A stretch of 52,106 bases of DNA, taken from the IMG/VR virus record IMGVR_UViG_3300020042_009327, positions 1-52,106 of that record; one strand, 5' to 3'. This stretch comes from a virus. Taxonomy: Duplodnaviria; Caudoviricetes. The notes under the pieces were generated by a model. The model had not been told where the DNA came from and did no database searches. It saw nothing but the letters and a program-made list of their open reading frames with translations. Shown piece after piece: positions 1-52,106 of the stretch. The stretch's first letter is position 1; each line of letters starts with the position of its first letter. A program made the translations under genes and the position numbers.

Positions 1-26
1 TCTTTTTCATTCGTTTTTGTTGCCAT
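1..26 (-). CDS. 5' end of a gene running off the window (MATKTNEK...)
   Basis: ATG at 26-24, preceded by the A/T-rich leader AATTAAATCAAATTAT and a copy of the repeated promoter motif at 61-88. Confidence 0.55.
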
Positions 27-60
27 ATAATTTGATTTAATTGTTAATGTTCTTATTAAT

Positions 61-88
61 ATAATTACGTATTTTTATTATTTTTTAG
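61..88 (-). promoter_or_regulatory. Putative phage-sigma promoter, copy 1 (CTAAAA...ACGTAATTAT)
   Basis: The motif TAAA-N12-13-A[CT]GT[AG]AT recurs in several intergenic gaps upstream of - strand genes. Confidence 0.55.
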
Positions 89-106
89 TCATTTATTGAA
101 TTTAAC

Positions 107-865
107 TTAAAGAAAATCAAGTACTTGCGAGGAATCGACATTATTAATTAATTTAGCTATTGCTTGCTTTTTTAATTCGTAAACTCTAACATAAGAACTT
201 TTACCTTGGAAGTTTAACTTCTCTGCAATTGCTACAGCGGAATGTTTATCACAATCTAAACCGTAACTTAATCTTAACACATCGTATTCTTCTTGATTCA
301 AATGTCTTTTTAATAATGAAGTGAGATAAGCATTCATAATACATATATTATACGGTTCAGATTCATCTTTGACTTGGTATAACATATTCTCTTCGTCTTC
401 ATCATTAAGCTGTTCGTCGATGCTTAAGAATATAGAATTAAAAAACATTGCAACCATCTCTTTATTTTGACCATTATCTTTTCTGATCTCAATTAATTTA
501 TGTTCTGGCAGCTTTATATTGCCTCTATTGATGTCTAATGCTCTTCTAATCGAGCCTTTAATTCTTTTTGATAAGAATGACTTTAATGTTTTTTCTATGT
601 CCTTAGAATCGTTTAATTGTGTCCAGTCTAATCTATTAACTGCTTGTATTAATCCATAACTTCCTTCTTGTATTAGATCTGTAATATCCATTACACCTGC
701 TGCTTGTTGTGAGGTAGAGAATTTTCTAGATATGTTTTCAACTAATGGTAAAAACTTGTTAATCAATTCATCTCTGGTATATTCACTCCATGCTTTATTA
801 ATTGGTTGCCCAGCAATAACATCTTTCTTATATCTTAAATAATTTTGTAAGTTATAACTTTTCAT
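107..865 (-). CDS. Phage RNA polymerase sigma factor (sigma70 family, group-3/FliA-like)
   Basis: Region 2 motifs RDELINKFLPLVENISRKF, DLIQEGSYGLIQAV and RIKGSIRRALD; region 4 HTH EYDVLRLSYGL...IAEKL...RVYELKKQAIAKL. Confidence 0.9.
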   Translation of the reverse strand: MKSYNLQNYLRYKKDVIAGQPINKAWSEYTRDELINKFLPLVENISRKFSTSQQAAGVMDITDLIQEGSYGLIQAVNRLDWTQLNDSKDIEKTLKSFLSKRIKGSIRRALDINRGNIKLPEHKLIEIRKDNGQNKEMVAMFFNSIFLSIDEQLNDEDEENMLYQVKDESEPYNICIMNAYLTSLLKRHLNQEEYDVLRLSYGLDCDKHSAVAIAEKLNFQGKSSYVRVYELKKQAIAKLINNVDSSQVLDFL

Positions 866-1194
866 AATTGTTTATTTAATAATTCTTTTTCTTTTTTAAG
901 TTCATTACTCATATTGCGATGTATTGTTCTCGTTGAACATTTAAAATGCTCTGCAATATTCTTTATTGTTATTTTCTGCGATAGATCATGCATGTAAATC
1001 ATTGCTTCATATATATCAGATTCAGTTACTTTTTTACTTTTACCAATTATATGTCCTACAATTGATAGTTTTTCAGACGTTGTTAAACCTGTATTGTCTT
1101 TAAATATAATCTTACGCAATTTGTTTGGTGGTGGTTTTTCTAAATCAACCATGCTAACATCATATAATATATTTTCTAAAGCATGTTCTGATAT
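862..1194 (-). CDS. HTH DNA-binding protein, probably N-terminally truncated at the ~1190 junction
   Basis: C-terminal HTH ITIKNIAEHFKCSTRTIHRN; frame stays open upstream of Met1152 (ISEHALENILYDVS-MVDL); ATAA/ATG overlap with the sigma gene. Confidence 0.65.
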   Translation of the reverse strand: MSEHALENILYDVSMVDLEKPPPNKLRKIIFKDNTGLTTSEKLSIVGHIIGKSKKVTESDIYEAMIYMHDLSQKITIKNIAEHFKCSTRTIHRNMSNELKKEKELLNKQL

Positions 1195-1447
1195 TGATAA
1201 GTTTAGATATTCAGCAAAAGAATATAATTATGACAGTCAAGCATATATTTATTCTACATATTTTAATATGGACATGGTATTTATAGCTGTTGATAAGAAG
1301 TCTAGAAAGATTGGTATTTATGATTGTTCACCACAATTTTTAGAATCAGGTAAAGACAAAGTAGAACGAGCAGTGGAAGCTTACAGATTATTCCACAAAA
1401 CAGAGAATTTTGATATTAAAAATTATTGTATAACCGAAACCCTTTAA
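1187..1447 (+). pseudogene. C-terminal fragment of a PD-(D/E)xK exonuclease (RecE/ExoVIII/DUF3799-like)
   Basis: SDIDKFRYSAKEYNYDSQAYIY has the YxxQxxxY motif followed by MVFIAVDK; the upstream DxK catalytic segment is absent and replaced by antisense of the HTH gene. Confidence 0.6.
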
Positions 1448-1451
1448 AACC

Positions 1452-1622
1452 ATGAAAAAAGTAATTTTAACATTAGCAACAGTAACAACGTTATTAGTAT
1501 CTTGTAATGACAAGAAAACAGAACAAGCACCAGCAACAGACACGGTCAAAGCAGCTGATTCAATGAGTACAGATTCTACAACAGTAGATTCAACACAAAT
1601 TGATACAACAAAAACAAAATAA
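1452..1622 (+). CDS. Small lipoprotein, 56 aa (not in ORF track)
   Basis: Hand translation MKKVILTLATVTTLLVSCNDKKTEQAPATDTVKAADSMSTDSTTVDSTQIDTTKTK; SPII lipobox LVS-C; D/S/T-rich tail. Confidence 0.8.
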   Translation: MKKVILTLATVTTLLVSCNDKKTEQAPATDTVKAADSMSTDSTTVDSTQIDTTKTK

Positions 1623-1649
1623 TTATTAATTAATAAACAATTAAATCTT

Positions 1650-1964
1650 ATGGCTAGTATAATAAAAGCGAGCATCAACTTAAATGAAATCCCAAAGAAC
1701 AAGATCATCGATGGTAAGAAGGGAAAATACTTACCAATCACAATTACATTAAATAACGAACCTGATCAGTTTGGTAATCAAGGACCAATGATTGTAGAAC
1801 AATCAAAAGAAGAAAGAGAAAGTAAAGCACCAAAAGTTTACTTAGGTAATGTAAAAATTGTATGGACTGACGGTACAAACGTAGCAGCAGCACCAAGAAC
1901 AGATGCTGGAGTAGCACAACAATATGCACCACCATCAGCACCAGAAGATGATTTACCATTCTAA
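1650..1964 (+). CDS. Putative single-stranded DNA-binding protein
   Basis: Short beta-rich core, flexible linker and acidic C-terminal DDLPF tip typical of SSBs; lies in the replication module. Confidence 0.7.
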   Translation: MASIIKASINLNEIPKNKIIDGKKGKYLPITITLNNEPDQFGNQGPMIVEQSKEERESKAPKVYLGNVKIVWTDGTNVAAAPRTDAGVAQQYAPPSAPEDDLPF

Positions 1965-1988
1965 AATTATAATGCAATTTATTTAGTT

Positions 1989-2011
1989 AAACCCCACAAG
2001 TTGGGGTTTTT
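1989..2011 (+). terminator. Intrinsic terminator
   Basis: AAACCCCA-caagt-TGGGGTTT hairpin running into a T tract. Confidence 0.8.
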
Positions 2012-2047
2012 CTATCTATAATTATTAACAATCAAATTAAATACTAA

Positions 2048-3775
2048 ATGCAAACAACTGAGATAAATGGTTTCTTGATTGACCAATTCAATCAATACAA
2101 GCTTGAAGAAGGGAAGTCGCAAGGTATTTGTCCGTTGTGTTCACCTGATAGAAAGCCTAAAAATGAAAAAGCAAAATGTGCTTCTTATGATTGGGAACGA
2201 GGTATTGGTACTTGTCATAACTGTTCTAAAACATTTCAACTTCATACTTATCAACGCAAAGGTAAAAGTGAAAAAGTATATGTTAAACCTGAGAGAGATG
2301 CGGTTATTGATTCTGGTTTAGATTATCCTTATAATGAAAAAGTATTAAAGTGGTTTAATGATAGAGGTATATCACAAGCAACATTACAAGAATTAAGAAT
2401 ATCTGAGGGTAAAGAATTTATGCCGCAAACTGGCAAAACTGAAAATGCTATACATTTCAATTACTTTGTTGGCGATCAATTAATAAACATAAAATACCGA
2501 GACGGTAAAAAGAATTTTAAATTATATAAAGGCGCTGAAAAAGTTTTTTATAATATAAATAGTATTGTTGGTTATGAGTATTGTGTTATTGTTGAAGGTG
2601 AAATGGACGTCCTTGCATTACACGAAGCAGGAATAACTAATGCAATATCTGTTCCAAATGGAGCAACATTAGGTACAAACAATCTTGAATACTTAGATAA
2701 TTGTATTGATTATTTTGATGATAAAGAAAGAATCATTATTGCGGTTGATTCTGATCCTGCTGGTCAAGCATTACAAACAGAGCTAGTTAGAAGATTAGGC
2801 TCTGAAATCTGTTATATCGCATCGTTTGAAGATTGCAAAGATGCAAATGAATATTTACTTAAATATGGTCCTGAAGCTCTATCACAAAGAATTTCAAGAT
2901 CTAAACCTGTTCCTTTAGAAAATGTTACAACTTTTAGAGATATTGAAGATGAAGTTACGGACTTTGTTCGAAACGGATTCAAACCTGGTTTCCAAGTTGG
3001 CTTGGATAATTTTGATAATATTTTTTCTACGTACACTGGTCAATTCATTACTGTTACCGGTATACCGTCTTCTGGTAAGTCTGATTTCGTAGATCAAATG
3101 GTTATTGGGTATAATGAAAAGTATGGGTGGAAAACAGCTTATGCTTCACCTGAGAATACCCCAACATATTTGCATGCTCACAAGTTAATGCGTAAAACAT
3201 GGCAAGGCATGCCTACAGTAGCAGATATTAAATCTGAAAAGTGGAATCAAGTAGCTGATCATGTTAATGACAATTATTTTTTCATTGATATGGAGCGTTA
3301 TACATTAGATTCAGTCCTTAGAAAAGGAGCAGAGCTTGTTAAACGCAAAGGAATCAAATGTTTAGTTATTGATCCATTTAATAAAGTAAGAGATAACGAT
3401 GCTTCTGGAGATGTAAACGTTTATACATTAGAATATTTAAGTAAGATTGAAATCTTTGCTAAAAAGTATGATGTACTTGTTATGATTGTAGCTCACCCTA
3501 CAAAAATGTATAAAGATACAAAAGGTAATATTGAAGAACCTACTATGTATAATATTAAGGGTGGTGGTGAATGGTATGATGCTTCTTATCATGGTTTATT
3601 AGTTCATAGAAACTATGAAGATAAAACTGTTAAGGTTAAAGTATTAAAATGTAAGTTTCAAAATCTTGGAGAGAATGGTGCTGAATGTCATTTTAAATGG
3701 GAAAGTCAAAGTGGTTGCTTTATTCCTCATATACCAATTGATACTTCTAATGATAAAATGCCTTGGGAAATTTAA
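2048..3775 (+). CDS. Primase-helicase (T7 gp4/Twinkle-like)
   Basis: Zn finger CPLC...CHNC, TOPRIM EGEMD and DSD, Walker A GIPSSGKS, Walker B VIDPFN, VAHPTK. Confidence 0.95.
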   Translation: MQTTEINGFLIDQFNQYKLEEGKSQGICPLCSPDRKPKNEKAKCASYDWERGIGTCHNCSKTFQLHTYQRKGKSEKVYVKPERDAVIDSGLDYPYNEKVLKWFNDRGISQATLQELRISEGKEFMPQTGKTENAIHFNYFVGDQLINIKYRDGKKNFKLYKGAEKVFYNINSIVGYEYCVIVEGEMDVLALHEAGITNAISVPNGATLGTNNLEYLDNCIDYFDDKERIIIAVDSDPAGQALQTELVRRLGSEICYIASFEDCKDANEYLLKYGPEALSQRISRSKPVPLENVTTFRDIEDEVTDFVRNGFKPGFQVGLDNFDNIFSTYTGQFITVTGIPSSGKSDFVDQMVIGYNEKYGWKTAYASPENTPTYLHAHKLMRKTWQGMPTVADIKSEKWNQVADHVNDNYFFIDMERYTLDSVLRKGAELVKRKGIKCLVIDPFNKVRDNDASGDVNVYTLEYLSKIEIFAKKYDVLVMIVAHPTKMYKDTKGNIEEPTMYNIKGGGEWYDASYHGLLVHRNYEDKTVKVKVLKCKFQNLGENGAECHFKWESQSGCFIPHIPIDTSNDKMPWEI

Positions 3776-3778
3776 TAT

Positions 3779-4123
3779 ATGGGTAGTGGATTTAAAAAGA
3801 AAGAAACTGTTGATATGGGTAACTATGCACCCAATGACAGAGAACAAGCCGCTAAAGATTGGTGTATAAAAAATAAAATATTTGTTTCACCAACAGCAAA
3901 GAATGCATCAGAATGGTACCTTACTATTACAAACAATAGTAAAGTAACACAGAGTCCTTTAACTTATAAGAAAGTAGAAATATGGAAAGAGCTTTTTAAA
4001 TTCTATACTTATTATTATGACAAATATAGTGGCGTTGAAGTAATTAAGAAAGTAGAACCTAAAAAAGTTATTAAAGAAGAAATTGAGAAACCAAAACAAA
4101 TTATTAATTATGAACTATTCTAA
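3779..4123 (+). CDS. Hypothetical protein
   Basis: 114-aa ORF tightly packed between the helicase and the thyA-like gene. Confidence 0.7.
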   Translation: MGSGFKKKETVDMGNYAPNDREQAAKDWCIKNKIFVSPTAKNASEWYLTITNNSKVTQSPLTYKKVEIWKELFKFYTYYYDKYSGVEVIKKVEPKKVIKEEIEKPKQIINYELF

Positions 4124-4124
4124 T

Positions 4125-4895
4125 ATGACGCAACAATATGAAGAGCAATATCGAGATCTATTGCAAGAATGCATTCTTACAGGTACTAAACGAGCTGATA
4201 GAACTGGAGTTGGTAGTAAATCAATATTCAATGCTAGTTTAAAAGTTGATGTTTCAAAACATTTTCCTTTGATAACAGGTAGAAAGATGTTTCAAAAAAC
4301 ATTTGATACAGAATTTGAATGGTTTATGAATGGGGAAACAAATACAAAACGATTTAAAGAAGCTGGCGTAAAGATATGGGATGCTTGGGCAGATGAAAAT
4401 GGAGATCTTGGTCCTGTATATGGTTATCAGATGAGAGACTTTAATGGGCAAGGTATTGATCAAATGCAATTATTAATACAAAGTATAATATTAACGCCAG
4501 ACAGTAGAAGACATATTATTAGTTTATGGAATCCTGCACAAATTAAAGAAATGCGATTACCACCTTGTTATTTATATTTTCAATTCTTTATAGAAGGTGA
4601 TAAAATTAATATGTTTGTATTACAAAGATCAGGAGATTTATTTTTAGGCATCCCGTATGATATGGCATTGTTTACTAAAATACTTTTATATATAGCAACA
4701 TTAACGGAGTATAAACCAAATTTGTTAGAGGTACAGATTATTGATGCACACATTTATGATAATCAAATAGAAGCTGTTGATAAATATTTACAACAACCAA
4801 TGTATGTACAACCAACATACGAATATAAATTAAATGAGTTAAAACTAATTAATTATAATCACGGCCCAGTAATTACTGCAAAAGTAGCCGTTTAA
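4125..4895 (+). CDS. thyA: Thymidylate synthase-family enzyme with N177D and H147Y substitutions (possible dCMP methylase/hydroxymethylase)
   Basis: DRTGVG, IWDAWAD, GPVYG, DSRR, PPCY, QRSGDLFLGIPYD, DAHIY, C-terminal KVAV; ATG 4125 directly follows the upstream stop. Confidence 0.9.
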   Translation: MTQQYEEQYRDLLQECILTGTKRADRTGVGSKSIFNASLKVDVSKHFPLITGRKMFQKTFDTEFEWFMNGETNTKRFKEAGVKIWDAWADENGDLGPVYGYQMRDFNGQGIDQMQLLIQSIILTPDSRRHIISLWNPAQIKEMRLPPCYLYFQFFIEGDKINMFVLQRSGDLFLGIPYDMALFTKILLYIATLTEYKPNLLEVQIIDAHIYDNQIEAVDKYLQQPMYVQPTYEYKLNELKLINYNHGPVITAKVAV

Positions 4896-4904
4896 ATCAA
4901 ATTT

Positions 4905-5783
4905 ATGTATTTTATTTATCACATTCCGACTAAAAAAATAGGAGTTACACGTAATCTTAATAAGAGAGTAACTATAGCGCAAGGCTATAAGATTGGAGAA
5001 TACGAAGTTCTGGAAGCATCTGAAGATATAGATTATATATCAAAGAGAGAATCAGAGCTTCAACGTTTATACGGCTACAAGGTAGATCGAGATTCTTATA
5101 AAAAAGTAATTAATAAACCTAAAAAATCAAATAAAATGAAATTAAATGTAACAGATCAAACAACAACATTTCCTTGCCCAGTGAATAAACTAAAAGGACA
5201 ATTAAACGATGCAATTGGATTAACTTTTGAAACTCCATTTGGTAATTATCTATTAAATAAAGAATTGATTACCTGGATAATGAATAATGTAAAAGTTTCA
5301 ATGTTCAATCCTAACCGATGCTTTATATATAATAAAGCCTTACATGAAGCCGTAGCAACCAATTTTAATCCTATTAAGCATATAGAAGAAACACTAGCAC
5401 CTCCAGCAAAAGAACAACCAAATGTTTATGATTTAATAAGAGAGTGGGCTGATGAACGCGGATTATATAGAAACGGTGATGCTAAAACACAATTTGTTAA
5501 ATTACAAGAAGAAGCAGGCGAATTAGCAAGAGCAATACTTAAAAATGATAGAGAAGAATTTATAGATGCTATTGGTGATATGATGGTTGTATTAACAAAC
5601 TTAGCTGCAATAGAAGGATTAAAAGTAGAAGATTGTGTTGTATCAGCATATACTGTTATTAAAAACCGTACAGGTAAAATGGTTAATGGATCTTTTGTTA
5701 AAGATACGGTTTCAAAAACATATAATTCAAATGAAATAAAAATGAATCCATATCCAGGTGTAACAATTAAAACAACTTTATAG
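4905..5783 (+). CDS. GIY-YIG-like N-terminal domain fused to a MazG-like NTP pyrophosphohydrolase
   Basis: N-term YFIY...KIGVT...KR...E; C-term IREWADERG...KLQEEAGELARA...DAIGDMMVVL (EExxE...D..D). Confidence 0.8.
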   Translation: MYFIYHIPTKKIGVTRNLNKRVTIAQGYKIGEYEVLEASEDIDYISKRESELQRLYGYKVDRDSYKKVINKPKKSNKMKLNVTDQTTTFPCPVNKLKGQLNDAIGLTFETPFGNYLLNKELITWIMNNVKVSMFNPNRCFIYNKALHEAVATNFNPIKHIEETLAPPAKEQPNVYDLIREWADERGLYRNGDAKTQFVKLQEEAGELARAILKNDREEFIDAIGDMMVVLTNLAAIEGLKVEDCVVSAYTVIKNRTGKMVNGSFVKDTVSKTYNSNEIKMNPYPGVTIKTTL

Positions 5784-5784
5784 T

Positions 5785-6042
5785 ATGACAGAAAAAAGTA
5801 TTAAGTTTCGAGACCCAGTAGTTGAACGAGTAGTAGATAAATTCATTTCAAGATCTGATGTAGGTTACAAAAAATATGGTGTTACATTAGAACAAGACCA
5901 ATCAAGAATTTTTGAATGGCTTAATCATTTACAAGAAGAATTAATGGATGCTGTTCTTTATTTACAGAAAGCTAAAGAAGTTTATTCAGAAGATCTTATG
6001 GATGCTGTAATAAGAAGAATAGAGAAGAATGAAGAGAACTAA
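5785..6042 (+). CDS. Small all-alpha NTP-pyrophosphatase-like protein
   Basis: GYKKYG...WLNHLQEELMDAVLYL has the EExxD helix of the MazG/dimeric dUTPase superfamily. Confidence 0.6.
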   Translation: MTEKSIKFRDPVVERVVDKFISRSDVGYKKYGVTLEQDQSRIFEWLNHLQEELMDAVLYLQKAKEVYSEDLMDAVIRRIEKNEEN

Positions 6043-6472
6043 AAAGAAAGGACCAGTTGTGTCAAAGAAAGTGGTGTATGATGGCATCACTTTCGCTTCC
6101 GGTCTTGAAAAGTATATGTACAAAGCATTGCAAGATGCTGGTATAAAATTTCATTATGAGTATAAAACTTACGAACTAATACCTGCTTTTAATTTTGATA
6201 ACGATTGTTTTGAAAGGCAATCTAATAGCAAAGGTGATTTTATAAATAGGGGTAACAAGAAAGTACTTAATTTGAAATACACACCAGATTTTGAAGGTGA
6301 AAGTTTTATTATAGAAACTAAAGGCAGAGCTAATGACTCATTTCCTTTACGTTGGAAAATGTTTAAAAAGCACATGAAAGATAATGGTGATACAAGAACC
6401 TTATATAAACCTCAAAAAAATTCTGAATGCGACGAGACAGTACGATTAATCCTTTTGAAACAAAAAGATTAG
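6029..6472 (+). CDS. PD-(D/E)xK endonuclease (T7 endonuclease I/DUF1064-like resolvase)
   Basis: FASGLE, YTPDF and IIETKG motifs. Confidence 0.85.
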   Translation: MKRTKKKGPVVSKKVVYDGITFASGLEKYMYKALQDAGIKFHYEYKTYELIPAFNFDNDCFERQSNSKGDFINRGNKKVLNLKYTPDFEGESFIIETKGRANDSFPLRWKMFKKHMKDNGDTRTLYKPQKNSECDETVRLILLKQKD

Positions 6473-6612
6473 CAAGGCAAAGATATGCAGATAGACAAAT
6501 CGAAAAATGGTATATGTGGTCATTTGAAACGTTTGGCAAAATAAGATATAAAGAACTAATAAAAACAATAGAGATGTTTAATAACCCAAAACAAACGAAA
6601 GATGACATTTAA
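6427..6612 (+). CDS. Hypothetical protein
   Basis: 61-aa ORF filling the gap in the operon; start uncertain. Confidence 0.5.
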   Translation: MRRDSTINPFETKRLARQRYADRQIEKWYMWSFETFGKIRYKELIKTIEMFNNPKQTKDDI

Positions 6613-6763
6613 CGGAAATGCAGGCAGAAACTTCTGGTCTTTAGAGATTGGAGTATATCCAGGTATACTATTTGGATATAGAGTATATGAATATGATGAT
6701 GCTTTAATGCACGTATTATATATACCATTTTTTGATATATCACTTGAAATAAGTAAAGACTAA
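6602..6763 (+). CDS. Hypothetical protein, 53 aa (not in ORF track)
   Basis: Hand translation MTFNGNAGRNFWSLEIGVYPGILFGYRVYEYDDALMHVLYIPFFDISLEISKD; fills the operon gap. Confidence 0.6.
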   Translation: MTFNGNAGRNFWSLEIGVYPGILFGYRVYEYDDALMHVLYIPFFDISLEISKD

Positions 6764-6781
6764 TAATTAAAACTAAAAAGA

Positions 6782-7036
6782 ATGAAAGAGAACGAGTTAA
6801 TCGGAATGAAGAATAAAATAGCTTCATTAACTAACATTGTACAATATCTGTTACAAGAAAACCAAAACATAAAGACATTAGCTTCAGGTACATTTGAAAC
6901 AATTAGGTTTATGCCTGATTATGATGAAGCTGTAGCAAAGTTAGCTGAAAAGGTAAAAGAAGGTGCAGAAGCAAGACCAGAGAATATTGAAGTAGTAGAT
7001 GAAGAAATAGTAACCCCTAAATTAGAAATAGATTAA
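6782..7036 (+). CDS. Hypothetical protein
   Basis: 84-aa ORF with A-rich leader, abutting the RNR gene. Confidence 0.7.
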   Translation: MKENELIGMKNKIASLTNIVQYLLQENQNIKTLASGTFETIRFMPDYDEAVAKLAEKVKEGAEARPENIEVVDEEIVTPKLEID

Positions 7037-7037
7037 T

Positions 7038-8906
7038 ATGAGTTTAAGCCTAGATAAGCAGATCTTAAGTGATATTACCGTATACACAAAGTATGCAAAG
7101 TATGTGCCAGCAAAAGAACGTAGAGAAACGTGGGAAGAATTAGTAACCAGGAATATGGAGATGCACGTGTCGAAGTTTCCACAAATGAAAGAATCAATTG
7201 AACAAGTATACAAAAATTTTGTCTTCAATAAAAAAGTTTTACCTTCGATGCGAAGCCTACAATTTGGTGGTAAAGCTATTGAACTCAATAATGCTCGCAT
7301 TTATAATTGTGCTTTTTTGCCTGTTGATAATATCCGTAGTTTTGCTGAAACTATGTTTTTACTTCTTGGCGGAACTGGTGTGGGGTATTCAGTCCAGAAT
7401 CACAACATTGATAAATTACCTGAAATAAGAAAACCAAACTACGATCGTAAGAAACGTTATGTTGTCCAGGATAGTATTATTGGTTGGGCTGATGCAATTA
7501 AGACATTGTTCAAATCATACACAGGGGAATTAACTTCACATATTGAATTTGATCTTTCTGATATTAGACAAAAAGGTGCATTGCTTGTAACAGCTGGAGG
7601 TAAAGCACCAGGACCAGAGCCGTTAAGATTAGCATTGGTTAAGATTGAAGCTATCCTTCGTGAGAAAGAAGATAGATCTAAATTAACAGATATTGAATGT
7701 CATGATATTCAGTGTCATATTGCCGATGCGGTTTTAGCCGGCGGAATTAGAAGAGCAGCAATGATCTCATTATTTGACTTAGATAGTACGGCAATGTTAA
7801 ATTGTAAAGCTGGTAGCTGGTGGGAAGATAACCCTCAAAGAGGTAGAGCAAATAATTCAGTAGTACTTTTAAGACATAAAATTGATAAGAAAACCTTTGA
7901 CAAAGTTTGGGAGAGAATTGAAGCATCTGGCTCAGGCGAACCCGGAATATATCTTACTAATGATAAAGATTGGGGTACTAATCCTTGTTGTGAAATTGCT
8001 TTACGACCATATCAGTTCTGTAACTTAACAGAAATTAATATGTCTAATATTGAAAGTCAAGAAGATTTTAATGCAAGATCTTCAGCAGCATCATTCTTAG
8101 GTACATTGCAAGCATCGTATTCAGACTTCCATTACCTTCGTGATATATGGAGAAAGAACACAGAAAAAGATGCATTGCTTGGTGTGTCAATGACTGGCAT
8201 TGCGTCTAAATCAAATCTAGAATTAAATTATGAAGAAGCAGCAGAAGTCGTTAAAGAAACAAATAGAGAAACAGCCAAAGCTCTTAATATCAACGCTGCA
8301 GCCAGGACCACCGCAGTTAAGCCTGCCGGAACAACTTCCTTGGTACTTGGTACCTCAAGTGGAATCCATGCGTGGCATAACGACTATTACATTAGAAGAA
8401 TGCGATTAGGTAAGAATGAAGCAATATATACTTATCTTGCAATAAATCATCCAGAACTGTTAGAAGATGAATATTTTAATCCTACATTACAATCAGTAAT
8501 TTCAGTCCCTCAGAAAGCACCAGAAGGGGCTATAACAAGATATGAATCTACATTAGATTTATTAGAAAGAGTAAAGCTTATATCTAAAGACTGGGTTAAA
8601 ACTGGTCATGAGAAAGGAAACAATACTCATAATGTATCTTGTACGGTTTCTGTCAGAGATGATGAATGGAAAATTGTAGGTGAATGGATGTGGGCAAACA
8701 AAGAGTACTATAATGGATTATCTGTTTTACCGTATAATGGTGGTACATATAAACAAACTCCATTTGAGGATTGTACTAAAGAAGTCTATGAACAAATGAT
8801 GTCTACATTAAAAGATGTTGATCTATCAAAAGTAGTGGAAATACAAGATAACACTAACTTTACTGATTCAGCAGCATGCGGAGGAGGTAATTGTGAGATT
8901 GTATAG
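7038..8906 (+). CDS. nrdJ: Class II (B12-dependent) ribonucleotide reductase
   Basis: YNCAF, GGTGVG, TNPCCEI, FCNLTE, VKPAGT, C-terminal CGGGNC; no beta subunit or activase nearby. Confidence 0.88.
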   Translation: MSLSLDKQILSDITVYTKYAKYVPAKERRETWEELVTRNMEMHVSKFPQMKESIEQVYKNFVFNKKVLPSMRSLQFGGKAIELNNARIYNCAFLPVDNIRSFAETMFLLLGGTGVGYSVQNHNIDKLPEIRKPNYDRKKRYVVQDSIIGWADAIKTLFKSYTGELTSHIEFDLSDIRQKGALLVTAGGKAPGPEPLRLALVKIEAILREKEDRSKLTDIECHDIQCHIADAVLAGGIRRAAMISLFDLDSTAMLNCKAGSWWEDNPQRGRANNSVVLLRHKIDKKTFDKVWERIEASGSGEPGIYLTNDKDWGTNPCCEIALRPYQFCNLTEINMSNIESQEDFNARSSAASFLGTLQASYSDFHYLRDIWRKNTEKDALLGVSMTGIASKSNLELNYEEAAEVVKETNRETAKALNINAAARTTAVKPAGTTSLVLGTSSGIHAWHNDYYIRRMRLGKNEAIYTYLAINHPELLEDEYFNPTLQSVISVPQKAPEGAITRYESTLDLLERVKLISKDWVKTGHEKGNNTHNVSCTVSVRDDEWKIVGEWMWANKEYYNGLSVLPYNGGTYKQTPFEDCTKEVYEQMMSTLKDVDLSKVVEIQDNTNFTDSAACGGGNCEIV

Positions 8907-8972
8907 TTACTTAGGTACAAGATGTTGGATTTATAGTTTATATATAAATCGAATATAATAACCATATAAATT

Positions 8973-9008
8973 AATAAAGGGGACCACGTTATGTGAATCC
9001 CCTTTATT
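8973..9008. terminator. Bidirectional terminator between the convergent transcription units
   Basis: AATAAAGGGGA...TCCCCTTTATT inverted repeat between the nrdJ stop and the giant-gene stop. Confidence 0.8.
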
Positions 9009-9057
9009 GGTTATTGGAACTTTTAGGTATGGTGCCTATTTATCTTAGTTCCTTTTA

Positions 9058-12000
9058 TTAACCCATTTTTCTTTTTCTTTTTCTTTTAAGAAATTTTTGT
9101 TTTCTTTTTTCTTCTTTAATTTCTTTTCTATAAGCGGCTTTTTCACCAACAGACATAGCTCTATACTTTTCTTTTTCTAGCTTTTTGTTTTCTGCTCTAG
9201 TTTCAATAGCTTTCTCAATACCTTCTTCTTTACGCTTTTCCTTAGCAGTTGCTTTAATGGTTTCATTCTCTTCGTTCTTCACGTTAAGTTCCCAATCTTT
9301 CCAACCTAAGGCCAATGCGCCTCTTTGTAATTTGGTATTTCTAGAATCCATTACTTCAGCCATGTTATTAACTTTCTCAACAACCCTATCTAATGGTAAG
9401 TTTGTAGTTGCTACTGTTACATTACCTAGTATTCTATAGTTGGGTGCTAAATTTAATTTACCATCTCTTGTAACTTCCCAACCTCTTTCGGCAATAACGT
9501 CTTTTTCAAACTTACTAATTCTAATTGAACCATAAAGTTTTCTTGCTTTTGAACTTATAGGCGGTGATACACTTGTTAAAGCTAATACAGTATAGGCATG
9601 ATCTGCAAACATTTCTTTTTCTTCTTGTTTGAAGTATTCCATTATTGTATTTTTTACAGTCGCAATAGCAGCTCCATATACACCTGATCCTCTTAATAAA
9701 GTATCAGCCATACCGTTAACCATATTTGTTATTTTATCCTCTTGCTTTTTCTGTAACTTTTCATAAGCTTTCTTTTCTTCTTTAGTCATTTTAGAAGTAT
9801 CAGGTTCTTCATCATCACCATAACCCAATGGTATGAACAATGCAGATTGTAATGCAGAGAATAATATATTTTGCAAAGCTCCATAATATACAATTTTAGA
9901 AACATTTGTTTTCCAATCTCCACGCTTATTAACTAAGTCTAACGTGGCTTTTTTGATCAATCTATTATATTGCATTGGAGTATTACCAAAAGCCAATATA
10001 ATACGCCCTAATGCAGTCGTTTGTTGTTTTGAAACGTACATTGGATCAGCGGATTGCATTGATTGATCCGTTATGATTGAAAAATCATTGAATGCTTTTT
10101 CTTCTGCTTCCTGTACAGTATTACCTGCTTTCAAATATGTGTTAACTCTATTTCTATAGAATGTAGCACCACTCACTGCAATAGAGAAACTATCCGCTGC
10201 TTGGGTAGGTGTAAATCCTATTTTTTGTAAATAAGATATAACACCGTTAAATTTGTTTTTAGCACTGTTTGCAGCATTAGCAATCTCAGCTTGAGTAACA
10301 TCGGCTTTTAATCCAGATCTTCTTTCCTTTAATTTGTCGGAATTGATAATCATCTCAAAGTCAGCCCAGTATTGTTTCTGATTAAGAAAAGCTTTACCTG
10401 CCATATATGGATTATTATCATTCCAGTTTAGGAAGTTAATTGCCGATATAGTCTGTAACAACGCTGATCTGGTGTTGAAGAACATGATCGCAGCGGTAGA
10501 ACCATTAATCCAGTTCATCCAAGTATTTGTTACTCTGTCAGTACCTTCTGGTCTATTCTTACCATTCTTCATTCTATATAAAGAATCTTCTAATGCTTCT
10601 CTTGTATTTGTACCATATATAGATTGTATCTTGTTTAGGTTTTCTTTTGTAAATATTGCATCAGCATTTTCTATAAACTCCTCTAGATATTTCTTTCTAC
10701 CAGCACCTTCAGTAATATTGTGAAGATCAGATATAATAGTTTCGCTATCCCAAGTTGTTGACGGATCAATCCACCCACCGTCTTGTCTACCGGTTATTGA
10801 CAATGCGTTTGCAAAAGCCAGTAAATCAGGATTTTGTTTTACAAAGTACAATAATTTATTTTTATCAGTTCTTGATAAACCAGGAACTTCCTTACCGGTT
10901 GATGACCAAAGATAAACCCTAACAGCTTGATCATAAGTAAAACCTTTATCTGGCGTTAACTTTTCAAGTTTCTTTTTAATATCAGGGAAATTATTAAGCA
11001 ACATCTTATATTCTTTTCTAATAGACTGACGTACAGAATCTAAAGTATTAATACCTTTTACATACGGTACAGTTAAGTTTTTATCAAAGAATTCTTGATC
11101 TTGTTCCCCTTGTTTACCTTTACCAGCAAACATATAAGTTGTTAAACCTCTAAAGTCATCAGCAGAAGGTGGTACAAAGAATGATAATGTGTTTTTCTTA
11201 ATACCTGTTCTTTTAGCAACTACATCAGATACTTTTGTAAATGCTGCAACACCTGTGTTTCTTTCTAATATATCATTGAATTCAAAATCCAATGTTTTGC
11301 TATACATTGTGCCCTTTGTATTATTTTTTGCTGGTGTTAGTAAAAATACTACTGCTTTATCTTCATTATTTAAGTTTTCTGTGTTATAAGTCCATCCAAG
11401 TTTAGAACCAATTGTATTTGCTAATGTATTGTAAAGCCTAATGCGACTAGGTTCTTTTGCTTCAAAAGCAATTCCTTCTAAATTATTTTTATTAGCATAA
11501 TCAGCTAGAGCGTTTGTAACTATGCCTAATACTTCAAAAGCATTCCCTGTATTTAATATATTATGGCCAAGGTTTTTTTCTTCAAAGCTAAACCATTGTA
11601 TATTCTTATTATCTACTAAATAAGTTAATGGTAATTCTAAATCATCAGCTATATTTTTAAAAACTTTATTATATAGAGGATCTTCTTGCAAGCCATATTC
11701 TTTTATGGAGCTCATATACATGGTATAAGTATATTTACCTACTTTAAAGTCAGTAGAGGCTACTCCAAAATTTGTTTCCCACTTCAAATCTCTTTTCGAA
11801 GTCAATGAAAATTTAGAAATTGTTTTTTGATCTTTTGGTATGTTATTTTCAATAAACTCGTTTAATTGTTTTTCAGCAAACTTAATCGTTTCTAAGTTTA
11901 AAGCATCATTTACAGCAGCCATTAATGGCCCACCTTCATTTTCACGATCTTCAATTACATCAAAAGCATAGTCAACTGCTCTACCCATTTTAACGATAAC

Positions 12001-15000
12001 ATCATTTGGTACTATACCCCAATAGTTTTCAATTTCTTTATTAAGATCATTTAATACATCAAATGAGGTTTCTGCATCAATTCTTTTTAAATTGTTTGCA
12101 TTTATAAAATCCGATACTGTGGATATTGATCTACTTTCTTTTATAGGTGAAAGTGAATTTAATGCAGCTTTTTCATTTTGTATAGAATACTTAATATTAA
12201 GGATTTTTTCAATATTATTTTTAGATAAAACATTTAAGTTATTACCCTTTGATTCTATATATTTACTTATTTTTTCAAGATTGTCTTGATTAAAGTTTAA
12301 ATAGCCTCTAGTTGATAATATATTTCCATTTACCTGCAGCTCTACAGTCCATTGGAAAAAGTCACTTTCATTATAATATTCGCCTAATGTATTTGCAAAA
12401 TTATCTAATTCTGTATAACCATTAAAGTAATCAAAAACTCTATCACTTATAATTATAGCGTCTTGTGGCTTTGCTTTTGCCTTATTTAATGCTTTTGCAA
12501 AATCAACAGAAACTTTAAAAGTACTGCCCTCTTTAACATATCTTTTACCGCCTATTAATTTATTAGATTCTTTAACAGAAGCTCCAAATCTTTTGCGCAA
12601 TTCAATAGCCTGCTCAGGTGTTAATTTTATATTCCCAGCTTTTTTGCTAACTTCAGCATTAGTTATACCTAATTCTTCTCTTACCACTTTTTGTAAGAAA
12701 CTTTCTTGTTTTCCATCAGCGACATTATTTTTATCGCCAAAAATATAATTTACAACTTTTTCAGCTGAATCATATAAAGGGTTAGGATCTTGCTTTGTGC
12801 CTTTTTTACCAAATAATCCTTTATTAAATTTTGTTAATAATGAATTACCTGTACTTGAAGTTATTGGTACATTTTTATCCGCTGATTTTTTTATTTCTAT
12901 TACAACCTCAGGTATAATTCTACCTTTTATATTCTTAGGTCTTATTACTATGTCCGGTAAATAAGCATTACTTAAACCATAATTAATAACATTAAAAGAA
13001 CTTGAAAGCTTTTTTCTTAACACTTCACCAATAAATCTTTCTAAAGACTTCCAGTGCATTTTTTTGTACATTTTTACAGCACTATCAAATAAAGCAATCA
13101 CTTCATCTATTTCACCACCTTCTAATTCCTCTAATTTTTTAATTAGTTTATAAGCACTACTAGAAGGTTTGTTTGTTATACCATTAAAGTTAGAATTTCG
13201 CATCTCTACAAAAGCCTGACTTATCAATGTTTTAAAATCACCTATCTGATTTGCACTTAAAGAAAATTTAATATTTCCTCTTTCTATTAATCTATCAAAA
13301 TTTTGAACCGTAAGGTTTTCTAATTCAGCACCTAATATTTCTTGATTTTTTTCTAATGCTTTATACAATGGTCCTTCATTAGCCATGTCATCTGAAATTA
13401 AATCAAATGCTAACTCTTCACTTAATGCTTTAGCAAGCGATTCCTTTCTACCTCTAAGAACATCTCCGTTTTTAAGGTCTATAATTGCAGATAAAAATTC
13501 TTCTGTAGAAATATTTTTATTAACTTCCGGTAATCTTCTAGCTAATTCAGTACCAGATGTTCTACCTGCTAAATCAGTTGTTACAGCCTCACGGTCTATT
13601 TTTTTACCTACCCAATCAGGATAGTTTAACCATTTACCATTTACTCTTTTTTGAATAGCAAAAGGCATACCACCAGAAACTGTTTTTCCATTGTCTTTAC
13701 CCATCAACCATGTGGTTGTTAGGTTCTCAAGTATTGTTTTCTTATTAGTTATAAGGAAATTTTGAAGTACTTGATCTTCTTTCCCACCCATTGCTTTCTT
13801 AATGTCAATATCAGCTTGCTTACCGATTTCTGTACGTATTTCATTAATTATAGGTGCAGTCGTTTTATTTAATGTTGTTTTTTCGTTTACCTTAGATTTT
13901 AAAGTTCTTAATATTGGTAATATTTTTGCTTGAACGTTTTCTATAACATCTGGGCTAAACACTCCTGATTCTAAAATATTTTGAAATCTTTTTCTTTCCG
14001 GTAATGAAGGAGTTTTTACTTCAACTTCTTCATTAGAAAGTTTAGTCATCTCGCTTACGTCTTCTGTAAATACTACATCAGCAACTTGGCCAGACTTTAA
14101 AGCTGCCTTCATTCTATTTGCTAACTGAGCATTTATATAACCATATAAACTATCATTCTTAGAAGGATCAAATTTCTTTATATAAGGGAGCATTGACACT
14201 GTTACAAAACTAGTCATTTCTTCCATATTAAATCCGTCTAAACCACCTTTACTTTTATTTGTAAGGTCAATGATTGTACCATTAGAAGTTCTATAGTTCC
14301 TAGATTTTACTTTTACCATTTTGTCTAGCTCATCGTAGATTGCTGGATTATTTGGATTAAAACCTTTAGGATCATTACCAATTGCATCTAATTTAGCCTT
14401 AGTTTTTGCTGCAGCTTCACTTATTTCAGTTGGTTCTTTTTTGGTTATATCTTTTTTAGCTACTTCTTTTTTAACTGTTTTTTTCTCTTCTTCGTATGTT
14501 CTTTTAGATTCTTCAAACTCTTCTTGTTCAAGTTTTTCCATTTCAGACTCATACTTGTCCCAATCAATTTCATTGTTAGACAATTGTAAATCTAACTTTT
14601 CCATTCTCTCTTCAATAGATTTTGAAAAGGCAGGCGATACTGGCCCTTTTTTTGCTTCAGAAACTAATTTACCTTTTGCAGCAGAAGAAAATAATTTTTT
14701 TATTGCTTTATTGTCAGTTCCTCCTTTTTGTATAGAAGCATTATAATCACGAATAAAGTTAAATACGTCTCTACCTGAATCAAATGTTATGTCAATTAAC
14801 CCCAAATCCTGTAAGTATCTTCTAATAGTATCGCCTAGTTTTGTAAAGAATGATTCATTATATTTTACATTACCAGTTAAAAGAGCGTCAGAAAAAATTG
14901 TTAATAATTCTTCATTTTTAATTCCCTCGCTTTTATCTCCATAATTACCCTCAAGTCTAATTAAAACCTTTTCATTCAAATATAATTCTGGGTTTGAAGA

Positions 15001-18000
15001 TAATAAATAGTTTCTTAACTGTTTTCCTAATTCAATTTGAGTGTCAACATTACTTAATGTTTTTTCCATTAATTTATGAAGAAATTCATGTGAACCTACA
15101 GAAACAGCTTTAGTTGCTATTGCTTGTTTTTTATTTATTACAATATAACTTTTCCCGGTTGTATCATTTGTTATTATTCCGCCATCCGCACCTTTAAATC
15201 CAGATATATTTGCTTCTTCTGCTGTAACTAATTTTTGCTTTACTAAATTTTTTAATTTAGTTCTAGCATCCGTTAAATTATTAGCGAGTATTACCTCTAC
15301 ATTTGCACTTTCACCTAATTTTTTTGCAGCATTAAGATTTTCTTGAAATTCTTTTTCTCTAGCCTCTCCTAGATCTACACCCTCTTTTTTATAAATATTT
15401 TTTGTTTGTAATTCTATCTTCTTTAATATAGTATCTCTTTCTGACTTATTAAGATCAGGATTAAAAGAAGCTTCTACTCTTTTGGAATTTAATTCTATTA
15501 ATTGTGCTCTACTTATTGGAGATAATGGCTGACCAAATGTTCTAACGTTTTCAATGCCACTTGCCAATGTATTCAATTTGGTTTGCTCTATAATATAATC
15601 CTTTTTAAGTACCTCTAAATCCGCTTCTTTCGATTTTGAATCAGATTCATTAATAGCATTAGCTTTATTTATAAAATCTGCTATTTTAGAAACTGACTTA
15701 TTAATAGAATTAAATGTATCAACAGGCATTGCATCAATATCAGAAATTGTTTTTTCTAATAAATTAGTACTTTCTGCTTTTAATATTGATTCTTTTTTAA
15801 CTAATGCTTCTTGTTGTACACTAGATAAATCTTTGTTGAATTCAAGTTCATGTAATATAGCAGCTAGCCCTCTAGCATTATCACTAAGCTTTTGAGCAGT
15901 AGTTTTACTCATAAATGGTCTTATAATAGTTCCACCTATTAAAGGAGCTCCGGCTAGCATGGTTGTAAGAAAACCGGCATCTTTTATTGTTGTTCCAGTA
16001 TTATCTAATAAATTTACCTCTTTACCAAGTACAAATTTATCAAGTATATTATGACCAACAGTAGTAAATAACTCAGATGGTATTTCTTCTGCATACGCTT
16101 CTCCTAAATTTATACCTGCTTGTTTGGCAAATTTTTTACCTGTTGCCACTTCAAAATCAAACCATTTTCCAGGTTCCTTTTTTGCAGCATTTACAAAAAA
16201 CCCTTTACCTTTTTCTAATATTTTACCAGTAGACTTTTCAAAAATACCTTCAACATATCCAAACGCGGCAGGAGCAACAATTAATTGCATTGCATTATAA
16301 TTGGGTTTTACAAAAACACCATCTTCTGTATAATACCCATTTCGCTCTTCATTAACCATGTCAAGATATTTACTTCCTGTTGCGGTTGCACCCATAGCTG
16401 CTGTTTGACGATTAAGAGTTAAATAGTCTTTAGCAAATTTACCGGTTCTGGCTAATAATGATTTAGATGTTGTTGCCACAGCTTGTTCCCCTACACTGCC
16501 ACCTCTTGTTAATATCATCAATGCTAAATTTGGAGCCTGAGATATTAATAAATCACTTCCTTTTTCAAAGGTTGCTTCTATTCCGCCTTCTCTTGGTTTT
16601 GCATAATTATAAGTAAGTTCTTCTTCATATCTTGCTTTATTTTCTGACAATGCGGTGCTTATAGCTGTGAATGGATTTTCAATTCCTGTGATCTCTTTGA
16701 TGTTTAACGCATCGTATACCATCTCTGTAGGTTGATACGTATATGAAGCAAACCCTAATAAATCATTTGCCATCATTTTAAAGTTAGTAGCTATCTTATC
16801 ACCTACGCCCGACCAAGAATAATCTCTACTAAACATATCGCTTTGTAAATTTAAGTCATCTATGTTTTTAGAAGAAGCACTTATTTTTTTAGAAGTCTCA
16901 TTTCTTAATTCAGAAAGATCTCCTAAGTCTTTAATCAAATTATTTCGTTCAGTTATAAGTCTGTTTTGAGTATCTATTTCTTCTTGCGTTTTAAACTTAT
17001 AATCTTTTGGCTTTAATTTACTATCAATTTTTTGTACATCACTTATATTTTTTTCAATACTTTTTTCTATACCATCTTTAAAAATAGAATTTTTTACGTA
17101 GTCAAGTTCTTCTTTACCTTTGGTTTTTACAGTGTAATTGTTTACTATTTCTTTAGCTGTTTCACTTATATTTGTAGTTTCTTCTAAAGCATCTCTAAAT
17201 TTACTTTCCTGTATCTTTTTAGCTTGTTCTACCTTCCATAATCCTGCGGCTTTTTGTAATATTTCGTCCTCTGAGAATTTATTAAGTACATTCTCTGATC
17301 TTAATTTATCTTTTATTTTTTTTACTTGTTCAGGAAATGCTTGGTATGGTTGATCAACTACACCGTCAACATTTGAACTAAACCCACCTTTTGCTATAAG
17401 TGATTTATTTTGTCCCTGTGAAGCATCTACTCTTTCTATTTGTCCGTTTTTAGATAATTCTAAATTTACAAATTCGTCTAAACCTAACGTTTCTTCATCT
17501 GTTAATTTAGCAGCGTTTTTTGCATCTTCATACCATTTCTTTGCTTCATCATTATTTTTTAAAGCGAGACCTGACATTCTTGCATCAAATGCAATTTTTT
17601 CTTCTTCTTTTGCTAAAGCATTTTTTGCCTCTTTTTCTTTTGCCGCTTTAAATGTTGGATAACCAAAACTACCAGGCACAGCATTAGGGTCTGCTTCTCC
17701 TTTTTGAGCAGCAAGTCTTAATCCAGCTGCGTTAAAATCTGGCTCTTCTACTTTTTTAGTTGGTGATTTTTTTTCTTGTGCTTTCTTTTTTATTTGAAAA
17801 GTTTCTGTAATGGCTTCAACACCAAATTTTGGTTGAGCTTTAGTATTCCAACCCGATGAAGTATTTCCCGATGGTAAAACCGATTTTCGTTTTTTTGGTG
17901 CAACTACCGGTTTCTTTGCAGTTGCACCCTGAGGCTTTCCCGGCTTTTCTCCATCCATAGTTAATTCGTTGCTAGAAATAATTGTATCAATATCTACTTC

Positions 18001-18072
18001 GTTTTCTAAAGCAGCTGCTTCAATATCTTCTTGTGTAAAAATATCTCCTAATTTGTTTGTATAATTAGCCAT
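9058..18072 (-). CDS. Giant polyvalent (probably virion-ejected) protein with zincin, sigma-r2-like and PD-(D/E)xK domains
   Basis: 3004 aa; HEFLH...NEE zincin motif, KFDPSKNDSLYGY, PDIVI...IEIKK; last gene of the tail/ejection block. Confidence 0.75.
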   Translation of the reverse strand: MANYTNKLGDIFTQEDIEAAALENEVDIDTIISSNELTMDGEKPGKPQGATAKKPVVAPKKRKSVLPSGNTSSGWNTKAQPKFGVEAITETFQIKKKAQEKKSPTKKVEEPDFNAAGLRLAAQKGEADPNAVPGSFGYPTFKAAKEKEAKNALAKEEEKIAFDARMSGLALKNNDEAKKWYEDAKNAAKLTDEETLGLDEFVNLELSKNGQIERVDASQGQNKSLIAKGGFSSNVDGVVDQPYQAFPEQVKKIKDKLRSENVLNKFSEDEILQKAAGLWKVEQAKKIQESKFRDALEETTNISETAKEIVNNYTVKTKGKEELDYVKNSIFKDGIEKSIEKNISDVQKIDSKLKPKDYKFKTQEEIDTQNRLITERNNLIKDLGDLSELRNETSKKISASSKNIDDLNLQSDMFSRDYSWSGVGDKIATNFKMMANDLLGFASYTYQPTEMVYDALNIKEITGIENPFTAISTALSENKARYEEELTYNYAKPREGGIEATFEKGSDLLISQAPNLALMILTRGGSVGEQAVATTSKSLLARTGKFAKDYLTLNRQTAAMGATATGSKYLDMVNEERNGYYTEDGVFVKPNYNAMQLIVAPAAFGYVEGIFEKSTGKILEKGKGFFVNAAKKEPGKWFDFEVATGKKFAKQAGINLGEAYAEEIPSELFTTVGHNILDKFVLGKEVNLLDNTGTTIKDAGFLTTMLAGAPLIGGTIIRPFMSKTTAQKLSDNARGLAAILHELEFNKDLSSVQQEALVKKESILKAESTNLLEKTISDIDAMPVDTFNSINKSVSKIADFINKANAINESDSKSKEADLEVLKKDYIIEQTKLNTLASGIENVRTFGQPLSPISRAQLIELNSKRVEASFNPDLNKSERDTILKKIELQTKNIYKKEGVDLGEAREKEFQENLNAAKKLGESANVEVILANNLTDARTKLKNLVKQKLVTAEEANISGFKGADGGIITNDTTGKSYIVINKKQAIATKAVSVGSHEFLHKLMEKTLSNVDTQIELGKQLRNYLLSSNPELYLNEKVLIRLEGNYGDKSEGIKNEELLTIFSDALLTGNVKYNESFFTKLGDTIRRYLQDLGLIDITFDSGRDVFNFIRDYNASIQKGGTDNKAIKKLFSSAAKGKLVSEAKKGPVSPAFSKSIEERMEKLDLQLSNNEIDWDKYESEMEKLEQEEFEESKRTYEEEKKTVKKEVAKKDITKKEPTEISEAAAKTKAKLDAIGNDPKGFNPNNPAIYDELDKMVKVKSRNYRTSNGTIIDLTNKSKGGLDGFNMEEMTSFVTVSMLPYIKKFDPSKNDSLYGYINAQLANRMKAALKSGQVADVVFTEDVSEMTKLSNEEVEVKTPSLPERKRFQNILESGVFSPDVIENVQAKILPILRTLKSKVNEKTTLNKTTAPIINEIRTEIGKQADIDIKKAMGGKEDQVLQNFLITNKKTILENLTTTWLMGKDNGKTVSGGMPFAIQKRVNGKWLNYPDWVGKKIDREAVTTDLAGRTSGTELARRLPEVNKNISTEEFLSAIIDLKNGDVLRGRKESLAKALSEELAFDLISDDMANEGPLYKALEKNQEILGAELENLTVQNFDRLIERGNIKFSLSANQIGDFKTLISQAFVEMRNSNFNGITNKPSSSAYKLIKKLEELEGGEIDEVIALFDSAVKMYKKMHWKSLERFIGEVLRKKLSSSFNVINYGLSNAYLPDIVIRPKNIKGRIIPEVVIEIKKSADKNVPITSSTGNSLLTKFNKGLFGKKGTKQDPNPLYDSAEKVVNYIFGDKNNVADGKQESFLQKVVREELGITNAEVSKKAGNIKLTPEQAIELRKRFGASVKESNKLIGGKRYVKEGSTFKVSVDFAKALNKAKAKPQDAIIISDRVFDYFNGYTELDNFANTLGEYYNESDFFQWTVELQVNGNILSTRGYLNFNQDNLEKISKYIESKGNNLNVLSKNNIEKILNIKYSIQNEKAALNSLSPIKESRSISTVSDFINANNLKRIDAETSFDVLNDLNKEIENYWGIVPNDVIVKMGRAVDYAFDVIEDRENEGGPLMAAVNDALNLETIKFAEKQLNEFIENNIPKDQKTISKFSLTSKRDLKWETNFGVASTDFKVGKYTYTMYMSSIKEYGLQEDPLYNKVFKNIADDLELPLTYLVDNKNIQWFSFEEKNLGHNILNTGNAFEVLGIVTNALADYANKNNLEGIAFEAKEPSRIRLYNTLANTIGSKLGWTYNTENLNNEDKAVVFLLTPAKNNTKGTMYSKTLDFEFNDILERNTGVAAFTKVSDVVAKRTGIKKNTLSFFVPPSADDFRGLTTYMFAGKGKQGEQDQEFFDKNLTVPYVKGINTLDSVRQSIRKEYKMLLNNFPDIKKKLEKLTPDKGFTYDQAVRVYLWSSTGKEVPGLSRTDKNKLLYFVKQNPDLLAFANALSITGRQDGGWIDPSTTWDSETIISDLHNITEGAGRKKYLEEFIENADAIFTKENLNKIQSIYGTNTREALEDSLYRMKNGKNRPEGTDRVTNTWMNWINGSTAAIMFFNTRSALLQTISAINFLNWNDNNPYMAGKAFLNQKQYWADFEMIINSDKLKERRSGLKADVTQAEIANAANSAKNKFNGVISYLQKIGFTPTQAADSFSIAVSGATFYRNRVNTYLKAGNTVQEAEEKAFNDFSIITDQSMQSADPMYVSKQQTTALGRIILAFGNTPMQYNRLIKKATLDLVNKRGDWKTNVSKIVYYGALQNILFSALQSALFIPLGYGDDEEPDTSKMTKEEKKAYEKLQKKQEDKITNMVNGMADTLLRGSGVYGAAIATVKNTIMEYFKQEEKEMFADHAYTVLALTSVSPPISSKARKLYGSIRISKFEKDVIAERGWEVTRDGKLNLAPNYRILGNVTVATTNLPLDRVVEKVNNMAEVMDSRNTKLQRGALALGWKDWELNVKNEENETIKATAKEKRKEEGIEKAIETRAENKKLEKEKYRAMSVGEKAAYRKEIKEEKRKQKFLKRKRKRKMG

Positions 18073-18086
18073 ATAGTATTATTTAA

Positions 18087-19493
18087 TTATTTTTTTACTG
18101 TTAAAACTCCATTTGCTGGTAAACCTAAATATATTCTAGCTTCTTTTAAAGTTAAAGGCTTTTCACTAATCTTATCCTCATCTTCATCAACTTTATATAG
18201 TTTGCCATCGCTTCCTACTTTTACTCTGTTAGAACCGCTTGCAGCATCAAATAGAGAGCCAGGTGAGTTATAACTACCGTTTAGATTTTCACTTAATATT
18301 TCTTTTGATGTTTTTTCCTTTGTTTTTTGTGTAGTTGTACCACCTTTTCCACCACCTGTTTTAACAGCTTCTGTTTTTCTAGTTTCTTCTATAACTCTTT
18401 CAGGCGATTGATCGTCTTCTGTTTTAGGTATAGTTTTAATTAAAGCATCTGCAATAAAATCTCTAACTTTCTGAGTGCGTTCAGGTGATAAATCAGTATA
18501 TAAATCCACAAGATCATCTCCGTTACCAACTACATAATGATTATAAATAGCTTGAATACTACCTTCTTTAGCTAAACCAGCTACAGCCGCATCAATTTGC
18601 ATAGATAAAGCAGCTTTTACTTTTTCAGCATCTGGTTCCAAATAATTCTTTTTAATAACTGTATAAACGTCCTTATCAGCTTTATTATTTGTTACAGTAG
18701 ATTTGTTTACTTCCTTCTTAGTTTGCTCCACAGAAGTGGTATAATCTCTTAATAAATTACCTTTGCCATCAAACACACTTGGATTACTTTTCATTAAATT
18801 TTCAAGAACACCAGTCATTGGTTTTATTGTTTTTAATCCTCCTCCTTCATCTAACATCTTATTTATTTGATCACTACTTTTCCAATCTGTTAGTTCCGTA
18901 TATCCAAAAGGTTCATTCTCACCTTCGTTCATCATACCACTATAAAATTTTACTTTTGGCTTGTAATTGTTTTCAAAGTCATAGTCTAGCTCTATTTTTC
19001 CTGGAGCTAAATTAGAAGCAACCGCTATAGAATGCATAAGTGATGGATCATTTTGAGGAGATAATCCACCGGACATTCCCATGCTAGATACCCCTTTAGC
19101 ATAACCCTCACCTAAAGACCCTAAGTTCTGTATTAATCCTTGAGTTTCTTCAATAGCTGCTAATATGTTTTGTTCTTTTAAACGATCTTGTGCTACATTT
19201 TTACTTCTGCCGAACTCTATATCATTTTGTATTCTTTCGTATTCAACAAGCAGTGGTTCGCATGCTGCTTGTACATTTATAGATGGGTTTAATTTTTGTG
19301 CTTTATTAGCAAATGATCTAGCTTTTGCTACATTTATGTCAATGCCTTCCTTAAGCTTTTTATTTTTTTTACCGATCTCAACAAAAGCATTGGTCATTTG
19401 TCTAGAAGTAGCATTTATGTTTTCTTGTAAATCTCTCCAATGTTGTCCTGATTGTGTATCTACTAATACTTGTGGATTTGAGTACGCTCCCAT
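18087..19493 (-). CDS. Putative internal virion/ejection protein
   Basis: 468 aa, helical N-terminus; position between the small ejection protein and the giant protein. Confidence 0.55.
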   Translation of the reverse strand: MGAYSNPQVLVDTQSGQHWRDLQENINATSRQMTNAFVEIGKKNKKLKEGIDINVAKARSFANKAQKLNPSINVQAACEPLLVEYERIQNDIEFGRSKNVAQDRLKEQNILAAIEETQGLIQNLGSLGEGYAKGVSSMGMSGGLSPQNDPSLMHSIAVASNLAPGKIELDYDFENNYKPKVKFYSGMMNEGENEPFGYTELTDWKSSDQINKMLDEGGGLKTIKPMTGVLENLMKSNPSVFDGKGNLLRDYTTSVEQTKKEVNKSTVTNNKADKDVYTVIKKNYLEPDAEKVKAALSMQIDAAVAGLAKEGSIQAIYNHYVVGNGDDLVDLYTDLSPERTQKVRDFIADALIKTIPKTEDDQSPERVIEETRKTEAVKTGGGKGGTTTQKTKEKTSKEILSENLNGSYNSPGSLFDAASGSNRVKVGSDGKLYKVDEDEDKISEKPLTLKEARIYLGLPANGVLTVKK

Positions 19494-19514
19494 ATATTTC
19501 TATTAATTATTTTA

Positions 19515-20261
19515 TTATCCTACTTTAGGCATCCCTGCCTTTGCTGTTACAAAATTACCTAAAGAGCCACTTATTCCACTAATCATTCCGGTTAAAGCTC
19601 CTGTTCTATCTGCTTGTGCCTGCATTTGCCTAGCTTGCGCTCCATCTAATTGACCAGCAACCCTATCTATCTTTTGTTGTTCCCTATTTTCTTGAGCACC
19701 AAACATAAATGATTTGCCTGCCGCTTCTGCAGATTGTACACGTCTGGCTTCATCTAGTTGTACACCTTGCACTCTTTGCTTCTCTTGCATTTTAGCCTCT
19801 TGTAAATTTGCTTCTCCTTGTGCTTTCATTTTTTCATTGTTAGCTTCTTGAGATTCAATATTAGAAGATATACCTTGCTTAGCTTTTAATGCAGCTTGAG
19901 CTAAAGCCGTTGCTCCTCCTGCTCCCGCTCCTGTATCTTTCAATGTGTCCAATGTGTTTGCTAATGAAACATCAATTTGCTCCGCTTCGAACTTAGCCGC
20001 GTTTGTAGCAACTCCTAAGTTAGCGAATGGATTACTTAATGTACCAGATAAATCCTTCGCAATACTACTCATATCTTTAGTAGTCTCATAAGGATTAATG
20101 ATAGCTTGTCTGCTGTTTTCTAAGCTTATAAGTTCTGCTCCTAGTCTAGCCTTTTCGGCATTAGCAGCTCTTTCTCTTTTCTTGGCCTGCGCACCACCGA
20201 TTAGTCCACCTATAACAGATGCCCCAACGCTGCCTAGCATTCCTGCAACAACCATACTCAT
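19515..20261 (-). CDS. Putative DNA ejection/pilot protein
   Basis: Gly/Ala-rich hydrophobic termini and A/Q-rich coiled coil, typical of podovirus ejection proteins. Confidence 0.6.
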   Translation of the reverse strand: MSMVVAGMLGSVGASVIGGLIGGAQAKKRERAANAEKARLGAELISLENSRQAIINPYETTKDMSSIAKDLSGTLSNPFANLGVATNAAKFEAEQIDVSLANTLDTLKDTGAGAGGATALAQAALKAKQGISSNIESQEANNEKMKAQGEANLQEAKMQEKQRVQGVQLDEARRVQSAEAAGKSFMFGAQENREQQKIDRVAGQLDGAQARQMQAQADRTGALTGMISGISGSLGNFVTAKAGMPKVG

Positions 20262-20264
20262 ATA

Positions 20265-20738
20265 TTATTCTTTTAATAGTTTATATTCATCATATTCTTT
20301 GTAAGATGTACACGCTAGAATATTTTCTAACTCATCTGTATCAGTTATATTATCTGGATTTGGATGTACATTAACAAATATAGAATCCTCCTCAGCATAT
20401 ATAACTCTTTTTGTACCAGCAGGTGCATTAACATAACAAGGTGCTACGTAATGGTTTGATCCTTCATCTGTTGATATTAATAATTCACCTTTCAATAAAA
20501 ACCACGTATGGGAGAATTTATGAAGTTTACCAATAACAAAGCTACCTTTCTCCATAAACATCTCCCGTATGTATACACCGTGTGAAAATGAATGCTTTAA
20601 TGGAAACAAATCTGTATTACCCTTAGCTACATTGGGATCGTTCATTGCTAGCAACGTTTGCTCTAAATGTTCTACCTTATCAATATAGTCTTGGCTAATT
20701 ATTCTATTCTCGGTTTTTGTTTCTAATTTGTCATTCAT
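20265..20738 (-). CDS. Cupin-fold protein
   Basis: HSFSHGVYIREM...GKLHKFSH...LLKGEL...APAGTKR, a cupin beta-barrel pattern. Confidence 0.65.
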   Translation of the reverse strand: MNDKLETKTENRIISQDYIDKVEHLEQTLLAMNDPNVAKGNTDLFPLKHSFSHGVYIREMFMEKGSFVIGKLHKFSHTWFLLKGELLISTDEGSNHYVAPCYVNAPAGTKRVIYAEEDSIFVNVHPNPDNITDTDELENILACTSYKEYDEYKLLKE

Positions 20739-20749
20739 TTAATTAAATT

Positions 20750-22279
20750 TTAGTAAGATGAATCTATGTAGTCAGAAGATACCGCAAACAGTGTTCCGCT
20801 CTTCTGTAAATCCGTATTTGAATAATTCATTCTAACCGTCGCTGTTGTTCCTTTAACGCCTGTCATTGAGTTACCCCATACAACTTCGCTATTTGAAGCA
20901 GGCGTGATATTAATAAGATTTGCAAAGTATTTATCTTCTTTTCTCTTGAATGAATTAGTAAATAATTGTAATTCTAAATCAGCAAGAGTCGTTGTATAAG
21001 ATGCTTTAGATATAGGAACTGAAATATCAGAGTCAGTGTAAAACGATAAAGTTTCCCAACCAGTACTTCCTTCATAATTTATTGTTTTAAAAGTCTTAAC
21101 TAAAGATACATCAGGGTTAAATATAACCTCAACTGATGAATCATAAGTAACACCGTAGAATCTACCCCATCCACTATTACCTGGTGAATAGTGTTTCCAT
21201 ATTTCTCCGTTCTTAAATGTGTAAAAGTTATTTCTTAAACTTCCACCCCAGTTTGGTTTAAAATCAAAGAAACTTGTCCAACCAGCAACGTCTTCGTCGA
21301 ATGCCAATGTTTTGTACGTTCCATTAATGGGTTGCATAGATAAAACATATTCTTTATTATGCATGTCCCACATACCTAAGATAAATCCATCATTACCAAT
21401 TTCAGAAAGATTATCTCTAAAGAAATCACCCATTCCGTATTCTGATATTTCAGATATACCATCTTGTGACAATCTTAATACTACATTTCTATTTCTATCA
21501 ACAAAGTATTTACGGAAGCCATAAACAGCAAAACTTTCAGGATTAGTACCAATACCATAGTTACCAGCATACGCTTGAATCTGACCGATTACTTGAGCTC
21601 CAGATGTTGTCATTGGTTGTCCTTCTGCTGAGTAAATAGCATCTTTATCTATTAGAGCTTGATTAACTTTAAATTCTTGAAATACAATTAAGTTTGTATC
21701 TTCTGAATATAATTTTTGAATAGAACCATTTGCTGGATCTAAACTTCTTGTTATATCTTCACCAACAGAAAATTCATTGGTTTTATTTACCCCAGTTCTT
21801 GAGTTAAATACTCCTGAGTATATTAAAGAGTTTTGTCTATGCTGCTGGTTAATATTATCTTCAACAATGTAGGCTTTAACTCCTAAGTCTACATTCGTAT
21901 TATTATATCCCCCTCTAATTCTTGCTTCTTCCACATACCAATCCGTTAAAGGAGATGAATCATAAGCTGCTGGGACATAAGTAAAATCTGTTATAGGACC
22001 AAATGTTAATACTTCCGCATCATCAATATCTACCACTTCACTCAATATAAATTCAGTAGCACTTGTTTTTTTGTATATATAAGGATTAGGAACTAGTGCT
22101 CCGTCCCAACTAACTGTTTGACCAACTCCTATATTTTCGTTAGCTTCCGTTATAATTATAGTAGCAGAATCCACAACAGCAGACTCTAATTCCGCTGTTG
22201 TATTTTCTACTTCTACTATCGTATCTAACTTCTTTAACCAAAAGGAGTTAAAGTATTTTAATTCTAATATTGCCGCCAT
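20750..22279 (-). CDS. Tail stabilization/nozzle protein, C-terminal part (P22 gp10/crAss muzzle-like)
   Basis: GSIQKL, YGIGTNPESFA, YFVD, GWTSFFDF, KTFKTINYEG beta-propeller-like motifs. Confidence 0.7.
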   Translation of the reverse strand: MAAILELKYFNSFWLKKLDTIVEVENTTAELESAVVDSATIIITEANENIGVGQTVSWDGALVPNPYIYKKTSATEFILSEVVDIDDAEVLTFGPITDFTYVPAAYDSSPLTDWYVEEARIRGGYNNTNVDLGVKAYIVEDNINQQHRQNSLIYSGVFNSRTGVNKTNEFSVGEDITRSLDPANGSIQKLYSEDTNLIVFQEFKVNQALIDKDAIYSAEGQPMTTSGAQVIGQIQAYAGNYGIGTNPESFAVYGFRKYFVDRNRNVVLRLSQDGISEISEYGMGDFFRDNLSEIGNDGFILGMWDMHNKEYVLSMQPINGTYKTLAFDEDVAGWTSFFDFKPNWGGSLRNNFYTFKNGEIWKHYSPGNSGWGRFYGVTYDSSVEVIFNPDVSLVKTFKTINYEGSTGWETLSFYTDSDISVPISKASYTTTLADLELQLFTNSFKRKEDKYFANLINITPASNSEVVWGNSMTGVKGTTATVRMNYSNTDLQKSGTLFAVSSDYIDSSY

Positions 22280-22284
22280 AAGTT

Positions 22285-22314
22285 ATATAATCACATGTTT
22301 TTCGTTTTTTTTAG
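22285..22314 (-). promoter_or_regulatory. Putative phage-sigma promoter, copy 2 (CTAAAA...ATGTGATTATAT)
   Basis: Same bipartite motif and spacing as copy 1, directly upstream of ATG 22279. Confidence 0.5.
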
Positions 22315-22343
22315 TTTAATTATAGTATTTTACGTTAATAAAA

Positions 22344-25300
22344 CTATGGAGCTTCATAATACACATTATAACTATAATTTGCAATAGGCAATGGCCCTGA
22401 ATTAGCACTATTTTGTCCAACCCAAGCTGTTTGAGAATTTGGAGTAGGAACTATTTGTTCTATTATTTCCCCGTCAGCATCAAATTTAGCACAATAAAAA
22501 GGGGTTGCAGTATATTTTCCCGTTGCATATGGATCATAATTTTTTGTTGTTCTAAATACATAAAATCTATTGGCAACAGGCGGAATCCATTTTTGTGTAA
22601 AATTAGTATCTGTATAAAATCTTTTTATTTCAGTACCTTCTATCGTATTTGCATATAATGCTCCTATACTATCATTACCCGATTCTGTTTCAATATTCAA
22701 ATTACCCCCTATTAAACTTCCTGGCGTACCTGCAAATGGGCTAATTAATTGTAAAGCAATTTTATTTGGATTGCCATCAACATTTATTGCAGCAATATAT
22801 CCTGTAAAACTACTCACAGAAGAAGAATTAAATGTATAAAATAAACCTGGAGCAATTTGGTTATTGGTACTTGTTAGAATGACTTCTGTTGTAGAATTTC
22901 CTATACCAATTGTTCCCGATGTTATACCATTTACTGGTGAATTATATTCTAATCCTAATGTAGCATCTTGTGTTTCATAAGGAACTCCAGATGGATAATT
23001 TCCAACATATTCTTCTACTCCTGTATAATATGTGTAGTCATTTGTTAGTGGTATTAAAAGTCCAGGTAACGTTTGTGTATAAGAATAATTTGCATCTTCA
23101 CCATAAAATCTAGCAATAGGATATGTGCCTTGTGTATTTGTAAGTACATTTATTATTTTTACACCAATAGCATACTCATATAGTGTAGGCTCTGCCTCAA
23201 TAGTAAAAGAAGTTGTTAATGCTTGTTCTTGGCCGTACACAATAGTCCCCCCATCGTCGAATGTCGTAACAACTAAAGGTCCTATTTTATAAGCAGGATT
23301 TCCAAAGTTATTTTCATTATTGGCTTGTGTCCAAGCTGTTGGCGTACCTGAAATATACGGTCTTTTATATAAATATATTTCCGCTTCAGCTCTTATTGTA
23401 GCAATACCTAAGGTAGGATTGCAAAGTTCTGGAGCAGGCACATCTAATTTTATTTTAACTCTATATTCTCCTTCTCTTAAACCTGTTGGTATTATAGGTC
23501 CTTCACCAAAATCAGTTGCGTTTTTAACTTCTACGTTTTCAACAAACTGGTATATACCGCCAGATCCAGGAATTGTTGGCATATAAGCATCAGTTGGTGA
23601 ATCATTAGGTCCTATATAAATCATACCATAAGGGTCAGTTCCACCACCGCAGGTGGTTTGTCCGTTTATAGCAAGAGTGCTTTCGTATTCAGGCCTTAAC
23701 CAAAACGGCACAGGTTCATCTCCAACGTTTACACTTAAAGTAATAGTATCAGATTTAGTACCAAAAGTTGTTCCTTCAACTGGTAAAATTTCACCAGTAG
23801 ACGTATTAACAGCATCTTGTACTTTTATTACTAAGTTATATATGCCTAAAGGCACTTGATCGTCTATTAATTCTAATAAGCCACTGTATTCGCCTATTTG
23901 GAAGTAAGAACCAGGATCGCCACTATCTATAGTCCATTTTAAACCCGTAATAAAAGGCGGAATAACAGGGAGTGGAGGAGTAGGTGTTAAATCATAAAAA
24001 GCTCCATTGTTCGCTTCTAATGTTACAAAACTAGTTGTATTTTGTGTTATATTATAATTTTCTTCTGTTGTTGTTATAACGGGTGCATTATTACCTAGTT
24101 TACCATTTATAGTTAATGTTGATGAAATAGGTTGTTCTGGATCAGAAAAATCAACTACATTAAATGTAAAAGCATAAGATTCCTTTATAGCAGCATTGTT
24201 ATTAAATACAAATGTAGATGTTGGTGTTATAAACAATCTATACAAATTATTCGTACCATCATTAGTTGCTTCTATTCCAAAATCACCTAATCTACTAACA
24301 CCACTTCCATCAAAAATTGTATCAATAGTAACTGTTGTATTTGATATAATAGTACCGTTTTGATTTAAAACATAAAATTCATCAGTTATGTATTTTGAAT
24401 CTTCCTCTCCCTTAACATCACTGTTTCCATTAGGATTTTGCCATTCAAAATGAGTATAATTAACACCCCCAAAACTTACAGGACCATTAAAACCAGTTAA
24501 TACATCTGCGTTCAAATCAGATATTAGTCCTGTAGTTGCTGTTTCCCAAAACAATTCTAATAGACTTTGCTCAGGTCTTGTTTCATATACGCTTAAAAAA
24601 GGAATCATATCAGAAGCTATAACTCCAATCTCATTTACCGTAGAAACCCTGCCTATTAAAGGTTTTGTTTGTAATTGGTAAAAATTCAATCCAGCCGTGC
24701 CACTTAAATTATCTTCAGAACTATCTAAAAAATTAAACTCATCAGCTGAAGCAATTGATGTAACGGTATCTGCTTTTCTAGTTGGAAAATACTGCACGTT
24801 TTCTGCTCGTGTAATTATAAAAGTAACATAAGGATCTCCACTTGGTTGATTTGCTAACCCAGTTAATATCCAGTTTGGAGAAGATATTGTTATAGTACCT
24901 GTGGTACCAACAATTTCGTTAGAAACAACAACAGTATTGCCTAACCATCTATATGGACTTGGTTTTGTTCCTCCTAAAGGTGGATCATTAGGCACGGGGG
25001 CGTTGGCTTCTACACATTGTATTCCGTCCCCTGGTTTTATTAATACCCAATCTTCATTTAAGCCTGGTCCAACAGTATAATTTATTACTGTTACTTTAGC
25101 AGAATAATCAGGATCATCACCTATTATTTCTAATGTAGCATTAGTATTTTCTACTCTACCATACAGTTGTACACTACTCCTATATTGCTTTTGGTCAGGG
25201 CCAACTTCTGATAAATCTCTTGGTACTTTATTAATATTATCATTAATTAATACAATGTGAGCTGTATTGCCCGTTTCACTAACCGGAAATTGAGTTGTAT

Positions 25301-27524
25301 TTATACCATTTTGTAATGTAGATGTAGCTGTTGGACCAGCGCCTGAATAAACAACTTGCGATCCAGAAGTTTGATTTTTAGGATAACCATTTAGCATTCC
25401 TGGAAGATATACATTATAGTAATCTTGCTCTTGTTGTTTAACAACTATTTTATAAGAATACCATCCAATAGGATTGTATTTGTAAGAAAATTTAATATCT
25501 TTTACATCTCCTCCTTGATCAACATATAAGTATATATCATTAACTCTACCACTTGTTGTTACCGTATAAGAACCAGAATATGGAGCTATAGGCGTTGGTG
25601 ATACACTAATTACTTTTACATAATCCGTATAAAATCCTCTCATTATGTCTCCGGGAAGAGGTATAATATTAGCAGTTCCTCCTATAGCAGGCGGATCTAA
25701 TGTAAATGTATATGTTGTGTCTGTTATTGTTGATGTCGTAATTGCAAACCCTGAATCTGAAGTAGGTATTGCATACAAACCAGGTTGACCATTAGGTATA
25801 TATTTTTCTTGATCTATTGGACTACCTAAATATAATATTAAGGCATCTCCAAACCAAGAGCGTACGTCTTCAAATAAAATGGAATTTTCATAGCTTGAAT
25901 AAACAGTTGACCCTTTTGCGTATTCGCCACCACCTATGCTAAGACCAGTTAAATCACTTGAAGATAAAATAACCGGTGATTGTCTACCAAATTTATCAGC
26001 TATTACAAAACCTACTTGATAATTTCTATTCTTTTTTAATGTATGATTTGGATATTCTATAAAATTTGTTTTGTTTGTTGACTTTGGTTGTACGGATATA
26101 TTATAATTTATAGAGGATAACGAAGTATATTTATCGTAGTAATTACCATAAATTATTCTATTGCCAGCTGATTCTTGAGCTCTCGCTCTTACTGGAACCT
26201 TATCATAGACCCTTACTGTTTGATCTTCAGGTAATGTTTTATATGGTTTTTGTGATTGGTATGGTTGTATATAATAATTATTATTAGTATTTAATGCGGT
26301 ATTTATAGAGCTTATTGGTAATGTTTCAAAAACTTTTACAGCTGTAGAATCTGATTCTTTATATAAAATATCAATCTCTGCTATTTTATAACTATTAGTA
26401 AGATTGCCTATTTTGTCTGGAAAAGGAACTATTAACTCAATATTATTTACATTGTTTTCAAACCAGTTTATTACTGTACTTCTGTAAGCGTCTGTTTCAT
26501 TACCGGCTATGAAATAACCTTTCTGTTTAGGGATATATGCTATTTGTGTAAATGGAGCCATTAACGAATATTCGTTGTCATCATATTTAAAACGATAACT
26601 AAAACGAACATATTTGTCTTCTAAAAATGCGGGATCACCAGGCCATGTGGGCACGGATGATTTATCGGACATAGTTGAAATTAAAAAAGTTAGTTGTGCA
26701 CCACTTGCTACTGTTATAGGAAGATTTTCATAAAAAGTTATAGTTGTACCAGTAACATCAACAACAGTACAAAAATCTGAACCAGATATTCCGTCTGTTA
26801 TTAATGTCATTCCAGGAACTATAGAAATATTTTCTGTTTCAATTTCAATTACATTACCAACTGAATCCGCATCTGCAATAGCCGTTGCTTTTCTATATAA
26901 TAGTATTGGATCAATAGGAGCATATTTTGCTACAGATATTTGCGTTTCATTTGTGTAATAATTTATGCTTGTTAGAGCATTTGCAACATTTATTTTTCTA
27001 GGTTGATTTCTATTATCAGTCCAGAATAATAAACCCTCTACTAAATTAACTCCTGTTATTTTAAATTCTTTATTTTTTGCAAAATTTAAGAATGTACCTT
27101 CTACTAATGTAATATATGTTTCAGGTGAATCAAAATCATATACAGCAATTTTCATTTTCCATTCTGTTATACCACTTGGAAAAGGAGCGTCTTCTGGAAA
27201 AGTTATTAGATTTGGATTTGGGTCCGTATAGTTTGTTAAAAATTGAAACATACGGTTATTTTGATTATCCATAAACGTACCGATACACTCTAATCCTGGT
27301 ATATAATTAGGATTAGGTGTAGTAGTACCTGGTAAAAATTCGTTGTTATCAGTTAAAGTAAGTAAATTATTACCTAAAACATTCTTTAATGCTCCAATGT
27401 CATCTGTCTCAGATTTACCAACCGAAATGTTATTTGCATATCTATATTCCCCATTAGGGATAAGTCTATCGTCTAAGTCTTGGTTCATCTTAGACTTTAG
27501 GAAACTATTTTTTACTTCTGCCAT
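22344..27524 (-). CDS. Tail stabilization/nozzle protein, N-terminal part with Ig/cadherin-like extension
   Basis: KMNQDLDDRL.PNGEYR, LFWTDNRNQPRKIN, RFSYRFKY, GNRIIYGNY, DKFGRQS; later NNAPVIT cadherin-like segment. Confidence 0.7.
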   Translation of the reverse strand: MAEVKNSFLKSKMNQDLDDRLIPNGEYRYANNISVGKSETDDIGALKNVLGNNLLTLTDNNEFLPGTTTPNPNYIPGLECIGTFMDNQNNRMFQFLTNYTDPNPNLITFPEDAPFPSGITEWKMKIAVYDFDSPETYITLVEGTFLNFAKNKEFKITGVNLVEGLLFWTDNRNQPRKINVANALTSINYYTNETQISVAKYAPIDPILLYRKATAIADADSVGNVIEIETENISIVPGMTLITDGISGSDFCTVVDVTGTTITFYENLPITVASGAQLTFLISTMSDKSSVPTWPGDPAFLEDKYVRFSYRFKYDDNEYSLMAPFTQIAYIPKQKGYFIAGNETDAYRSTVINWFENNVNNIELIVPFPDKIGNLTNSYKIAEIDILYKESDSTAVKVFETLPISSINTALNTNNNYYIQPYQSQKPYKTLPEDQTVRVYDKVPVRARAQESAGNRIIYGNYYDKYTSLSSINYNISVQPKSTNKTNFIEYPNHTLKKNRNYQVGFVIADKFGRQSPVILSSSDLTGLSIGGGEYAKGSTVYSSYENSILFEDVRSWFGDALILYLGSPIDQEKYIPNGQPGLYAIPTSDSGFAITTSTITDTTYTFTLDPPAIGGTANIIPLPGDIMRGFYTDYVKVISVSPTPIAPYSGSYTVTTSGRVNDIYLYVDQGGDVKDIKFSYKYNPIGWYSYKIVVKQQEQDYYNVYLPGMLNGYPKNQTSGSQVVYSGAGPTATSTLQNGINTTQFPVSETGNTAHIVLINDNINKVPRDLSEVGPDQKQYRSSVQLYGRVENTNATLEIIGDDPDYSAKVTVINYTVGPGLNEDWVLIKPGDGIQCVEANAPVPNDPPLGGTKPSPYRWLGNTVVVSNEIVGTTGTITISSPNWILTGLANQPSGDPYVTFIITRAENVQYFPTRKADTVTSIASADEFNFLDSSEDNLSGTAGLNFYQLQTKPLIGRVSTVNEIGVIASDMIPFLSVYETRPEQSLLELFWETATTGLISDLNADVLTGFNGPVSFGGVNYTHFEWQNPNGNSDVKGEEDSKYITDEFYVLNQNGTIISNTTVTIDTIFDGSGVSRLGDFGIEATNDGTNNLYRLFITPTSTFVFNNNAAIKESYAFTFNVVDFSDPEQPISSTLTINGKLGNNAPVITTTEENYNITQNTTSFVTLEANNGAFYDLTPTPPLPVIPPFITGLKWTIDSGDPGSYFQIGEYSGLLELIDDQVPLGIYNLVIKVQDAVNTSTGEILPVEGTTFGTKSDTITLSVNVGDEPVPFWLRPEYESTLAINGQTTCGGGTDPYGMIYIGPNDSPTDAYMPTIPGSGGIYQFVENVEVKNATDFGEGPIIPTGLREGEYRVKIKLDVPAPELCNPTLGIATIRAEAEIYLYKRPYISGTPTAWTQANNENNFGNPAYKIGPLVVTTFDDGGTIVYGQEQALTTSFTIEAEPTLYEYAIGVKIINVLTNTQGTYPIARFYGEDANYSYTQTLPGLLIPLTNDYTYYTGVEEYVGNYPSGVPYETQDATLGLEYNSPVNGITSGTIGIGNSTTEVILTSTNNQIAPGLFYTFNSSSVSSFTGYIAAINVDGNPNKIALQLISPFAGTPGSLIGGNLNIETESGNDSIGALYANTIEGTEIKRFYTDTNFTQKWIPPVANRFYVFRTTKNYDPYATGKYTATPFYCAKFDADGEIIEQIVPTPNSQTAWVGQNSANSGPLPIANYSYNVYYEAP

Positions 27525-27530
27525 TTAATT

Positions 27531-28754
27531 TTAGTGTTTAATCCATTTTGATTTTCCTCTCATAACCTGTGTAAACTCCTCTAACTTAATATTAGATAAT
27601 CTAATCTTAGCATTTCTTAATTTAGCACTTCTTTCTCTTTTAAGACGCTGTACTAAATACTCAGGTTGATTGGATCTTGTAGATATTATTGAATGTAATA
27701 TGTGTGCATACATTGCTTCTTCTGCCATCTTAGGTATCTTACTATCTAATTCGTAAGCTAAACCGTCAGATATGTATTCAAATACAATTAACATACCAAC
27801 TAAATTACTTGAGAATGACACTTTGCCTTCTCTGTCATTTATTGTAAATGTGCCATTGTAATTTGCGTATTGGGGGTCCATTCCATATCGTCTACCGTAG
27901 TAACCATAATCATAACCATTGTTCCATCCATTACCAAAACCATCTACATTACCAACCCCATTAATATAGTTTAGTAATTTACCATTGTTCATTTTCTTCC
28001 ATCTCTCTTCAGTTATAGATGAACCTTCTAAATTGTCATCATAACTACTTTGTATTGGTTGACCTATATTATCTTGTAATGGTGTTTCCGATGGATCTAT
28101 TGTTAACGATGTAGGATAAATCGGATGTTTAATTCCTTGATTATCTATCCATGACATTTTAACATAGTTTACATAATCTTGAGGTAATATGATACTTAAG
28201 CTTGGGGGTATTGTAAGTTCTTGTGATTTTACACTTTTTAGTACATCGTAGCTAAATTCTTGTAATCCACGTTTTGCGTGAAATAATACATCAGTTCTTT
28301 TGACATCTGATATAAGCTTACCAGATCCAACGTAAGCAACAATAAAGTTATTTATAATATCATCTAAGGTAATATAAGAATAACCTCCGTAATTGTTCTC
28401 TACAGTATCGCCATAAGCGTCATAGTTTCCATAATTACCACCTTCAACTGATTTAAGTTGAACAACTACTACGTGACCATACGGAACAGCTGCATCAAAT
28501 GTTATTGTATTTTTTAATAATCTATACTCTAATAAATATTCTACAAAGTCAATACCGTTTGTACTTGTATATAATTTAAAATTATTTAAAGCATAACCGG
28601 CATCATCTTGATCCCAGCTACCTAAAAATAATTCAGTGTCAAAAGTGAATGTAAATTCCGTTTGTCCGCCTAAATCTTCTACTTGGAAACCTTGCGCTCC
28701 AGCATAATATTGTCTATTTGTTTCGGTAATTAAACCACCGTCTGGAAATGCCAT
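27531..28754 (-). CDS. Tail ring/head-tail connector protein
   Basis: HAKRGLQEFSYD and LPQDYVNYV motifs; position between capsid and nozzle genes. Confidence 0.6.
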   Translation of the reverse strand: MAFPDGGLITETNRQYYAGAQGFQVEDLGGQTEFTFTFDTELFLGSWDQDDAGYALNNFKLYTSTNGIDFVEYLLEYRLLKNTITFDAAVPYGHVVVVQLKSVEGGNYGNYDAYGDTVENNYGGYSYITLDDIINNFIVAYVGSGKLISDVKRTDVLFHAKRGLQEFSYDVLKSVKSQELTIPPSLSIILPQDYVNYVKMSWIDNQGIKHPIYPTSLTIDPSETPLQDNIGQPIQSSYDDNLEGSSITEERWKKMNNGKLLNYINGVGNVDGFGNGWNNGYDYGYYGRRYGMDPQYANYNGTFTINDREGKVSFSSNLVGMLIVFEYISDGLAYELDSKIPKMAEEAMYAHILHSIISTRSNQPEYLVQRLKRERSAKLRNAKIRLSNIKLEEFTQVMRGKSKWIKH

Positions 28755-28760
28755 ACTCTA

Positions 28761-29690
28761 TTATGATTTTGAATTTATGTTTTCGTTTTGAATTTGTTGT
28801 GCTGCAACTTGAATTATTTGCGGATCTTTAATAACAACACCTGAATATAACAATATCTTTGTTATAACATTTGTTTGTTCAGAAACCATTAATTCAAATT
28901 GTTGTGAAGTATTTGGATTATACGAGTATGTATAATAAGGAGCAGTAGCCGTAAAATTCCATATAACATCTTTTGGTTTTCTAACAAAAGAAGCTGTAAC
29001 TTTATCGTTTGTGGCTATTGTTTCTGGATATACGTATAATTTTTCCTCTTCGTATATATATAGTGGATATTTTTTAGTCGGTTTTGTTAAAGGTGATTTA
29101 TTTATATATAATAAATTATTTCTTTGCACTCGCTGCATTTCAATAGAATCATCATATATTACAGTGCCTAATCTGTAAAAGTCATTATCAGTAACCGTAA
29201 TAAGCACATCAAATGCTGTTGTAGGTATTGCTGTTAATATTATATTATTGTCTGCTATAGTATATGCTGATGGGTTTTGTAAAACTCCACCAAAATAAAC
29301 TTTTACTAAGCCGTTTTGTATTCTTGCTTGGGTTAATTGATTTCCAAGAATATATGTTGGTTGATTATTAACTGTTGTAAAGCTATAAGAATATACAGCC
29401 ATACCTGATGACGTCGGTAATTCCCATTCACTATTACCTACATAAGTACAATTACCTATAGTTTTAAATACAGCTAATTGCTCATCTAAATTTTTAATCC
29501 TATCAGCATATTCACTATCATTATCCGGTACTCTTAATTGTTGATTAAGATTATTAAAATAATCCTCGAATATTTCAAGTTGAACTTGAGTTGCTATTTT
29601 ATTAAACTCATCAGGAGTCATGTAACCACGTTGTTCCTTGTTAAGTATTAATAAAACGGTTTTGTAAACTGTATCTACGTTTATTGCCAT
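28761..29690 (-). CDS. Tail ring/head-tail adaptor protein
   Basis: LNKEQRGYMTPDEFN N-terminus and FELMVSEQ C-terminal region; synteny. Confidence 0.6.
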   Translation of the reverse strand: MAINVDTVYKTVLLILNKEQRGYMTPDEFNKIATQVQLEIFEDYFNNLNQQLRVPDNDSEYADRIKNLDEQLAVFKTIGNCTYVGNSEWELPTSSGMAVYSYSFTTVNNQPTYILGNQLTQARIQNGLVKVYFGGVLQNPSAYTIADNNIILTAIPTTAFDVLITVTDNDFYRLGTVIYDDSIEMQRVQRNNLLYINKSPLTKPTKKYPLYIYEEEKLYVYPETIATNDKVTASFVRKPKDVIWNFTATAPYYTYSYNPNTSQQFELMVSEQTNVITKILLYSGVVIKDPQIIQVAAQQIQNENINSKS

Positions 29691-29707
29691 TTTGCTTATT
29701 TTATTAT

Positions 29708-29748
29708 AATATATAAGCGGTAACCGTTAAGCCACCGCTCTATATATT
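29708..29748 (-). other. Leader RNA hairpin (stabilising element or weak terminator)
   Basis: - strand AGCGGTGGC-ttaacg-GTTACCGCT stem with G-U pairs, extendable by TATATA arms; no U tract. Confidence 0.55.
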
Positions 29749-29760
29749 AATATTACGTGT
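29745..29760 (-). promoter_or_regulatory. Putative phage-sigma promoter, copy 3 (ACACGTAATATTAATA)
   Basis: Core motif immediately after the upstream stop codon. Confidence 0.5.
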
Positions 29761-30644
29761 TAATCTATTTTTTTCTCTATAGACCTAAAAACTTCTATAC
29801 CTTCATCTGTTTTGAAGAATGCTGCCATAGCTGAGTATGGGTTTTCATCAAATGGTACAGTCATTAATTTTCTATTGTTCGATGCCCACATGAATGTGCG
29901 TTGATCTTGTGATAAAGTTACAATACCAGCTTCAACAGCTCTAATAGCTACATTTCTAAGCTGCACGTTTTCATCATTTGCTAAATCAATAAATAAATAT
30001 GGATTGCTTCTAGCAAATAACATTAAGTCTCTTTTAATTTCTTTAGAAGTCATTTTAGAAACTTTAGATCCAATCTCAACTCTTAATATTGCTTCAGCTT
30101 GATCAATATCCATTTCTCTTGCTGCATTCATTGCATCTAATTGTATATCCATATCATCTAAATCATCTCCAGCAGTAATAACAGGATCAAACTCTCTGTA
30201 CTTCTTATTTAAGTCTGGGTGATATAATGATAATAGTTTTTGTAAGTTTTGTTTTTCTTTTGGTACAAACAAAGTACCGTTTTTAAATATGATATGTCCC
30301 AAGGTTGATTCTCCTTTTTGATCTTCTACAAAAACAGAGTTTTGGTTCGTAGCATATCTTAATTCTTTTTGATCACCATTATCTTTGTCAAACCATAATA
30401 AAGGGAATCTACTTGTGTGTCTTGAAGAAATAGTATATGTTAAAGGAGAGTGTGGTCCCGCTAAAATATATGTTCTATCTTTAATTTCCCATTTTGGTAA
30501 CACTGTTTGCGGTTTTGTTTTCGCAACTGGTTGTTCATCTAATGTGTATGTTTCTTCAACACTTTGTTCAAATGTATTTTCTGGTTCAACGTATGTACTT
30601 GGTTGAATAGTTTTTGCTTTAGCAGCAGTTTTAGCTTGTGCCAT
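29760..30644 (-). CDS. Hypothetical protein downstream of the major capsid gene
   Basis: 294-aa ORF (ELRYATNQ motif); leader identical to that of the scaffold gene. Confidence 0.7.
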   Translation of the reverse strand: MAQAKTAAKAKTIQPSTYVEPENTFEQSVEETYTLDEQPVAKTKPQTVLPKWEIKDRTYILAGPHSPLTYTISSRHTSRFPLLWFDKDNGDQKELRYATNQNSVFVEDQKGESTLGHIIFKNGTLFVPKEKQNLQKLLSLYHPDLNKKYREFDPVITAGDDLDDMDIQLDAMNAAREMDIDQAEAILRVEIGSKVSKMTSKEIKRDLMLFARSNPYLFIDLANDENVQLRNVAIRAVEAGIVTLSQDQRTFMWASNNRKLMTVPFDENPYSAMAAFFKTDEGIEVFRSIEKKID

Positions 30645-30685
30645 GATAAAATATTATATAATTAATTATTGTTTATTAAAAGAGT

Positions 30686-30717
30686 AAAAATTACCCCCGT
30701 AGATTCAACGAGGGTAA
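30686..30717 (-). terminator. Intrinsic terminator after the major capsid gene
   Basis: - strand TTACCCTCGT-tgaatct-ACGGGGGTAA followed by TTTTT. Confidence 0.8.
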
Positions 30718-30736
30718 AATTTACAATTATTTATGC

Positions 30737-32221
30737 TTATGCTGAAGCAGTGAATAACACGAAGTTATTAGCACCTTGCACACATAAACATCTTTCAGAT
30801 AAGAAGTGTACCTCCATTGCATCTAAGTCAGATGTATAAGCACCTCCAACAGATCCAGTGATCCAAGATTTCATTCTACGGTCATCAGCTTGTGCAGCTC
30901 TATAACGAACGTGTAAGAATGGTCTACGGATGTTAGTTCCTAAAATTTGATCGTAAACTGTAGAAGTTCCAGCTGGAATTAATACACCTTCGATTGAACT
31001 ACCAACACCTGTCATTGCTCCACGAGTAGAAGCATCGTTTAAGTATTTCCAGTCAGTTTTGTAGAAGTCATAAGAACCTCTTCTGAATCCAGAGAAACCT
31101 AAGTTTAATGCCATCTCAGATGAGTTTTCGAATAAACCGTAAGCAACCCCACCTGCTGAACCAGCAGATAAACCAGCTAACATATCATCAAAATCTAAAG
31201 ATAATTGACGGTTTAAGAATAACATATTCTCTTCAATCGCTCCTTGAGTATCTAAGTTTTTCAAGATATTATCGAAAGAACCTAAACCACCAACTGGGCT
31301 AAAGTTATTTAAGATATTTCCTCTGTCTTCAACAGCAGCAAATAAACCTTGTGTACCTTTTTTACCAGCAGCTAACGCAGCAGATCCTGCAGCAGCTAAT
31401 TCACCCTCTACAACTGTCATTTCTAAATAGTCTTCAAAACGTAATCTTGTTTCAGATTCAGCTTTTAAGTACCAGTAGTAACCATCAGCTCCATCTTCAG
31501 TAGCAATTTCTACCCATCCGATTTGTGCAGTATCAGATCCATTAACAGCATATTTGTTACGGATAATTACTGGTGAGTTATTAAATTGAGTGAATGAAGG
31601 TTGAATACTAGTGTAATCATCACCTGTTAAAGTAGATCCTTTTTTGTATTCAGAACCATAAACGAAGATTTTTAAATCGTCCATTCCATCTGTAAATCCA
31701 GCAGCAGCTAAAGTAGCAGCAGTATAAGGAGCAACAGTTAATGCACCATTTGCAGCGTTAGAAGAAGTATCATTCGCTCCAGAAACAGTAACAATAGCTT
31801 TAACCTCTAATCCTGTTGCAGGGTTCATAATAACAATCGTTTGGTTTTTTGAAATAACGTTAGCTACATAATCAGTAGCAACAGTAGGATTCAAATTACT
31901 TTCGATTAATAAAGTATTACCAGCAGCACTTACTGTATTAACTCCAGTATATGCAACGTGTAATCTGTTTTGTTCAGACCAGATAACTTGGTCAGAAGAC
32001 ATTGGCATTTCAGCACCAACCATACGTAAGAAACCAGATAATGTTCTGTTTCCATAACGCTCTACCTCAGCTTCATAAACTTCTGGTAAATATTGTTGTG
32101 CAAATGATACGAAATCCGCGTTACTTGGATCCGTAAAGTTTAAATAGTTTGTGTCTAAAGCTTGTTGCTTTTGTGACGGCTTAATCGAACCGAAGTTCGG
32201 GGTAACATTTACTGTTGCCAT
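30737..32221 (-). CDS. Major capsid protein
   Basis: 494 aa after portal and scaffold, followed by a terminator; highly-expressed codon bias (GCT/GCA, TTC); QQYLPE, WSEQNRLH, GFRRGSYDF. Confidence 0.85.
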   Translation of the reverse strand: MATVNVTPNFGSIKPSQKQQALDTNYLNFTDPSNADFVSFAQQYLPEVYEAEVERYGNRTLSGFLRMVGAEMPMSSDQVIWSEQNRLHVAYTGVNTVSAAGNTLLIESNLNPTVATDYVANVISKNQTIVIMNPATGLEVKAIVTVSGANDTSSNAANGALTVAPYTAATLAAAGFTDGMDDLKIFVYGSEYKKGSTLTGDDYTSIQPSFTQFNNSPVIIRNKYAVNGSDTAQIGWVEIATEDGADGYYWYLKAESETRLRFEDYLEMTVVEGELAAAGSAALAAGKKGTQGLFAAVEDRGNILNNFSPVGGLGSFDNILKNLDTQGAIEENMLFLNRQLSLDFDDMLAGLSAGSAGGVAYGLFENSSEMALNLGFSGFRRGSYDFYKTDWKYLNDASTRGAMTGVGSSIEGVLIPAGTSTVYDQILGTNIRRPFLHVRYRAAQADDRRMKSWITGSVGGAYTSDLDAMEVHFLSERCLCVQGANNFVLFTASA

Positions 32222-32238
32222 AATGTGTTTGTTTTAGT

Positions 32239-33399
32239 TTAAAATTTACTCTTAATTCTTAATTTTGAAGAATCAACACCATTGATAGCTCTTACTTTAA
32301 ATCCATTCACATTAATTTCACCAGCAGATGTTTGTCTAGGTTCTGTTGAAATGTTGTTTGATTTAGCTAACATCTCTTTAATAGCGTCAGCTTTACCTTG
32401 TTCGTAAAAATGATTTGCAATACTGTCAGTGTTTTCAGCAGCATACATTGCTTTATGATAGCCAGTCATATCTGTTACTTCTCCTTTTTCATTTAAGAAC
32501 TTCTTAAGTAGGTTTGTAATATTTGATTGTTTATCAGCAATAGCGTCAGTATTTTGTAGATTAAACCTAAACGTCTTTCCACCAGCATTGAAATCAAAAC
32601 CTTTGAAATCTTGTGTAAAAAACTTTTTAGTATTATCTTTAAATACTGAGTGCATTTGCTCAACTGATTGTTGATCTTCTTTGTATCGATTGAAAAAATC
32701 AATTGCTTTTTGTTGATCCGGGTTTACATTAGACTTTAATTTAATTTCATCATAATATTTACTCTTAAGATCCTCTAGAAAGCTTTTGGCTTTACCAACC
32801 TCTTCTTTGAAAGCGATACGTTTCTTTTTAATTTCTCGCTCATCGTCCTCATCTTCATCATACGAGAATGTTTCTTCCATGTGAAAGTCAATCTCGTCTA
32901 AATCCAAATGTGGTTTTGTTTTCTTGTAATATTCTTTTAATAAAACTTCTGGATTCAATTTAGAATAATCCGTATTTAAACGAGTATAATCCTCAATGTC
33001 CCCTCCAGTTTCTTCCATAAAAGTAATTAACTTTTCAATATTCTCTGGTAATGGTTTACCTGATACTTTAAAATCATTAATTGCTTTATCAGCTTCCGCT
33101 TCAAGTTCTTTTGCTTCTTCAGTAGTTTCTGTAATATTAACTACAACTACTTCTTTCTCATCAACCGGTTCGGTAATGATTTTTTGTTCGGGGTTTCCTT
33201 CGACCACTTCTTGCAATCCCATTTCGGGTTGTCCTGGCTGTAACACGCCTTCATCTGTTGTTTGCTCTTGAACGGCATCTTCTACGGGTTTATTTGTTAA
33301 ATCTACTTTTGCAACAGACTGAGCTGATACATGTTTAATAGTAGGAACTTTAGCTTTTTTAATTTTAAAGTCTCCTTCTTGTTTAATTTGTTCTGCCAT
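32239..33399 (-). CDS. Putative scaffolding protein
   Basis: Acidic disordered N-terminus, helical core with HFYEQGKADA; located between portal and capsid. Confidence 0.65.
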   Translation of the reverse strand: MAEQIKQEGDFKIKKAKVPTIKHVSAQSVAKVDLTNKPVEDAVQEQTTDEGVLQPGQPEMGLQEVVEGNPEQKIITEPVDEKEVVVVNITETTEEAKELEAEADKAINDFKVSGKPLPENIEKLITFMEETGGDIEDYTRLNTDYSKLNPEVLLKEYYKKTKPHLDLDEIDFHMEETFSYDEDEDDEREIKKKRIAFKEEVGKAKSFLEDLKSKYYDEIKLKSNVNPDQQKAIDFFNRYKEDQQSVEQMHSVFKDNTKKFFTQDFKGFDFNAGGKTFRFNLQNTDAIADKQSNITNLLKKFLNEKGEVTDMTGYHKAMYAAENTDSIANHFYEQGKADAIKEMLAKSNNISTEPRQTSAGEINVNGFKVRAINGVDSSKLRIKSKF

Positions 33400-33430
33400 G
33401 ATAAAATATTATATAATTAGTTGTGTTGTT

Positions 33431-35848
33431 CTATTTAGGAGAGAACTGCTCCAAACCAAAACCACCAAGATTGTCAAATCCTGCTGATTCAAAATCTTTT
33501 GGTAATGTATTATTCTGTCTTTGTTCAATCAATTCAGATTGTTGTGTGGCTTGTAACTTTGTTCTTTGATCTTTACGATCTTCCATCTTATTAAGTTTTT
33601 CTTGTGCTTGAGCAACCTGCATTTCTGCTAATTGTAATTGATAGTTAAATTCTTCTGCCATCAATTGTTTCTTTATCAATGCTTCTTGTTGCATCTTTTG
33701 AATCTCAAACTGTAACTTAGATTGCTCTAATTGTATTTTTTGTTCTGTAATTGCTTGCTGCTTTTGCACTTCAGCCATTGCTGTTTCTTGCGCTAACTGA
33801 GCATTTGCTTGAGCTTGTGCTTGTATATTTGCTTGCTGGTTTGCTTGATCCCTATCTAATTTCTTTTTTCTTTTATATTTAAGGGATTGATTAGCTAACT
33901 TAATATTTTTAATTTGTCTTAAGTCAATAGCATCTTCAAGATCAATACCACCTGATTGCAAAGCAACTTGTATATTTTGTTCTAATTGTGCTTTTTCTTC
34001 GTCGTCTGGTTCTAATTCTAAGAAGATACCAAAATCATGCAAGTTTAAGTTTTGTAATTCCTTTAACGTTTCAACCGATGATACTGATATACTTTGCATT
34101 AATGAACTTGCTGTTAATGGAAAGTTTAATGAATCAGCAACTCTTCTTGAAATATTTTCACATACACGCAAAGTTAAATATAAGCTAGATTGTAATATGT
34201 GTCTTGTTGCTGTATTTGAATTTGCAGCTGCCATTTTTTGTAAACCAACTAAAGCATCTCTATCTGGTGTACTAGCATCTCTAGCTTCATTTAATCCGGT
34301 TACATCACGTATCATTTGTAAGTAATATTGATATGTTTGTATCAATGATTGTATCTTACCACTACCTGATGAAGTTTGTAATTCCTGTATTGGAATTTTA
34401 GCTCTGTTCATATCTCCATCCTGAGTCATTGATCTACCAACGATACTACCAGTTTGAAAATACATATTTAATGCTTCTGCAGCATTATAATTTGTACCAT
34501 TACCTAAATCAACTTCAGCTAATCCGTCAACATCGACAAATACTCCATCCGGAACTAATCTAGCTAATACTTGTTGTATCTTTAAATGCGTTAACTGAAT
34601 CATATCCGCAAACCCTGTTATACGGCTTACTAATGATTCAATTCTTCCTTTATACATTCTTGGTGCACAAATAGCATAATTCATTTGTACTCTTGTTGTA
34701 TCAGCAAATGGTCTAGTCATATTTTCTGCTAGTTTCCATTCTAACATTTTTTCGTGACCTAATATCTTTGCTCCTGAATATAAAACTTCAATACTTCTTG
34801 ATACTTTGCTAAATGAATCGCTTTCTGGTGGATTAAAATCATCCGTTTTTTCTAATGCTTTTTCTAAACCAACATCTGTTTGTTTAATTTTAAATACTTG
34901 ATTAGAAAATGTTTTGTATTCAAAATACAATACCTGTACATTAGAAGTGTCATAATCTTGCCCGTAATAGTTACGTGTATAATTTACATCACCTGGATAT
35001 TTTTCAATCTCTTCTAAATCAGCTTTTGTTAAATGTGGAAATTGCATTTTAACCTCTTCTAACGTAACAGATCTAACTTCCCCAACATAATATATATCCT
35101 CGAAGTTTGGATCCTCTGTGTAAGAATAAACAAGGTTAGCAGGATCAACGTAATCTATTGTTACTCCCTCTGCTTTGTTCCAATTTGTTTTTGTTGCCGC
35201 AATACCTAAAACAACTAAATCGTAATTTAATCTTTTGTTTATTAACGGATATTTGTTATTATCTAATATTTGATTTATTACTTCTTCTTCAGCTATTTCA
35301 ATTTCTTGTTTATAGCTTAACTGCATTCTAATTTCTAGCTCTTCCTTATCTTCTGGTAAATTATCAGGATCTGGGCTACTGTACATATTAGCTCCTAGGG
35401 TACCTTTTATTTTATCTAGTAAAGGTTTAGTAAGCATGTCTTTTAATATGTTAGCAGCAAATCCAGTTCTTTTTTTAATTGAATCAGGATCTTGAGCATA
35501 AGCTTTAATATCGTAGTTCTTGCTAGATATACCGTTAACAACAATGTCAACAAACTTAGGTATAACAGGTACCGGTTTCCAGTCAAGATTCAAATAAGAT
35601 AAATCACCATTGATTGATAATTCATCTTTATACTTTTGAACTGATTGCTCGCCTCTAGCATATAATCTTAACCTGTGAAAGTTCTGCCAGTTGGATCCCC
35701 ATCTGTTTCCAGCACCTCCAACTCTATCACCTCTAAACCATTCGTTTTCAATAGCTCTACCTACTTTAGCTCCGTACTCGTAGCTTTGTTTCTCTGAATC
35801 TGGTACTACCTGACTAGGAAAAGAACTATTATTATTAGTATAAACCAT
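33431..35848 (-). CDS. Portal protein
   Basis: 805 aa directly after TerL; PVIPKFVDIVVNG, IRDVTGLNEARD, long Q-rich C-terminal coiled coil. Confidence 0.88.
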   Translation of the reverse strand: MVYTNNNSSFPSQVVPDSEKQSYEYGAKVGRAIENEWFRGDRVGGAGNRWGSNWQNFHRLRLYARGEQSVQKYKDELSINGDLSYLNLDWKPVPVIPKFVDIVVNGISSKNYDIKAYAQDPDSIKKRTGFAANILKDMLTKPLLDKIKGTLGANMYSSPDPDNLPEDKEELEIRMQLSYKQEIEIAEEEVINQILDNNKYPLINKRLNYDLVVLGIAATKTNWNKAEGVTIDYVDPANLVYSYTEDPNFEDIYYVGEVRSVTLEEVKMQFPHLTKADLEEIEKYPGDVNYTRNYYGQDYDTSNVQVLYFEYKTFSNQVFKIKQTDVGLEKALEKTDDFNPPESDSFSKVSRSIEVLYSGAKILGHEKMLEWKLAENMTRPFADTTRVQMNYAICAPRMYKGRIESLVSRITGFADMIQLTHLKIQQVLARLVPDGVFVDVDGLAEVDLGNGTNYNAAEALNMYFQTGSIVGRSMTQDGDMNRAKIPIQELQTSSGSGKIQSLIQTYQYYLQMIRDVTGLNEARDASTPDRDALVGLQKMAAANSNTATRHILQSSLYLTLRVCENISRRVADSLNFPLTASSLMQSISVSSVETLKELQNLNLHDFGIFLELEPDDEEKAQLEQNIQVALQSGGIDLEDAIDLRQIKNIKLANQSLKYKRKKKLDRDQANQQANIQAQAQANAQLAQETAMAEVQKQQAITEQKIQLEQSKLQFEIQKMQQEALIKKQLMAEEFNYQLQLAEMQVAQAQEKLNKMEDRKDQRTKLQATQQSELIEQRQNNTLPKDFESAGFDNLGGFGLEQFSPK

Positions 35849-35851
35849 CTA

Positions 35852-38074
35852 TTATATTATTTTTGAACTAAAACCTTCGTTATTATATTTTTTAAAACCT
35901 AATGACACAGTCTCTTTTGGAGCGTGAAATACAGGTGTGTAAGCGTTTTTGTTGCAAGCCATTATAGCTAAACCTGAACTAATAGTAGCATCATGCTTAG
36001 TTCTATTATTTATATTAAATCTAGACCAGTCATTCAAAGTCTTTTGAAAATACATATCACCATAACCACCTTCTAATAAACCTACATATTTGTCAATGTA
36101 AGATTCAATAGCCGCTGCATGGGCCTGTAACATATCTTGTGAAGCTGAAGGTATACCACCAATTTCTTTTTCTGCTGGCGATAACTTATTCCATATCTTA
36201 TCCGGCCTGTTCATTGAATAACCCCTATATCCTCTTCTTTTTAAATAGTAAAGCAATCTAGGCTTGTTATTCTCTGCTAATATTGGCATACCGTAAAATA
36301 CTAAAGCCATTAATACATCTTCAAAAAATATCTCTGCTGTTTGTGGCCTGGCTATATATTCTAAAAAGAAATGACTAGGTGGAACATCTTCCATTGAAAA
36401 CTTTGTTAATCCGTGTAAAGCACCTTTAGAGCCTCTACTTTCATCAACTGTTCCTGATATATCGTAACTGTCACAACCAAATGCACCGCAATGTTCGTTA
36501 CCAGGGTATTTAACTCCATTCTTTATAATCACACGATTTTGGAGATTTAGCGGAGGAATCCAAGAAATTAAAAATCTACCGTCTTTATTTGGTACAAATA
36601 TAACTTTACTATCTTGTATACCATTTTCCCATTGAAAACTTCCTTGTGTTAAAACATTTGAGTTTCTTAGATCATCATTATAATCTATTTGCTCATATAT
36701 TTTTGTAAGGTTAAATAAAGATTGCTTTGCTTCATCTCTGAAAGCGTGCTGTTCAGTTCTTGGAAACTGTCTGTAGTATTCGTTTAATGCATCTTGATCT
36801 GATTTCAAACCATCAACTTCATTTTGCCAATGTTCAATAACCCCGTAATCAATCCACATATCATCTGCTCCCTTAATAGGTTGCTCTGGTGTTAAGAAAA
36901 CAGGCATACCAAATTTATCTATAAAACCTTCAAAGTTCCATTCCATTGGTATAAATAAAGAATATAATCCAGAACTTGTTTGACCATTACGGTTACGTTT
37001 AGTTACATCTGAACTATAATATAATTTCTTAAAGTTTTCTCCTCCTTTATCTAAAGCATTAGAAGTAGATCCCATCATACATTTACCTACGATCTTACTA
37101 CCTAATCTAACACACGTTTTTGTAACTCGCCAGTTATTTAGAATGTTATCCGGTTTTTCCCATTTACCACTTTCATCATGAACTAATAATCTTAACTTTT
37201 CACCATCATAGCTATTGTCTCCAGTATTCTTCCAGTCAATCGTAGTATCTAATCCTTCAAGCTCTTCTAATTGCTCTTGAGCGTCTAATTTTCTTCTTGT
37301 TAATTTTGATGCAGGTATTCTATAAGCTAATTCAGTTTTCGGACGGTCCATACCATCTTGAATTGGTTTAAAGAAAAAAGGATAGTTTATTGATATAGGT
37401 ACAACCTTATCTGTAAACATTTTCTTTGCATCGGCTCCTGACTTCGATAGTATTCCATATCTTGTATCAGAACTTAATGTAGCTTGGTTAACTAACTCAG
37501 CAGAAGACATAAATGAAAATCCTGAACGTCTATTCTTTAAATAGCACATACCATAACATCTATTATCTGCTTTACAAGCTTCCCAAAATATAAAGAACAC
37601 TCTATTAGATTCACGGAAATCAGGAGCACCAACGTCAATCTTGCTCCATTGTAAATACATATAATGTGTACCAGTCATATAAGTAGGTACACCATTGTTG
37701 TAAAAAGAAAAACCTTCTTCTCTGTATTTGAATTCTGCATCAATAAAGTCATACCAATTTTCTTTAAACTTATCTGGATATTTATTCCAGTCAAATACAC
37801 TTTTGATACGTTCAAGCTCTTTTGGATATTTAGCTTGTTCCCAATATTGTTCTTCTTTTTTATTAGATCTTTTGTAAGCGTTTTCAATATAAGGCAATGC
37901 AATCTTTAAATTTTGTATCTCTACGATTTCACCAATCTTACCTGTCTTGCTTATAACAATTACATCATGATCTTTATTATATCCGTATTCCCACTTCTTA
38001 CTTTTATTAAGCCTACTTATAATAGTTGGTTTAATATAGTCAGTTAATGTGGTTATTAAATTTTGTTCGTACAT
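35852..38074 (-). CDS. terL: Terminase large subunit
   Basis: Walker A LKNRRSGFS, Walker B LVHDESGK, motif III GST, nuclease GCDSYD, AENN, HDATI. Confidence 0.92.
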   Translation of the reverse strand: MYEQNLITTLTDYIKPTIISRLNKSKKWEYGYNKDHDVIVISKTGKIGEIVEIQNLKIALPYIENAYKRSNKKEEQYWEQAKYPKELERIKSVFDWNKYPDKFKENWYDFIDAEFKYREEGFSFYNNGVPTYMTGTHYMYLQWSKIDVGAPDFRESNRVFFIFWEACKADNRCYGMCYLKNRRSGFSFMSSAELVNQATLSSDTRYGILSKSGADAKKMFTDKVVPISINYPFFFKPIQDGMDRPKTELAYRIPASKLTRRKLDAQEQLEELEGLDTTIDWKNTGDNSYDGEKLRLLVHDESGKWEKPDNILNNWRVTKTCVRLGSKIVGKCMMGSTSNALDKGGENFKKLYYSSDVTKRNRNGQTSSGLYSLFIPMEWNFEGFIDKFGMPVFLTPEQPIKGADDMWIDYGVIEHWQNEVDGLKSDQDALNEYYRQFPRTEQHAFRDEAKQSLFNLTKIYEQIDYNDDLRNSNVLTQGSFQWENGIQDSKVIFVPNKDGRFLISWIPPLNLQNRVIIKNGVKYPGNEHCGAFGCDSYDISGTVDESRGSKGALHGLTKFSMEDVPPSHFFLEYIARPQTAEIFFEDVLMALVFYGMPILAENNKPRLLYYLKRRGYRGYSMNRPDKIWNKLSPAEKEIGGIPSASQDMLQAHAAAIESYIDKYVGLLEGGYGDMYFQKTLNDWSRFNINNRTKHDATISSGLAIMACNKNAYTPVFHAPKETVSLGFKKYNNEGFSSKII

Positions 38075-38352
38075 TATTTAGATCTCCCTTCTGCAAACCC
38101 TTTAAAAACTTTGCTTGCTTTTTCGCTCGCATCTTGAGCATCTAATTTTTGTCTTTCTTCTTCAATACGGCTAAGTATCTCGAATGCATCGAAGATAGCT
38201 AACTTTTTTGTTGCTGCGGCATTTTTTAATTTATCTGCAGCTAAGTCATCTTCCCCATTATCTAAGATAGCTTCTTCAGCAACCTTAATTAACTCCAATA
38301 CCGCTTTGTGCCCAGCTTGGATTATATTCTGCTTCGTCTCCTCTATATTCAT
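38074..38352 (-). CDS. Putative terminase small subunit
   Basis: Small helical protein coupled to terL by a TAATG overlap. Confidence 0.55.
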   Translation of the reverse strand: MNIEETKQNIIQAGHKAVLELIKVAEEAILDNGEDDLAADKLKNAAATKKLAIFDAFEILSRIEEERQKLDAQDASEKASKVFKGFAEGRSK

Positions 38353-38902
38353 ATTTAATTACAATATCATTTGATTTCATACAGTATAATCGTTTACCTT
38401 CTATAATAAATTCAAATTCCCCGTATGGTTTATATCCTACTAAGTCACCTGGCACTATTTTCGCTTCATTTAAGGAGCTATTACCATATTTTAGTATTCC
38501 AATAAGTCTTTGCTCTTTTTCTAAGCTAAAACTGTTATTATTTTTTATAGGTTGTATGAAGCAACGGTCACCAAAAGCTTTCCAATTACCAACATCACCA
38601 TATAAATATATCTGATCAAAATCTACAAAATACTTGTCTTCGTTAAAGTATGATCTACTGTTCTTTTGTTTACCCTTTATATCATAAAATCTTCTAAAAA
38701 CATTATGATGTATTATTACTTTGTCACCAACTTTAATATCAGTTGTTCCAAACAGGGGCACAGCTAAAACTTCAGCCATATTATTAACAGCTTTAAAAGA
38801 TTCAATCGATGTGTTAACAACTAAATCTTTATCACCAACTTTAACTGTATTGTCATACCTATTACCTACAGGTTTAACAATAAAGCTAAATGCACTTCTC
38901 AT
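38285..38902 (-). CDS. Tandem GroES-like (double Cpn10-fold) protein
   Basis: Two GroES-like halves: FIVKP...AEVLAV...IKVGDKVII and AFGDRCFIQP...PGDLVGY...IEGKRLYCMKSNDIV. Confidence 0.6.
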   Translation of the reverse strand: MRSAFSFIVKPVGNRYDNTVKVGDKDLVVNTSIESFKAVNNMAEVLAVPLFGTTDIKVGDKVIIHHNVFRRFYDIKGKQKNSRSYFNEDKYFVDFDQIYLYGDVGNWKAFGDRCFIQPIKNNNSFSLEKEQRLIGILKYGNSSLNEAKIVPGDLVGYKPYGEFEFIIEGKRLYCMKSNDIVIKYEYRGDEAEYNPSWAQSGIGVN

Positions 38903-39129
38903 TAGTATTCTAAATCATATTCCACTGAAATAGCCATGTGACTGTTAAATTTCTTCCACGGCATAACCTCATCACTTTTCTTTATATAAATATTGTATGA
39001 ATTATCCACTTCATCAAATAGTATATGGGAGATTTTATGTCCCCCGTATACCTCTTGATTTACTGAATAGTGCATTGCGTCGTTTTTATAATCCGCTCCA
39101 ATACTTATTTTTCTAATGACATTAGCCAT
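38902..39129 (-). CDS. Hypothetical protein
   Basis: 75-aa ORF coupled to the next gene by TAATG. Confidence 0.7.
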   Translation of the reverse strand: MANVIRKISIGADYKNDAMHYSVNQEVYGGHKISHILFDEVDNSYNIYIKKSDEVMPWKKFNSHMAISVEYDLEY

Positions 39130-39379
39130 TACTTTCTTCCTTTTCGATTTCAGTATAACTACCGTCTTCTAGGTTAATATTAATAGCACCATATTCAGAT
39201 TCCAATTCTGATTTAAAATCCTCAACTTCTTTATTAACTTCAGCAACCTGATGTAATAACGAATGCTTTTGTGTTTCTAAAACACCAATGTTCGTTAACA
39301 ATATGTTTAAGTCCTTTTGTTGAGCAACGATTTTTTCTAATTGATCTTTCTTAATAGTTTTTGTTTCTACTTTTTTCAT
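39122..39379 (-). CDS. Hypothetical coiled-coil protein
   Basis: 85-aa ORF with strong leader AATCAAATTAAATAAAATG. Confidence 0.7.
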   Translation of the reverse strand: MKKVETKTIKKDQLEKIVAQQKDLNILLTNIGVLETQKHSLLHQVAEVNKEVEDFKSELESEYGAININLEDGSYTEIEKEESNG

Positions 39380-39407
39380 TTTATTTAATTTGATTGTTAA
39401 TAATTAG

Positions 39408-39480
39408 TAGCAACGTACTGGAGTCGAACCAGTTTAAGCGGGCTTATGAGACCCGTGAGATACCTTACCTCCCACCTGCT
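39408..39480 (-). tRNA. tRNA with CAT anticodon (Met/fMet/Ile2), non-canonical
   Basis: AGCAGGT-GG-GAGG taaggta TCTC-A-CGGGT ctCATaa GCCCG-cttaa-ACTGG ttcgact CCAGT-ACGTTGCT-A; good T arm; anticodon at 39446-39448. Confidence 0.75.
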
Positions 39481-39492
39481 ATCAAATATATA

Positions 39493-39855
39493 TTACGCTA
39501 ACGTCAATAAATATTTAGTTTTTGCAGCTTCACCACTTAAAGATTGTGCCATATTAGATACTTCTAAGTATTTATTAGCATCAGCAAACATCATTAAGTC
39601 TTCAGCAAATTTCATTATTTCATCTGCAATATCCATACAATCAGCACCCGGTTTAATAGCATCAATTTTCATTCCCTTTACCCTCTTACCAGTATAACCC
39701 ATTAGTTTCTCAATTACATCATCTTTAAAGCCTTCTATGAATTCATATAATGCTCCAGTTGCTTTATGCTCTGCAAAACTTCTAGTGTCCCAATGGATCA
39801 TGTGGACTTGTTCGTGAAAGTAAGCTAATTTACCAGCGATTTCTTCTAATTGCAT
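39493..39855 (-). CDS. Ferritin/Dps-like four-helix protein (DUF5856-like)
   Basis: HMIHW...FAEHKA...LYE...DDVIE Dps-like metal ligands; KYLLTL end. Confidence 0.7.
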   Translation of the reverse strand: MQLEEIAGKLAYFHEQVHMIHWDTRSFAEHKATGALYEFIEGFKDDVIEKLMGYTGKRVKGMKIDAIKPGADCMDIADEIMKFAEDLMMFADANKYLEVSNMAQSLSGEAAKTKYLLTLA

Positions 39856-39856
39856 A

Positions 39857-40099
39857 TTATTGTTTTTTAAATATTTTATTGTATAAGCTTTGTTTTTTTA
39901 AAGGCACTTCCAAAACAACACTACCAGGAAACTTATAATCATTTCCTGGTTGCATTACTTTTTTATTACCTTTATTATCTATGCCTAATACAGGAAAATC
40001 TACATCTTCCATTGTTATATCTCCACTTGGTATAATGTTGTATGCTCTGTTTTTATCAGGACTATTTCTTTTATAACCTTTTGTAGATATATTTTTCAT
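39857..40099 (-). CDS. Small phage protein
   Basis: IPSGDITMEDVDFPVLGIDNKG...MQPG.DYKFPG..VLEVP, a pattern I recall from Bacteroidota phage proteins. Confidence 0.65.
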   Translation of the reverse strand: MKNISTKGYKRNSPDKNRAYNIIPSGDITMEDVDFPVLGIDNKGNKKVMQPGNDYKFPGSVVLEVPLKKQSLYNKIFKKQ

Positions 40100-41158
40100 T
40101 TAGCAAGATTTCTTTTTCATTTGTTTTGGCGCATGCTTTTTATTTTTCATTGCTGCTTGAGCATTCTCAGCATAATGTTTTCTAGCTCCCGGTTTTAATT
40201 TTTGATTACTAGCTTCTTTAATGTCATAAGCTGTTTTTTTACTTACTTTCATTTTAGCAGGAGACATTTTTTTCATTTGTGCTGGTGTAGCTGGTTTTTG
40301 AGCGGCTTTTTTCTTAGCTTCAATTTCCGCTCTTTTTTTAGCTTGTTCTTCTTTCAGTTTTTTAGTAAATTCTGTTTTCTTTGCCATAGCCGCATTAACT
40401 ACTTCTTCTCTTTTTAAAGCATTAGTTAATTGCTCTTGACTTGATCGACGGTTAGTACCATATAAATAACTTTTCTTGTTGGCATATATTTCGTCTGAAG
40501 CTGGATTATAATCACCTGGCAATATACCTCTGCTTTGAAGTCTAGCTTCGTCTGCAGTTTGCACTTTCTCAGAGTATAAATTGTTTTTACCAGTAGTAAA
40601 TGCACTTCCTAAAGCAGCGTTACTCATATTGGTATCTGACTCATTTTTTTTCCTTAAACTTGTAATGTCTTTATCAGTAGCATTACTAAGACCAGCTGTT
40701 GAATTACTACCAAAGTTTTGATTTGTATTTGAGAAAAAATACGTTTTTGGATTAACTGAATTTGTTTTTGGTGTTTCAGTAATTTTTGGTGTTTCCGTTT
40801 CGGTTTTTGGTTTATCTGCTCCTTTAGCTGTAGCTTCTGCTGTAACAGTTTGATTATACCTTCCTGCTCCCGGCTTTCCAATAGAAGCTTTCCATTTTGC
40901 AATTTCCGCCGGCGTTGTAGCTAGTCTTATATTAGTAGCAGTACCCGTTTCTTTTCTTACATCTTCAGATCCTCCTAATGGCTTGGCTTCAATATTTTTC
41001 TTTAGTTTTTTGTCGGCTTCTGCTTGTGCCTGTTTCTTAAGATCCTCACCTGTATTTGGGTTTTGTTGACGCATAGGTGGGCGTGTCATTAACGCAGCAG
41101 GAATGCCTCTTCCTGTAGCTTCCATATTTCCTCTTCCTGGGTCTAGTTTAAATGCCAT
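40100..41158 (-). CDS. Low-complexity basic protein with MAFKL N-terminus (possible internal head protein)
   Basis: K/A/T-rich 352 aa with TPAQM, SPAKM and APKQM repeats. Confidence 0.65.
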   Translation of the reverse strand: MAFKLDPGRGNMEATGRGIPAALMTRPPMRQQNPNTGEDLKKQAQAEADKKLKKNIEAKPLGGSEDVRKETGTATNIRLATTPAEIAKWKASIGKPGAGRYNQTVTAEATAKGADKPKTETETPKITETPKTNSVNPKTYFFSNTNQNFGSNSTAGLSNATDKDITSLRKKNESDTNMSNAALGSAFTTGKNNLYSEKVQTADEARLQSRGILPGDYNPASDEIYANKKSYLYGTNRRSSQEQLTNALKREEVVNAAMAKKTEFTKKLKEEQAKKRAEIEAKKKAAQKPATPAQMKKMSPAKMKVSKKTAYDIKEASNQKLKPGARKHYAENAQAAMKNKKHAPKQMKKKSC

Positions 41159-41179
41159 TTGTTATTTTCTTTTAGTTGT

Positions 41180-41539
41180 TTAATTTTTTTTTACTCTTTT
41201 ATATATAACTTGCCCAGGGTGATTGCTAACTATATCGGCTACCATGGTGTCCTCGTTTACTATTACAAATTTTGATATTGATTCAAAATTATTTTTTTTA
41301 AACACTGTTTTTATATATATATTGTTATCTACTATTTGATAACTTATTACATCTAATGGTATTCCACTTGTTGAAGATACTGCTTGAATAATAAATTCTT
41401 TTTTATCCGTAAGAGAAAATAATATCTCAGTAGCTTGTTCGTTTGATGTCCATTCTCCTTTTAAAAATTCTTTGCTCATTTTTTGAGCGTTAGAAAATAA
41501 AGATAATGCCAATGCTGTAATAATAAATAAATTTCTCAT
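41180..41539 (-). CDS. Secreted protein with signal peptide (moron-like)
   Basis: MRNLFIITALALSLFSNA-Q signal peptide; LKGEW lipocalin-like start; has its own promoter motif. Confidence 0.7.
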   Translation of the reverse strand: MRNLFIITALALSLFSNAQKMSKEFLKGEWTSNEQATEILFSLTDKKEFIIQAVSSTSGIPLDVISYQIVDNNIYIKTVFKKNNFESISKFVIVNEDTMVADIVSNHPGQVIYKRVKKN

Positions 41540-41569
41540 AGTGTATATATTTTATTAGATTAGTATTAA

Positions 41570-41600
41570 TATATATATTACGTGTAATATTTACTTTTTA
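41570..41600 (-). promoter_or_regulatory. Putative phage-sigma promoter, copy 4 (TAAAAA...ACGTAATATATA)
   Basis: Bipartite motif with the same spacing as copies 1 and 2. Confidence 0.55.
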
Positions 41601-41909
41601 TTGTTTTGCATAAGCTTCTGCTTCCCAAGGTAATTTCTTACTACCCTCTTTCATTGTAGCCCGAGGATATTTTTTACCTTTCCAGAATACATGTGAATCG
41701 TTGTAATCTAAATCACCCCTATTCATTTGATCTAAATGAACTTTCTCATGAGAGATTGTTTTATTCTTTTTTAATATCTCCGGCGAAACATTTTTATTTA
41801 TAAGTATACTACCTTTATTTGTAGCCATGCCTAAAATATCATCACCCATATCTTGTTGATAGATAGGAGTATTATCAATTTCGTATGGACTTCTTAGTTT
41901 GAACGCCAT
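41598..41909 (-). CDS. Small zincin metallopeptidase
   Basis: HEKVH (HExxH) followed by PWEAEAY; MAFKL N-terminus. Confidence 0.75.
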   Translation of the reverse strand: MAFKLRSPYEIDNTPIYQQDMGDDILGMATNKGSILINKNVSPEILKKNKTISHEKVHLDQMNRGDLDYNDSHVFWKGKKYPRATMKEGSKKLPWEAEAYAKQ

Positions 41910-41920
41910 AAGTTTATATA

Positions 41921-42085
41921 TTAATTGTTCTCTTCTTTTTTACCACCTATATGCATCCACTTATGTAATGTATACCCTATTGATACTAATAACAAAGTTA
42001 TTTTTAGGAATGGTTCTATTGCTGTCATACTTAACATTAATGACACCGAGTTTAGAGTATAAAGTTTCAAATCCGTAAATGTCAT
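41921..42085 (-). CDS. Small membrane protein, 54 aa (not in ORF track)
   Basis: Hand translation MTFTDLKLYTLNSVSLMLSMTAIEPFLKITLLLVSIGYTLHKWMHIGGKKEENN; 1-2 hydrophobic helices and charged tail. Confidence 0.65.
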   Translation of the reverse strand: MTFTDLKLYTLNSVSLMLSMTAIEPFLKITLLLVSIGYTLHKWMHIGGKKEENN

Positions 42086-42088
42086 TTT

Positions 42089-42304
42089 TTATCTTCTTTT
42101 AGCACGTTGCGTAATAGGTCCAACTGCAGAAGCTCCACAAGGACAATCCATTTTTAATCTCATACCATTTTTCCCGCCACTATATCCTTGACCTTTTGGG
42201 TAATCAGAAGTATCTAATGGTCCATCCCATAAATGATTTAATCCAGAAACCTTAGGTCTTTCTACTTTCATTAAGTGTGGATCGATTGTTTTATTATTCA
42301 TCAT
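42089..42304 (-). CDS. Hypothetical protein
   Basis: 71-aa ORF in tight operon (LWDGPLD motif). Confidence 0.65.
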   Translation of the reverse strand: MMNNKTIDPHLMKVERPKVSGLNHLWDGPLDTSDYPKGQGYSGGKNGMRLKMDCPCGASAVGPITQRAKRR

Positions 42305-42322
42305 ATCTTTGTTGTTTAGTAA

Positions 42323-42625
42323 TTACATTTGAGGTTCTTGTGCTGGATCCATACTTGACATTGTTCTATCAAATGAATTCTCCATACCTGTTCCGAATAC
42401 ACCGTTAATTGTTGATGCACTTTGTGGACTAAATGGTACAGGTGCGCCACTATTTTTAATATTAGGATTCATTGGTCTTGGCGTAGATGCTAAAGCAGGA
42501 TTAGCCATTTTAGGTTGTGATGTTAAATCTGTATTTGCATCCATCTTTGGATTTAAAGTTTGTGATGCATTTGTATAATTGTCAACTGTCATTTTAGGTT
42601 GTACATCTTGTAAATAATTTTTCAT
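42323..42625 (-). CDS. Hypothetical low-complexity protein
   Basis: 100 aa with repeated [QN]PKM; ATGA overlap with the upstream gene. Confidence 0.6.
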   Translation of the reverse strand: MKNYLQDVQPKMTVDNYTNASQTLNPKMDANTDLTSQPKMANPALASTPRPMNPNIKNSGAPVPFSPQSASTINGVFGTGMENSFDRTMSSMDPAQEPQM

Positions 42626-43068
42626 CGTGTTTTATCTTTATTAACGTTCTTTATTGCTGATTGTAAAACTGTGTCTGTATATGTTTTACCTCTCATTATA
42701 GTATTTCTTCTTTCGCTTGTCGGTATATCTTCATCTCCAATCATAATACGGTACATTCTACTTATTAGTTGTTTGCACTTGAAAGAGACTTTATATATAT
42801 TGTATTTTTGAGTTGTATGGTTGCGTTTTCTCCAAACCACTATCCACCCTTCTTTTAACAACCTGTCCCAGCGCATCTTATCCCAACTATATGTATAAGT
42901 ACCTACCTCATAATCATGTCTAGTAAAGAAATCTAAACAATCAAAATATATTAATAATTCTAAATCTGCATCAGCAAGACCGTTATTTCTACAAGCCCAT
43001 CTCCTAATTATTCTGTAATGTTTTAATAAACCAGATTCACGTAGGTCACTAGCTTCTAACCGTTTCAT
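42622..43068 (-). CDS. Hypothetical protein, possible winged helix
   Basis: GLADADLELLIYF...RLLKEGWIVVWR...YKVSFK resembles MarR-like wHTH; ATGA-coupled to groES. Confidence 0.6.
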   Translation of the reverse strand: MKRLEASDLRESGLLKHYRIIRRWACRNNGLADADLELLIYFDCLDFFTRHDYEVGTYTYSWDKMRWDRLLKEGWIVVWRKRNHTTQKYNIYKVSFKCKQLISRMYRIMIGDEDIPTSERRNTIMRGKTYTDTVLQSAIKNVNKDKTR

Positions 43069-43328
43069 AATACAACAACTATATCTTGTAGTTTTATAAC
43101 TGTATATTTATTACCTTCAAATTCAATAGTATGGCCAGCGTGTTTATCATAATATATTTCGTCACCTTCTTTAATGACTTTTATTTCATCGCTGATCGAT
43201 ACAATTATTGCTTCTTTATATCTAATATCTTCACTGTCTTTTTCTTTTAAAATAAGACCGTTTTTTGTTTCTTTTGTAGCTTTTACCTTCTTGGGTAAAA
43301 TAACTATATTATTACCTATTGCCTTCAT
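43065..43328 (-). CDS. groES: Co-chaperonin GroES
   Basis: KAIGNNIVILP...TKNGLIL...IKEGDEIYY...EGNKYTVIKLQDIV. Confidence 0.88.
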   Translation of the reverse strand: MKAIGNNIVILPKKVKATKETKNGLILKEKDSEDIRYKEAIIVSISDEIKVIKEGDEIYYDKHAGHTIEFEGNKYTVIKLQDIVVVL

Positions 43329-44865
43329 TAATTCTAAGATTATTGATTACACAATCGGTTGATAAAATAGTTGTAGCAACTGAAGAGGCATTCTTTAATG
43401 CAGACTTTGTTACAAGTAATGGATCGATAATACCAGCTTTAATCATATTAACTGTTTCGCCAGTTATAACATTTAAACCTAAACCTTCTTCTTGTGGTAT
43501 TGGTATTTCAATTCCAGCGTTTGATAATATCGTATGATAAGGAGCTTTGATTGCATCTAGTAATGCCCATTCTCCTTCTGTTAATCCACCAATATACATT
43601 GCTGCGTTTAATAAAGCAATTCCGCCACCTGGCACAATACCTTCTTTAATAGCTGCTTTTGTTGCACATATTGCATCTTCAACTCTATCTGCTTTTTCTT
43701 TTAATTCTATATCAGAACCAGCACCTACTTTTACAATAGCTACTTTACCTGATAATCTTGCTAATCTTCTTTCTAAGCGAATTACTTCTGCTGGATTCTT
43801 AGCTGATTCTAATTGTTTTTTTACTGTATCGATAAGATCATTTACTTCTTGTGAATATTCTCCAACTTGAATAATTGTTTCTACATCGGTTGTTACAGCT
43901 TTAATGCAAGATCCTAAATGTTCTGGAGTTATAAGATCCATATCGTCTCCAAGATCTTCGTTGATAATTGTAGCACCTGTTAATAATGCTAAATCATCTA
44001 ATGTATCTTTTTTATTAACACCGTATGTTGGTGCGTTAATAACATTTGCTTTTAAATTACCTTTAACTTTGTTCATTGCAATTACTGAAAGAACTTGTGG
44101 TTCCATATCTGCAATAATAAGTAATGGTTTTTTTATTTTCATACAGTGTTCTAAAACGCCTTGTATTTGTCTAATATTTTCAACTGGCGATTCAATAATA
44201 AGAACCAAAGCATTATCTAACTCTGCTGCTTTTTTTGATGCATTAGTTACAAAATGTGAATTAACTAATCCTTTATCATATTGAATACCATCAATAACTT
44301 CTATTTCTGTAGCATTAAGATCTGACATTTCCATCATTACAATACCATTGTCACCAGCAGCTCTAAAAGCATCTGCAATAACCTTACCCAATTCAGGATC
44401 GTTATTAACAGATATAGTAGCTACATTATCAATCATATCTCCTGATACTGGTATTGCAATACTTTCTAAATACTTAATTACTTTTTCTGTAGCGCTTTCA
44501 ATACCTTCTTTTATTTCTCTACTACTAGTTCCTTTTGGAAGTTTATAAGCATGATTTAAAATAGAGTGTGTTAATACTGTTGCGGTTGTTGTACCGTCTC
44601 CAGCTTCTTTAACTGTTTTTCTTGCGGCTTCCTTAAGTAATGTTGCACCCATATTTTCAACTGGATCTAATAGTATAATACTATCCGCTACTGTTACACC
44701 ATCTTTTGTAATCACCGGTCTACCGGCTCCATCTTCTAATATTACACATTTACCACTGGCACCAAGTGTTGAACTTACGGCTCTAGTTAATTTAGTAATA
44801 CCTTCGAATATCTTATTCTTTGCATCTTCGCCAAAGTTAAGATTCTTTACGATTGCTTCTGTCAT
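43312..44865 (-). CDS. groEL: Chaperonin GroEL
   Basis: ITKDGVTVA, AGDGTTTATVL, ERRLARLSG, GIVPGGG, GIIDP; no GGM tail. Confidence 0.95.
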   Translation of the reverse strand: MTEAIVKNLNFGEDAKNKIFEGITKLTRAVSSTLGASGKCVILEDGAGRPVITKDGVTVADSIILLDPVENMGATLLKEAARKTVKEAGDGTTTATVLTHSILNHAYKLPKGTSSREIKEGIESATEKVIKYLESIAIPVSGDMIDNVATISVNNDPELGKVIADAFRAAGDNGIVMMEMSDLNATEIEVIDGIQYDKGLVNSHFVTNASKKAAELDNALVLIIESPVENIRQIQGVLEHCMKIKKPLLIIADMEPQVLSVIAMNKVKGNLKANVINAPTYGVNKKDTLDDLALLTGATIINEDLGDDMDLITPEHLGSCIKAVTTDVETIIQVGEYSQEVNDLIDTVKKQLESAKNPAEVIRLERRLARLSGKVAIVKVGAGSDIELKEKADRVEDAICATKAAIKEGIVPGGGIALLNAAMYIGGLTEGEWALLDAIKAPYHTILSNAGIEIPIPQEEGLGLNVITGETVNMIKAGIIDPLLVTKSALKNASSVATTILSTDCVINNLRINEGNR

Positions 44866-44898
44866 GATTTGATTTTATTTAATTTAAGTTGATAGTTG

Positions 44899-44926
44899 TA
44901 TTATTACGTATATTTTACCATTTTAG
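44899..44926 (-). promoter_or_regulatory. Putative phage-sigma promoter, copy 5 (CTAAAA...ACGTAATAATA) upstream of groEL
   Basis: Bipartite motif in the spanin-groEL gap. Confidence 0.55.
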
Positions 44927-44927
44927 G

Positions 44928-45398
44928 TTAAAACAGTTTACTTTTAAATTTTTGATACAACCAAATAATTAATAATAGTAATATAATCCAGAACGATAAC
45001 CAAAACCAAAATGTTTTAGCTTCTTTTTTATCTACAACTTTTGTTTTCTCAATCTTACGTTCCTTAGTTATTGTTTTAGCTTGTTTTAAGCTTGTTTTAG
45101 ACACTTTATTATCGTTGGAGTATAAAGTGTTATCTTTCTTCTTTTTGATTAAAATACGAGCATTAAAATACTTTTTACCTTCTACTATAAATTCTTTAGT
45201 TGAATCTATAGGCACTACTGATATTTCGTAATTCTCAACATCGTATTTAATTTCCGTTTTATTTGTAGTTTGAATAGAATCTTTTTGTGTAACAACTTCT
45301 ACAACTGTTTTGTCTTCTATTTTATCTACTTTATTTACTTTTCTGGCACCACACGCTATAAGTACTGTCGATGCTAATATTAATACCAAGTTTTTCAT
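44928..45398 (-). CDS. Putative unimolecular spanin
   Basis: N-terminal lipobox LIA-C plus C-terminal TM helix FWFWLSFWIILLLLIIWLY; follows the endolysin. Confidence 0.7.
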   Translation of the reverse strand: MKNLVLILASTVLIACGARKVNKVDKIEDKTVVEVVTQKDSIQTTNKTEIKYDVENYEISVVPIDSTKEFIVEGKKYFNARILIKKKKDNTLYSNDNKVSKTSLKQAKTITKERKIEKTKVVDKKEAKTFWFWLSFWIILLLLIIWLYQKFKSKLF

Positions 45399-45399
45399 A

Positions 45400-45864
45400 T
45401 TATTCTTTTATTTCAAAGTGCATCCAATCATAATTTTTCTCTCTTCCTAAAGATATAAACCCATGTTTGTAAAATATATCAATCATAGCTTTATATTCTG
45501 GTCTTGCAAACCTTGCCGTTTTGCTTGTTTCTTTTAATTGGTTTCTAACTGGATCTAAATCAACAGCTATTGCCCAAGCGTGCATAGATAAACTTGTGCC
45601 CCCTTGCTTTTTTCTATAATTAAAACAACCACCAAATAAATCTATACCCAGTTCTTTTATTTTAGCATAACCATATACTCTATGTATCTCATTAAAAACA
45701 GCTAATAATCTACCCGAAATTAATTTATGACATCTTACTTTTGTAACAATAGTGTCGTTGTCCCAAGCTAAGCGCATTGGGTATGGCAATAATATAGTTA
45801 CAAGATAACCTTCACCAGTTACATTTGGCTTGCCATATTTAGATATTGTTTCCTTGGTTGTCAT
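45400..45864 (-). CDS. Endolysin, peptidase M15 family
   Basis: FNYR...[10 protein letters not shown] (SxHxxxxAxD) and DWMHFE. Confidence 0.88.
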
Positions 45865-46054
45865 TTCTTACTTTCATTAAACGTTCTACTATATTAGTTG
45901 CTCCTTCTACAGCAATATATGTTGTAGCTATTATAACCCAATCCTGTGAATCTACCGTTTTAAGAAATAGACCGGCAGAAGCTACAGCAAATACCGTAAG
46001 CTTTCTACTAACCCATTTATTTAAAAATAGATCTATTTTTTCTCTTCTACTCAT
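45839..46054 (-). CDS. Putative holin
   Basis: SRKL followed by two hydrophobic segments; overlaps the endolysin start. Confidence 0.65.
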
Positions 46055-46058
46055 AATA

Positions 46059-48266
46059 TTATATTGTTTTAAATAAAAGTCTTGATGTAAATCTAATATA
46101 AGACGATGCTCCTCCTACATTAACCACCCGCAAAACCGCGTTATGACTTCCATCATCTATCACATCAAATGTAAGGTCCGCTGTAGTCCCAATGCTATTT
46201 GTTGCCTGATCGTCTAATTGATATTGAAAACCACCTGAGCTAGTAAAAATACATTTTATTGTACCAGCTCTTAAATTACCACTCGCATCATCAAATGAAT
46301 AATCAATAAAAAAAGCATTATAAGCGTCTGAACTAACTGAGAGTATTTCAGTATTAGTAGATGCATCTATAAATATTTTATCAGGAGCATAAAAATGGGG
46401 TCTACCTGGTGACTCACTCCAATATTGTGATATAGCTAATTCATTATTTGATAAAGGTGTATTTAATGTACTAGGCTTATATTTTAAATCATATCCAATT
46501 AATGTCATGCCTACAGAACTCGTTGACATTCCACCTGACGCACTCCCTATGCAAGTATTAGAATCTCCATCTAATAAATTGCCTAAAGAACCTCCTCCTA
46601 TAGCAACATTCGAATTACTATAAGTAACTGATAATAAAGAACCATCTCCAATAGCTACATTATTTGCTCCGGTTGTATTTAAGTTTAAAGCATACCAACC
46701 TATAGCTATATTACTGCTACCTGTTTGGTTACTGCTAAGTGAATTTGCTCCTACTGCCACATTGTTTCCACCACTAGATCCTGGTGCTCCTGCCAACGCT
46801 AAATAACCAACAGCCGTGTTTCCACTAGCAATATGTTCATTTAACGCATTTGCACCAACAGCTGTATTGAAATTACCGGTTGTATTGTTTACCAACGTAC
46901 CCAATCCTATAGCAACATTTCCTGATCCCGTTGTTGTAAGATAAAGTGATTGATTTCCAATTGCTGTATTATAATTACCTAAAGTAAGAGAATAAAGTGA
47001 TTGATGTCCAATTGCTAAATTATAAGTTCCTCCGTAATTAGTATATAATGCAGTATTTCCAATAGCGATATTATTTGTGTTATTAACAAGAGAGTAAAGT
47101 GATCTATACCCTATAGAAATAATATCTGTTGATGATGTATTTGAATTTAATGCTTGATACCCAAAAACAGTATTTGTACTTACACTTCCAGATCCTCTAC
47201 CAATTGTCAAACTATTTATTAAAGCATCTCCATTTACGTCAAGTTTTTTTGCAGGACTTGTTGTTCCTATACCTACGTTTCCGCTTGAATCAATTCGCAT
47301 TCTTTCCGCGTTGTTTGTGCCTAGTATCAATGGCTGAGTTGATCTAGTACCCACGCCTAATGGAACTGCTCCTGATGTGTTCACTGTAGATATAGTACCC
47401 GTTGCAAATCCTAAGAAAGATACACTTAATCCACCTAGCCCAAGGTTTGTACCACTGCCTGTAACATATATGGACTTTACACCGGTTCCATTACCGACTT
47501 GTAATGTAGCTTGCGGTAAATTTGTTCCAATACCTACATTTGTGCCATTATCAAATAATTGACTATCTCCTAATGAGTTTGCTCCAGTAAATTTAGAAAC
47601 ATAATTTGTTGTACCACTCGCATTAGCAGGTGTGAATCCTAACCATTCAGCAATTGTTTTATTAACCCATAATGTTCCATCATATCCCAACACATCTCCG
47701 TTAATGGGTACATTTGTTATAATATCAACATCGTGAATTTCTTTTAATTCAAACCCGTTTTGTACCGTTATAAATATTTCGCCGTTGTTAGCATTAACTC
47801 TAGTAACAACTCCAATAAAAACTAAATGAGCAGGAGCATAAGGTTTGTTAGTTAATCCATAAATAAGATTACCATTTGTACCTAACCATACTGGATCTCC
47901 TACTACAGCGCCAATTGTATTCAATCCAGATAATCTACCTATCTGTACAACATCCGCAAAACCATTAACAGCTACTGTTGCATTAAGTAAGCCTAAAGTT
48001 TTTGATGAGGTTGCCTCAGAAGTATTAGAAGCTAATCCTACAATTATGTTTGTTCCATCAGCACCTGTTACATATACAGCCTGCCCTTTATTAATAGCGA
48101 CACCTGCTTTAACTTCGTTCTGAACATCTCTGGCAACCGTATTTACTGTGGGCGTTACCCAACTAACATTGCCATTAGTTGAAGATAGTATTTGCCCAGA
48201 AGTACCAAGGGCACCTGAAGAATCCTTCAGACCCGCTTGGACCTCTATATCGCTTTTAAATTTCAT
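46059..48266 (-). CDS. Tail fibre/receptor-binding protein
   Basis: NVGIGT repeats, then many ~14-aa N[TVIL]A[IV]G..[AS]L repeats (beta-roll). Confidence 0.8.
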   Translation of the reverse strand: MKFKSDIEVQAGLKDSSGALGTSGQILSSTNGNVSWVTPTVNTVARDVQNEVKAGVAINKGQAVYVTGADGTNIIVGLASNTSEATSSKTLGLLNATVAVNGFADVVQIGRLSGLNTIGAVVGDPVWLGTNGNLIYGLTNKPYAPAHLVFIGVVTRVNANNGEIFITVQNGFELKEIHDVDIITNVPINGDVLGYDGTLWVNKTIAEWLGFTPANASGTTNYVSKFTGANSLGDSQLFDNGTNVGIGTNLPQATLQVGNGTGVKSIYVTGSGTNLGLGGLSVSFLGFATGTISTVNTSGAVPLGVGTRSTQPLILGTNNAERMRIDSSGNVGIGTTSPAKKLDVNGDALINSLTIGRGSGSVSTNTVFGYQALNSNTSSTDIISIGYRSLYSLVNNTNNIAIGNTALYTNYGGTYNLAIGHQSLYSLTLGNYNTAIGNQSLYLTTTGSGNVAIGLGTLVNNTTGNFNTAVGANALNEHIASGNTAVGYLALAGAPGSSGGNNVAVGANSLSSNQTGSSNIAIGWYALNLNTTGANNVAIGDGSLLSVTYSNSNVAIGGGSLGNLLDGDSNTCIGSASGGMSTSSVGMTLIGYDLKYKPSTLNTPLSNNELAISQYWSESPGRPHFYAPDKIFIDASTNTEILSVSSDAYNAFFIDYSFDDASGNLRAGTIKCIFTSSGGFQYQLDDQATNSIGTTADLTFDVIDDGSHNAVLRVVNVGGASSYIRFTSRLLFKTI

Positions 48267-48276
48267 ATATTAAATT

Positions 48277-49512
48277 TTATTTTTGTACTACTACTCTTAT
48301 AGGATTTGTTGGCGTTGAAGCAAACGTTATTGTAGCCGTGTTTGTTGTTGTTCTTACATTATCAGAATATACAGTTTCATAAGTTACAGTATCATATAAT
48401 TGTATTATTACATCTCTTGTTCCTAAATTATGTGTGATTGTTGCAGTAGCACTAATCGTTGTAGCGTATGAAGTGGCTTGAACGCTTACAGTAGCCGTAC
48501 CAGAAGAATAAGATACATCAATACCTGTTCCCGCATTTACGTTACCAATACCTACTTGAGTTAAACTAGCTAGATCAATGTTATTTTGAACCGTAGTCCA
48601 ATCTGTTAATGTAGTAGGAGCATCGATTTCAGCAATTAATACATCTCCAACTCTAACAACCTCTGAGAAGAAAGTACCATCTGCCGTAACAGTATATGTC
48701 CAACCCCTTTTAATTCCAGGAATTGTAGGAAGAGAATCTAAGTTGGGAGTGTTTGTCGCTGCATCATATCCTCCTTGGTATATTAATCCCCCAACTACAG
48801 CTGCATCGACATAAGCTTTTACAGCGGCACTTGTTGGTAATGTAGTATCGTTATTATTATTTTCAATTCCTTCTACTGCTGTTACAATTGCTGCTGCATT
48901 AAAATTAGCAACATCTAAAACTCCGTCTGAAACAGTTGTAGATATACTAGTTGTACCTGTACCAGTAACCTCACCCGTTAATGTTACTGTTTGATCAGGG
49001 TTTGCAGCATCTATAGTTATATTAGCAGCGCCATCATCGGTTAGGGTTATATTTGTACCAGCAACTAAAGTTACCGTATCTGTAGTAGAATCTGAGCCAA
49101 CTAAAACAATAGCAACGTTACTTGCTACCTGAATAGTGTCTAAGTCATAAGTTGTGCCTGATATACCACTAACAGGTGACCAAGTATTATCACCTCTTAA
49201 ATACTTTGTGTTGTCCGGTGTTCCGGTAGCACTAAGATCAGCAATTAATGTAGCAGCACCTGTTTGTGTTGTATTAGGTGTTAGATTTATAAATGTGCCA
49301 TCTGTCGCGGCAAAGGAAGTTACTCCTGCACCAACATCTACCCAGCCACTAATGGTGCCGGTATAAAGCTTTAATTTTTTATTTACTGAGTTATAGTATA
49401 CCTGTCCTTCAGCAGGTGTATACAAAGTAGGATCAGTTGTAGCTGGTTGTATAACCGCATACTGTAATTGATTTGTAGTTAAATTTATACTACTTAAATA
49501 TTGTATTGCCAT
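48277..49512 (-). CDS. Tail fibre-associated structural protein
   Basis: T/G/A-rich; YLRGDNTW, PTSAAVKAYVD, YQGGYDAATNTP, C-terminal THNLG module. Confidence 0.7.
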   Translation of the reverse strand: MAIQYLSSINLTTNQLQYAVIQPATTDPTLYTPAEGQVYYNSVNKKLKLYTGTISGWVDVGAGVTSFAATDGTFINLTPNTTQTGAATLIADLSATGTPDNTKYLRGDNTWSPVSGISGTTYDLDTIQVASNVAIVLVGSDSTTDTVTLVAGTNITLTDDGAANITIDAANPDQTVTLTGEVTGTGTTSISTTVSDGVLDVANFNAAAIVTAVEGIENNNNDTTLPTSAAVKAYVDAAVVGGLIYQGGYDAATNTPNLDSLPTIPGIKRGWTYTVTADGTFFSEVVRVGDVLIAEIDAPTTLTDWTTVQNNIDLASLTQVGIGNVNAGTGIDVSYSSGTATVSVQATSYATTISATATITHNLGTRDVIIQLYDTVTYETVYSDNVRTTTNTATITFASTPTNPIRVVVQK

Positions 49513-49517
49513 AATTA

Positions 49518-50264
49518 TTAATTTATATATGCTTTACCCGAAAATGGGGCTGTGAATGTAATTGTCAAATCGTTTACCGTATTATATACAACAGAACCGT
49601 ATACTTGATTGTTGTCGTCATCTACTATTGATACAGACGGGAATTTATCTAAGTTGTGTACCACATTCCATGAAGCAGATGCTACAGCTTGAGTGTATAC
49701 AAAATTCTTATCACCTACATTTGGATCAATGTCTGGATTAACAAATCCTGGATATACCGCAATAGCGTAGAATTTATCTTGTAATATGCTTCCATGCGCA
49801 TCAACCGATTCTATTACGATGTCCACAAAATTAGGTTGGCCAGGAACTGGTAATATGCTATTAAACTTATATATACCGAAGTTATTCAAATCATCACATT
49901 GTGCAATAATAATAGCTTGGTTAACTAATGTATTTATATAGTCTATTATTAGATTACCAGAAGTAGCAAACTTACTTAATCGTAATATTGTTATATTATT
50001 GAAAGGCGTACCAGTACCACTCCCGTTTATAAAACTAATCGATCCTTGCTTTCTACCCGGAGCAATTTGATTTTGGAAAAAGAAATTGTTTTGACCAGCA
50101 ATAGCAATAGCGCTTATCTCATTGTAGAATTCAGCAATAGTACCTATTTCAAAGTTCTTAGTTACATTTTTCTTTTTACCGTTTACAACCTTAGTTGATG
50201 AACCTATAACAAGATCTGTAGCTAGTATGTCTGTATTCCGTTGATAGCTATAGATTATTGCCAT
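49518..50264 (-). CDS. Structural protein
   Basis: C-terminal WNVVHNLDKFPSV...FSGKAYIN module; in the fibre cluster. Confidence 0.65.
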   Translation of the reverse strand: MAIIYSYQRNTDILATDLVIGSSTKVVNGKKKNVTKNFEIGTIAEFYNEISAIAIAGQNNFFFQNQIAPGRKQGSISFINGSGTGTPFNNITILRLSKFATSGNLIIDYINTLVNQAIIIAQCDDLNNFGIYKFNSILPVPGQPNFVDIVIESVDAHGSILQDKFYAIAVYPGFVNPDIDPNVGDKNFVYTQAVASASWNVVHNLDKFPSVSIVDDDNNQVYGSVVYNTVNDLTITFTAPFSGKAYIN

Positions 50265-50265
50265 A

Positions 50266-50898
50266 TTATACTAGATTTACTTTTTGTATGTCAATTGTGA
50301 ATATTGAAGAATGATTTGTCCATCCATTTGTGTTTACGTCTGGGCATGCCAAAGCAGCCGGTTGAGATCCTTCTAATTCTATTGCTGTTATACCAAAAGT
50401 TAAGAAGTCGTCCTCATTTTCAACTGTTAACCAAAAACTTTCCGAATAAGCTGTAGACCCAGGAATATATGGCACACTAACCATTGTTGGCGTATCAATC
50501 ATTTCTCCATTAAAAAACTTACCTATATATAAATGGCCAGGCCCATCTATATTTACCGTACTTACTTGTGCTTTGAATTTTATAAAATATAAACCCGGTT
50601 TAAATATATATCTGCCTGTCTGCTCAATATAATACACGTCTGCTGTTGTGGCATTAACATTTTGCCCCAAACGTATATAATCAGTAGTGCCTGCAGTAGC
50701 TTCCAGGTTTGTATTAGTGCTTGATGCAATTAATGTATCAGCAACTTGTATTGGTGTTTGTTGAGCAAATAAAACTCGTATTGCATCCATTGCAAAGTTC
50801 TTAGTTAAATGTGCTGAACCTTCTTCTTTTATTTCTGTACCCAATAACAAATCACCCATTTCTGGTGTTGCCATTGGATATGCGATTATTCCTGCCAT
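50266..50898 (-). CDS. Structural protein, possible C1q/TNF-like C-terminal domain
   Basis: N-terminus resembles that of 49518..50264; PGLYFIKFKAQV strand pattern. Confidence 0.55.
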   Translation of the reverse strand: MAGIIAYPMATPEMGDLLLGTEIKEEGSAHLTKNFAMDAIRVLFAQQTPIQVADTLIASSTNTNLEATAGTTDYIRLGQNVNATTADVYYIEQTGRYIFKPGLYFIKFKAQVSTVNIDGPGHLYIGKFFNGEMIDTPTMVSVPYIPGSTAYSESFWLTVENEDDFLTFGITAIELEGSQPAALACPDVNTNGWTNHSSIFTIDIQKVNLV

Positions 50899-50916
50899 AT
50901 TTATATATTTAGTTTA

Positions 50917-51216
50917 TTAACAATTCCACTTGTCTAATGCAAGTTTTTTTCTAGTCGGTCGTCCCTTCTCATCCTTCAAAGGTCCCTGCATACCAGACAT
51001 TCTAGCACAGAAAGATTTTCTACGCTTTGCGTCTTTACTACCAGGTTTTAACTCAGCTGGTTTTTTAGTTACAGCTGTCTGTAATTTACTACCCGGGTTT
51101 TCTCTTCTATAACTCGCAACTCCTTTTGCATTCAATCCTCCTTTAGGATCTTTACCTTCCTTGCGTGTCCAAGCTGCTGTTTTTTTTAACGGACTTGTTT
51201 TCTTTGCTACTGCCAT
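50917..51216 (-). CDS. Basic phage protein (DUF6321-like)
   Basis: AWTRKEGK..KGGLNAKG...RRKSFCARM...KWNC. Confidence 0.7.
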   Translation of the reverse strand: MAVAKKTSPLKKTAAWTRKEGKDPKGGLNAKGVASYRRENPGSKLQTAVTKKPAELKPGSKDAKRRKSFCARMSGMQGPLKDEKGRPTRKKLALDKWNC

Positions 51217-51230
51217 TATTATATCTTTAA

Positions 51231-51485
51231 TTATGAAACATTACTTTTACTAGATCTTCTAGCACCCATACCAACTTTCTTTTTAGCTGATACAACTTTT
51301 GTCTTTTCTGCTTGCGTCATTTGACCCCAAGGCTTTGGAGAATCTTTGTTAACCCTAACTGAAGGGCGACAAGCTTTAACTCCTTTGTTCTTGGTTGAAC
51401 CACATGGGTTGCCTTCCTCATCGGTCCACTTTTCCTGGAACCATCTTTTCAACGATGCCCCTTTTTCAGTTTTACGAACAGCCAT
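51231..51485 (-). CDS. Basic phage protein (DUF5872-like)
   Basis: LKRWFQEKW...PCG...CRPSVRV. Confidence 0.65.
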   Translation of the reverse strand: MAVRKTEKGASLKRWFQEKWTDEEGNPCGSTKNKGVKACRPSVRVNKDSPKPWGQMTQAEKTKVVSAKKKVGMGARRSSKSNVS

Positions 51486-51631
51486 TATTTATTCTTTCTG
51501 CATTTAGCGATTGCACCAGAAGCATAAGCCGAAGGAAACACCTTATACGTGGCTTTTACTTTTTTGTAACATGCATCTTTAACCGTTTGCTTTGTGGGAC
51601 TTTCCCCTACAGTATAACCCTTATTCTTCTT
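51485..51631 (-). pseudogene. Start-less fragment of a basic phage protein
   Basis: KKNKGYTVGESPTKQTVKDACYKKVKATYKVFPSAYASGAIAKCRKNK*; TAATG-coupled to the next gene; in-frame TAG at 51632-34 and no start upstream of DACY. Confidence 0.55.
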
Positions 51632-51719
51632 CTAAGACTTCACTCAATGGATAGCCATGTAGTTCACAAAATTCTTGTAAGTCTTTAATTCTTTCGATTA
51701 ATTCTTGATTGATAGTCAT
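51621..51719 (-). CDS. Small 32-aa ORF downstream of the tandem promoter repeat
   Basis: MTINQELIERIKDLQEFCELHGYPLSEVLEEE; A/T-rich leader AAATAAATAATTTAACT. Confidence 0.5.
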   Translation of the reverse strand: MTINQELIERIKDLQEFCELHGYPLSEVLEEE

Positions 51720-51737
51720 AGTTAAATTATTTATTTG

Positions 51738-51847
51738 TTACACTTATATTATCACGACAACGTCGTATTCGTTTTGTAAGTCATACTCTCACATTTAATA
51801 TTTTACTTACACTTATATTATCAATAGTACTTCGTGTCCAGTCTGTA
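51738..51847 (-). promoter_or_regulatory. Two tandem copies of TACA-N8-ACGA-N8-TGATAATATAAGTGTAA (putative early promoters)
   Basis: Exact 17-bp repeat at 51738-51754 and 51807-51823, plus TCGT and TGTA boxes at identical spacing; 69-bp period. Confidence 0.7.
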
Positions 51848-51854
51848 TGCTATA

Positions 51855-51975
51855 CGCATTGCTCGCTGCGCTCGCTCGCTATTGCTATTGCATTGCATCT
51901 CATCATCATCATATCATATCATCATCATACAACGTACATACACTGACCACATCAGTACATCACACAGCACAGCTA
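51855..51975. repeat. Non-coding low-complexity tract of GCTC, ATTGC and CAT repeats
   Basis: gctcgctgcgctcgctcgct, attgctattgcattgcat, catcatcatcatatcatatcatcatcat. Confidence 0.6.
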
Positions 51976-52106
51976 GTGTATCTATAGTAATATCTCAATC
52001 ATTCCCAGAAGTTCAAAGCAAAAGGTAAAACTTTTTCAACAAAACTTATAAAAGACTGGGGGGTGGCGTAAATCAGATTCATTTTCCTTTTCAACTTTAA
52101 GTATTG

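Follow-up and report, generated by a model that had tools for sequence, protein, structure and literature searches.

Several enzymes of the thymidylate synthase (TS) fold that modify dCMP have been described. The substitution N177D converts TS into an enzyme that methylates dCMP, and the two residues that best tell TS genes of modified contigs from those of unmodified ones are at positions 177 and 147 (PMC8670742). PMC5175136 concurs on the Asp. When T4 gp1 was present in E. coli, five of seven natural Asp177 enzymes, and likewise that of Xanthomonas phage Xp12, gave 5mdC; two of the seven N177D enzymes tested yielded no product (bioRxiv 2024.12.05.627091). The Xp12 dCMP methyltransferase (MT664984.1 45326-46195, QNN97214.1) is a ThyA homologue, and Xp12 is described as deriving thymidine from 5mdC nucleotides (bioRxiv 2024.12.05.627091). 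An acidic residue at position 143 goes with hydroxymethylation and D169N with hydroxylation (PMC13326640). Already published are the Asp177 signature, the role of position 147 and phage enzymes with a natural N177D that make 5mdC (PMC8670742; bioRxiv 2024.12.05.627091), and the gene presented here, called type A, is a further case of this known enzyme class (Xp12; MetaGPA). A literature search that covered few subscription papers found no paper on DNA modification in the present phage group or on its three-allele slot.

The window, which is the whole stretch of 52,106 nucleotides that was analysed, is a 52-kb piece of a phage genome, 82% complete according to CheckV; complete relatives are 61–68 kb. 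It is AT-rich (GC 0.32) and has matches to portal, terminase, GroEL/GroES and a crAss-like muzzle protein. Among named phages, the terminase places the Flavobacterium Elemovirus phages nearest (44.6%), and the terminase matches (n=87) include Cellulophaga, Tenacibaculum and Maribacter phages. The host is therefore probably a member of the Bacteroidota. Lake and freshwater metagenomes make up the runs that hold most of the window sequence, and RNA runs hold only small shares of it. Approximately 770 stored stretches match the primase patterns of the group, in which the gene order is conserved as primase-helicase, 114-aa ORF, TS gene, MazG fusion, 85-aa ORF, endonuclease and reductase. The features of this region in the window are:

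2048..3775, + strand: primase-helicase, upstream anchor of the slot (phrog_239, E 2.8e-86), used for picking relatives
3779..4123, + strand: conserved 114-aa ORF with no family match, a backbone gene, retained where the cassette is missing
4125..4895, + strand: ThyA-fold enzyme, predicted dCMP methylase ("type A"), from PF00303 (E 1.7e-74) and alignments
4557..4571, + strand: Leu145 (= L143), catalytic Cys148 (= C146) and Tyr149 (= H147), invariant in 121 sequences
4635..4637, + strand: Asp171 (= D169) by alignment; Asn in dCMP hydroxylases (PMC13326640)
4659..4661, + strand: Asp179 (= E. coli Asn177), the pyrimidine-selecting position, in the query and 120/120 homologues
4905..5783, + strand: partner gene with an N-terminal GIY-YIG-like region, a middle domain and a C-terminal MazG/PRA-PH part (MazG E 2.5e-6, PRA-PH E 3e-6); predicted dCTP pyrophosphatase
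5785..6042, + strand: conserved 85-aa ORF, a backbone gene, retained where the cassette is missing
6029..6472, + strand: endonuclease/resolvase-like gene, downstream anchor (phrog_190, E 4.6e-11)
7038..8906, + strand: ribonucleotide reductase, probably class II, for dNTP supply (phrog_367, E 1.9e-130; RNR-II insertion domain below cut-off)

The reading frame at 4125-4895 (+) is uninterrupted and encodes a full-length PF00303 protein of 256 aa. An in-frame ATG at 4110 is an alternative start; a protein begun there would have 261 aa, as has the nearest database representative. Residue numbers come from an alignment to E. coli ThyA as encoded in NC_000913.3, with 35% identity between the two proteins. 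The initial annotation had proposed that Asn177 is Asp and that the catalytic PCH is PCY, and both substitutions are borne out by this alignment, in a GAT codon at 4659-4661 and in CCTTGTTAT (PCY) at 4563-4571. The substitutions relative to E. coli are N177 to D179, H147 to Y149, F176 to Y178 and C168 to G170. Unchanged are R21, E58, W61, I79, W80, W83, Y94, R126, R127, L143, C146, Q165, R166, S167, D169, G173, H207, Y209 and the V-A-V C-terminus; these include every catalytic and binding residue that had been named as retained, with Leu143 and Asp169 in addition. The TS fold, the catalytic Cys146 and the phosphate- and folate-binding residues are all present.

L143, C146, Y147, G168, D169, Y176 and D177 are common to 121/121 sequences, these being the query and the best 120 of 7,968 matches, at 67–98% identity. 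Among the viral loci compared (n=80), 53 out of 53 at 52–99% identity have PCY and Asp, and those at 43% identity or less (n=27) have Asn in 25 cases and Asp in two. In cellular genomes 79 of 80 loci have Leu/His/Asn; the remaining one lies on a 2.9-kb contig that bears phage genes and belongs to a Bacteroidetes bin. At the Asp and Tyr codons the contigs of four lake runs have no variant letter, and the listed differences near the Asp codon are third-position changes; Asn was looked for there and among the listed homologues, and was found in neither. The presence of Asp and Tyr in homologues and lake contigs rules out a sequencing error, a strain variant or a chance substitution. Tyr147 marks the type A clade only, as Xp12 has Pro and the type B genes described below have His. 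No cultured carrier of the type A gene was found, the best matches being at 41% identity. Two more, unrelated viral TS lineages with Asp177 were seen (L069:3961-4752 and L076:504-1304), the first of which has PCPT like Xp12.

It had been foreseen that such a gene would be auto-annotated as plain thyA, and this is so, since the JGI names and TIGR03284 both call it thymidylate synthase. It scores 207.9 bits against TIGR03284 (cut-off 108.35) and falls below the cut-offs of seven other NCBIfam TS profiles; the Xp12 enzyme scores marginally below the TIGR03284 cut-off. The residues do not follow these names. In place of Asn177 and His147 of canonical ThyA there are Asp and Tyr, in place of the acidic 143 of T4 gp42-type enzymes there is Leu, and in place of the D169N of 5-hydroxy-dCMP synthases there is Asp. 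Asp177 together with a non-acidic 143 and Asp169 is the pattern of dCMP methylases, and from the combination L143, D169 and D177 the predicted product is 5-methyl-dCMP. A dCMP substrate with methylation as the favoured reaction, as first proposed, thus agrees with the active-site rules in print and with the comparisons made here. The original argument for methyl over hydroxymethyl had been the intact TS scaffold; the preference stands, and Leu143 with Asp169 is the better basis for it, against a hydroxy product as well (PMC13326640). The rule for position 143 is loose, as Xp12 aligns Asn there and Pro at 147.

Among the described systems, the Xp12 enzyme shares the TS fold, Cys146, Asp169 and Tyr176-Asp177 with the window enzyme, belongs like it to a phage with cytosine modification at the nucleotide level, and is predicted to catalyse the same reaction. 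It is however only ~26% identical, lies on a separate tree branch and has Pro147 and Asn143 where the window enzyme has Tyr and Leu. Its neighbours are a dCMP deaminase, DHFR, a HAD hydrolase and a DNA polymerase, whereas the window group has the MazG fusion, and the linked deaminase and DHFR of an Xp12-type module, like a polymerase, were not found in it. The MetaGPA Asp177 homologues share Asp177, an altered 147 and a PRA-PH/MazG-type neighbour (PMC8670742; bioRxiv 2024.12.05.627091), and PRA-PH is enriched in modified contigs there, at 50 versus 179 (PMC8670742). The MetaGPA enzymes that were assayed are deaminase-linked (bioRxiv 2024.12.05.627091), unlike the window clade, which has no deaminase. 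The engineered dCMP methylases E. coli ThyA N177D and L. casei N229D carry the same substitution on a ThyA scaffold (PMC8670742), but the window enzyme is natural and has the extra invariant changes H147Y, C168G, F176Y, K48R/R49K and H51F. T4 gp42 with the gp56 dCTPase resembles the locus in its Asp at 177 and in its nucleotide-level scheme with a pyrophosphatase; it differs in that the window enzyme has Leu143 and the full ThyA C-terminus, and in that a kinase, a glucosyltransferase and an own polymerase were not found in the window group. The RB69 and DLP3 5-hydroxy-dCMP synthases share the TS fold and Asp177 but have D169N and L143E (PMC13326640), where the window enzyme has D169 and L143.

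The position between the primase-helicase and the endonuclease is a slot that can be occupied by different TS-fold genes. In a survey of relatives picked by primase alone, giving 157 loci of which some are from the same contigs, an Asp177 TS-fold gene occupies the slot in 151 (31 of type A, 44 of type B and 76 of type C) and an Asn gene in none. Four of the remaining loci end too early and two are without the gene. Type B genes, which have His147, are ~33–40% identical to the window enzyme, and type C genes, which are short, ~20–27%. In the first 77 classified, Leu143 is found in 38/38 of types A and B, Asp143 in 39/39 of type C and Asp169 in all. The best solved relatives of type C are MilA (6e-20) and T4 dCMP hydroxymethylase (2.5e-17). 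A quick TS tree places A and B as separate, well-supported clades among ThyA sequences and C with T4 gp42, with Xp12 apart. Types A and B are accordingly predicted to be methylase-type, and type C to be a hydroxymethylase-type enzyme like T4 gp42. No close cultured carrier of the type B gene was found, the best match being 47% identical. The cultured Bacteroides fragilis phages OP172667.1-OP172672.1 have a gene 42–44% identical to type C that is annotated as dCMP hydroxymethyltransferase; BF486P2 and BF503P1 are cultured Bacteroides phages with a gene in this identity range.

The types are exchanged between closely related phages. On a primase tree (FastTree, 83 rows) the type labels need at least 16 changes, against a mean of 35.9 when shuffled, and near-identical primases are found with different types, for example L110 (B) versus L107, L108 and L121 (A). 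Asp177 is invariant across the three dissimilar types. Exchange with a hydroxymethylase-type gene, with Asp177 always kept, suggests that the slot gene is most simply a dCMP-modifying one. Of the seven near-complete relatives that have no PF00303 gene, six lack ThyX as well as ThyA, so that an enzyme for dTMP appears to be dispensable in these phages.

The MazG fusion directly follows the TS gene in the window and in 53/53 type A loci, and is absent together with it in L474 and L476. The predicted fold of 4905-5783 (46-row alignment, pLDDT 79) has three parts. The C-terminal part resembles MazG-type pyrophosphatases, including human DCTPP1, all at weak E-values, and has the acidic metal-binding motif along with the MazG-type fold expected of a dCTP pyrophosphatase. 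The protein may therefore hydrolyse dCTP to dCMP, although the subfamily is widespread, in 1,415 phage records, and so does not fix the substrate. For the N-terminal part there are leads only towards GIY-YIG, with T5orf172 on 12–48% of the members of Atlas neighbours and MUG113 at E 0.013 in one relative; the fold comparison gave no PDB match for it, and a single-sequence fold has a pLDDT of 38.6. The dCTPase and DenA-like roles of the partner are presumed here by parallel with T4.

There is exactly one TS-fold gene in 45/45 virus records, including 19/19 of those at least 90% complete. No dCMP deaminase was found in these 45 records, in a search that found Xp12 as positive control, and no ThyX in 21 records. 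Scans of the 50 window ORFs and of 150 further proteins found neither a glycosyltransferase nor a carbamoyltransferase, and the Pfam scan of these 150 (102 of the 105 cluster representatives and 48 of the 132 singletons) had no glycosyltransferase, DNA methyltransferase, DHFR or polymerase. No conserved small P-loop protein was found as a kinase. A search for DNMK was empty in four complete genomes, but also in Xp12, and therefore carries little weight. The missing kinase is a real gap for the best explanation. Twenty-one contigs of 49–71 kb (G007, G014, G017, G035 and 17 others) have the primase-helicase only and no DNA polymerase cluster.

Taken together, the type A enzyme is probably, with a likelihood of about 0.7, a 5-methyl-dCMP synthase that feeds 5mC into the phage DNA. 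With an intact TS fold and Asp177, Leu143 and Asp169, the published rules would have it methylate dCMP with methylene-tetrahydrofolate to 5-methyl-dCMP. The MazG-domain neighbour would cut dCTP to dCMP, at once depriving the polymerase of plain cytosine and feeding the methylase. Host kinases, DHFR, thymidylate synthase and DNA polymerase may supply the remaining steps, as no such phage genes were found. In the phage DNA, 5mC would thereby take the place of much of the cytosine, which would weaken the action of host restriction enzymes. Counting against this are the presence of ThyX in the lineage without a TS gene and the fact that type A is the only TS-fold gene in each record, with ThyX there readable as a replacement source of dTMP.

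Restriction-site content bears on the last step. Phages that carry a hydroxymethylase show avoidance of far fewer restriction sites than do their relatives lacking it (PMC6286503). None of 122 de-duplicated Asp177 loci of at least 12 kb has a wiped 4-mer. L474 and L476, which lack the TS and MazG genes, keep the flanking ORFs and have ThyX, are purged of CCGG and of most GATC; they are 91% identical, thus a single lineage, and are the only control within the backbone. The complete cassette-less genome G101 has CCGG at 0/85 and GATC at 40/372 (both-strand counts). A 4-mer below an O/E of 0.2 is found in one of 22 Asp177 contigs (G005, CATG 0.17), three of which were covered for the first 60 kb only, versus 7/7 near-complete relatives that have no PF00303 gene; six of these seven controls have a different replication module and probably different hosts. 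Nine fragments of undecided TS status were left out of this comparison, four with wiped 4-mers and five without, and one of the latter (G054) carries structural genes of the TS-less group. C/G-containing 4-bp palindromes have a mean of 0.85 in type A versus 0.68 in controls (p 4e-5, from genomes that are not independent). The Asp177 gene thus correlates with kept 4-bp restriction-type words in this group, with one cassette-less lineage as in-backbone contrast. Of the 36 six-base palindromes in the window the lowest are GATATC and CATATG, with 0 of 13 and 1 of 14 expected, and GGTACC is at 5 of 12. Only two enzymes with a non-degenerate 6-bp palindromic site that contains C, EcoRV and NdeI, cut 5hmC DNA completely (PMC7653180 Table S1), and KpnI (GGTACC) cuts 5mC but not 5hmC DNA (PMC7653180). 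The match of GATATC and CATATG to EcoRV and NdeI was noticed post hoc, with enzyme data from 5hmC DNA; Xp12 DNA has no EcoRV site and its NdeI result is inconclusive (PMC7653180). Some TS-less relatives likewise avoid both words, and the window does not avoid TCGA, TCNGA and ACNGT, although these too are cut in 5hmC DNA. In G101 (L536:18726-20000, L537:1-1236) a TonB-dependent receptor gene adjoins the reductase and ThyX lies between two reductase subunits.

The proposal that the enzyme gives restriction-resistant DNA agrees with these counts within the group but not with those of a second set of phages that have the same enzyme type. Small AT-rich phages (G037 and 17 loci, many short and near-identical) with type A and MazG lack CATG in 18/18 and have GATC at an O/E below 0.2 in 16/18. 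The scarcity of GATC would fit 5mC-tolerant enzymes of the MboI type, as MboI and DpnII cut 5mC DNA completely (PMC7653180). The lack of CATG would not fit, as NlaIII-type CATG enzymes are blocked on Xp12 DNA (PMC7653180). The cassette may have been acquired late, the host enzymes may be tolerant, or substitution may be partial or absent; each of these could account for the pattern. In these phages (L044 / G037, L550-L566; 32–40 kb where near complete) the type A gene and its MazG partner are found at several positions, which suggests that the pair moves between unrelated backbones.

The alternative that survives best is that 5-methyl-dCMP is made but substitution in the DNA is partial, or that the product is mainly a route to dTMP via a host deaminase. 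This would agree with the published description of Xp12 thymidine synthesis (bioRxiv 2024.12.05.627091), with the failure to find a phage kinase and polymerase, with ThyX in place of the gene in the cassette-less lineage and with the avoidance of CATG and GATC by the small phages. It is nevertheless unlikely, as the slot swaps with a hydroxymethylase-type gene, which could not give dTMP in this way, no wiped 4-mer is seen in the 122 loci and no phage deaminase in the 45 records.

That the substrate is dCMP but the final base is something other than plain 5mC, either because 5-hydroxymethyl-dCMP is made or because 5mC is altered further on the DNA, is improbable on the residues, as Leu143 and Asp169 are found in all 121 sequences, the gene lies among ThyA sequences far from T4 gp42 in the quick tree, and the scanned proteins include no glycosyl- or carbamoyltransferase. 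The hydroxymethylase-like type C alleles do share the slot, however, the rule for position 143 is a correlation, ORFs without assigned function flank the gene, and the GATC content of the window (O/E 1.03) counts against 5mC, as these sites are kept although MboI-type enzymes cut 5mC DNA.

A divergent but ordinary thymidylate synthase that methylates dUMP, in a dTTP module with the reductase and with MazG serving as a dUTPase, is very improbable: the passed TIGR03284 profile, the AT-rich genome, the single TS-fold gene per record with ThyX in 0/21, and ThyX where the TS gene is absent would suit it, but three dissimilar allele types, one of them like T4 gp42, all keep Asp177, 79/80 cellular genes have Asn, an enzyme for dTMP is dispensable in 6/7 relatives, and the site-avoidance contrast inside one backbone is left unexplained.

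The gene alone is ordinary, as the enzyme class, its signature and the annotation trap are already published. For a widespread group of uncultured phages the annotation would nonetheless be corrected, the "thyA" probably being a counter-defence gene. The slot can further be seen as a natural experiment, with one backbone, three predicted chemistries, a cassette-less control and a trace in restriction-site content. As for 5-methyl-dCMP synthesis in the group as a whole, a wider reading may tentatively be offered, in which these aquatic Bacteroidota phages carry a two-gene cytosine-replacement cassette that depends on host kinases and polymerase. The genome would toggle between 5-methyl- and 5-hydroxymethylcytosine through swaps in the slot, as expected under modification-dependent restriction, and the partner, a GIY-YIG nuclease and dCTPase, would do the jobs of T4 DenA and gp56 in one protein. 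If full substitution does work without a kinase or polymerase from the phage, a set of two genes would be enough for rewriting cytosine in vivo.

Some further features of the genomes were seen. The reductase slot holds either a single gene, probably class II, or a two-subunit class I pair (for example in L025, L027 and L096), independently of the TS type. A 187-aa gene beside the reductase in 12 loci (L031:13057-13620 and 11 others), absent from the window, has a weak DUF6445 match (E 1.4e-4, under cut-off), a family that may resemble 2OG-Fe(II) oxygenases. The window has a GroES/GroEL pair at 43065-44865. Cpn60 is enriched in MetaGPA modified contigs (15 versus 258, corrected p 0.0026; PMC8670742), a circumstantial link to modification. 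At positions 1-1450 of the window, a sigma-factor gene (107-865) and an HTH gene of which the 3' half is present (862-1152) are inverted relative to all relatives; at ~1150 they meet a PDDEXK nuclease gene, likewise as its 3' half, and the ERF gene is missing; this arrangement is likely to be an assembly or amplification chimera.

Two measures fail to separate the groups, CpG content (p 0.1) and, for methyl versus hydroxymethyl, GGTACC, at 0.47 and 0.45 in types A and B versus 0.35 in type C. In the primase-picked loci (L084-L163, L457-L533; not independent), the O/E of CTAG is 0.73 in type A, 0.84 in B and 1.07 in C, and that of GATATC is 0.09, 0.24 and 0.47. The predicted methyl and hydroxymethyl types therefore differ in their CTAG and GATATC content, although the alleles swap.
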